The position numbers were made by a program, and so were the translations under genes. DNA of 32,000 bases from Candidatus Saccharimonadota bacterium (GTDB lineage Bacteria > Patescibacteriota > Saccharimonadia > Saccharimonadales > UBA4665): positions 420,001 through 452,000 of the forward strand of contig CP064993.1 in assembly GCA_016699955.1 (NCBI GenBank), given 5' to 3'. Of the stretch, positions 1 to 32,000 are shown in pieces; position 1 is the first letter of the stretch; the number at the start of each line of letters is the position of its first letter. The notes beneath the pieces were generated by a model. That model was not told the origin of the DNA and made no database searches. It was given only the letters and a program-made list of their open reading frames with translations.

Positions 1-1
1 C

Positions 2-2197
2 GAAATTAAAAACAGTGTCACGGGCAAAACCTCCGCGTTTTACGAGCCCGCTCTTGATTACTTGGCTGTAAAAATGCCGCGCTGGGATCTGCAAAAGCTT
101 AAAAGCAGCGATCATCACATTGGTAGCGAAATGAAAAGTGTTGGCGAAGTGATGGCGCTGGGCCGATCGTTTCCGGAGGCGATTCAGAAAGCTGTGCGCA
201 TGCTTAACATCGGTGCCCAAGGGCTTAGTGTGCATCCGCATGACATTGCAGATCCTATGGATGAAATCACACACCCTACTGACAGAAGACTTTTTGCGAT
301 CTATGAAGCGATGATCCAAGGCGTGACGATTGAGGAAATTCAGGCGGCTTCGCACATTGACCCGTGGTTCCTGGGCCACTTAGCCGAAATAGTTCAGACA
401 GAAGAAGGTATTCGTAAGAGTAAGCTCGACAAAACGCTTCTTAAAAGGGCAAAGTGCATGGGTTTCAGTGACCAAGTCATTGCTGGGCTTCAGGGTAAAA
501 CCGAAAGTGAAATCCGTAAGCTACGGCTAAAACATGGTGTCACTCCAGCTATTAAGCAGATAGATACCCTGGCCGGCGAGTTCGACGCCGAAACAAACTA
601 TTTGTACGCTACCTATCATGGTACGACGCACGATGTCGATCCTCTGAGCGAAAAGGTGGCAATTGTCATTGGTTCCGGCCCCTACGCCATTGGCTCTTCT
701 GTTGAGTTTGACTGGTCGGCGGTGAACACGGCGAAAACACTTCAGAAAAATGGCTTCCAGACTATTATTGTTAACTCAAATCCTGAGACTGTATCGACTG
801 ATTTTGATCGATCGGACAGATTATATTTCGACGAACTAACACTGGAGCGTATTCAAGACATTGCTGATTTTGAGAACCCAAACGGCATTGTCGTATCTGT
901 GGGTGGTCAAATAGCAAACAATCTAGCTTTGCCGCTCCACAAAGCCGGCTATCCTATACTGGGGACTTCACCACGTAAAATTGACATGGCAGAAGATCGG
1001 CAGAAGTTTTCTGCCATGCTGAACAAATTGGGTATAGACCAACCAGAATGGACAGAGGTGACTTCCCTGCCGGCGGCTAAGCAGTTTGCGGAAGTGGTCG
1101 GATATCCGGTGTTGATTCGCCCATCGTATGTGCTGTCTGGGGGCGCTATGAGTGTTGTGCGTTCAGAAAAGGAAATGGAGCGGTATCTTACGGCAGCTAC
1201 AAAATTATCTCCAGACCATCCTACCGTTATCTCTCAGTTTGTACAAAATGCCAAAGAGCTCGAAATTGACGGAGTTGCCTTAGGCGGTCACCTTGTTATT
1301 TACGCTATATCCGAGCACATTGAAAATGCCGGTATTCACTCCGGTGACGCCACGGTCGTCTACCCTGCCCAGCGGCTCTACCTCGAGACGGTGCGGCGCG
1401 CCAAGCTCATTACAAAACAGGTAGTGAAAAATCTCGACATTACCGGGCCGTTTAACATTCAGTTCATTGCCAAGGATAACGACCTCAAGGTAATAGAGTG
1501 TAATGTTCGCGCTTCGCGTTCTTTCCCGTTTGTTTCAAAAGTATCGGGCTACAATTTTATTCAAATCGCCACTGAGGCGATGCTCGGTCAGGAGCATCCT
1601 GAGATATATTTGACGCTCAGTCTTGATCACGTGGGGGTGAAGACCCCGCAGTTTTCATATAACCGCATGAAGGGAGCTGACCCCGTTGCTGGCGTTGAGA
1701 TGGCCTCTACCGGTGAGGTGGCGTGTTTTGGTTCAGAAATCGAGCCAGCCTTTTACCGCTCCTGGCTGGCGACCGAGCAGCGTATAGCTGGCAGACGTAT
1801 GCTTATTAGTTTAGCGGACGAGCAAAAGCACAAATTTGTTGAGGAGGCCGCACAACTTGTTAAGGCTGGTTGGATAATTTTTACTACCCCTGGCACGCAC
1901 AGTTTTTTGAAAGAACATGGTATTAAAACTAAACAGGTTCATAAAGTCCAAGGCCATCAAAAACCTAACTTGGCAGACTTAATTCAAAATCACAAGCTAG
2001 ATGTCATGGTTAGCGTACCTTCGAGAGAGGAAACAAGCGACGAAGCATACCTCATGCGCCGCCTGGCAATCGATAATCACATCCCGCTATTTACCAATCC
2101 CGAAACCGGTCGCTTACTTCTTCGTTGCCTCGCCGACCCCGCCCTAGCAAATCTTGAGCCAAAGCATTGGCGTGAGTACGTGCGCCCGGTACACTAG
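2..2197 (+). CDS. carB: carbamoyl-phosphate synthase large subunit, C-terminal ~730 aa (5' end lies left of the window)
   Basis: The frame is open back to position 2 (EIKNSVTGKTSAFYEPALDYLAVKMPRW...), so the track start at 62 is internal. The second ATP-grasp half (VIGSGPYAIGSSVEFDW, IRPSYVLSGGAMSVV, IECNVRASRSFPFVSK) and a C-terminal MGS-like domain are recognisable. Stop is TAG at 2195-2197. Confidence 0.95.
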   Translation, partial: EIKNSVTGKTSAFYEPALDYLAVKMPRWDLQKLKSSDHHIGSEMKSVGEVMALGRSFPEAIQKAVRMLNIGAQGLSVHPHDIADPMDEITHPTDRRLFAIYEAMIQGVTIEEIQAASHIDPWFLGHLAEIVQTEEGIRKSKLDKTLLKRAKCMGFSDQVIAGLQGKTESEIRKLRLKHGVTPAIKQIDTLAGEFDAETNYLYATYHGTTHDVDPLSEKVAIVIGSGPYAIGSSVEFDWSAVNTAKTLQKNGFQTIIVNSNPETVSTDFDRSDRLYFDELTLERIQDIADFENPNGIVVSVGGQIANNLALPLHKAGYPILGTSPRKIDMAEDRQKFSAMLNKLGIDQPEWTEVTSLPAAKQFAEVVGYPVLIRPSYVLSGGAMSVVRSEKEMERYLTAATKLSPDHPTVISQFVQNAKELEIDGVALGGHLVIYAISEHIENAGIHSGDATVVYPAQRLYLETVRRAKLITKQVVKNLDITGPFNIQFIAKDNDLKVIECNVRASRSFPFVSKVSGYNFIQIATEAMLGQEHPEIYLTLSLDHVGVKTPQFSYNRMKGADPVAGVEMASTGEVACFGSEIEPAFYRSWLATEQRIAGRRMLISLADEQKHKFVEEAAQLVKAGWIIFTTPGTHSFLKEHGIKTKQVHKVQGHQKPNLADLIQNHKLDVMVSVPSREETSDEAYLMRRLAIDNHIPLFTNPETGRLLLRCLADPALANLEPKHWREYVRPVH

Positions 2198-2325
2198 CGT
2201 GCACTTTACCTGGGATGCTCGGGTATGAGATAGGTGTTTTACTTCGTCTAACCTCAGTGTGGTGCGTGCACCACTGTCAGCGGCTCCAGACGTCAGGTGA
2301 GCGAAGCCTTCAGGAAACGGTTCGG

Positions 2326-2931
2326 TTACTGACCCTGCTTGAAGTAGGTGATTTCAAAGAAGTCTATGCCCAGTGACTGTGCGGCGCCCGCGTCATTACT
2401 GCTATCGCCTACGAAGAGGAATTGTTCCCTCGGTGTGCTATCATCTAGCAGCATCCAGCCCTCCGGGTGCGGTTTGGCCAGCCGCACATCCTCGCGCGTC
2501 ACTAATTTGTTGAAATGGTGGCGAATGCCGAGTTCCAATAGAGCTCGCTCGATAGTAGAACGCATATTTGCCGACCATGCGTACATGACTTTTCCCTGCT
2601 CTGCTAGTTCGTGCACCGCACGGACTAGTTCATCGTACGGCGTATGAGCAAAATACATACTTTCAAACTCCTCACTCGCCTCTATAAGCGCTGGGAGAAA
2701 GGTTTCGTAGCGCTCAACATGTTCATTGGCGATTTGCTGCCAGCTGCTGCCGTCATCTTCGGTAATGCGTCGAAAAGAATCGGCTTGGTCTGGAGGTAGC
2801 CGCTGGGCTATCAAGTCAACCCACTCGCGCCACGGAAGATTCAAGAGTGTTAGTGTTGCGTCGAGGTCGAAAATGATGTGCGTATAGCCACGCTCGTCAA
2901 TCGTTTTCAGCAACTTTTCTACCTCTGTCAT
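2326..2931 (-). CDS. HAD-superfamily phosphatase (phosphoglycolate-phosphatase-like), 201 aa
   Basis: All four HAD motifs are present: IIFDLDATLT (DxDxT), AWSANM, KPHPEGW and FVGDSSNDAGAA. I moved the start to the ATG at 2931 (MTEVEKLL...). The 83-aa N-terminal extension in the track overlaps the HIT gene and contains the promoter. Confidence 0.8.
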   Translation of the reverse strand: MTEVEKLLKTIDERGYTHIIFDLDATLTLLNLPWREWVDLIAQRLPPDQADSFRRITEDDGSSWQQIANEHVERYETFLPALIEASEEFESMYFAHTPYDELVRAVHELAEQGKVMYAWSANMRSTIERALLELGIRHHFNKLVTREDVRLAKPHPEGWMLLDDSTPREQFLFVGDSSNDAGAAQSLGIDFFEITYFKQGQ

Positions 2932-2937
2932 GGCACT

Positions 2938-2959
2938 ATTGTAACAGCTAACGTATACT
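2938..2959. promoter_or_regulatory. back-to-back -10 boxes in the 36-bp divergent spacer between the HAD and HIT genes
   Basis: Minus strand: TGTTACAAT (2938-2946), then 6 nt, then the HAD ATG. Plus strand: TATACT (2954-2959), then 8 nt, then the HIT ATG at 2968. Confidence 0.5.
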
Positions 2960-2967
2960 GTGGGAGT

Positions 2968-3375
2968 ATGAAAGACTCGATTTTCACAAAGATTATTAAG
3001 GGAGAAATTCCCTGCCATAAGATCTATGAGGACGCGCAAACGCTTGTGTTTCTCGACATTTCCCCTGCCCAGCCAGGGCATGTTTTGGTTGTACCCAAAA
3101 AACAGGTCGAGTATGTCTGGGATCTTGAGGAGCAAGATTATGCCGCTCTGCGACGCACTGTTCAAAAAGTTGCGCTTCACTTACGTACTAAGTCGGGCAA
3201 AAAACACGTTGGAGAAATCATTGTCGGTGTTGATGTGCCACACGCCCACGTGCACCTTATTCCATTTAACACAGCCGATCAACTTGATGTAGCGTTCCAT
3301 AAGTCAAGTCTGGAACCGGATCATGTCGCACTCGCTGTAATGGCCAAAAAATTACGTATGGAGGATGAATTATGA
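2968..3375 (+). CDS. HIT-family (histidine triad) nucleotide hydrolase, 135 aa
   Basis: MKDSIFTKIIKGEIPCHKIYEDAQTLVFLDISPAQPGHVLVVPKK is a typical HIT N-terminus, and the histidine triad HAHVHLIPF is present. The start was moved to the ATG at 2968. Confidence 0.9.
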   Translation: MKDSIFTKIIKGEIPCHKIYEDAQTLVFLDISPAQPGHVLVVPKKQVEYVWDLEEQDYAALRRTVQKVALHLRTKSGKKHVGEIIVGVDVPHAHVHLIPFNTADQLDVAFHKSSLEPDHVALAVMAKKLRMEDEL

Positions 3376-3545
3376 ACCCGGTTTTAATAGCTTTTATATT
3401 TGCGCTTGGCGCAGGGACATGGGCATATACCAAGTTGCAGCAAAGAACAGGCTACGGCAATAGCAAAACTGCCCTAAAGGGCGCAGCTGTGACTGGTGGT
3501 ATTGCCTTCGTTGTTGTTCTTACCGTCGCTCTCACCTTCTTATAA
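3372..3545 (+). CDS. small two-helix membrane protein, 57 aa (below the track cutoff)
   Basis: My translation is MNPVLIAFIFALGAGTWAYTKLQQRTGYGNSKTALKGAAVTGGIAFVVVLTVALTFL. Its ATG overlaps the HIT stop as ATGA (3372-3375). It has two hydrophobic segments separated by a basic loop. Confidence 0.45.
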   Translation: MNPVLIAFIFALGAGTWAYTKLQQRTGYGNSKTALKGAAVTGGIAFVVVLTVALTFL

Positions 3546-3691
3546 TGTTTGCTCGTACAAAGTATTAATTGCCGGCTAGCCCGACTTTGTACTACGCAAT
3601 CTAGTCGCAAATGGTAACAAATGTGTTGCAACCGCGACATAATTGTTACCATGTTTGGATCAAGGGATAGGGGCTGAAGTGCTGCGCCTTT

Positions 3692-4540
3692 TTAGGCGAC
3701 GGGCTGAAGAGATGCGTATATGGCTGCAATCGACTCTTCCGGTTGGTATGATTGGAATTTCATAGTGTTCCACCCCTGGCCACCTGCTGCAACCAAGTTG
3801 GGACGGTCATCATCTATCAAAAGTAGCTGGTTGGGGGCAAGCCTCGTTTTCTCTGCAGCAATTTGGTATATTCGTTCTTCCGGTTTCATGGCGTGTACCA
3901 CCGAAGAATCGATAATAATTTCGTAATTCGCTGAGGGCAACAAGCCACGATCTAGCATTGGTTGAATCAGCCCGGGCATGGTGTTTGTCAAAATGCCGAC
4001 GCGGTAGTTTTCTGATACCCAGGCAACCAGCTCGTTCATGCCGGGCATTGCCTCTTGGGCATCGAGGTAGTATTGGTACCAGTCAACTATTATTCCAAGT
4101 CTCTCAGCTAGTGCTGTGTTCAGCTCGTCAACAGTTTTTTCACCTCGACAAACTGCATCGTTATGCTGCCAAAAAAACGTTTCTACTGTGTCTGGTGACG
4201 CCCCGCTCTCTTCAGCAAGTTTGGCGAATGCTTTGCCAATACCGCGCACCAGGCAGCCGTTCATATCGAAGTAGACAAACTGGACGCCGTTTACAGATGT
4301 TCGCTTTTCGACTGGTTTTTTAGGACGGTTGCTAACATCAGCCAGAAGTTCGTCGAGCGTCACACCAAGGGTTGTGGCGATTTGCTGGATGGTAAATACT
4401 GAGGGAGCTTTTATTGCCCCTCTCTCTATTTTGGCGAGTGTGGAGTAGCTTAAACCAGAACGCTGGCATAAACTTTGTTGTGTAAACCCCGCTGCTCGTC
4501 GTGCGTGCTGCACGACTGCCCCCAACCGTTTTTCATCCAT
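3692..4540 (-). CDS. fusion protein: N-terminal XRE-type helix-turn-helix domain plus C-terminal HAD-like hydrolase domain, 282 aa
   Basis: N-terminus: FTQQSLCQRSGLSYSTLAKIERGAIKAPSVFTIQQIATTLGVTLDELL (HTH_3/XRE). C-terminus has HAD motifs VYFDMNGCLV (motif I with N at D+2), VGILTNT, MKPEERIY and LLIDDDRPN. Confidence 0.85.
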   Translation of the reverse strand: MDEKRLGAVVQHARRAAGFTQQSLCQRSGLSYSTLAKIERGAIKAPSVFTIQQIATTLGVTLDELLADVSNRPKKPVEKRTSVNGVQFVYFDMNGCLVRGIGKAFAKLAEESGASPDTVETFFWQHNDAVCRGEKTVDELNTALAERLGIIVDWYQYYLDAQEAMPGMNELVAWVSENYRVGILTNTMPGLIQPMLDRGLLPSANYEIIIDSSVVHAMKPEERIYQIAAEKTRLAPNQLLLIDDDRPNLVAAGGQGWNTMKFQSYQPEESIAAIYASLQPVA

Positions 4541-4548
4541 ATGACCCT

Positions 4549-4554
4549 ATTGTA
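4549..4554 (-). promoter_or_regulatory. -10 box TACAAT, 8 nt upstream of the XRE-HAD ATG
   Basis: The minus strand reads TAGTCA-N17-TACAAT-agggtcat-ATG. CTAGCTA and CTAGCCA direct repeats lie just upstream. Confidence 0.4.
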
Positions 4555-4656
4555 CTAGCTACGCAACTATTTGACTAGCCACATAAGGCACTTCGCAGTG
4601 ACTATTTACTGTATTTTTATCAGGAAGCAAAATCTGAACTAAGCGTTACACTTTTC

Positions 4657-7299
4657 TCAGCCGAGCTCGGCAAAGCGGCGCTGTTCAACTTGTAGCCGCT
4701 CTAGCGTAGCTTCGGCGTCAGCGAGCTGCGATTTGGTTTCCGTCACGATTTCTTTTGGTGCATGTTTCACGTAGTTTTCATTTGCTAGTCGTCCTTTTAG
4801 GCTGGCTATGCGCTGCAACTCTTCACCTATTCGAACAACAAGCTTCTCGAGGTGGGCGTGTGCTACTGACGCATCGACGTCCAACCAGCAACGATATGAT
4901 GTGCTGGTCAGGTGAAGCCCTGAGCCGTCGCTTACCTCAAGCACTTCTGCAAGCCCAGCCAAGCGGGCAATAAGCTCGGCATTTGCCGCCAGGAATGGTA
5001 CGTCCGTGTAGTATAGCTGTGGTTTTCTTAAACCTAGGTCACGCACAAGCTCACGTGTCTCGGTTACAATAGCCATTACATTTTCAAAGTTTGTCGCTGC
5101 CTCTTTATGGGTGCGAACGCCCTTTGGCCAGGGCTGGTTCGCCAACACACTTACGCCCGTCCAGGGTATAACTTGCCAAATTGTTTCTGTGACAAACGGG
5201 GCAAACGGGTGTGCCAGCTTCAGAATATTCTCGAGCACAAAAGGTAGCACTTCCCCGCCCTTTTCGTTTTTGCTAGCTTCAATGTACCAATCGGCGACAT
5301 CATCCCACACAAAGTGGTATAGCGCATCGTACGCTTCGCTAAACCGGTACGCGTCTAAATGATTCGATATTATCTTTGTAGTATGTTGTAACTTGCTCAA
5401 CACCCAATGTTCGGCGTCGGTTTTAGGCTCGGGGTTTGGCAGTTCAGTTTTGTCGCCTACTCTATCAAGCGTATAGCGTGCTATGTTCCATAGCTTGTTG
5501 CAGAAATTTCGGTTGGCCTCAATTTTCCCCCAACCCCAATTCTGGTCATTTCCAGGGGTCACACCCATAATGAGTGCCATACGCAGGGCGTCAGTTCCGT
5601 ATTTTGGAATAACATCGAGCGGGTCAATAATGCTTTCCGGTCGGCTTTTGCTCATTTTTTTACCGTCTTCGGCGCGGATGAGGCCGTGCAAATAAACGGT
5701 TCGGAATGGCACCTCACCGGTCATAAATGTCGTAGAAAGAACCATGCGCGCAACCCAGAAAAACAGGATATCCCAACCAGTTTCCATGACAGATGTCGGA
5801 TGGTATGCTCGAAAATCTTGGCTTTGTTTGAGAAGATCATCAAACGGTATGGTTAAGTCTTGAGCAAGTTCCGCGTCAACAAGCGTGCTCCATGTCCAAA
5901 GCGCTGAGCTAAACCAGGTGTCGAGTGTATCGGGGTCTTGCTCCCACTCGTGCCAGCCTTCGCTTTCGTCGGTGGGTGGCTGAAGACCAACATATGTCTC
6001 CATTTTTCCGTCTGTGTCGGTGCGGTACCAAGCCGGTATACGGTGTCCCCACCATATTTGGCGGCTAATACACCAGTCGCGAAGGTTATCTATCCAGTGG
6101 AAGTAGATTTTCTCAAACCGTTTAGGTATGATTTCGATGTCACCGTCATGTATGACTGACTGCATGACTTCTTTTAGACTCCTCTGCTTCCCTTTCCAGT
6201 CGACAGCCGGCTTATTGACATCCACAAACCATTGTAAGCGCACTTGCGGCTCAATAATCCCCTTCCCTCGTTCGTTGAAGGCGACATTGTGCACGTAGTT
6301 TTCGTCTATGCCGACCAAAAGCCCTTTGTGTTTTAATTTTTCGACAATCTTTGATCGAGCTTCTGCAATATCCATGCCTGTAAACTCACCGGCAATAGGC
6401 AGGAGTTTCCCGTGAAAATCGATGATTTGTTCTTTGTCTAGCCCATGTCGCTCAGCCATGTCGAAGTCGACCTGGCTATGCCATGGGGTGATGGTCATTA
6501 CTCCAGTGCCGAAGGCTGGGTCCACCGCTTCATCTTTGATAACTGTTGCGCGAATTGGACCGTTTATCCACTCTACATCTAGTGTGTCGCCGTGTTTGTA
6601 CTGAGCGTAACGCTCGTCATCTGGGTGCATGACGACGTATTTGTCGCCAAATTTTGTCTCTGGCCGTGCCGTGCCAATTTCAAAAGGTCCGTACCGGAAT
6701 GTATAAAACTTACCCTTTTCTTCACCATAAACAACTTCGTCATCTGATACATTTGTTTCCAAATTTGGATCCCAGTTTACAATACGATGACCCCTGTAAA
6801 TAATGCCCGTATCGTACATCTTCACAAACGTTTCATTGACGCAGCGGTTCAAGGCATCGTCCAGTGTATAGCGCAGCCTAGACCAATCACAACTTGACCC
6901 CATTGCTCGCATTTGCCCAAGCATGGTTCCCCTGCTCTGTTCGACAAAATCGCGAGTTTTACTCAGGAAGGCTTCTCGACCGATGTCATGTTTTGTCCGG
7001 CCTTCGTCGGCCAGTTGCTTTTCGATGATAGCATTGACAGGCAATGCCGCATGGTCGGTACCCGGTAGCCATAGCACGTCCTTGCCCTGTTGTCGCTGGT
7101 AGCGTGCCATGATGTCTTGCAAGGTTAAAAATAGTGCGTGACCCAGGCTAAGCGTGCCGGTTTCGTTTGGCGGCGGCATGGCGATAGAAAATTTCTCTTT
7201 TTTGCTCGATGGGTCAGCCACGAACACCCCGCCCTGTTCCCACAGCGCGTATATATCGTTCTCATACTCTCCTGGTTCGTATACTTTTGGTAATTGCAT
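4657..7299 (-). CDS. valS: valine--tRNA ligase, 880 aa
   Basis: N-terminus MQLPKVYEPGEYENDIYALWEQ, HIGH-type motif PPPNETGTLSLGHAL, KMSKS present, and a C-terminal coiled coil. The start was moved from 7374 to the ATG at 7299, which matches homolog N-termini. Confidence 0.95.
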   Translation of the reverse strand: MQLPKVYEPGEYENDIYALWEQGGVFVADPSSKKEKFSIAMPPPNETGTLSLGHALFLTLQDIMARYQRQQGKDVLWLPGTDHAALPVNAIIEKQLADEGRTKHDIGREAFLSKTRDFVEQSRGTMLGQMRAMGSSCDWSRLRYTLDDALNRCVNETFVKMYDTGIIYRGHRIVNWDPNLETNVSDDEVVYGEEKGKFYTFRYGPFEIGTARPETKFGDKYVVMHPDDERYAQYKHGDTLDVEWINGPIRATVIKDEAVDPAFGTGVMTITPWHSQVDFDMAERHGLDKEQIIDFHGKLLPIAGEFTGMDIAEARSKIVEKLKHKGLLVGIDENYVHNVAFNERGKGIIEPQVRLQWFVDVNKPAVDWKGKQRSLKEVMQSVIHDGDIEIIPKRFEKIYFHWIDNLRDWCISRQIWWGHRIPAWYRTDTDGKMETYVGLQPPTDESEGWHEWEQDPDTLDTWFSSALWTWSTLVDAELAQDLTIPFDDLLKQSQDFRAYHPTSVMETGWDILFFWVARMVLSTTFMTGEVPFRTVYLHGLIRAEDGKKMSKSRPESIIDPLDVIPKYGTDALRMALIMGVTPGNDQNWGWGKIEANRNFCNKLWNIARYTLDRVGDKTELPNPEPKTDAEHWVLSKLQHTTKIISNHLDAYRFSEAYDALYHFVWDDVADWYIEASKNEKGGEVLPFVLENILKLAHPFAPFVTETIWQVIPWTGVSVLANQPWPKGVRTHKEAATNFENVMAIVTETRELVRDLGLRKPQLYYTDVPFLAANAELIARLAGLAEVLEVSDGSGLHLTSTSYRCWLDVDASVAHAHLEKLVVRIGEELQRIASLKGRLANENYVKHAPKEIVTETKSQLADAEATLERLQVEQRRFAELG

Positions 7300-7305
7300 T
7301 TCACC

Positions 7306-7314
7306 ATTGTACCA
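7306..7314 (-). promoter_or_regulatory. extended -10 TGGTACAAT, 6 nt upstream of the valS ATG
   Basis: The minus strand reads ...cagagg-TGGTACAAT-ggtgaa-ATG. Confidence 0.5.
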
Positions 7315-7707
7315 CCTCTGTTCTAAAAGGCGTATATTTGATAATGTTCTTCTACAATAATTCACGAAAACCACTCACAATTTGTTACCGTATGAACTAT
7401 GATGCTTACCCACTTCGATATAACTCGTCTGAGTCACCCTGGGCTCTTGCCTATAATGCTCGGCGCCCCCACCAGCTACCAGCTGTAGCACTAGAGCGTG
7501 GCGCAATTGGTGAGTGCATAACCTACGAAATATACCAACAAACTCTGTGTGGTTACTCCGGGTAGGACTTGCTTTACATGCTCCGGCTTGGCTTGATAAT
7601 GAGGTTGTAAGGGTCGGCCGTGGGGTGGTTGTGTTTCATGTGAAAGCAGCGGGAAAAGTATATGTTGAGAAAGACAGATAAAATTCAGCGAAAGTCGAGT
7701 ATTCTCT

Positions 7708-9021
7708 TTACATACTAAGGTTGGGATGAATACCTAAGCTATATGGGTCAGAAACTGGTTTACCGCACTTCATCATAAAGCAGCCGAGGGTCGCTATCAT
7801 AGCGCCATTGTCAGTGCAAAGACGGGGGTCGGTATAGGCAATAGGGCAGGGGAGTCGCTCGGCAAGCTGACGGCGAAGCTCAGCGCTCGCGGCTACTCCT
7901 CCGGCAATGACAACGCTAGCCGGCTTAAACTCTTCGTAGGCCAACAGGGTTTTATCAACGACCGTTTCGATAGCGATACGTTGGAAGCTGGCTGCTACGT
8001 CGGCCTTCTGAGCCTCAGAGAGTCGTTCTGGTAGGTTTTTGGATGGAAACGTGTGATCTGCACCTATAAGCTGCTGTGCAGTGCGTAAAACGGCTGTTTT
8101 GAGCCCGGAAAAACTAAAGTCGTAGCTACTATTTGTACCAGAGTCATGAGTTAAGGAGTAAGAGATAAGAGCTGAATTTGTGTCGCCCTTGGAGACAATG
8201 CTATTGCTGGGCTGCGGCGCAGATGCTTTTCTTGTGTGTCTGATTTTTTGTAGCTGAGTGCTAATGTGACTTATCTTGGCTTTGGGGAAATCAAAGGCTT
8301 GCGGGTTACCTTCGAGCGCTTTTTTGCCTATGCTTGGGCCACCGGGGTAGGGAAGCCCGACAATTTTTGCGACTTTATCAAACGCCTCGCCAATCGCATC
8401 ATCATGCGTTTGCCCGAGTAGGGTGTAATCAAAATGGTCATTAAACAAGGCTAACTGCGTGTGACCGCCGCTGACGATCAGGGCAAGGAGAGGGAAGTGG
8501 GGTTGGGTAAGGGGAAGTTTGTATTCGGACAACTGTTTTTGAAGAGAGACTTGGCTCTCTTCGGGTGCCAATATCGCTTCGTTCACTGTCTGCTCGCACT
8601 CTCCCAGCTCGCTCCGCTCGTCGCTCGCGCTACGCGCTTGTAACTTTTTGACTGTCGTCAAAAAATTGGCATAGACATGCGCTTCAACGTGGTTGATAGC
8701 GTATAGCGGCTTGTTATGAATTATCGCAATGGTTCGGGCAGTGAGCACTCCAATCAGTAGCGATCCGCCGAGGCCGGGGCCATAGGTGACGGCAATGCCG
8801 TCAATGTCATCCCAGGTGCAACCCGCCTCTGTTAATGCTTCATCCAAAACAGAATTGATAACTTCGATGTGGCTTCTAGCGGCAAGTTCTGGCACCACGC
8901 CACCATATTGCGCCTGCAAATCCATGCTGCTCGCTACTACATTTGACAGGAGCGTATCGCCGTCTTGCACGATTGCCACCGCCGTCTCATCACAACTGGT
9001 TTCTAACCCAAGTATTATCAT
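7708..9021 (-). CDS. tsaD: tRNA N6-adenosine threonylcarbamoyltransferase with two large insertions, 437 aa
   Basis: MIILGLETSCDETAVAIV, GPGLGGSLLIGV, LIVSGGHTQL, DFSFSGLKTAV and the C-terminal CTDNGAMIA motif are all present. It is about 90-100 aa longer than usual TsaD. Confidence 0.93.
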   Translation of the reverse strand: MIILGLETSCDETAVAIVQDGDTLLSNVVASSMDLQAQYGGVVPELAARSHIEVINSVLDEALTEAGCTWDDIDGIAVTYGPGLGGSLLIGVLTARTIAIIHNKPLYAINHVEAHVYANFLTTVKKLQARSASDERSELGECEQTVNEAILAPEESQVSLQKQLSEYKLPLTQPHFPLLALIVSGGHTQLALFNDHFDYTLLGQTHDDAIGEAFDKVAKIVGLPYPGGPSIGKKALEGNPQAFDFPKAKISHISTQLQKIRHTRKASAPQPSNSIVSKGDTNSALISYSLTHDSGTNSSYDFSFSGLKTAVLRTAQQLIGADHTFPSKNLPERLSEAQKADVAASFQRIAIETVVDKTLLAYEEFKPASVVIAGGVAASAELRRQLAERLPCPIAYTDPRLCTDNGAMIATLGCFMMKCGKPVSDPYSLGIHPNLSM

Positions 9022-9031
9022 ATGTCACCCC

Positions 9032-9040
9032 AGTATAACA
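9032..9040 (-). promoter_or_regulatory. extended -10 TGTTATACT, 10 nt upstream of the tsaD ATG
   Basis: The minus strand reads TTTGTTATACT-ggggtgacat-ATG. This is the same 9-mer as upstream of argS. Confidence 0.45.
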
Positions 9041-9089
9041 AATATTGTTGTAAAATATTTGACACAATAGCAAACAAGTAGGGATATAG

Positions 9090-9118
9090 TTGACAAACCG
9101 CTTAAGATTTGCTAATAT
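9090..9118 (+). promoter_or_regulatory. near-consensus sigma70-type promoter for the 9201 gene cluster
   Basis: TTGACA (9090-9095), a 17-nt spacer, then TAATAT (9113-9118). A second TTGACA lies at 9059-9064. Confidence 0.65.
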
Positions 9119-9130
9119 AGCCAGGTAACA

Positions 9131-9148
9131 ACATAAAAAACATAAAAA
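9131..9148 (+). repeat. tandem 9-mer ACATAAAAA x2 in the A-rich 5' leader of the 9201 gene
   Basis: Direct reading: acataaaaa-acataaaaa-acaacaataaag. It lies downstream of the promoter and upstream of the AAAGGA Shine-Dalgarno. Confidence 0.8.
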
Positions 9149-9200
9149 ACAACAATAAAGTACTTAGAACTCACATTTCACTAGAAAGGAATTAAATACA

Positions 9201-10565
9201 ATGGCAAACCCAAATCAATCCCCCAACCCCCACCCAGCAGCTAATACACCCGAGGCCGACGCTGTGCGATTACAGCGACAGGCGTTGGCAGCTCATGTTC
9301 CCAGGAGTAGTTTTCACGAGGTAAAACAACAATGGAACGTACTAGACGCTGAGTTGGAAAACCGCCAGAAAACCGAAGCAGATACTGAAGCATATAACAA
9401 CAGCCCTGAGCGAGTTGCGCAAATCGAAGCTTATAACGACGAGGCAGAGTTGCGTATTTTTGGTTCTAGCGGTCGAACGTACACCGATGCCCAGGGTAAC
9501 GTAATTGCGGACGCGCAGAACCCACGACACGGTCTTGTCGATGGCGCAAAAGAACGGGCTGACGCATTACGCGTTGAGCCAGATGATGCCAAGCATCTTC
9601 CACAACCAGCGCGTGATACTCTGACGAGAAAACGCAATTCAGCTGCTCGCAAAGAAGTTAAACAAGCTGAGGAAGAGGTCAAGGAAATATTGGATCTGCA
9701 AACCAGCGAGGGCTTATCCCTGTCGCAAGCCGACCTAATTGTACGTCTCCGAAGAGAGGTTGACCCACAAGAAAAAGACACATTTGTACAGCGCAGGATA
9801 GCTGATCTTGAGCAGCATGGTGTTAGCTCGGCTGCAGCTAAAAGACGGGCGAAACAGGAAGCAGACTCAATGTATGCCCGTAAAGATGCCGCTCGTCTGA
9901 AAGCCATCAAAAAAAATAATGTACATAGCGTAGACGAATACGGACAATTACTCACGGGTGGTGGAGCCAATAATACATCGCGCTCCAACTCCCAATCTCA
10001 ACCTGGCGAGAATCGTCCAGGGGTGGACGCTGTAATAGACGAGGCTTATGCAGAGAACGATGCGATCTATGCCGAACGAATGGCATTGAGCCAGGCCGCA
10101 GGGAACTACACCGCTCTTTCGGCTAATATGCGTAATGGTCACCTTGGTCGCCTTGCACCAGGCCGTAGCCGCCTGCGTCGACTAAGGGCGCGGGGGCCCC
10201 TGTGGGCGTGGGGTTCCGGCCGGAGGGGCGGCGCGGGAACCCGGGGTGGGGGCCGAGCCCCGCGCCCGCCGCGGCTGGCCCGGGGAGAGACGCGGCGGGC
10301 GCGGGCCGCCGGGGCGCAGCCCCGGTACCGGGGGCGCGGGGAGGTGCTGACCGGGGCGGGGGCGGTTACTGACGGACGGCCCAGGCGACGCGGCGGCGAA
10401 GGGTCGCCCCGCGGGCGGGCCGGGGCTCTCGGGGGGCTTACCAATACGGGAGCGGCGGGCCGCGGGCGCCCCGGAGCGTCGGATAGCGCGGCCCTGCCTG
10501 CGCCGGGGGACAAAAGACAACCAACAGACGGAGCGGTATTTTACCTGGGTGGGGCCGCTACATGA
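9201..10565 (+). CDS. hypothetical charged/coiled-coil-like protein; its last third is read through a foreign-looking GC-rich island
   Basis: It has a good promoter, leader and SD (aaaGGAattaaatacaATG). Residues 1-315 are E/K/R/A/Q-rich with ordinary composition. From about 10160 the translation becomes R/G/P low complexity and cannot be trusted. TGA is at 10563-10565. Confidence 0.5.
   Translation: MANPNQSPNPHPAANTPEADAVRLQRQALAAHVPRSSFHEVKQQWNVLDAELENRQKTEADTEAYNNSPERVAQIEAYNDEAELRIFGSSGRTYTDAQGNVIADAQNPRHGLVDGAKERADALRVEPDDAKHLPQPARDTLTRKRNSAARKEVKQAEEEVKEILDLQTSEGLSLSQADLIVRLRREVDPQEKDTFVQRRIADLEQHGVSSAAAKRRAKQEADSMYARKDAARLKAIKKNNVHSVDEYGQLLTGGGANNTSRSNSQSQPGENRPGVDAVIDEAYAENDAIYAERMALSQAAGNYTALSANMRNGHLGRLAPGRSRLRRLRARGPLWAWGSGRRGGAGTRGGGRAPRPPRLARGETRRARAAGAQPRYRGRGEVLTGAGAVTDGRPRRRGGEGSPRGRAGALGGLTNTGAAGRGRPGASDSAALPAPGDKRQPTDGAVFYLGGAAT
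10160..10510. other. compositional island, about 80-90% GC and G-rich on the + strand
   Basis: Hand counts per 60 nt: 10201-10260 83%, 10261-10320 90%, 10321-10380 80%, 10381-10440 83%, 10441-10500 80% GC. Flanking sequence is about 45-55%. Long ORFs are open on both strands here. Boundaries are approximate, +/-25 nt. Confidence 0.9.
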
Positions 10566-10586
10566 GGAGGGGGTAGGCTGCGTGCG

Positions 10587-11675
10587 ATGGATAAGATGAA
10601 TAATGGGGTGAGCAACCGAGGCTCGAACGAGCTCGACCAGCAAGTCGAAGACGCTCGGCGGGAATATAGGGCTGCTTATGCTACCGTGTTCAACCGTAGA
10701 GTCGCGCATCTTACAACTTCGAATGGTGAAATTACTCCAGAGCATCGTCGCGCACAACTTCTTAATATGCACCTTGATGAAGCAATAGGATTAGAAAATC
10801 GCATTTTGGGTCTACAGCAGCTTCAGGCGAACACCGGCCGCTTTAGTAGCCTACAGAATCATATTGCACGTAAGTGGTCGGAATCGGGACGCTTTGGTAA
10901 AATTGTCCGCGTTGCAATTCCAGCCGCCGCGCTTGGTCTTGCGGGTGGCCTTGGAGTTGCTGCGCTAGGTGTTGCTTGGTTAGGCACATTGGCAGGTGGC
11001 GTTGCCGCCGCCTATGGCGGTCGCAAGATAGGCCACGGGATTGCCGGTGCCGCCTCACGGCACTACGCAAACACTTCCGCAGGTGAGACTGCACTTTCAA
11101 ATCGTTCGCAGGAGCTCTATGAACGGTTTGGTGGGGCCACAGTTGATGCTGCACAACGGGGTACATTTTCAGACCAAACTATACTTGTTGAAGGTCATAC
11201 AAGCGAGATTGTTCATAGAAACCAGCGTCGACGCGCAGCGGCTGGTGCAGTGGGTACCTTAGCAGCCAGCGTTGGCTTTGGCCTAGGACGGTGGACTGGT
11301 TCCAATGTCATTCATCATGACGCACCAGTCCAAAGCACTTACGGTGATGTTTACCCAAATGATCAACCAGGACAAGGCACGAATGCCGATAAATGGTGGC
11401 TTGACAATAGTAGTGCTAACAACAGCGGAGCTGGTGGATCAGCCAGTACATTAGATACTAACCAATACCCATGGCAACTCGCACACGGTGCTGCACCTGG
11501 ACACGAAGTGGACTCAATCCGTCAGGCTATGGAAGCCGCAAACCAAGGCGGAGGCCATTACAATCTTCACCAAGTCGGTAACACACTGCAAGTTTATGAT
11601 GGCAATCATGCGTTGAATGCCGCACAGCAGGCTCAGTTTAATGAGTTTATGGCCAAACTTTTTGGCTGGAAATAG
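10587..11675 (+). CDS. hypothetical membrane protein with glycine-zipper helices, 362 aa
   Basis: It contains VAIPAAALGLAGGLGVAALGVAWLGTLAGGVAAAYGG and AAAGAVGTLAASVGFGLG hydrophobic GxxxG-rich segments. It is in the same frame as the 9201 ORF. The start is uncertain because the GAGGAGGGGG SD-like run lies 13 nt upstream of the ATG. Confidence 0.6.
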   Translation: MDKMNNGVSNRGSNELDQQVEDARREYRAAYATVFNRRVAHLTTSNGEITPEHRRAQLLNMHLDEAIGLENRILGLQQLQANTGRFSSLQNHIARKWSESGRFGKIVRVAIPAAALGLAGGLGVAALGVAWLGTLAGGVAAAYGGRKIGHGIAGAASRHYANTSAGETALSNRSQELYERFGGATVDAAQRGTFSDQTILVEGHTSEIVHRNQRRRAAAGAVGTLAASVGFGLGRWTGSNVIHHDAPVQSTYGDVYPNDQPGQGTNADKWWLDNSSANNSGAGGSASTLDTNQYPWQLAHGAAPGHEVDSIRQAMEAANQGGGHYNLHQVGNTLQVYDGNHALNAAQQAQFNEFMAKLFGWK

Positions 11676-11719
11676 TGGTATGCTGTCAGAGTAGGTAACA
11701 AAATAAAAGGAAGAAAAAG

Positions 11720-12025
11720 ATGAAAATTAATAAAACGGATTTTAAACATAAATTGGTAGAAGCACTTGGCGTAGGTGACTTACCTGAGCAAGATCAAGAT
11801 ATTATCCTCGCCAAGGTTGAGCTGCTTGCCAATACTCGTTTGGCAACGGCGCTTCCTGAACTGCTTGACGATAAAACCTATGAACAGGTTGAAGCAATGC
11901 AGGCAAAAGGGCAGGCAGAGGATGACATTCTTGACTGGGTCGAAAAGCAGATCCCTCATTACGAGGAGATGATGCAAGCGATGATGCTCGACATTGCTGA
12001 TGAGATGACCGAAAAACTAAATTAA
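11720..12025 (+). CDS. small acidic helical protein, 101 aa (resembles the DUF5663-type proteins of CPR genomes, from memory and unverified)
   Basis: SD aaaAGGAAGaaaaagATG. The sequence is LGVGDLPEQDQDIILAKVELLANTRLATALPELLDDKTYEQVEAM... A strong terminator follows. Confidence 0.6.
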   Translation: MKINKTDFKHKLVEALGVGDLPEQDQDIILAKVELLANTRLATALPELLDDKTYEQVEAMQAKGQAEDDILDWVEKQIPHYEEMMQAMMLDIADEMTEKLN

Positions 12026-12044
12026 AATCATCTCCATCTATAAT

Positions 12045-12081
12045 CAGTAAAACAAGCCCAACAGTTGGGCTTGTTTTACTG
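12045..12081 (+). terminator. intrinsic terminator after the 9.2-12.0 kb cluster
   Basis: A perfect 16-bp inverted repeat, cagtaaaacaagccca / tgggcttgttttactg (12045-12060 / 12066-12081), with loop acagt. The GC core AAGCCCA/TGGGCTT is followed by a GTTTTACT tail. Confidence 0.7.
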
Positions 12082-12109
12082 ATTAAGGAAGTCTCTTGGC
12101 GACTATATG

Positions 12110-12115
12110 TATAAT
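12110..12115 (+). promoter_or_regulatory. -10 box TATAAT, 7 nt upstream of the murE ATG
   Basis: gactatatgTATAATtccatatATG. This box lies inside the track's TTG-started N-terminal extension, which argues for the ATG at 12123. Confidence 0.45.
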
Positions 12116-12122
12116 TCCATAT

Positions 12123-13478
12123 ATGAATATACGAAGTATGGTAAAACGGGTGGTGCCAGTGAAGGTGTTTGAGAAGGTGGGGCCGCTGGGGCATTTGGCC
12201 GAGGCGGTGTTGTGGAATGCGGTGTACGGGTTTCCGGGGCGAGGGCTGAAGGTGGTGGGAGTAACAGGGACAAACGGGAAAACCACCACGACATTTTTCA
12301 TACATCACATGCTGGTTGAGGCTGGTTACAAGGCTGGGCTCATGACAACAGTGGCTTACGGCGTGGGTAAAAACATTCAGCCACAGGTGCAGCACATGAC
12401 GAACGTGGGACCGCGGGAACTGATGGTGCGGCTAAAAAAGATGAAAGCCGAGGGCATGGAGTGGCTAGTGCTAGAAACGACATCACATGCGCTCGCGCAG
12501 CATCGGACATGGGGCGTGCCGTATAGCATAGCGGTGGTTACGAATATTACTCACGAGCACCTAGATTACCACAAGACATTTGAGAACTACCGAGCAGCGA
12601 AGCGGCGGATGTTTGAAATGACGCAGCGAAACGCACGTGGGAGGCGTCTGGGCGTAGTAAATGCCGACGACCCTCAGAGTGTCGACTTTGGGCTAGAAAC
12701 CGAAAACAGGGTGTCCTATGGGGTTGAGGCTGGCGATGTGCGCGCGAAAGACGTGCAGCTGAGAGCCGATGGCATACGCTACACGGCTACCGCTGGAACG
12801 GAAACCTACCATATAACCAGCCGACTGCCGGGTAGTTTTAACGTTTATAACTCCTTGGCTGCGGTGTGTGTTGGACAGGCTGTGGGTTTGACACGCGAGC
12901 AGGTAGAGCAGGGGATTGCCACACTCGCTGGTGTCGAGGGTCGCATGACAGCGCTGGACGAGGGGCAGCCATTTTCGGTTGTGGTCGACTACGCACACAC
13001 CCCAGACAGTTTTGAGAAACTATTTAAAGACCTGCGGCCAGTTGTTAAAGGCAAGCTCATTGTGATGTTTGGTTCGGCTGGGCGGCGCGACGAAGCCAAG
13101 CGTGCGGTGCAAGGCGAGTTGGCAGGGAAGTACGCCGACGAAGTTGTTGTGACCGAGGAAGATGACCGCGACTGCGACGGGCAAGAAATAATGGATCAAA
13201 TTGCGCGTGGAGCAGAAAAAGTCGGAAAAGTGCGTGACAGTAATCTTTTTCTGGTGCATGACCGTACAGAGGCGGTTCAGTTTGCGGTAAGTAGGGCACA
13301 TAGTGCTGATGATGCTGTGTTACTACTGGGTAAAGGCCACGAAAAAGACATTTTACGTGGCGGACCGCGCGCTGCCGAGCTTCGTTATTTGAAGCAAGAC
13401 GATACCAACCCCGACCGCGTCATTTCTGTCCCTTGGGACGAGGTCGCCGCGGCAAAAGATGCACTGCGCAACCGGTAG
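12123..13478 (+). CDS. murE: Mur ligase, MurE-type (UDP-MurNAc-L-Ala-D-Glu : diamino-acid ligase)
   Basis: P-loop GVTGTNGKTTTT, VVVDYAHTPDSF, FGSAGRRDEAKR and LLLGKGHE are present. The start could be 12123 or 12138. The position of the DNPR specificity motif reads EDDR (13152-13172 region). Confidence 0.88.
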   Translation: MNIRSMVKRVVPVKVFEKVGPLGHLAEAVLWNAVYGFPGRGLKVVGVTGTNGKTTTTFFIHHMLVEAGYKAGLMTTVAYGVGKNIQPQVQHMTNVGPRELMVRLKKMKAEGMEWLVLETTSHALAQHRTWGVPYSIAVVTNITHEHLDYHKTFENYRAAKRRMFEMTQRNARGRRLGVVNADDPQSVDFGLETENRVSYGVEAGDVRAKDVQLRADGIRYTATAGTETYHITSRLPGSFNVYNSLAAVCVGQAVGLTREQVEQGIATLAGVEGRMTALDEGQPFSVVVDYAHTPDSFEKLFKDLRPVVKGKLIVMFGSAGRRDEAKRAVQGELAGKYADEVVVTEEDDRDCDGQEIMDQIARGAEKVGKVRDSNLFLVHDRTEAVQFAVSRAHSADDAVLLLGKGHEKDILRGGPRAAELRYLKQDDTNPDRVISVPWDEVAAAKDALRNR

Positions 13479-13565
13479 CTATCGAACGCATTCACTCAGG
13501 CAACGACGAGATGGACAGACGGTTTATTGCCTCTGAAGAACAGGCAGTAAATTTGCAGTGTGGCG

Positions 13566-14687
13566 CTAGTTCGTAGCGTCGACTGTCCGCCTAGTTGTTT
13601 TCTTTGGGCTTTCATAGGGCTGTTGGCGGGCAACATCCCACTCTGCTTTCCATCCAAGAGAAAGGAGAATCTGTTGAATAACTGCAGACTGGTTATAATA
13701 CTGTGCTCGGTGCATGGGGTCGTCGTCAAAGTAGAATGTGGCGTGCGTTGCGCCAGGCAAGTCGTGGGTGATGATGTCGGGTCGTTGAGCGGCCAGGCGA
13801 GCATGTGAGTAAATGCTATCAACCAGCTCATCGTTACCGCTTTGGATGAGGTGGATTGGCACGCCTGCTAGCGCTTTTGCGAAGCCTGGCCATTGCTCTG
13901 GAAAACTACGAATCATGTCTAATTGGTCACTGAGGGTCTTTACGCCAATGGGATGCATTGTACGGCGCCAGGCCTCAGCGGGCTTCTCCCACCAAGGGAT
14001 GGAATCAAACGAGACGTGTGCAAGTTCACCGAGATAGTATTCAAGTGGCCCGGCTTGGGAGACTACTGCACGACCTGCATTCATGCCACGCGCAGCGAGT
14101 TGTTGTACGCCGAGGATACTGTCTTCGCCAAAAGTTGGATCTCGAAGCACAAGGGCACCGAGACGTGTGTTTCGGTACAGCGGGTTTGTTAGGAGCTCAG
14201 CGGCCATTGCGACGACCAAATTAGCACCCTGACTTGTCCCTACTAGAACAACTTCATGAGGAAGCGGAGAGTAGAGATTTTGCGAGGAAGGCGTATTGTC
14301 AAGGGCATGAATACGTTCATGCACAAGCCGTGCAATTCCTTGGGGGTCTACCCCATGCGTTCCGTGTTTGACTGCGTGAATGTGGGCAAATTGTCCAGCG
14401 CTAGGGATGAGCGTGTGGCTCGACCAAGAGTGCGTTGTACCGGTGCCGTCGACGTGTACAAGATGACGTTGACTGGTAGAACCACGGCTAGTACCATAAA
14501 CAGTCTCAATTTGAGGCTCTTGTCCTATTACCTCATTCCAACTACGCCGAACCGCCCCATCTGCAGCAACCGTGGTTGCTAAGGTGACACCAAGATTTAA
14601 GCTAGCTGATAAAAAGATGCGCCTAGTCAAGCCTGGAGTTTCGTCGGGTGTTGTGTTGGTAGAAGGGTGTGTATTTGGCTCAGACAA
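13566..14687 (-). CDS. secreted alpha/beta-fold hydrolase (esterase/lipase-like) with a twin-arginine signal
   Basis: Signal GLTRRIFLSASLNLGVTLATTVAA; nucleophile elbow GTSQG; later SGNDELV and GATHATF supply the Asp/His candidates. I prefer the TTG at 14687 (GAGGT SD 7 nt upstream) over the track's TTG at 14741. Confidence 0.7.
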   Translation of the reverse strand: MSEPNTHPSTNTTPDETPGLTRRIFLSASLNLGVTLATTVAADGAVRRSWNEVIGQEPQIETVYGTSRGSTSQRHLVHVDGTGTTHSWSSHTLIPSAGQFAHIHAVKHGTHGVDPQGIARLVHERIHALDNTPSSQNLYSPLPHEVVLVGTSQGANLVVAMAAELLTNPLYRNTRLGALVLRDPTFGEDSILGVQQLAARGMNAGRAVVSQAGPLEYYLGELAHVSFDSIPWWEKPAEAWRRTMHPIGVKTLSDQLDMIRSFPEQWPGFAKALAGVPIHLIQSGNDELVDSIYSHARLAAQRPDIITHDLPGATHATFYFDDDPMHRAQYYNQSAVIQQILLSLGWKAEWDVARQQPYESPKKTTRRTVDATN

Positions 14688-14844
14688 TTTTGTTACCTCA
14701 AAAAATGAATTTGGACAAAAAAGATATGCCTTCTCCTGCAACAGGACTAGCCACGTAGCTAGTTTGATCTACCTTACTATAGGCGGGTGCTCCACCGTAT
14801 GCACCGTTGGGGCAAGTATACAATAGAACATTGGAATATCGAAA

Positions 14845-15732
14845 CTATATGTTGTCAAGGGTGAGGGTGGTGCAGCGGATGAAACCACCACCTTTGGCTA
14901 GTTGTGGCATAGCGAGTGGGATGGTCTGTAGCCCGTGAACATCGATGGCGGCTCTAAGATTTGGCGCACTGGCGCTCATGACTACATAACTGCCCGTGCT
15001 TACTAGGTTACAGGCGAAAGCTTCTTTGGCTTCCGTAAAACTGACCTCTATTTTATCAACACCATCGAATTCACGGAGTCTGTCTCTGCTTTCGGGCAGG
15101 AAGGCGTCTGGGCACCAGGCTATGAGACCTTTTTGGTTGTCTGCTGGAAACTTTAGGACGGCCAGTGCTAGATCTAGGTCGTAAAAATAACTATCTGCCC
15201 ATCCAGAAATGGCATTTGCAGCGGGTTTACCGCCGGCATCTAGAAGTGGTATGGTCTGCAAGGTGATTGTTTCATAGCCTAGTGTTTCGGCTAAAAACGG
15301 ATGAACTTCGCTGTCGGTGCGGTAGCCGCTGCCACAAAACAGGTAATTGCCACAAGGCAGTGCGTCGCCCTGACCGCTAAATTTTAGCCCACGGGGTACT
15401 TCGTAAATGGTTTTACCCAGGTTTTCCAGCGCTTGTTTCGCGTACGGTTGCTCGCCTTGTCTAGAGGTGGGTAGACTAGAAAGTACGGCTTTGTCGCCCC
15501 GTACAAGCCCCCAGTTGGCAGTATATACGCCGTCTTGAAGCCGTGGAGGTGCTGGGACTTGCAAAACTGCAACTCCGATTTGTTTCAGGGTGTTAGTGAG
15601 AAGATTGTGTTCGGAAATGGCTTGAGAAATATTGACCTGCTCAGAGCCACCCATAAAGGGGTTTATTGCGTAACCATCGTCAAAGTATTCCGCGTCGCTC
15701 ATAAGAACAGTCGTGTTAATGCTGGTGTGCAT
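14845..15732 (-). CDS. guanidino-group-modifying enzyme superfamily protein (amidinotransferase / DDAH / arginine-deiminase-like fold), 295 aa
   Basis: The C-terminal catalytic-Cys motif is KGGGFIRCTTLTL. An internal SYFYDLDLAL matches the FYHLDT-type motif, and GDALPCGNYLFCGSGYRTD is present. It is too short for canonical ArcA. Confidence 0.8.
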   Translation of the reverse strand: MHTSINTTVLMSDAEYFDDGYAINPFMGGSEQVNISQAISEHNLLTNTLKQIGVAVLQVPAPPRLQDGVYTANWGLVRGDKAVLSSLPTSRQGEQPYAKQALENLGKTIYEVPRGLKFSGQGDALPCGNYLFCGSGYRTDSEVHPFLAETLGYETITLQTIPLLDAGGKPAANAISGWADSYFYDLDLALAVLKFPADNQKGLIAWCPDAFLPESRDRLREFDGVDKIEVSFTEAKEAFACNLVSTGSYVVMSASAPNLRAAIDVHGLQTIPLAMPQLAKGGGFIRCTTLTLDNI

Positions 15733-15738
15733 GGTGGC

Positions 15739-15744
15739 ATTATA
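15739..15744 (-). promoter_or_regulatory. -10 box TATAAT, 6 nt upstream of the 15732 ATG
   Basis: The minus strand reads agtattcgttagtccag-TATAAT-gccacc-ATG. Confidence 0.5.
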
Positions 15745-15749
15745 CTGGA

Positions 15750-15761
15750 CTAACGAATACT
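15750..15761. repeat. 12-mer CTAACGAATACT, copy 1 (a solo IS-end-like fragment)
   Basis: It is identical to 17122-17133, which is the outer part of the right IS end. The extended match is gaCTAACGAATACT versus gagCTAACGAATACT. Confidence 0.7.
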
Positions 15762-15872
15762 CACACCTTTAGATTCACAACCAATGACCATAGGCTACTG
15801 TTTTTTTGCGCGCATTTCGCTTTTCGAGCTGTAAAACAGCGAAAGGCGTATTTTAGTCAAAGTTTCAGGGCC

Positions 15873-17132
15873 GTATTAGCTCATTTAACAATCTTGCTGA
15901 AACTAGTTTCTAAAGCTTTAAGTTTCCGTTGAATCTCACGTTGTAATTTCGCGGGATTCAAGCTGTCATATTGTGATTGTAGCATGGCTTTCTGCTTGTC
16001 GCTGACGTTAGGGTGACTCATCAGCCGTTGGTAGGGTGTTTGAGCTGGGTAATAGCGTTTGGTTTTCTTGCCCGTAGCCTGGTCTTTAACGGTTTCTTTA
16101 ACTTTCATAGTTGGTTGGAAAAATTAAGGTACTGCCTCCACTCGTTTTGGTAGAGGTCATTTAGGCTTTCTAGCTGTTCATTTGTGTCCATACGTTGGTA
16201 ACCCACTAGTTGCCGTATGGCAGTCCAGTTCTTTTGTTCGACATGGGCTTGGTCGTTCTTTCTGTATGGCCTAGAACGGGTAAAGGTTAATCGATTATTC
16301 TTAGCATAGCGCGCCATGTGCCAATTGATGAATTCGCTGCCGTTGTCCGAATCAATACCCAGTAGTTTAAACGGCAAACGCTTACGGGCACTGTCAAGGC
16401 CAGTTACAGACGCTCGTTCACCCTTGCCCATAATAGCCACCTGCTCACTCCAGCTAGTAGCTACATCCGTTAAATTTAGACTGTAGATAAACGTGCCAGC
16501 TAATGTGTCGCCACAGTGGGCTACGGTGTCTGTTTCGCACCAACCCGGTGTTGTTTCGTCCCAGCGACCATAACGCACACTAATCTGCCGTTTTAGCAGA
16601 CTACCTGGTTTGGTTGTACCGCCAATTCGGATGATGCTGCGTCGCTTCTCGCGGGAGACAATGCGTTTAACAGTAGCTAGACTAATTTGCCTAAGCTGAT
16701 CATCGATTTCGGGTCTTACGGCCAGTTCGCCGCACGCTACTAGCTTATCTAAAAGCTCTGGCATGAATGGCTGCAAGCGTTCAGCGCAGATGTTACTAGT
16801 GGCATGCCAGAGTAGCAAAACAACTTGCTTAGTTTCGACCGAATAGCGAGCAGTCCGCGGCTTACGGATAATCGCCTTGGGCGGCGGGGAGCGCAGCAAG
16901 ACGCTAGCATAGGTTCGGTGATAGCCAGTAATGTCTACCACGTCACTAAGTAATTTGCTGCGTTCTTTTTCTGGTTCTTCTTGAGACGTTTGTATTTCTT
17001 TCGCATTACGCCAAGATATTCCTGGCGGGATAATCTGCTCATTTGATAATTCTTTCCGTTTGTACTCATAGTCCTGACAGCGTAGGGCTAGAGGTAGCTT
17101 TTTGGAAACATTATTAATGAGCTAACGAATAC
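15873..17132 (-). mobile_element. insertion sequence (~1.26 kb) encoding an rve/DDE integrase-type transposase (IS481- or ISNCY-like)
   Basis: Imperfect terminal inverted repeats share the core TTAGCTCATT. Left: GTATTAGCTCATTTAACAATCTT (15873-). Right (reverse complement): GTATTCGTTAGCTCATTAATAATGTTT (-17132). The transposase stop lies inside the left IR. Confidence 0.7.
15881..17121 (-). pseudogene. transposase, DDE/rve catalytic core, disrupted
   Basis: The catalytic core is CETDTVAHCG..., GIDSDNGSEF, HVEQKN. One frame break at about 16105-16108 (NFSNQL* then MKVKETVK...TPYQRL, where homologs are continuous). The N-terminal HTH-like part (...KERSKLLSDVVDITGYHRTYA) stays open to 17121 but has no ATG/GTG/TTG start. 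Confidence 0.6.
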
Positions 17133-17133
17133 T
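17122..17133. repeat. 12-mer CTAACGAATACT, copy 2 (right IS end)
   Basis: See 15750-15761. Confidence 0.7.
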
Positions 17134-17142
17134 ATTTCGGAA

Positions 17143-17165
17143 AGATTTTAGATGAGCTAAGTCGC
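17143..17165. repeat. extra copy of the IS terminal repeat, 35 bp outside the right end
   Basis: The reverse complement reads TTAGCTCATCTAAAATCTTT, compared with the left IR TTAGCTCATTTAACAATCTT. Confidence 0.6.
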
Positions 17166-17170
17166 AGGGC

Positions 17171-17199
17171 TTGACCTGGTTTTGGCAGTCGGGTATAGT
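17171..17199 (+). promoter_or_regulatory. groESL promoter
   Basis: TTGACC (17171-17176), a 17-nt spacer, then TATAGT (17194-17199). It overlaps CIRCE-1. Confidence 0.65.
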
Positions 17200-17208
17200 G
17201 AGTGCTAA
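17182..17208 (+). promoter_or_regulatory. CIRCE operator 1 (HrcA-type)
   Basis: TTGGCAGTC-N9-GAGTGCTAA against the consensus TTAGCACTC-N9-GAGTGCTAA (16/18). Confidence 0.75.
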
Positions 17209-17212
17209 TGCG

Positions 17213-17239
17213 TTGGCACTCGCTTGCGAGAAGTGCTAA
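17213..17239 (+). promoter_or_regulatory. CIRCE operator 2 (HrcA-type)
   Basis: TTGGCACTC-N9-AAGTGCTAA against the consensus (16/18). It starts 4 nt after CIRCE-1. Confidence 0.75.
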
Positions 17240-17372
17240 CGCTTTTATTCGCCTCCGGCTCATAAGTAATGAGATAAGAGCCAAGAGGAAAGTTTAATCG
17301 CTTAACGGCGACGAATAAATAACTATATTCCCGCTTTTGTGAGAATAATTACGCTTAAAAAAGGAGGAAAAC

Positions 17373-17642
17373 ATGAATATACCAATCCAGCCGCTAGCCG
17401 ATTATATTGTTGCCCAGACAGAAGAAGCAGCAAAAAAAACAGCAAGTGGTTTATACATTCCGGGCGGAGCACAGGAAAAGCCGACGGTTGCAAAAGTTGT
17501 GGCTGTAGCTGCGGCAGTAAAAAGTGTCAAAGTCGGTGACCGTATTATCTATAAGAGTTACAGCCAGACGGAAGTAAAAGTAGGGACTGAGAATTACCTT
17601 TTGGTTAAGGAAGAAGACGTATTGGCCACGGTGAAGGGGTAG
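17373..17642 (+). CDS. groES: co-chaperonin GroES, 89 aa
   Basis: SD aaaaaGGAGGaaaacATG. The sequence IQPLADYIVAQTEEAAKKTASGLYIP...GDRIIYKSY...YLLVKEEDVLA is typical Cpn10. Confidence 0.95.
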   Translation: MNIPIQPLADYIVAQTEEAAKKTASGLYIPGGAQEKPTVAKVVAVAAAVKSVKVGDRIIYKSYSQTEVKVGTENYLLVKEEDVLATVKG

Positions 17643-17643
17643 C

Positions 17644-17775
17644 ATGGAAGTTATTATTGGTGTAATCATTATTGTTTTAGCCATCGTATGGGCTAACCAC
17701 ATAGATACAAACACCGCTAAAGCAGTAGAATCGTTGCACAACATAGAGAAATTACTAGAGAAGAAGGAGAAATAA
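17644..17775 (+). CDS. 43-aa single-pass membrane micro-ORF between groES and groEL (below the track cutoff)
   Basis: My translation is MEVIIGVIIIVLAIVWANHIDTNTAKAVESLHNIEKLLEKKEK. The ATG is 2 nt after the groES TAG. The ORF fills the unusually long 135-nt groES-groEL spacer and ends 2 nt before the groEL ATG. Confidence 0.4.
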   Translation: MEVIIGVIIIVLAIVWANHIDTNTAKAVESLHNIEKLLEKKEK

Positions 17776-17777
17776 GC

Positions 17778-19414
17778 ATGGCAAAAAAGGTATTTTACGA
17801 TGATGATGCGCGCCGGCGGGTGCTAGCGGGGGCAGAGATTTTATACAACGCTGTAAAAACAACTATGGGGCCGAAGGGGCGGAATGTCGTTATTTCAAAG
17901 AGTTACGCCTCGCCCACGGTCACACACGATGGTGTAACGGTGGCAAAGGGCGTAGATATTGCCGATGTCGATGATGAAACATTGGGCTACAAAGTAGGAG
18001 CCGAGCTGATTAAGCAAGCTGCAAATAAGATGAACGATGTCGCCGGTGACGGTACGACCACCGTGACTGTACTGACCTATCACATTCTGTACGAAGCGAA
18101 TAAGCTCATCGCAGCTGGTCACAACCCAATATTGCTCCGTAAAGGACTTGAAGCGGCCGCACACGAAGTCATTACAAAACTAGAGGGTATGAGTGAAGAT
18201 ATTCAAGGCAATAAACAGCGTGTGGCTGAGGTAGCGACCATTTCGGCAGGCGACAGTGTCATTGGCGATCTCATTGCCGATGTCATGGACAAAGTTGGCC
18301 GCGACGGCGTGGTTACAGTAGAGCAAGGGCAGGGGCTTGGCCTCGAAAGCGAAGTGGTGGAAGGATTTACCTTTGACCGTGGTTTTGTGAGCCCGTACAT
18401 GGTCACCGATACTGGTCGCATGGAAGCCGTTTACAATAAACCTGCCATAGTCATCACCGATAAGAAAATTTCATCCGTGCAAGAGTTTTTGCCGATTTTG
18501 GAAAAACTGGCTCAGGCTGGTAAGAAAGATCTCGTGCTTATCGCAGAGGATGTCGAGGGCGAAGCGCTTGGCACATTGGTTCTGAACCGGCTAAAGGGGG
18601 TATTTAACACCGTTGCAATCAAGGCGCCGGCTTTTGGTGACAAGCGCAAGGAAATGCTCGAAGACATCGCGATTCTAACAGGCGCCCAAGTTATTACGGA
18701 AGACCGTGGCATGACGTTTGAAAACGTTGAATTGGACGTCGTGGGTACGGCGCGCAAGGTTATTGTTGGTAAGGACGAGACTACCATTATCGAAGGTGTA
18801 GGGGCTGTCACGGATGTAAATGCTCGCATGAAACAAATTGCCGCCCAGGCCGAGGCTGCAAACAGTGAGTACGACAGAGAAAACTTCCAGAAACGTCACG
18901 CAGCGCTTAGTGGCCGTGTCGCCGTCATTAAGGTAGGTGGAGCGACGGAAACCGAAATAGAGGAAAAGAAATATCGCGTTGACGATGCCGTGGCTGCCGT
19001 AAAGGCTGCCCTGGTTGAAGGTATCGTCCCTGGGGGCGGTGTAACACTGGTTAACCTTGCGGGCGGAACGTCTACGAGCGATGATGACGACGCAGTCGCC
19101 GCTGGGCGAGCATTGCTTGTGAAAGCGCTAGAGCAACCGTTCCGTATTCTCATGAGCAACAGTGGCCTGAATGCTGACGAATGGCTGCCGCAGGTCAAAA
19201 AGCCAAGGTTGGCCAAGGTGTGGACGTCAACAGTCCGAGCAAACTAGTTGATCTTAAGTCTGCCGGTATTGTCGACCCGACACGCGTGACCAAAGAGGCT
19301 TTGCAAAATGCTGCGTCTATTGCTGGCACAAGCATGACCATGGGTGCCTTGGTTGTCGAAGTCCCCGAACCAAAGGCTGCCCCATCTCCCGACATGGGCG
19401 GCATGGGCATGTAG
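17778..19414 (+). CDS. groEL: chaperonin GroEL, broken by one missing base in an A-run
   Basis: Track ORFs 17778-19247 and 19181-19414 are the N- and C-terminal parts of one Cpn60, which ends in DMGGMGM. Adding one A to the A5 run at 19197-19201 gives ...[41 protein letters not shown]... Confidence 0.92.
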
Positions 19415-19443
19415 TCTAGCGGAAGCTGTACGGATAAATGTAT

Positions 19444-19480
19444 AAATCGCCGCTGAATACTTATCAACGGCGATTTTACT
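19444..19480 (+). terminator. probable intrinsic terminator after groEL
   Basis: AAATCGCCG / CGGCGATTT stem (19444-19452 / 19468-19476) with a 15-nt loop, followed by a T-rich tail (ATTTTACTT). Confidence 0.55.
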
Positions 19481-19590
19481 TGGCTTAGTCTAATTTCTGT
19501 TCAGGTTAAGTACCACCGATTTTCCTGGATATACACCGCTATAAGCAAAGCGAAAAAGCCGGCCGGCGAGTTTTAGAAAGCTTATACAAT

Positions 19591-20130
19591 CTATTTTCCG
19601 AAAGAGCGGCGCGAACTATTGGAGTTGTTTGTCGGTGGGCGGCGGTAGGTGAGGCCAGAGCCGGCAGGAGGCTTCGGTGTTGTGCCTGGTTTGTTGTAAC
19701 GGACGTCTGCAGTGTGGTGGTAGTGCATAAGCTTATTTTGTGCCGCTACTGGGTCGATGCGTTGGAGCATTTTAAAGTCTCTGTGCTGTTGCTCACTCAA
19801 GCCACCAGGCAGGGCCAAACTTGGGTTTCGAAGCGTGCCATAGTGCATTTGGCGCGCCTGTGTTGTATGCTGGTGTGCTTGGTCAAAAAGAGCGGCTCGC
19901 TGGGCACTAGGTGTTAAACGTTGAAAATCATCTGGCTTTATCCGCTGCATGCGATTGGTCGATTGCGCGCGGACTGAGCCTGCTGATGGTGAAGGGTGCA
20001 AAAAATCTGGCCGAATCTGAGCAGAAAAGCTGTTGCGCGTAGAGCTGTTTGGAGCGCCTGCGTTGCTTGGCACTCGACGCGGCTGGTTGCCTGGCGTTTT
20101 AGATCGTTGTTGACCAAATTGGTTAAACAT
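19591..20130 (-). CDS. hypothetical basic, Q/P/S/N-rich low-complexity protein, 179 aa
   Basis: The ORF has a promoter-like -10 box 6 nt upstream of its ATG. No recognisable domain. Confidence 0.5.
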   Translation of the reverse strand: MFNQFGQQRSKTPGNQPRRVPSNAGAPNSSTRNSFSAQIRPDFLHPSPSAGSVRAQSTNRMQRIKPDDFQRLTPSAQRAALFDQAHQHTTQARQMHYGTLRNPSLALPGGLSEQQHRDFKMLQRIDPVAAQNKLMHYHHTADVRYNKPGTTPKPPAGSGLTYRRPPTNNSNSSRRSFGK

Positions 20131-20136
20131 AAATAA

Positions 20137-20145
20137 ACATTACCA
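20137..20145 (-). promoter_or_regulatory. extended -10 TGGTAATGT, 6 nt upstream of the 20130 ATG
   Basis: The minus strand reads ttgTGGTAATGT-ttattt-ATG. Confidence 0.45.
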
Positions 20146-20163
20146 CAATAATTAGTAAAAGTC

Positions 20164-20193
20164 AAAACTAGAGTCATATTTGACTCTAGTTTT
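20164..20193. terminator. bidirectional hairpin terminator
   Basis: A perfect 13-bp inverted repeat AAAACTAGAGTCA / TGACTCTAGTTTT with loop TATT and A/T runs on both sides. It lies downstream of the 20210-20392 gene. Confidence 0.65.
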
Positions 20194-20209
20194 ATAAATA
20201 GTCAGTTAT

Positions 20210-20392
20210 TTACTTACCGTAAGGAGTGCTGCCATAGCCGCGTGAGGCTTTGTTGGCGAACAGACCTTGACCGTTAGCAAGCTTCAAAATACTGCCGAGG
20301 CCGAATATTGAGGCAACGGCTAAGCCGCTCATGCCTAAAAATTCTTTGCGGCTGACTTCTCTTTGCATAATTGCGTCAATTTGTTGTTTCAT
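20210..20392 (-). CDS. 60-aa protein consisting almost entirely of a Tat-like (R-K variant) signal peptide plus a ~20-aa tail
   Basis: MKQQIDAIMQREVSRKEFLGMSGLAVASIFGLGSILKLANG-QGLFANKASRGYGSTPYGK. It has its own promoter and terminator and lies immediately downstream of tatC. Confidence 0.55.
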   Translation of the reverse strand: MKQQIDAIMQREVSRKEFLGMSGLAVASIFGLGSILKLANGQGLFANKASRGYGSTPYGK

Positions 20393-20429
20393 TGCGAGAT
20401 GAACCTGTTTATTTTGTTATTTCAAGCAC

Positions 20430-20458
20430 AAGTGTAATCCAGCTTTGAAGCAATGTCA
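20430..20458 (-). promoter_or_regulatory. sigma70-type promoter for the 60-aa Tat-signal gene
   Basis: The minus strand reads TTGACA (20458-20453), a 17-nt spacer, then TACACT (20435-20430). Confidence 0.6.
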
Positions 20459-20462
20459 AGGA

Positions 20463-21490
20463 CTATATTTGGAGAACCCGTCCACCGGAGCTGACGTAGC
20501 CTGGTCGAGGGCTAAGATACTTCGGTGAAACAGCCCGAGGTTGCGGTATGTTTGCCGCCGAGGCAGTCAGGGTTTTTTGCATTGTTGTGGAGCGAAGTGG
20601 CGCTTCGGGTTGCGCGGGCGAAAGCACTTCGCTGGGTAGTCGCGCAGCAGTACGAGCGCGTTCGAGCCGTGCGTCTCGGGCAGCAGTGTCCTGGTCAAAT
20701 AGTGTGGCGTATCGCCGCCGCGCATTTTTCTTGTTTACAAGCCAGACTATGAGAATGCCAACCTGATAGGAAATTAGTACTGGTATGACTGTAAGCATTT
20801 GGTCAACTACATTAGGAGTCGGGTTCATAATAAATGCTGAAACAAAAGCAAACATAATGACAGCACGCTCATACTTGAACATTTTCTGAGGGGTAAGTGG
20901 CTTAATGCGATTGATAATAATGAGTAGTAGCGGAAGCTGAAACATTAAGGCTGCTCCAACCATGTAGGCAACTACAAAGGAAAAGTATTTCTCTATGCTT
21001 ATCATGGCTTCGACTTGACCATTATGACACTGCTGCTTAAGGAGAAAATGCAGAGCGGCAGGTAGCCCCGCGTAGTAGCCAAACAATATGCCGCCAATTC
21101 CTATGAGCCCCGAAGATATACTTGTCCAGACAATAAACGCTGCGTTGCCCCCTTAATTAGGGGCTGCAGGAACTTGAGTAGGTTATAAATGATAGCCGGT
21201 ATGCTCAGGGCTATGCCAAAATAAAAACACACGTTGAAAAGAAAATTTATTCCGCCCATTGGCGAAGTGTAAACAAAATGCTGACCTTGGCTGGGCGCGA
21301 GCAATATTTCTATTAGCTTACGCTCAATACTGTAGACAAGTGCGCTGAAAATAGCGACGGAAACCGCTACAAAGAACAGGCGCCGCTTCACTTCACGTAG
21401 GTGTGCGGAAAGCGGCGCTTTGTCTGCGACTGATCTACTAGGCCTGATTCTGGTCTTGGCTGTTCGGTTGTTTCTTTTTGTCCTCTTCAC
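20463..21490 (-). CDS. tatC: Sec-independent translocase TatC, broken by one missing base in a G-run
   Basis: Track ORFs 21101-21490 and 20463-21086 are the two halves of one TatC. The second frame is open up to 21152. Adding one G to the G5 run (C5 on the + strand, 21148-21152) gives ...LQPLIKGGNAAFIVWTSISSGLIGIGGILFGYYAGLP... The GTG start at 21490 overlaps the tatA end by 53 nt. Confidence 0.85.
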
Positions 21491-21641
21491 TCTTCATGCC
21501 TTTTCGTAGTTCACGAGCCGACTCGCCCAGGCTTTTTGAAAGTTCAGGCAATTTCTTGGAACCAAATAGTAGGAGAACGATGATTAGTAAAATAACCAGG
21601 CTTCCAGTGGAAAGATCGAGTATTGCGAGTTGTGTAAACAT
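21438..21641 (-). CDS. tatA: Tat translocase subunit TatA/E, 67 aa
   Basis: SD AGAGGAcaattATG. The sequence LVILLIIVLLLFGSKKLPELSKSLGESARELRKG is the TatA transmembrane helix plus amphipathic helix. Confidence 0.85.
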   Translation of the reverse strand: MFTQLAILDLSTGSLVILLIIVLLLFGSKKLPELSKSLGESARELRKGMKSEEDKKKQPNSQDQNQA

Positions 21642-21667
21642 AATTGTCCTCTACTTTTTAGCGCTAA

Positions 21668-21676
21668 TGCTATAAT
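21668..21676 (+). promoter_or_regulatory. extended -10 TGCTATAAT driving the + strand towards 21720
   Basis: gctaaTGCTATAATgatg. Confidence 0.4.
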
Positions 21677-21719
21677 GATGATACCATAGCAGTGTAAAGT
21701 TAAACAAGAGAAAATTATT

Positions 21720-21964
21720 ATGAAACAACTATACCAGCTCGCTCCAAGTAATTTTGCAGCTCCTTATGGAACTGCTCGTATAATAGTGCAGAGTACGATA
21801 ATACCGGAGTGTGCGGTGCTTCAACCGGCACGGCTAACACATCTGGTGGCGGCCTGGCCGACACCGGAACGATGGTCATTGCATTTGTTGGTGTCGCAGC
21901 ACTGATAGTCCTGGCTGCCCTGCTCGTACGAGTATGGCGCCGTCCTGCAAAGCAAGGCAAGTAG
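21720..21964 (+). pseudogene. small ORF region ending in a complete sortase sorting signal; the frame is not continuous
   Basis: The frame running 21752-21964 ends in ...GASTGTANTSGGG-LADTG-TMVIAFVGVAALIVLAALLV-RVWRRPAKQGK* (LADTG at 21854-21868). That is an LAxTG motif, a hydrophobic helix and a basic tail. The only upstream ATG (21720) is one frame away, and no N-terminal signal peptide is visible. Confidence 0.4.
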
Positions 21965-21981
21965 TCTTTGCATTATTTGAT

Positions 21982-22004
21982 CAACCCCACTCCTAGTGGG
22001 GTTG
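21982..22004. terminator. GC-rich hairpin between convergent genes (no clear U-tract)
   Basis: CAACCCCACT / AGTGGGGTTG 10-bp stem with loop CCT. Confidence 0.35.
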
Positions 22005-22099
22005 TAGCTGCGCGCTAGCTAAACCGACTTGGAGTAAGCACCGAGTTAAGCTTTTCCCAACCCTGAAGGCGCTAGCAGTCGAAATTACACCGAGGTTAA

Positions 22100-22204
22100 T
22101 TAGCTGAATAAAACATTCTGAGCATTGGTGTTGAGGTATATCAATAAGCCAATGCTAAGCCCGAGCAGCCCGAGCAATATGAAGAATTTAGTTTTTTCTG
22201 TCAT
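22100..22204 (-). CDS. 34-aa membrane micro-ORF overlapping the sortase stop (below the track cutoff)
   Basis: My translation is MTEKTKFFILLGLLGLSIGLLIYLNTNAQNVLFS. It overlaps the sortase stop as ATGA at 22201-22204. Confidence 0.35.
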   Translation of the reverse strand: MTEKTKFFILLGLLGLSIGLLIYLNTNAQNVLFS

Positions 22205-22836
22205 AACGACTCCTCCGTATTCGGAATAGGTTTTGCGACAACAACCAAACGGCTGACAGGATTCCATAGTGGGGTGCAAGTATACAGCGTCAGGCGAGTG
22301 TCATCTGTCGGCTCTTGAACGTAAGTATCAGTTGCGGCATGAGTACGACTGCTCGCGACCGTGTAGCGGTAGAGCTTGCCCTGGTACCACAGGCCAATGT
22401 CATCGCCCGGCTCAAGTTTACTTAGAAAATAAAAGACACCGCGTGGTCCGGTGTAGCTAAAGCGGTGACCGGCAATGACGGTGTTGCCGCCTTTGTCTGG
22501 GGTACTGCCAAAAGGTATGCGCCAGGCGCCGGCATTCAGCAGGCGGTAGCTATCTTTTTTTGGGCCTTCAATGAGAGGTGTATCGAGCAGCATTTTTGGG
22601 ATAATAAGGCCATCATGGGAAGCATCCGAGTGAAAAACATCAGGGGTAGAGGGGGCATCCTGGGTTAAGTTTGGCTTTGTGAGACGCTCAACTAAGGCCT
22701 TTTCGGTCGAACCATTGCGGTTCTGTAGCCAAAAAGAGACGCTTGGGAGAAGTGGTAGCGCCATGACATAGCAGTTAATGAGAACAATGACTATAAGTAA
22801 TGCGGTGTTGGCTCGGCGCCAGTTTTTATCGGGCAT
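22201..22836 (-). CDS. sortase (transpeptidase) with an N-terminal membrane anchor
   Basis: Catalytic motifs are NTVIAGHR and RLTLYTCTP (TLxTC), and the anchor is LLIVIVLINCYVMALPLLP. The start is the ATG at 22836 or the TTG at 22851. Confidence 0.85.
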   Translation of the reverse strand: MPDKNWRRANTALLIVIVLINCYVMALPLLPSVSFWLQNRNGSTEKALVERLTKPNLTQDAPSTPDVFHSDASHDGLIIPKMLLDTPLIEGPKKDSYRLLNAGAWRIPFGSTPDKGGNTVIAGHRFSYTGPRGVFYFLSKLEPGDDIGLWYQGKLYRYTVASSRTHAATDTYVQEPTDDTRLTLYTCTPLWNPVSRLVVVAKPIPNTEESL

Positions 22837-22884
22837 AAAAATAAGTATCAAGTATCACGGCTGAAGTGGCAAGTCTGCGGTTCT

Positions 22885-23414
22885 TTAGCCGTTATTTTTT
22901 TGTGTAAAATAGTTTATTTCGTTGATAACGTCTAGAAGGGCTTGAGCGCGGGCTTTATCGTCAGTGATGTCTTTGGCAGCAGCAAGGGCATCTTTTAACA
23001 GTGCCTGGTTGTCGGTACTTTGAATCATCATCATTGTTGTTCGAAACTTTTCGTCTGGTGTCTGCTCTAGGTGATTCACAAGGGGAGTTAGCTGGCCAAG
23101 AGCTTGTTGTTTGAGGTTCAGTAGTTCGCTGCCGTCGTCAGCGGTCGGTTGGTCGGTAGAGTCGTTGGTTGCGGCTAAGTCATTTGGTACGTCATTGTCA
23201 GTAGCCTGCGCAGCCTGTGACACGTCAGGCTGATCACCGACTCGTCGGCAAGGGGATTATCAAACGCGGGCGCGCTCGGTGCGGCAATATCGGTTGCAGT
23301 CGGGAAGCCGGTTGAAGGTACCGGATCGGTAACGTTTGTTGGCTGAGTCGTATCCGGTGCCGTTACTGAACCAGCTGATGTTTGTGTTAAATCGTCTTGA
23401 TGTCCAAAAAGCAT
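22885..23414 (-). CDS. hypothetical acidic T/D/P-rich protein, apparently one gene broken by one missing base
   Basis: Track ORFs 23175-23450 and 22885-23223 abut. The SD-led start is AGGGGGTGGAAATG at 23414. The frame change lies between about 23205 and 23240 (...ADESVISLT / SQAAQATDNDV...). Confidence 0.5.
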
Positions 23415-23517
23415 TTCCACCCCCTTGCCTGGTTTGCAGGCAGTTCCCATTTAGCAGTTATCAATTTACAATGGGTATTGTAACAAACCATAACCGCCTA
23501 CACCAGAGGAGAATTTT

Positions 23518-23957
23518 ATGTCTGATGCCCCTGTACCGTACTTTGATCCAAGCATTTTTCCCTGCAGCCATACGTTCGGCGTGTCGAAAAACCTTGGGGA
23601 TATGAACTGCATTTTGCAACGCCGGATATGCCATACATGATGAAGCTGATGCATGTAAACGCTGGCTGTCGCATGAGCCTGCAAATACATGACGCTAAAA
23701 GGGAAACCTATGTTATTTTAAGCGGCCGGGCAGCCCTGGTCTGGGAAGACAATAATGGAGAGCTTTTAGAGACTGAACTCCAATTAGGGCAGGGTTACAG
23801 TACGATTGTCGGACAAAAACATCGCTTTAAGGGGATAACCGACGCAGATATTATGGAAGCGTCGACGCCTGAAATTGGTACAACTTGGCGCCTCGAGGAT
23901 GATTATTCCCGACCAAATGAGACCCCTGAGCAACGGAAAGCCGAGCGCGGGGAATAA
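23518..23957 (+). CDS. stand-alone cupin (type II phosphomannose-isomerase-like barrel), broken by one missing base in an A-run
   Basis: The SD GAGGAGaattttATG at 23518 opens MSDAPVPYFDPSIFPCSHTFGVSK. Adding one A to the A5 run at 23587-23591 joins it to KPWGYELHFATPDMPYMMKLMHVNAGCRMSLQIHDAKRETYVILSG... Confidence 0.75.
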
Positions 23958-23993
23958 CTAACCCGAACTTCCGTAAGTAGTGTCGAGCCGAAG

Positions 23994-25334
23994 CTAGTCT
24001 AGTAAGCCAGGCCGGGCTTCTTCGGTCTGGAACAGCCCCAGTTCGTTGCTAGCTCGAGCGAGTACGCCGTCGACAATTTTTGCGGAAACATTCTCCCCAT
24101 ATAGATTGCCGACGCTAGCCATTTGTTTGTTGTGAAGCGCGCCCTCGATGATGGCGACCACAAAGTCGCTATCAATCGGTGGAGCCTGTACATTTGCGCC
24201 GGCGAGAACAGATTCGGAACGATCACTACCAAACCTCAAAGTCACACATGGCACGCCAAGGATGTTCATTTCCTCCTGCATGCTTCCGGAGTCGGTCGCT
24301 ACGGCCGCACATCGCTGCATAGCAGCAATGACATCGCGGTAGTAGGGCCATACATCGGAGTAAATAAATGTTTCGGGGTTTTCTTTGGCCAATGATTCGA
24401 TACGTGTACGCAACCCGAACGAATCAATAGCTTCTTCCGTGCCAAAGAGAGAAATAAGCAGTACGGAACGGCCTTTTTGGACTAGTTTTTCCATTGCCTC
24501 AATGAGTACAGTGAAACGTCTCTCGTCTTGAGTGTTTTCACGCCGGTGTATACAGAAGCGAATGAACTCGCCGCTTGCGAGCTGAGGATACTTCTCAAGT
24601 ATTGTTGACTGAGCAGCGTCGGCAATGGCAAGCCGTGTTGCGTCTGCGACAGTATTGCCTGTAACCTCTATGGTGTTTGAGCTAAATCCTTCGGCAAGCA
24701 TGAAATCTCGGTCGAGCTCGACAGGGGCGGCGTGATAGCCGGAGGCTGGTTCCGACACGCGAGTATTAAACTGTTCAGGAAAAGGCTCCATACTGCCTTG
24801 CTCAAAGTTGCCACGAACCTGTTGTGCGGCGTAGTAGTCATTCCAATTGAAGTTTCCAGCCTTAAAGTCGTCATAGAATTGCTTGTATATTTCACGTTTT
24901 GGTGTGAGAGTACGAATGCCAGCCTCGACGTGCACGCAGGCCACCCGGTGCATGTAGGATCCAAGGCCTATAGCCATAGAGGTACTTGTGTCACCGTGAA
25001 TGTAGGGAATGGGCGTTTTGCCCTGAGTCTTTAGCCATTCAATAACCTCGCCGTAACGCTCGATCATTTGGGCTATTTTAGCATTCAGAGGCCCCTGTAT
25101 TGTAAGGAGAATATCGGGCGTGATGCCGAATTCTTCCATCATACCACCGCTATAACGGAAGTCGTAGTGCTGACCGGTATGACAGAGTAGCACCAGCTCA
25201 CCGCGATTCATGAGTTCGTGGTAGAGGGGCGCCTGTTTGATGATGTCAGGTTTTGTGGCAATGAGGACAATGTGCACAAGTTTTTTCTCAGACTGAGCAA
25301 TTTTCTTTATGGCTTCAGGGGTAAAATAATCCAA
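23994..25334 (-). CDS. UDP-N-acetylglucosamine 2-epimerase family protein (Epimerase_2), 446 aa
   Basis: VLIATKPDIIKQAPLYHEL...HTGQHYD at the N-terminus and DSGSMQEEMNILGVPCVTLRFGSDRSE near the C-terminus. The TTG start lies 14 nt after the manC-like stop. It is longer than typical (~370 aa) family members. Confidence 0.85.
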   Translation of the reverse strand: MDYFTPEAIKKIAQSEKKLVHIVLIATKPDIIKQAPLYHELMNRGELVLLCHTGQHYDFRYSGGMMEEFGITPDILLTIQGPLNAKIAQMIERYGEVIEWLKTQGKTPIPYIHGDTSTSMAIGLGSYMHRVACVHVEAGIRTLTPKREIYKQFYDDFKAGNFNWNDYYAAQQVRGNFEQGSMEPFPEQFNTRVSEPASGYHAAPVELDRDFMLAEGFSSNTIEVTGNTVADATRLAIADAAQSTILEKYPQLASGEFIRFCIHRRENTQDERRFTVLIEAMEKLVQKGRSVLLISLFGTEEAIDSFGLRTRIESLAKENPETFIYSDVWPYYRDVIAAMQRCAAVATDSGSMQEEMNILGVPCVTLRFGSDRSESVLAGANVQAPPIDSDFVVAIIEGALHNKQMASVGNLYGENVSAKIVDGVLARASNELGLFQTEEARPGLLD

Positions 25335-25348
25335 CGTATACTCTCTTT

Positions 25349-26428
25349 CTATAAATATTTTTCCAGCCCGCGTTGCTTGATTTCTTCTATAACGGTTTTG
25401 ATGTCTTGGCTGTGACCTTTGTGCATGACAAGCAGAGAGTCTGCCGTATCAACAATGATAAGATTTTCAAGCCCTACTGTTGCGATGAGTTTGTCAGGAT
25501 TTTCTGAGCGCACCATACAGCCTTGGCTGTCGACATCGATATGGTGAGGTGTGTGGGAAATAACACGGCTTTTGTCCCCATTTGCATCAGCCAGAAGGTC
25601 GTGCAACGCACTCCAGTTGCCAATGTCATCCCAGTGAAACTCGGCAGGGATAAGAACGAGTGGGAATTTGCGGGCATTGACGACTTCAATTTCATGAACC
25701 ATTTTCGGCGCAGCTTCAAAGTCAGCGACATCATTACTATCGACATATGCTCGAATTTGCTCAACACTCCTGGGGCTGGCTTCGTTGTAGGCTTCGAGAA
25801 GTGTTTTTGCAGAAAAGCAGTAGTAGGCGACATTCCAAAAAAAATCACTACTCTGAGCATAGCGTTTTGCAACCGGATAGCTAGGTTTTTCGATGAATTT
25901 CTCTACCGAGTATACGCATGGGTCTGCTTGTATTTCCGTATCGACCTTAATATAGCCAAGCCCCGTGTCGGGACGAGTTGGCTTGACGCCCACGAGTGCA
26001 ATACGATCTGGATGCTTACCAATGTAATCGTGGGCTTGCCCTAAAACGGTTTGAAAGGCATTTTTTTCTGCGATAGCATGGTCAGACGCCATCGAGAATA
26101 TGATAGCCTTTGGATCCCGTCTATAGAGGACTTCGGCAAAAAGTGCAAATGCCAGGGCAGGGCCCTTCGCTGTCGGTTCAACAACAAAGTTCTCTTCGGG
26201 GATGTCTGGCAGTATTTTTTTTATTTTTTCGACGTAGTTGACTGTAGTCGAGACGAGGATATGATCGGATGAGTAGACACCCTGTAATCTTTCGTAGGTA
26301 TCTTCAAGTAGCGAGTGCTGACTGACGAGGCTTTGCATTTGTTTCGGCAACTCTTGCCGACTAATTGGCCACAGCCGAGTACCAGAGCCACCAGCCACAA
26401 TAACAGCATAGTTATGATCTTTGCTCAC
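25349..26428 (-). CDS. manC: mannose-1-phosphate guanylyltransferase-like nucleotidyltransferase lacking the C-terminal cupin
   Basis: AVIVAGGSGTRLWPISRQELPKQ is the signature N-terminus. I prefer the GTG at 26428 (AAGGAG 7 nt upstream) over the track's TTG at 26455. Confidence 0.82.
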   Translation of the reverse strand: MSKDHNYAVIVAGGSGTRLWPISRQELPKQMQSLVSQHSLLEDTYERLQGVYSSDHILVSTTVNYVEKIKKILPDIPEENFVVEPTAKGPALAFALFAEVLYRRDPKAIIFSMASDHAIAEKNAFQTVLGQAHDYIGKHPDRIALVGVKPTRPDTGLGYIKVDTEIQADPCVYSVEKFIEKPSYPVAKRYAQSSDFFWNVAYYCFSAKTLLEAYNEASPRSVEQIRAYVDSNDVADFEAAPKMVHEIEVVNARKFPLVLIPAEFHWDDIGNWSALHDLLADANGDKSRVISHTPHHIDVDSQGCMVRSENPDKLIATVGLENLIIVDTADSLLVMHKGHSQDIKTVIEEIKQRGLEKYL

Positions 26429-26709
26429 TAATAATCTCCTTAATTCTTGTAACAACAGTTAAGCAATCTCACTATAACTGACGGGTGACTGTTCGACAAG
26501 TTCGCGCATATCGCACCAGCCAGCCTGCTCGCCGGCAGAGCCGCGAGGCACTGCTGGGTTGTTTAAGCTCCTGCACATTTTCCTTCCTAGTACTTACTTA
26601 ACCGTATCTTTAGTTCGGCTCCTTCCGTGTTTTGAGGAGAAAATGCATGATGTTAAGTGGCTGGAGTTCCATTTGTACATATTTTTAAGTCGTCTTGATT
26701 TGTCACCTC

Positions 26710-26718
26710 TGTTATACT
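26710..26718 (+). promoter_or_regulatory. extended -10 TGTTATACT, 7 nt upstream of the argS ATG
   Basis: cctcTGTTATACT-ttagtgc-ATG. Confidence 0.5.
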
Positions 26719-26725
26719 TTAGTGC

Positions 26726-28399
26726 ATGAAACATGATCTGGAGCTGGTTGTTGCGAATGTGGCGAAAGAATTATTTGGGGTAGATGTCAAAGTTGAACTG
26801 ACGCGACCAGAAGCAAAATTTAGCGATTATGCGACCAATGTGGCACTGCAGCTAAGCAAACAACTGGTCAAAAACCCGCGCGAGATCGCCGATGCTCTAG
26901 CTGAAAGTGTGAGAGAACGGAGCTCTCACATAGCAGCGGTGAGCGTGGCGGGGCCGGGGTTTTTGAACCTACAGCTAACCGATGTGGCATTGCTCGAATC
27001 CCTGACGATGGAAAAGACCAAGAGCTCGGCTGGTCAGAAAATATTAGTAGAGTATTCTGACCCGAACCCGTTTAAGCCCCTACACGCTGGGCATTTGTAC
27101 ACAACACTGGTCGGTGACACCATCGCGCGACTAATAGAAAACACCGGAGCCGAGACAATACGTATCAATTACGGTGGTGATGTCGGGTTGCATGCGGGTA
27201 AAAGTATGTGGGCAATCATTGCGCACCTTGGTGGCGAATATCCCGAGAATTTGAGTGAAATACCAGAGTCAGATCGACCAAAATGGCTCGGAGAGCGTTA
27301 TGTAGAAGGAAACAACGCTTACGAAGATGATGAAAAGGCTCGGACGGAAATTGTTGCATGCAACAAACGTGTCTATGCTTTGCATGCCGAAAACGAGCAT
27401 GATTCGGCTTTTGCCAAGATATATTGGGTGTGTCGGCAGTGGAGCTACGACTATTTTGCCGTGCTATACGAGCAATTGCAGGTGACACCTTTTGCGCGCT
27501 ATATACCAGAAAGTGAAGTGACGTCTCTAGGCGTAGAAACAGTACGAGAGCAGTTGGCGGCTGGGGTATATGAGGAAAGTGACGGAGCAGTCATATTTCG
27601 CGGAGATGAGCACGGCTTGCATACAAGAGTATTTATAAATCAAGAGGGTTTGCCGACATACGAAACCAAAGATGTTGGGCTAAGTTTGACTAAGTGGCAA
27701 GACTACCATTTTGACCAGTCTATCATTATTACGGATAACGGACAGGTGCAATATATGCAGGTCGTTATCGCTAGCATAGGCCAGTTTGCGCCCGAACCAG
27801 CTGAACGTACGCGTCACCTTACGCACGGTGTAATAAAACTGCAAGGTGGAGTAAAAATGAGTAGCCGTAAGGGAAACGTGGTGACGGCAATGGAAATTCT
27901 CGAGGCGGCACGAGAGGCGGGTCGGGCTACCGGGACGAATCCATCAGAGGAAACTGTGCTGGCTGCGGTTAAATACGCCTTTGCTAAAAACCGCATAGGG
28001 GGTGACATTATTTACGACCCAGTAGAGTCAATCGCGCTAGAAGGAAATAGTGGTCCTTATTTGCAGTATGCGCATGCGCGAGCTAGGAGTATTCTTGTCA
28101 AAGCCACGAGCCACGAGCCACAAGACACTGATCACGAGCTGCAAGTAGATGAGCGGACACTTGTGCGCAAGCTGACAGAGTACCCTGAAGTGATCGAAAA
28201 GGCTACTTTTGAGCTCATGCCGCATTATGTCTGCACCTATCTGTACGAACTTGCCCAGGAGTTTAACCGTTTTTATGAGAAGAACCGTGTCATCGGTGAT
28301 GATCGTGAACGACTGCGCCTTGAGCTGGTCGACTTATATGCGACCACGCTTAAACAGGGTCTGACGCTCCTCGGTATCCATGCCCCAGAGAGGATGTAG
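26726..28399 (+). CDS. argS: arginine--tRNA ligase, 557 aa
   Basis: HIGH-type PLHAGHLYTTLVGD, KMSSRKGN, and the C-terminal anticodon-binding region YLYELAQEFNRFYE are present. Confidence 0.95.
   Translation: MKHDLELVVANVAKELFGVDVKVELTRPEAKFSDYATNVALQLSKQLVKNPREIADALAESVRERSSHIAAVSVAGPGFLNLQLTDVALLESLTMEKTKSSAGQKILVEYSDPNPFKPLHAGHLYTTLVGDTIARLIENTGAETIRINYGGDVGLHAGKSMWAIIAHLGGEYPENLSEIPESDRPKWLGERYVEGNNAYEDDEKARTEIVACNKRVYALHAENEHDSAFAKIYWVCRQWSYDYFAVLYEQLQVTPFARYIPESEVTSLGVETVREQLAAGVYEESDGAVIFRGDEHGLHTRVFINQEGLPTYETKDVGLSLTKWQDYHFDQSIIITDNGQVQYMQVVIASIGQFAPEPAERTRHLTHGVIKLQGGVKMSSRKGNVVTAMEILEAAREAGRATGTNPSEETVLAAVKYAFAKNRIGGDIIYDPVESIALEGNSGPYLQYAHARARSILVKATSHEPQDTDHELQVDERTLVRKLTEYPEVIEKATFELMPHYVCTYLYELAQEFNRFYEKNRVIGDDRERLRLELVDLYATTLKQGLTLLGIHAPERM
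28383..28399 (+). repeat. 17-mer CCCCAGAGAGGATGTAG, copy 1 (last codons plus stop of argS)
   Basis: An exact repeat of 29327-29343. Confidence 0.9.
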
Positions 28400-28401
28400 T
28401 T

Positions 28402-29319
28402 ATGCAGCCAAACAATTCACCGATACTTATTGGACCAAATCCACAAAGAAAACTTCTAACTATCGCGCTTGTATTGGCTGTGCTTGGGGTAATTGGTTTT
28501 TTTCAAGTCAAATCACACCTTGAGAGGACGGCCATAAACGATTCGCAGCTTTTCTATGCTGCACTGGAGAACAATCTAAGTACTACTTATGTCAAAAGAG
28601 AAATACGTAAAAGCGGTGAAGTATCTGGGGGCGACGTTATGGCTTTTACACAAACTGATGTATCTGATCCAGCGAAACCCAAATCATTTCTAAAAACTGT
28701 CTCGGTGACATCGGGAAACGAATATACATCTGAGCGGTATCTGGGAACGCCAGTATATCCAGCTTATGTACGCTATTCATGCGAGGGCTGTGCACTGCCT
28801 CCGAACCTTTCCCCGGTTGCGGGCAAATGGCTGCAGATTAAAGATATGAACGAAGTGTTTGCGTTCGGTGGTGATGACCTAGGTTGGGCACAATATGAAA
28901 TCAACACGTCACTTTCCCGCTACATAATGGGTAATTTTTCTTCTGACGATCGAAAGGCAATCTTACAAGCCTATCGTGATAAAAAAGTATTTGTCGTTCC
29001 CAGTACGGCGCAAACAGTTGATATCGATGGCCATAAGGTCAAAGCGTACACGAATGTACAGACAGACTGGAAAAGTCTGCAAGCAGTCAATGATTTAGCG
29101 GCGAAAAGGACAAAACAAGAAATGCGCGGCATTGGTAACAGTGGTTACGATATCACCCTGTCGTTTTATATCGACCAAAGCACAAAGCGATTTGTACGAG
29201 TAGAGGAGAAGTCGAGTACAAGCAATCTGTACTCTGAGACGGTAGATTATTCCTATCCTACGCAACTCACAATTTTGCCCCCAAGCCAGTATGAACATGC
29301 AAGCGCGTACATAAAGTAA
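28402..29319 (+). CDS. hypothetical membrane-anchored extracytoplasmic protein, 305 aa
   Basis: N-terminal anchor RKLLTIALVLAVLGVIGFF. No recognisable domain. It is bracketed by the 17-mer repeat. Confidence 0.65.
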   Translation: MQPNNSPILIGPNPQRKLLTIALVLAVLGVIGFFQVKSHLERTAINDSQLFYAALENNLSTTYVKREIRKSGEVSGGDVMAFTQTDVSDPAKPKSFLKTVSVTSGNEYTSERYLGTPVYPAYVRYSCEGCALPPNLSPVAGKWLQIKDMNEVFAFGGDDLGWAQYEINTSLSRYIMGNFSSDDRKAILQAYRDKKVFVVPSTAQTVDIDGHKVKAYTNVQTDWKSLQAVNDLAAKRTKQEMRGIGNSGYDITLSFYIDQSTKRFVRVEEKSSTSNLYSETVDYSYPTQLTILPPSQYEHASAYIK

Positions 29320-29326
29320 CTTACCC

Positions 29327-29343
29327 CCCCAGAGAGGATGTAG
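29327..29343 (+). repeat. 17-mer CCCCAGAGAGGATGTAG, copy 2 (directly upstream of the NADAR gene ATG)
   Basis: An exact repeat of 28383-28399. Confidence 0.9.
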
Positions 29344-29820
29344 ATGTACCCTGATCCAGAGCAGCAATTGACGTATCAAACCGATGAAACTGTCTTCTTC
29401 TTTACGCATGCGTACGACCCTCTCAGTAATTGGTCGGCACATGCAGTGACCATTTATGAACATACGTTTCCGACGGTTGAGCATGCCTTTCAATGGCGTA
29501 AGTTTTTTGCTACCGAGCCAGATATTGCTAGCGCCATCTTGCACGCACCGAGCCCGTGGTCGGTGGGGCAGATTAACCGGACAATTGGCGAAGGCAAATT
29601 ATCGGCTGACTGGCATGACATACGCGTGCGTGCCATGGAAGAGTTACTGCGCGCGAAAGCTGCTCAAAATGAAGATGTGCGCACGTGTTTAAGTCAAACA
29701 GGCAATCGGCGAATTGTCGAAAATCATCCCTTAGACAGCTTTTGGGGTTGCGGCCCAAATGGTAATGGTGAGAATATGATGGGGAAACTGTGGATGAAAA
29801 TACGAGAGGAGCAGAGATGA
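29344..29820 (+). CDS. NADAR (DUF1768 / YbiA-like) domain protein, 158 aa
   Basis: YDPLSNWSAHAVTIYEHTFPTVEHAFQWRKF and DSFWGCGPNGNGENMMGKLWMKIR match the NADAR signature regions. Confidence 0.8.
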   Translation: MYPDPEQQLTYQTDETVFFFTHAYDPLSNWSAHAVTIYEHTFPTVEHAFQWRKFFATEPDIASAILHAPSPWSVGQINRTIGEGKLSADWHDIRVRAMEELLRAKAAQNEDVRTCLSQTGNRRIVENHPLDSFWGCGPNGNGENMMGKLWMKIREEQR

Positions 29821-30212
29821 CAGAAAAAAGAATACGTACCAGAGAAGCCCTGGTTACGATGCTTGATGAGCCAGATGAAGTAATGAGGCGCCAGGTTGGT
29901 GGCTTTGTTAATTTTATGCGTGAGAAAGCTGTGGTTGGGCTGGCGGTGGGCTTTATAGTTGGTCAGCAGGCACAGGGGCTTATAAAACAGCTTGTCGATA
30001 GTTTTATCAACCCGTGGCTGAACATCATTGTCGGATCAAAATTGCAAGAACGCAAAGCCTACATCGGTGACGAGTCTTTTGCATGGGGCAAGTTCGTCTA
30101 TGTGTTTATTAATTTCCTCATGGTGCTTCTGGCAATCTATCTGCTCATAAAATTGTTTAAGCTCGATAAACTAGATTTGCCAAAAGAAGTGAAGCCCAAG
30201 AAGTCAAAATGA
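29817..30212 (+). CDS. mscL: large-conductance mechanosensitive channel, 131 aa
   Basis: FVNFMREKAVVGLAVGFIVGQQAQGLIKQLVDSFINPWL plus a second transmembrane helix and a basic tail. Its ATG overlaps the NADAR stop (ATGA at 29817-29820). Confidence 0.85.
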   Translation: MTEKRIRTREALVTMLDEPDEVMRRQVGGFVNFMREKAVVGLAVGFIVGQQAQGLIKQLVDSFINPWLNIIVGSKLQERKAYIGDESFAWGKFVYVFINFLMVLLAIYLLIKLFKLDKLDLPKEVKPKKSK

Positions 30213-30604
30213 CATCCCAGGTGAATCCTAACCTTTCTGATGAACAAAAACGGGTGCTGTTTGAGCAAGGAACCGAACTGCCAGGGAGTGGTTTGTTACT
30301 GGACGAATCACGGCGCGGAGTGTATGGCTGCGCAAACTGTGGTGCTCTGCTGTTTCGAAGTGAGTCGAAGTACGAATCGGCCACGCCTGGTCTAGTTGGC
30401 TGGCCAAGTTTTGCGGAAGCTGCCAGTAATGAAGCGCTTATACTGGCGCCAGACACGTCACTGGGTATGCCGCGCACCGAGGTAACTTGTGCGAAGTGTG
30501 GTGCCCACCTTGGACACCTTTTTACCGGCGTCGACGACCATCCGTCGGGAAACCACTTTTGCATTAACTCCTGCGCGCTTAATTTTAAAGAAAAGTTGGG
30601 ATGA
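30209..30604 (+). CDS. msrB: peptide-methionine (R)-S-oxide reductase, 131 aa
   Basis: Two CxxC pairs (CANCGA, CAKCGA) and GHLFTGVDDHPSGNHFCINS are present. It overlaps the mscL stop as ATGA. Confidence 0.9.
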   Translation: MTSQVNPNLSDEQKRVLFEQGTELPGSGLLLDESRRGVYGCANCGALLFRSESKYESATPGLVGWPSFAEAASNEALILAPDTSLGMPRTEVTCAKCGAHLGHLFTGVDDHPSGNHFCINSCALNFKEKLG

Positions 30605-30892
30605 TAGCATACATTATGTAACTGCTCACACCCTCCTGGTATCTGTTAAGTAATTACACAAGTGTAAAATCGCATAAATGCTAACAGATAAGGCAGTTTA
30701 GCGTAGGCAAGTTGTTGACCAATTATCACCTCTGTTTTTGAGGCAGTGAGCAATTACTACATCTTGAATTCGACCTCCAAGTGCAACAAACCAAAACTAT
30801 CCCCTCAAAAAGTAGGACATTAGCTTCTCGTCTGCCTTGTCTCTAGAATTAGGTGTGTTCAGCAACTAATAATCGATGAAAGGAGACAGCTA

Positions 30893-32000
30893 ATGTCCTA
30901 TCGTCATCTTATCTCAGATGACCGTGTTGTCATAGCAACACTACTGCAAGAACACAGAAACCAAAGCTATATCGCCAGTAGGATTGGCGTCAATCGTTCG
31001 GCCATCAGTCGTGAGCTGGCTCGCAACAAAACACGAGACAAACCAGTCCAGATACCACTGCCCAAACGCCCGACCATTCTCGACAAAGACTGCCGCCATG
31101 CCCGAGGTAGCGGTCTCGCCCAGGACAAATACGAAGCAGGAGAAAATTACTGCAGCGCAGTACGCGAAGTTCATCTTGCCAACCGTTTCTATGAGCCGCG
31201 CAGTGCCCAGCGTGCTGCAACCACACGACGTTTGAATGCAAACCAAAGCCGGCTGCGGTTGGCATACCAGTCTGGCGACTGGCTCGAACAGTACGTCAGA
31301 CATCGTCTACTCAAAAATGAGTGGTCACCCGAGCAGATTGCCGGTGGCTTAAGACGAAACTACGGTATTGTACTTCACTGGCAAACCATTTACGACTATA
31401 TCGATCTTTGCTCCAACAAAACAGATAAGAAACAGCTTCAAAAGCACCTTCGGCGCGGCGGCAGACCGTACCGTCATCACGGTACGAACGAACGCATCAA
31501 GGCTAGGCAGAAAGCTCTGCCGCCAATTCAGAGCCGTGACGCAGTGATTGAACAGCGAACTCGTCTAGGTGACTTCGAAGGCGACACAATTGTTGGGTTG
31601 GACACTAGAGACCGAATCGCCACCCACGTTGATCGAACAAGTGGGAGTGTCTGCTCGGGTTAGTACTTGGCTATGACGCACGTAAGATAGCTGACGACAC
31701 CGCTAAGCGGCTGAAACAATATGCACAGTCCGGGCTCCCATCCGGACTGTTACATATGACCGTGGTACCGAGTTTGCCGAGTATGAGCGTCTGCGAAACA
31801 ATGCTGCCATAGCTGTGTACTTTGCTGATGCCTATACGCCATCACAGCGTGGCAGTAATGAAAATCTAAACAGCCTTGTCCGCCAATACTACCCAAAACG
31901 ATTCGACTTTAAGACGATTACCCCAAGACAACTCAAAGTCGTAGAAACCAAGCTTAACAACCGTCCAAGAAAACGATACAATTTCCGCACGCCTATTCAG
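30893..32000 (+). mobile_element. IS30-family transposase gene with two frame breaks; runs off the right edge
   Basis: N-terminal HTH (SYIASRIGVNRSAISRELARN). The DDE region is split over three frames: ...FEGDTIVGLDTRDRIATHVDRTSG / ECLLGLVLGYDARKIADDTAKRLKQYAQSGLP / RTVTYDRGTEFAEYE...YFADAYTPSQRGSNENLNSLVRQYYPK...LNNRPRKRYNFRTP. Breaks lie near 31640-31650 and 31707-31745. Element ends were not identified. Confidence 0.85.

What the first reader, a model, noticed from the sequence alone, without database searches (positions are those of the whole stretch)
10160..10565. ~350 bp island of ~83% GC inside a hypothetical gene of a ~47% GC genome
Hand counts give 80-90% GC for every 60-nt block from 10201 to 10500, and composition returns to normal on both sides within about 25 nt. 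The + strand is G-rich with many G3-G5 runs and dense CpG. Stop codons are absent or nearly so in most frames across the core (one TAA lies near the left edge at about 10182), so the 124-aa and 196-aa antisense ORFs are compositional artefacts.

In the host frame the island reads as R/G/P-rich low complexity (RARGPLWAWGSGRRGGAGTRGGGRAPRPPRLARGETRRARAAG...). Nothing else in the 32 kb looks like this. There are three competing explanations:
- A chimeric join or contaminant in the assembly, for example high-GC actinobacterial host DNA or eukaryotic rDNA/CpG-island-like DNA.
- A genuinely acquired foreign fragment.
- A real structured or G-quadruplex-prone element, or an RGG-like disordered linker.

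I cannot discriminate between these from sequence alone.
Basis: seen in the sequence. Interest (0 to 1): 0.8.

Follow-up and report, generated by a model that had tools for sequence, protein, structure and literature searches.

The report
GC-rich foreign insert splitting a gene
A roughly 0.4-kb stretch of extremely GC-rich, non-coding-like DNA of unknown origin sits inside a gene of a tiny Saccharibacteria genome and cuts that gene in two; it is a one-off disruption, not a functional RNA, quadruplex or protein linker.

Summary
Window 10180-10510 is 83.7% GC, against 48.8 ± 3.9% elsewhere (maximum 58%).

The island is not simply inside one hypothetical gene. It lies at the junction of two annotated ORFs, 9201-10565 (454 aa) and 10587-11675 (362 aa). 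These share a reading frame and are separated by a single TGA.

Relatives carry both halves as one continuous protein, 705-759 aa where I checked (family range 400-840 aa). A conserved motif (…SAEQRNGHLGR…) is followed 21-29 residues later by the sequence that opens the window's second ORF. In the window that gap is 161 residues. Removing 135 codons (405 nt) gives 26.

The insert therefore spans about 10179-10583. It has a 330-nt core at 84% GC and a 57%-GC tail of about 68 nt that carries the stop.

- It shows no codon-phase signal and no folding beyond what its composition gives.
- It has no Rfam or Pfam match, no internal repeat excess and no terminal inverted repeats.
- No other copy or donor turned up in anything I could search.

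Best reading (about 0.6): a genuine illegitimate insertion of foreign, non-coding DNA that split or pseudogenised a lineage-specific membrane-protein gene. An assembly artefact (about 0.17) cannot be excluded without reads, but the scarless colinear flanks argue against it. Interest is modest.

The parts
9201..10178 (+). Native N-terminal half of the disrupted gene. It is the 5' part of annotated ORF 9201-10565 (NCBI QQS20241.1, IPL85_02210).
   Evidence: ORF list; identity to the NCBI protein. Residues 73-253 match residues 86-261 of the single 759-aa homologue P0020 (E=9e-19), whose C-terminal half matches the window's second ORF.
10122..10151 (+). Conserved family motif ANMRNGHLGR (consensus …[ST]A[EN]QRNGHLGR…). 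It marks the last clearly native residues before the insert.
   Evidence: A regular expression for the motif matched 13 homologues that had been recovered only through the other half of the gene, and P0023 and P0032 show it by eye. Aligned; BLASTP HSP to L014 (E=0.005).
10173..10178 (+). Left copy of the hexamer CTGCGT at the insert junction (possible microhomology or short target duplication).
   Evidence: Read directly. The second copy lies exactly 405 nt downstream. Not statistically significant: the flank-versus-flank local alignment is no better than shuffles.
10179..10583 (.). The inserted segment (about 372-405 nt; each boundary uncertain by about 25 nt), absent from all homologues.
   Evidence: There are 131-137 window-only alignment columns. 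The spacing from motif to D-x-x-V is 161 aa here against 21-29 aa in homologues. 161 - 135 = 26.
10180..10509 (.). GC-rich core of the insert (about 84% GC, G>C), non-coding-like.
   Evidence: Composition. GC by codon phase is 84.5/83.8/82.7%. No excess of direct k-mer repeats. No Rfam hit. No Pfam hit in any frame.
10257..10307 (.). The one long hairpin in the island (arms 10259-10281 and 10283-10305).
   Evidence: For the 56-nt segment 10255-10310 that holds it, the energy is -42.7 kcal/mol against -33.8 ± 3.1 for its own shuffles. However, 17% of shuffled islands contain an equally good local hairpin, so it is not evidence of function.
10186..10436 (+). Span holding three canonical G-quadruplex motifs (10186-10213, 10225-10252, 10413-10436).
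   Evidence: Regex scan: three in the island, one in the other 31.6 kb, none on the - strand. This is a by-product of composition.
10510..10577 (+). Moderate-GC (about 57%) tail of the insert: GACAAAAGACAACCAACAGACGGAGCGGTATTTTACCTGGGTGGGGCCGCTACATGAGGAGGGGGTAGG.
   Evidence: Sequence. It is assigned to the insert because the native linker length is already accounted for without it.
10563..10565 (+). In-frame TGA supplied by the insert; the only stop between 9201 and 11675.
   Evidence: The translation of 9201-11672 contains exactly one stop. Both ORF starts, 9201 and 10587, are 0 mod 3.
10578..10583 (+). Right copy of the hexamer CTGCGT.
   Evidence: see the left copy.
10587..11675 (+). Native C-terminal half of the disrupted gene, annotated as a separate ORF (NCBI QQS20242.1, IPL85_02215).
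   Evidence: Exhaustive phmmer search: of 44 proteins listed (one is this ORF itself), nearly all the others are 400-840 aa and match this ORF, often from about residue 6 on, with their C-terminal half. BLASTP to the 741-aa ORF of L014, E=1e-17.
10139..10772 (-). Antisense ORFs 10139-10513 (124 aa) and 10182-10772 (196 aa): compositional artefacts.
   Evidence: Stops are rare at 84% GC: from the base counts I estimate about 0.007 per codon. No Pfam hit.
11720..12025 (+). DUF5663 gene, the conserved downstream partner of the disrupted gene.
   Evidence: Pfam PF18908. The same gene order occurs in L014, L081, L082, L084 and L085.

Best explanation
A piece of non-native DNA about 0.4 kb long (most likely 405 nt, about 10179-10583) was inserted into the short linker of a conserved, lineage-specific Saccharimonadia gene whose ancestral product was about 690 aa. 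The gene has a charged N-terminal half, the motif …SAEQRNGHLGR…, a hydrophobic membrane-like stretch and a conserved C-terminal domain.

The insert is non-coding-like DNA: a 330-nt core at 84% GC followed by a tail of about 68 nt at 57% GC. I infer that it entered by illegitimate recombination, possibly microhomology-assisted (CTGCGT at both junctions). One route would be capture of ectopic DNA during break repair or replication in a lineage I recall to be naturally competent.

**Shown consequence.** The N-terminal half now runs into about 128 codons of R/G/P-rich read-through and a TGA (annotated ORF 9201-10565). The C-terminal half is left as a separate ORF in the same frame (10587-11675).

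**Inferred.** The gene is split or on its way to being a pseudogene. The island has no function of its own. Its G-quadruplex motifs, hairpins, open antisense frames and RGG-like translation are by-products of composition.
For: **One gene, two ORFs**
- P0020 (759 aa) matches ORF1 residues 73-253 with its N-terminal half (E=9e-19) and ORF2 with its C-terminal half (E=1.2e-14).
- The single 741-aa ORF of L014 matches ORF2 (E=1e-17) and the motif region of ORF1.
- Nearly all of the 43 other proteins recovered with ORF2 are 400-840 aa and carry the match in their C-terminal half.
- The two window ORFs share a frame, with one stop between them.

**The insertion and its size**
- The family motif matched by pattern in 13 homologues and sits at ORF1 residues 308-317.
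- Spacing from the motif to the conserved D-x-x-V is 21-29 aa in homologues and 161 aa in the window. There are 131-137 window-only columns in the alignment. Removing 135 codons leaves 26 aa, colinear with the homologues.
- CTGCGT occurs at 10173 and 10578, exactly 405 nt apart.

**Not native to the lineage**
- Orthologous genes in L014, L081 and L082-L085 peak at 59-66% GC in 200-nt windows.
- None of 80 related loci has an island.
- No homologue has such an R/G-rich stretch, and the two with the richest low-complexity regions carry them in the N-terminal region, with an uninterrupted junction.

**Not coding, not structured, not an in-situ expansion**
- GC is flat across codon phases.
- MFE z-scores are -1.18 and -0.13.
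- No Rfam hit at E<=10. No Pfam hit in any frame. No excess of direct repeats.

**Against a simple chimera**
- Both flanks are adjacent parts of the same gene in its usual context, TsaD - gene - DUF5663 - Mur ligase.
Against: - No donor sequence was found. There was nothing in the phage or plasmid collections, nothing in IMG/VR for five 20-24-mers, and nothing in JGI metagenome contigs for one 20-mer.
- Only one genome carries the insert, and no independent assembly of the species could be found. Read-level support is therefore untested.
- The junction hexamer is not statistically significant.
- The assembly is probably Nanopore R9.4.1 based (the attribution is inferred). Illumina coverage, and so short-read polishing, may be weak at 84% GC. 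If so, homopolymer indels could survive in the G/C runs, and the exact length, frame and stop may be slightly wrong.
- Both halves are still intact ORFs. That fits a recent event, but it also fits an artefact or a tolerated split.
Confidence: 0.6

Rival explanations
1. Assembly or consensus artefact. The 0.4 kb is not present in the organism's DNA, or only in a rare molecule, and entered the closed MAG through a chimeric or low-coverage long read that short-read polishing could not correct because Illumina coverage collapses at 84% GC.
For: - The genome is a single-contig MAG (1,211,496 bp).
- It is probably from a Nanopore CANU/Flye/Unicycler pipeline run with corMinCoverage=0 (attribution inferred).
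- The sequence is unique to this record.
- No donor, second copy or independent assembly was found.
Against: - The insert returns to exactly the next residues of the same gene, with no loss and a linker of normal length. Ligation or overlap chimeras join unrelated loci. They do not place 0.4 kb scarlessly at one point.
- The surrounding genes are intact and full length, which speaks for a well-polished, adequately covered assembly.
Confidence: 0.17
2. A small non-autonomous mobile or intervening element: a MITE-like element, or a self-removing RNA or protein-level element that restores the full-length product.
For: - The insertion length is a multiple of three and both halves stay intact in one frame.
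- A possible short duplication, CTGCGT, flanks it.
- Inverted k-mers are mildly enriched (p about 0.03-0.05).
Against: - No inverted repeat pairs the two termini of the insert.
- There is no second copy in the window or in 1.26 Mb of related loci.
- No intron or ribozyme family matches, even at E<=10.
- Folding is no better than shuffles.
- An in-frame TGA would block any protein-level removal.
- Being in frame has a one-in-three prior.
Confidence: 0.07
3. Native feature of the protein or locus: an RGG-like disordered linker that expanded in situ, or a functional G-quadruplex or structured regulatory element.
For: - The host frame stays open for about 128 codons and reads R/G/P/A-rich.
- Three G4 motifs lie on the sense strand.
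Against: - The segment is absent from all homologues at that position.
- There is no codon-phase compositional signature.
- There is no excess of direct repeats, as in-situ expansion would leave.
- The frame ends in TGA before the conserved C-terminal half.
- Openness is expected by chance at this composition: my estimate from the base counts is about 0.45 for 110 codons.
- There is no structure signal.
Confidence: 0.05

Closest known systems
Illegitimate integration of ectopic DNA at microhomologies (microindels; SPDIR in Acinetobacter baylyi; bioRxiv 10.1101/2023.11.22.568220 and 10.1101/2024.07.02.601687, abstracts seen)
   Same: Non-homologous DNA is placed at a single point in a gene without flanking homology arms. 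A short identical hexamer is present at both junctions. From my own knowledge, the host lineage is naturally competent.
   Different: The insert here is 0.4 kb, whereas the described events are called microindels. The donor is unknown. The microhomology is not statistically supported. The mechanism is inferred, not shown.
Gene split or pseudogenisation by insertion (generic)
   Same: One ancestral ORF is now annotated as two adjacent same-strand ORFs, with an inserted stop between them.
   Different: The usual culprits (IS elements, prophage ends, frameshifts) are absent. The insert encodes nothing recognisable.
Rickettsia palindromic elements (RPEs) and other MITE-like repeats inserted in frame in coding genes (own knowledge)
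   Same: A short non-coding-like element inside an ORF, with a length that is a multiple of three.
   Different: RPEs are multi-copy, about 100-150 bp, palindromic and host-like in composition, and they stay translated. This insert is single copy in all the sequence available, lacks terminal inverted repeats, is 35 points above host GC, and brings a stop.
Eukaryotic CpG-island or rDNA-spacer-like DNA, or intergenic DNA of high-GC Actinobacteria, as candidate donors
   Same: GC above 80%, CpG o/e about 1, G/C strand skew, no codon periodicity and a sharp compositional edge.
   Different: This is a resemblance of composition only.

Membership tests
Foreign DNA insertion (horizontally acquired fragment) | Absent from orthologous or homologous genes, with colinear flanks | tested here: met
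Foreign DNA insertion (horizontally acquired fragment) | Composition foreign to the host genome | tested here: met
   83.7% against 48.8 ± 3.9% GC; flat codon-phase GC.
Foreign DNA insertion (horizontally acquired fragment) | Identifiable donor sequence | tested here: inconclusive
   No hit in phages or plasmids, IMG/VR k-mers, a JGI metagenome k-mer or related loci. nt, WGS and human could not be searched.
Foreign DNA insertion (horizontally acquired fragment) | Physically present in the organism's DNA (reads span both junctions) | not testable with these tools
   No read data. No independent assembly found.
Microhomology-mediated illegitimate recombination (SPDIR-like) | Microhomology between donor and recipient at the junctions | tested here: inconclusive
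   CTGCGT at 10173 and 10578, but the flank alignment is no better than shuffles and the donor is unknown.
MITE or small transposable element | Terminal inverted repeats | tested here: not met
   No inverted-repeat pair links the two ends of the insert.
MITE or small transposable element | Multiple copies in the genome or in relatives | tested here: not met
   Only 14-25-nt chance matches in the rest of the window plus 1.26 Mb of related loci. The rest of the 1.21-Mb genome was not available.
Self-splicing intron, ribozyme or structured ncRNA | Match to a known RNA family | tested here: not met
   Rfam gathering threshold and E<=10: no hits. No tRNA or tmRNA.
Self-splicing intron, ribozyme or structured ncRNA | Thermodynamic stability beyond composition | tested here: not met
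   z = -1.18 (+) and -0.13 (-). The best local hairpin is matched by 17% of shuffles.
Self-splicing intron, ribozyme or structured ncRNA | Covariation among homologues | not testable with these tools
   No homologous copy exists in any searched collection.
G-quadruplex element | Canonical G3+N1-7 x4 motifs | tested here: met
   Three on the + strand against one in the remaining 31.6 kb. This is expected from the composition and is not evidence of function.
Native RGG-type disordered linker | Present at the same position in family members, with a continuous ORF | tested here: not met
   Absent in the homologues aligned or inspected at the junction. No comparable R/G-rich run in any homologue. 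A TGA lies at 10563-10565.
Assembly chimera | Junction to unrelated sequence, or flanks not contiguous in relatives | tested here: not met
   The flanks are adjacent parts of one gene, with a normal linker length after removal.

The most novel reading that the evidence does not exclude
The segment is an undescribed kind of GC-rich intervening element that inserts in frame into genes of ultra-small bacteria and is removed or bypassed, so that the full-length protein is still made. This would explain why both halves remain intact in one frame.

A less exotic variant, which I put at roughly 0.1-0.15, is that it is a captured fragment of eukaryotic DNA (CpG-island or rDNA-spacer-like) or of actinobacterial host DNA. 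That would be a physical footprint of DNA uptake by a naturally competent epibiont.
Probability: 0.04. Interest if true: 0.8.

Novelty: new member of a known kind. Interest (0 to 1): 0.3.

Why it matters
If the insert is real, it shows that a reduced, host-dependent Saccharibacteria genome can take up and fix a sizeable piece of compositionally alien, non-coding DNA in a conserved gene. Identifying the donor (host actinobacterium, eukaryote or virus) would say something about what DNA these epibionts meet and incorporate.

In practical terms, the two database entries QQS20241.1 and QQS20242.1 are halves of one gene. The last 135 or so residues of the first are not a real protein domain, and the antisense ORFs are spurious.

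If it is an artefact, it flags an error in a "closed" reference MAG. Either way the island itself has no evident function.

Tried and rejected
- **Rfam and tRNA.** Rfam at the gathering threshold on the whole window and at E<=10 on 9900-10800 gave nothing. ARAGORN gave nothing.
- **BLASTN.** 10160-10565 against phages gave nothing, and against plasmids one 36-nt chance hit.
- **Exact k-mer scans.** Five 20-24-mers from the island and tail had no match in IMG/VR. One 20-mer had no match in JGI metagenome contigs. Island k-mers had no match in full-text papers.
- **Second metagenome scan.** A junction-flanking protein query returned no relatives. The same query in IMG/VR returned none.
- **Exact-protein look-ups.** Four window proteins (the two ORFs, the DUF5663 protein and TsaD), tried in order to find independent assemblies of the same strain, are not on record.
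- **Word-indexed homology searches.** The 454-aa ORF and its native N-terminus returned only the protein itself. Only the exhaustive phmmer search found the family.
- **False lead.** An apparent 90%-GC island in relative L041 turned out to be a masked N-run.
- **Target-site duplication.** The flank-versus-flank local alignment is no better than shuffles. The CTGCGT pair is therefore reported only as suggestive.
- **In-situ repeat expansion.** Direct k-mer repeats match shuffles. TRF finds only a weak two-copy 22-mer.
- **High-GC coding-sequence donor.** Rejected because GC is flat across the three phases, overall and in segments, and no frame has a Pfam hit.
- **Insert-supplied ribosome-binding site for the second ORF.** GGAGG lies at -23 to -20, against -9 to -14 for other genes in the window. 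Not convincing.
- **Alternative genetic code (TGA as sense).** Rejected because neighbouring genes are full length under table 11.
Full report
**1. The observation**

Window 10180-10510 (331 nt) is 83.7% GC (G169, C108, A30, T24; GC skew +0.22; CpG o/e 1.03). For 300-nt windows elsewhere in the 32 kb the mean is 48.8%, sd 3.9% and maximum 58.3%, so the island is about 9 sd out and unique in the window.

The left edge ramps up over about 40 nt from 10140. The core ends sharply at about 10509, but 10510-10585 remains at 55-65% GC.

**2. Source and context**

The ORF holding the island (9201-10565, 454 aa) is identical to NCBI QQS20241.1, hypothetical protein IPL85_02210 of a Candidatus Saccharibacteria MAG. 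The next ORF (10587-11675, 362 aa) is QQS20242.1. Both lie on a single 1,211,496-bp contig.

The accession and locus-tag series, and the sister record CP064992 recovered as L021, suggest the closed Patescibacteria MAGs of Singleton et al. 2021. Those were assembled from Nanopore reads with CANU, Flye or Unicycler and polished with Racon, medaka and Illumina reads (PMC8012365). This attribution is my inference.

The neighbours are ordinary chromosomal genes: ValRS, TsaD, a DUF5663 gene and a Mur ligase.

**3. What the island interrupts**

The 454-aa protein and its native N-terminal 319 residues found no relatives in the word-indexed search. An exhaustive phmmer search with the downstream 362-aa ORF listed 44 proteins, one of them the ORF itself. 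Nearly all the others are 400-840 aa and match this ORF, often from about residue 6 on, with their C-terminal half.

- One of them, P0020 (759 aa), matches the native N-terminus of the 454-aa ORF with its own N-terminal half (residues 73-253 against 86-261, E=9e-19).
- In relative L014 a single 741-aa ORF covers both (BLASTP E=1e-17 to the second ORF, plus a short HSP over the motif region of the first).
- Where I fetched context, the gene is one ORF followed by a DUF5663 gene. P0020 sits in three ENA assemblies (L082-L084). P0005 sits in L085 between ValRS and Mur ligase. The order matches the window.
- The two window ORFs are in the same frame (9201 and 10587 are both 0 mod 3), and the translation of 9201-11672 contains exactly one stop, TGA at 10563-10565.

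The two annotated genes are therefore halves of one ancestral gene.

**4. Size and position of the insert**

A family motif, …Y-A-x-[VL]-[ST]-A-E-Q-R-N-G-H-L-G-R…, was matched by pattern in 13 homologues and seen by eye in two more. All of them had been recovered only through the other half of the gene. The motif sits in the window at residues 308-317 of the first ORF (nt 10122-10151).

In homologues the conserved …S-x-[KR]-[KR]-S-[ED]-x-x-D-A-x-V-x-x-A-R-x-x-Y… follows after 21-29 residues. In the window the equivalent sequence (GVSNRGSNELDQQVEDARREY) is the start of the second ORF, 161 residues later. MAFFT gives 131-137 window-only columns.

The hexamer CTGCGT occurs at 10173-10178 and at 10578-10583, exactly 405 nt (135 codons) apart. 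Deleting one copy and everything between leaves a 26-residue linker, LAPGRSRLRAMDKMNNGVSNRGSNEL, which is colinear with the homologues. If nothing were duplicated, so that the insert were 10194-10565, the linker would be 37 residues, longer than in any relative. I therefore favour about 10179-10583, with about ±25 nt of uncertainty at each end.

The flanking repeat is not statistically significant on its own.

The insert is compositionally two-part: the 330-nt core at 84% GC and a tail of about 68 nt at 57% GC. The tail carries the TGA.

**5. What the insert is not**

- **Coding sequence.** It is not coding sequence from a high-GC organism. GC is 84.5/83.8/82.7% at the three phases and A/T positions show no phase preference in any segment. 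No frame hits Pfam.
- **RNA family.** No Rfam family matches at the gathering threshold or at E<=10, and there is no tRNA or tmRNA.
- **Structure.** It does not fold better than dinucleotide shuffles (z = -1.18 on the + strand, -0.13 on the - strand). Its one long hairpin (10257-10307) is matched by the best local hairpin in 17% of shuffled islands.
- **In-situ expansion.** Direct k-mer repeats equal the shuffle expectation. TRF finds only a weak two-copy 22-mer.
- **Transposon-like element.** No inverted repeat pairs its two termini. There is no second copy in the rest of the window or in 1.26 Mb of 85 related loci.
- **Native linker.** Orthologous genes peak at 59-66% GC. None of the 80 syntenic loci has an island (the apparent one in L041 is an N-run). 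No homologue has a comparable R/G-rich run, and the two with the richest low-complexity regions have them elsewhere, with an uninterrupted junction.
- **G-quadruplex function.** The three G4 motifs on the sense strand and the open antisense frames are what an 84%-GC, G-skewed sequence produces.

**6. Origin**

I could not find a donor.

- BLASTN against 50,697 phage and 72,556 plasmid records gave one 36-nt chance hit.
- Five 20-24-mers are absent from IMG/VR.
- One 20-mer is absent from JGI metagenome contigs.
- Island k-mers are absent from full-text papers.

The composition (above 80% GC, CpG not depleted, G/C skew, no periodicity, a sharp edge to about 57% GC) is compatible with a eukaryotic CpG-island or rDNA-spacer-like fragment, or with unusual intergenic DNA of a high-GC bacterium. 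That is resemblance only.

**7. Real or artefact**

No reads and no independent assembly of this strain were accessible.

Against an artefact: the insert sits at a single point, nothing native is lost, and the sequence returns to the next residues of the same gene. Ligation or overlap chimeras join unrelated loci. The neighbouring genes are full length, which suggests good coverage and polishing.

For caution: Illumina coverage and short-read polishing may be weak at 84% GC, and R9.4.1 homopolymer errors could alter the exact length, frame and stop. The in-frame property therefore carries little weight.

I put the artefact reading at about 0.17.

**8. Mechanism and consequence**

- **Shown.** A lineage-specific gene that is continuous in all relatives is interrupted here by about 0.4 kb of compositionally alien DNA. 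The N-terminal half acquires about 128 read-through codons and a stop. The C-terminal half is a separate ORF.
- **Inferred.** The DNA entered by illegitimate, possibly microhomology-assisted, recombination of ectopic DNA. The closest described process is the integration of ectopic single strands at microhomologies, known as SPDIR or microindels (abstracts), although those events are smaller. From my own knowledge, Saccharibacteria are naturally competent.
- **Open.** Whether the downstream half is still expressed is unclear. The insert's GGAGG lies at -23 to -20 from the ATG, against -9 to -14 for other genes in the window. Re-initiation 21 nt after the TGA is possible but unproven.

Both halves are intact, so the event is recent or the split is tolerated.

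**9. Verdict**

The anomaly is real and was correctly spotted. The functional-element and linker options are not supported. The chimera option remains open only for lack of reads.

It is a single-copy, single-genome disruption of an uncharacterised gene, in other words a new example of a known kind of event, so interest is modest (0.3). The most valuable follow-ups are read mapping and a donor search.

Noticed in passing
window 9022-12095; L001, L004, L008, L013, L014, L021 upstream of TsaD: The interval between TsaD and the Mur ligase is a variable spot in Saccharimonadia. It is about 40 bp in L001 and L013 and 265 bp in L004. In L021 (851-aa ORF) and L008 (562-aa plus 450-aa ORFs) it is 2.7-3.4 kb of mostly different cargo. 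In the window and L014 it holds the disrupted family gene plus DUF5663, and L081 and L085 carry the same gene followed by DUF5663 upstream of the Mur ligase.
   Followed up: partly
window 9201-11675; P0004-P0045: The disrupted gene belongs to an unannotated family: 44 proteins listed from the 50%-identity representative library, 400-840 aa, with no Pfam or NCBIfam hit. Members share the motif YAx[VL][ST]AEQRNGHLGR, a hydrophobic membrane-like stretch and a conserved C-terminus (…N-x-YPW…HALNAAQQxxFN). Wherever I fetched the sequence downstream, a DUF5663 gene follows.
   Followed up: partly
window 7708-9021 (-); L014 10001-11434: TsaD is 437 aa here and 477 aa in L014, against about 350-375 aa in many relatives. 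The difference is due to variable, charged, low-complexity insertions inside the TsaD domain; Pfam matches it in three separate stretches.
   Followed up: no
L041 1310-1506: A masked run of N in the GTDB copy of DHXS01000009.1 mimicked a 90%-GC island in a naive GC scan. This is a caution for automated composition screens of that collection.
   Followed up: yes
L008 8493-9845: The variable spot in relative L008 carries a 450-aa ORF on the opposite strand that is unrelated to the window's genes. I did not characterise it.
   Followed up: no
window 10566-10589: The insert places GGAGGGGG 12-20 nt upstream of the ATG of the second ORF. This is farther than the spacing of SD-like motifs at other genes in the window, so it is probably not an effective ribosome-binding site.
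   Followed up: yes
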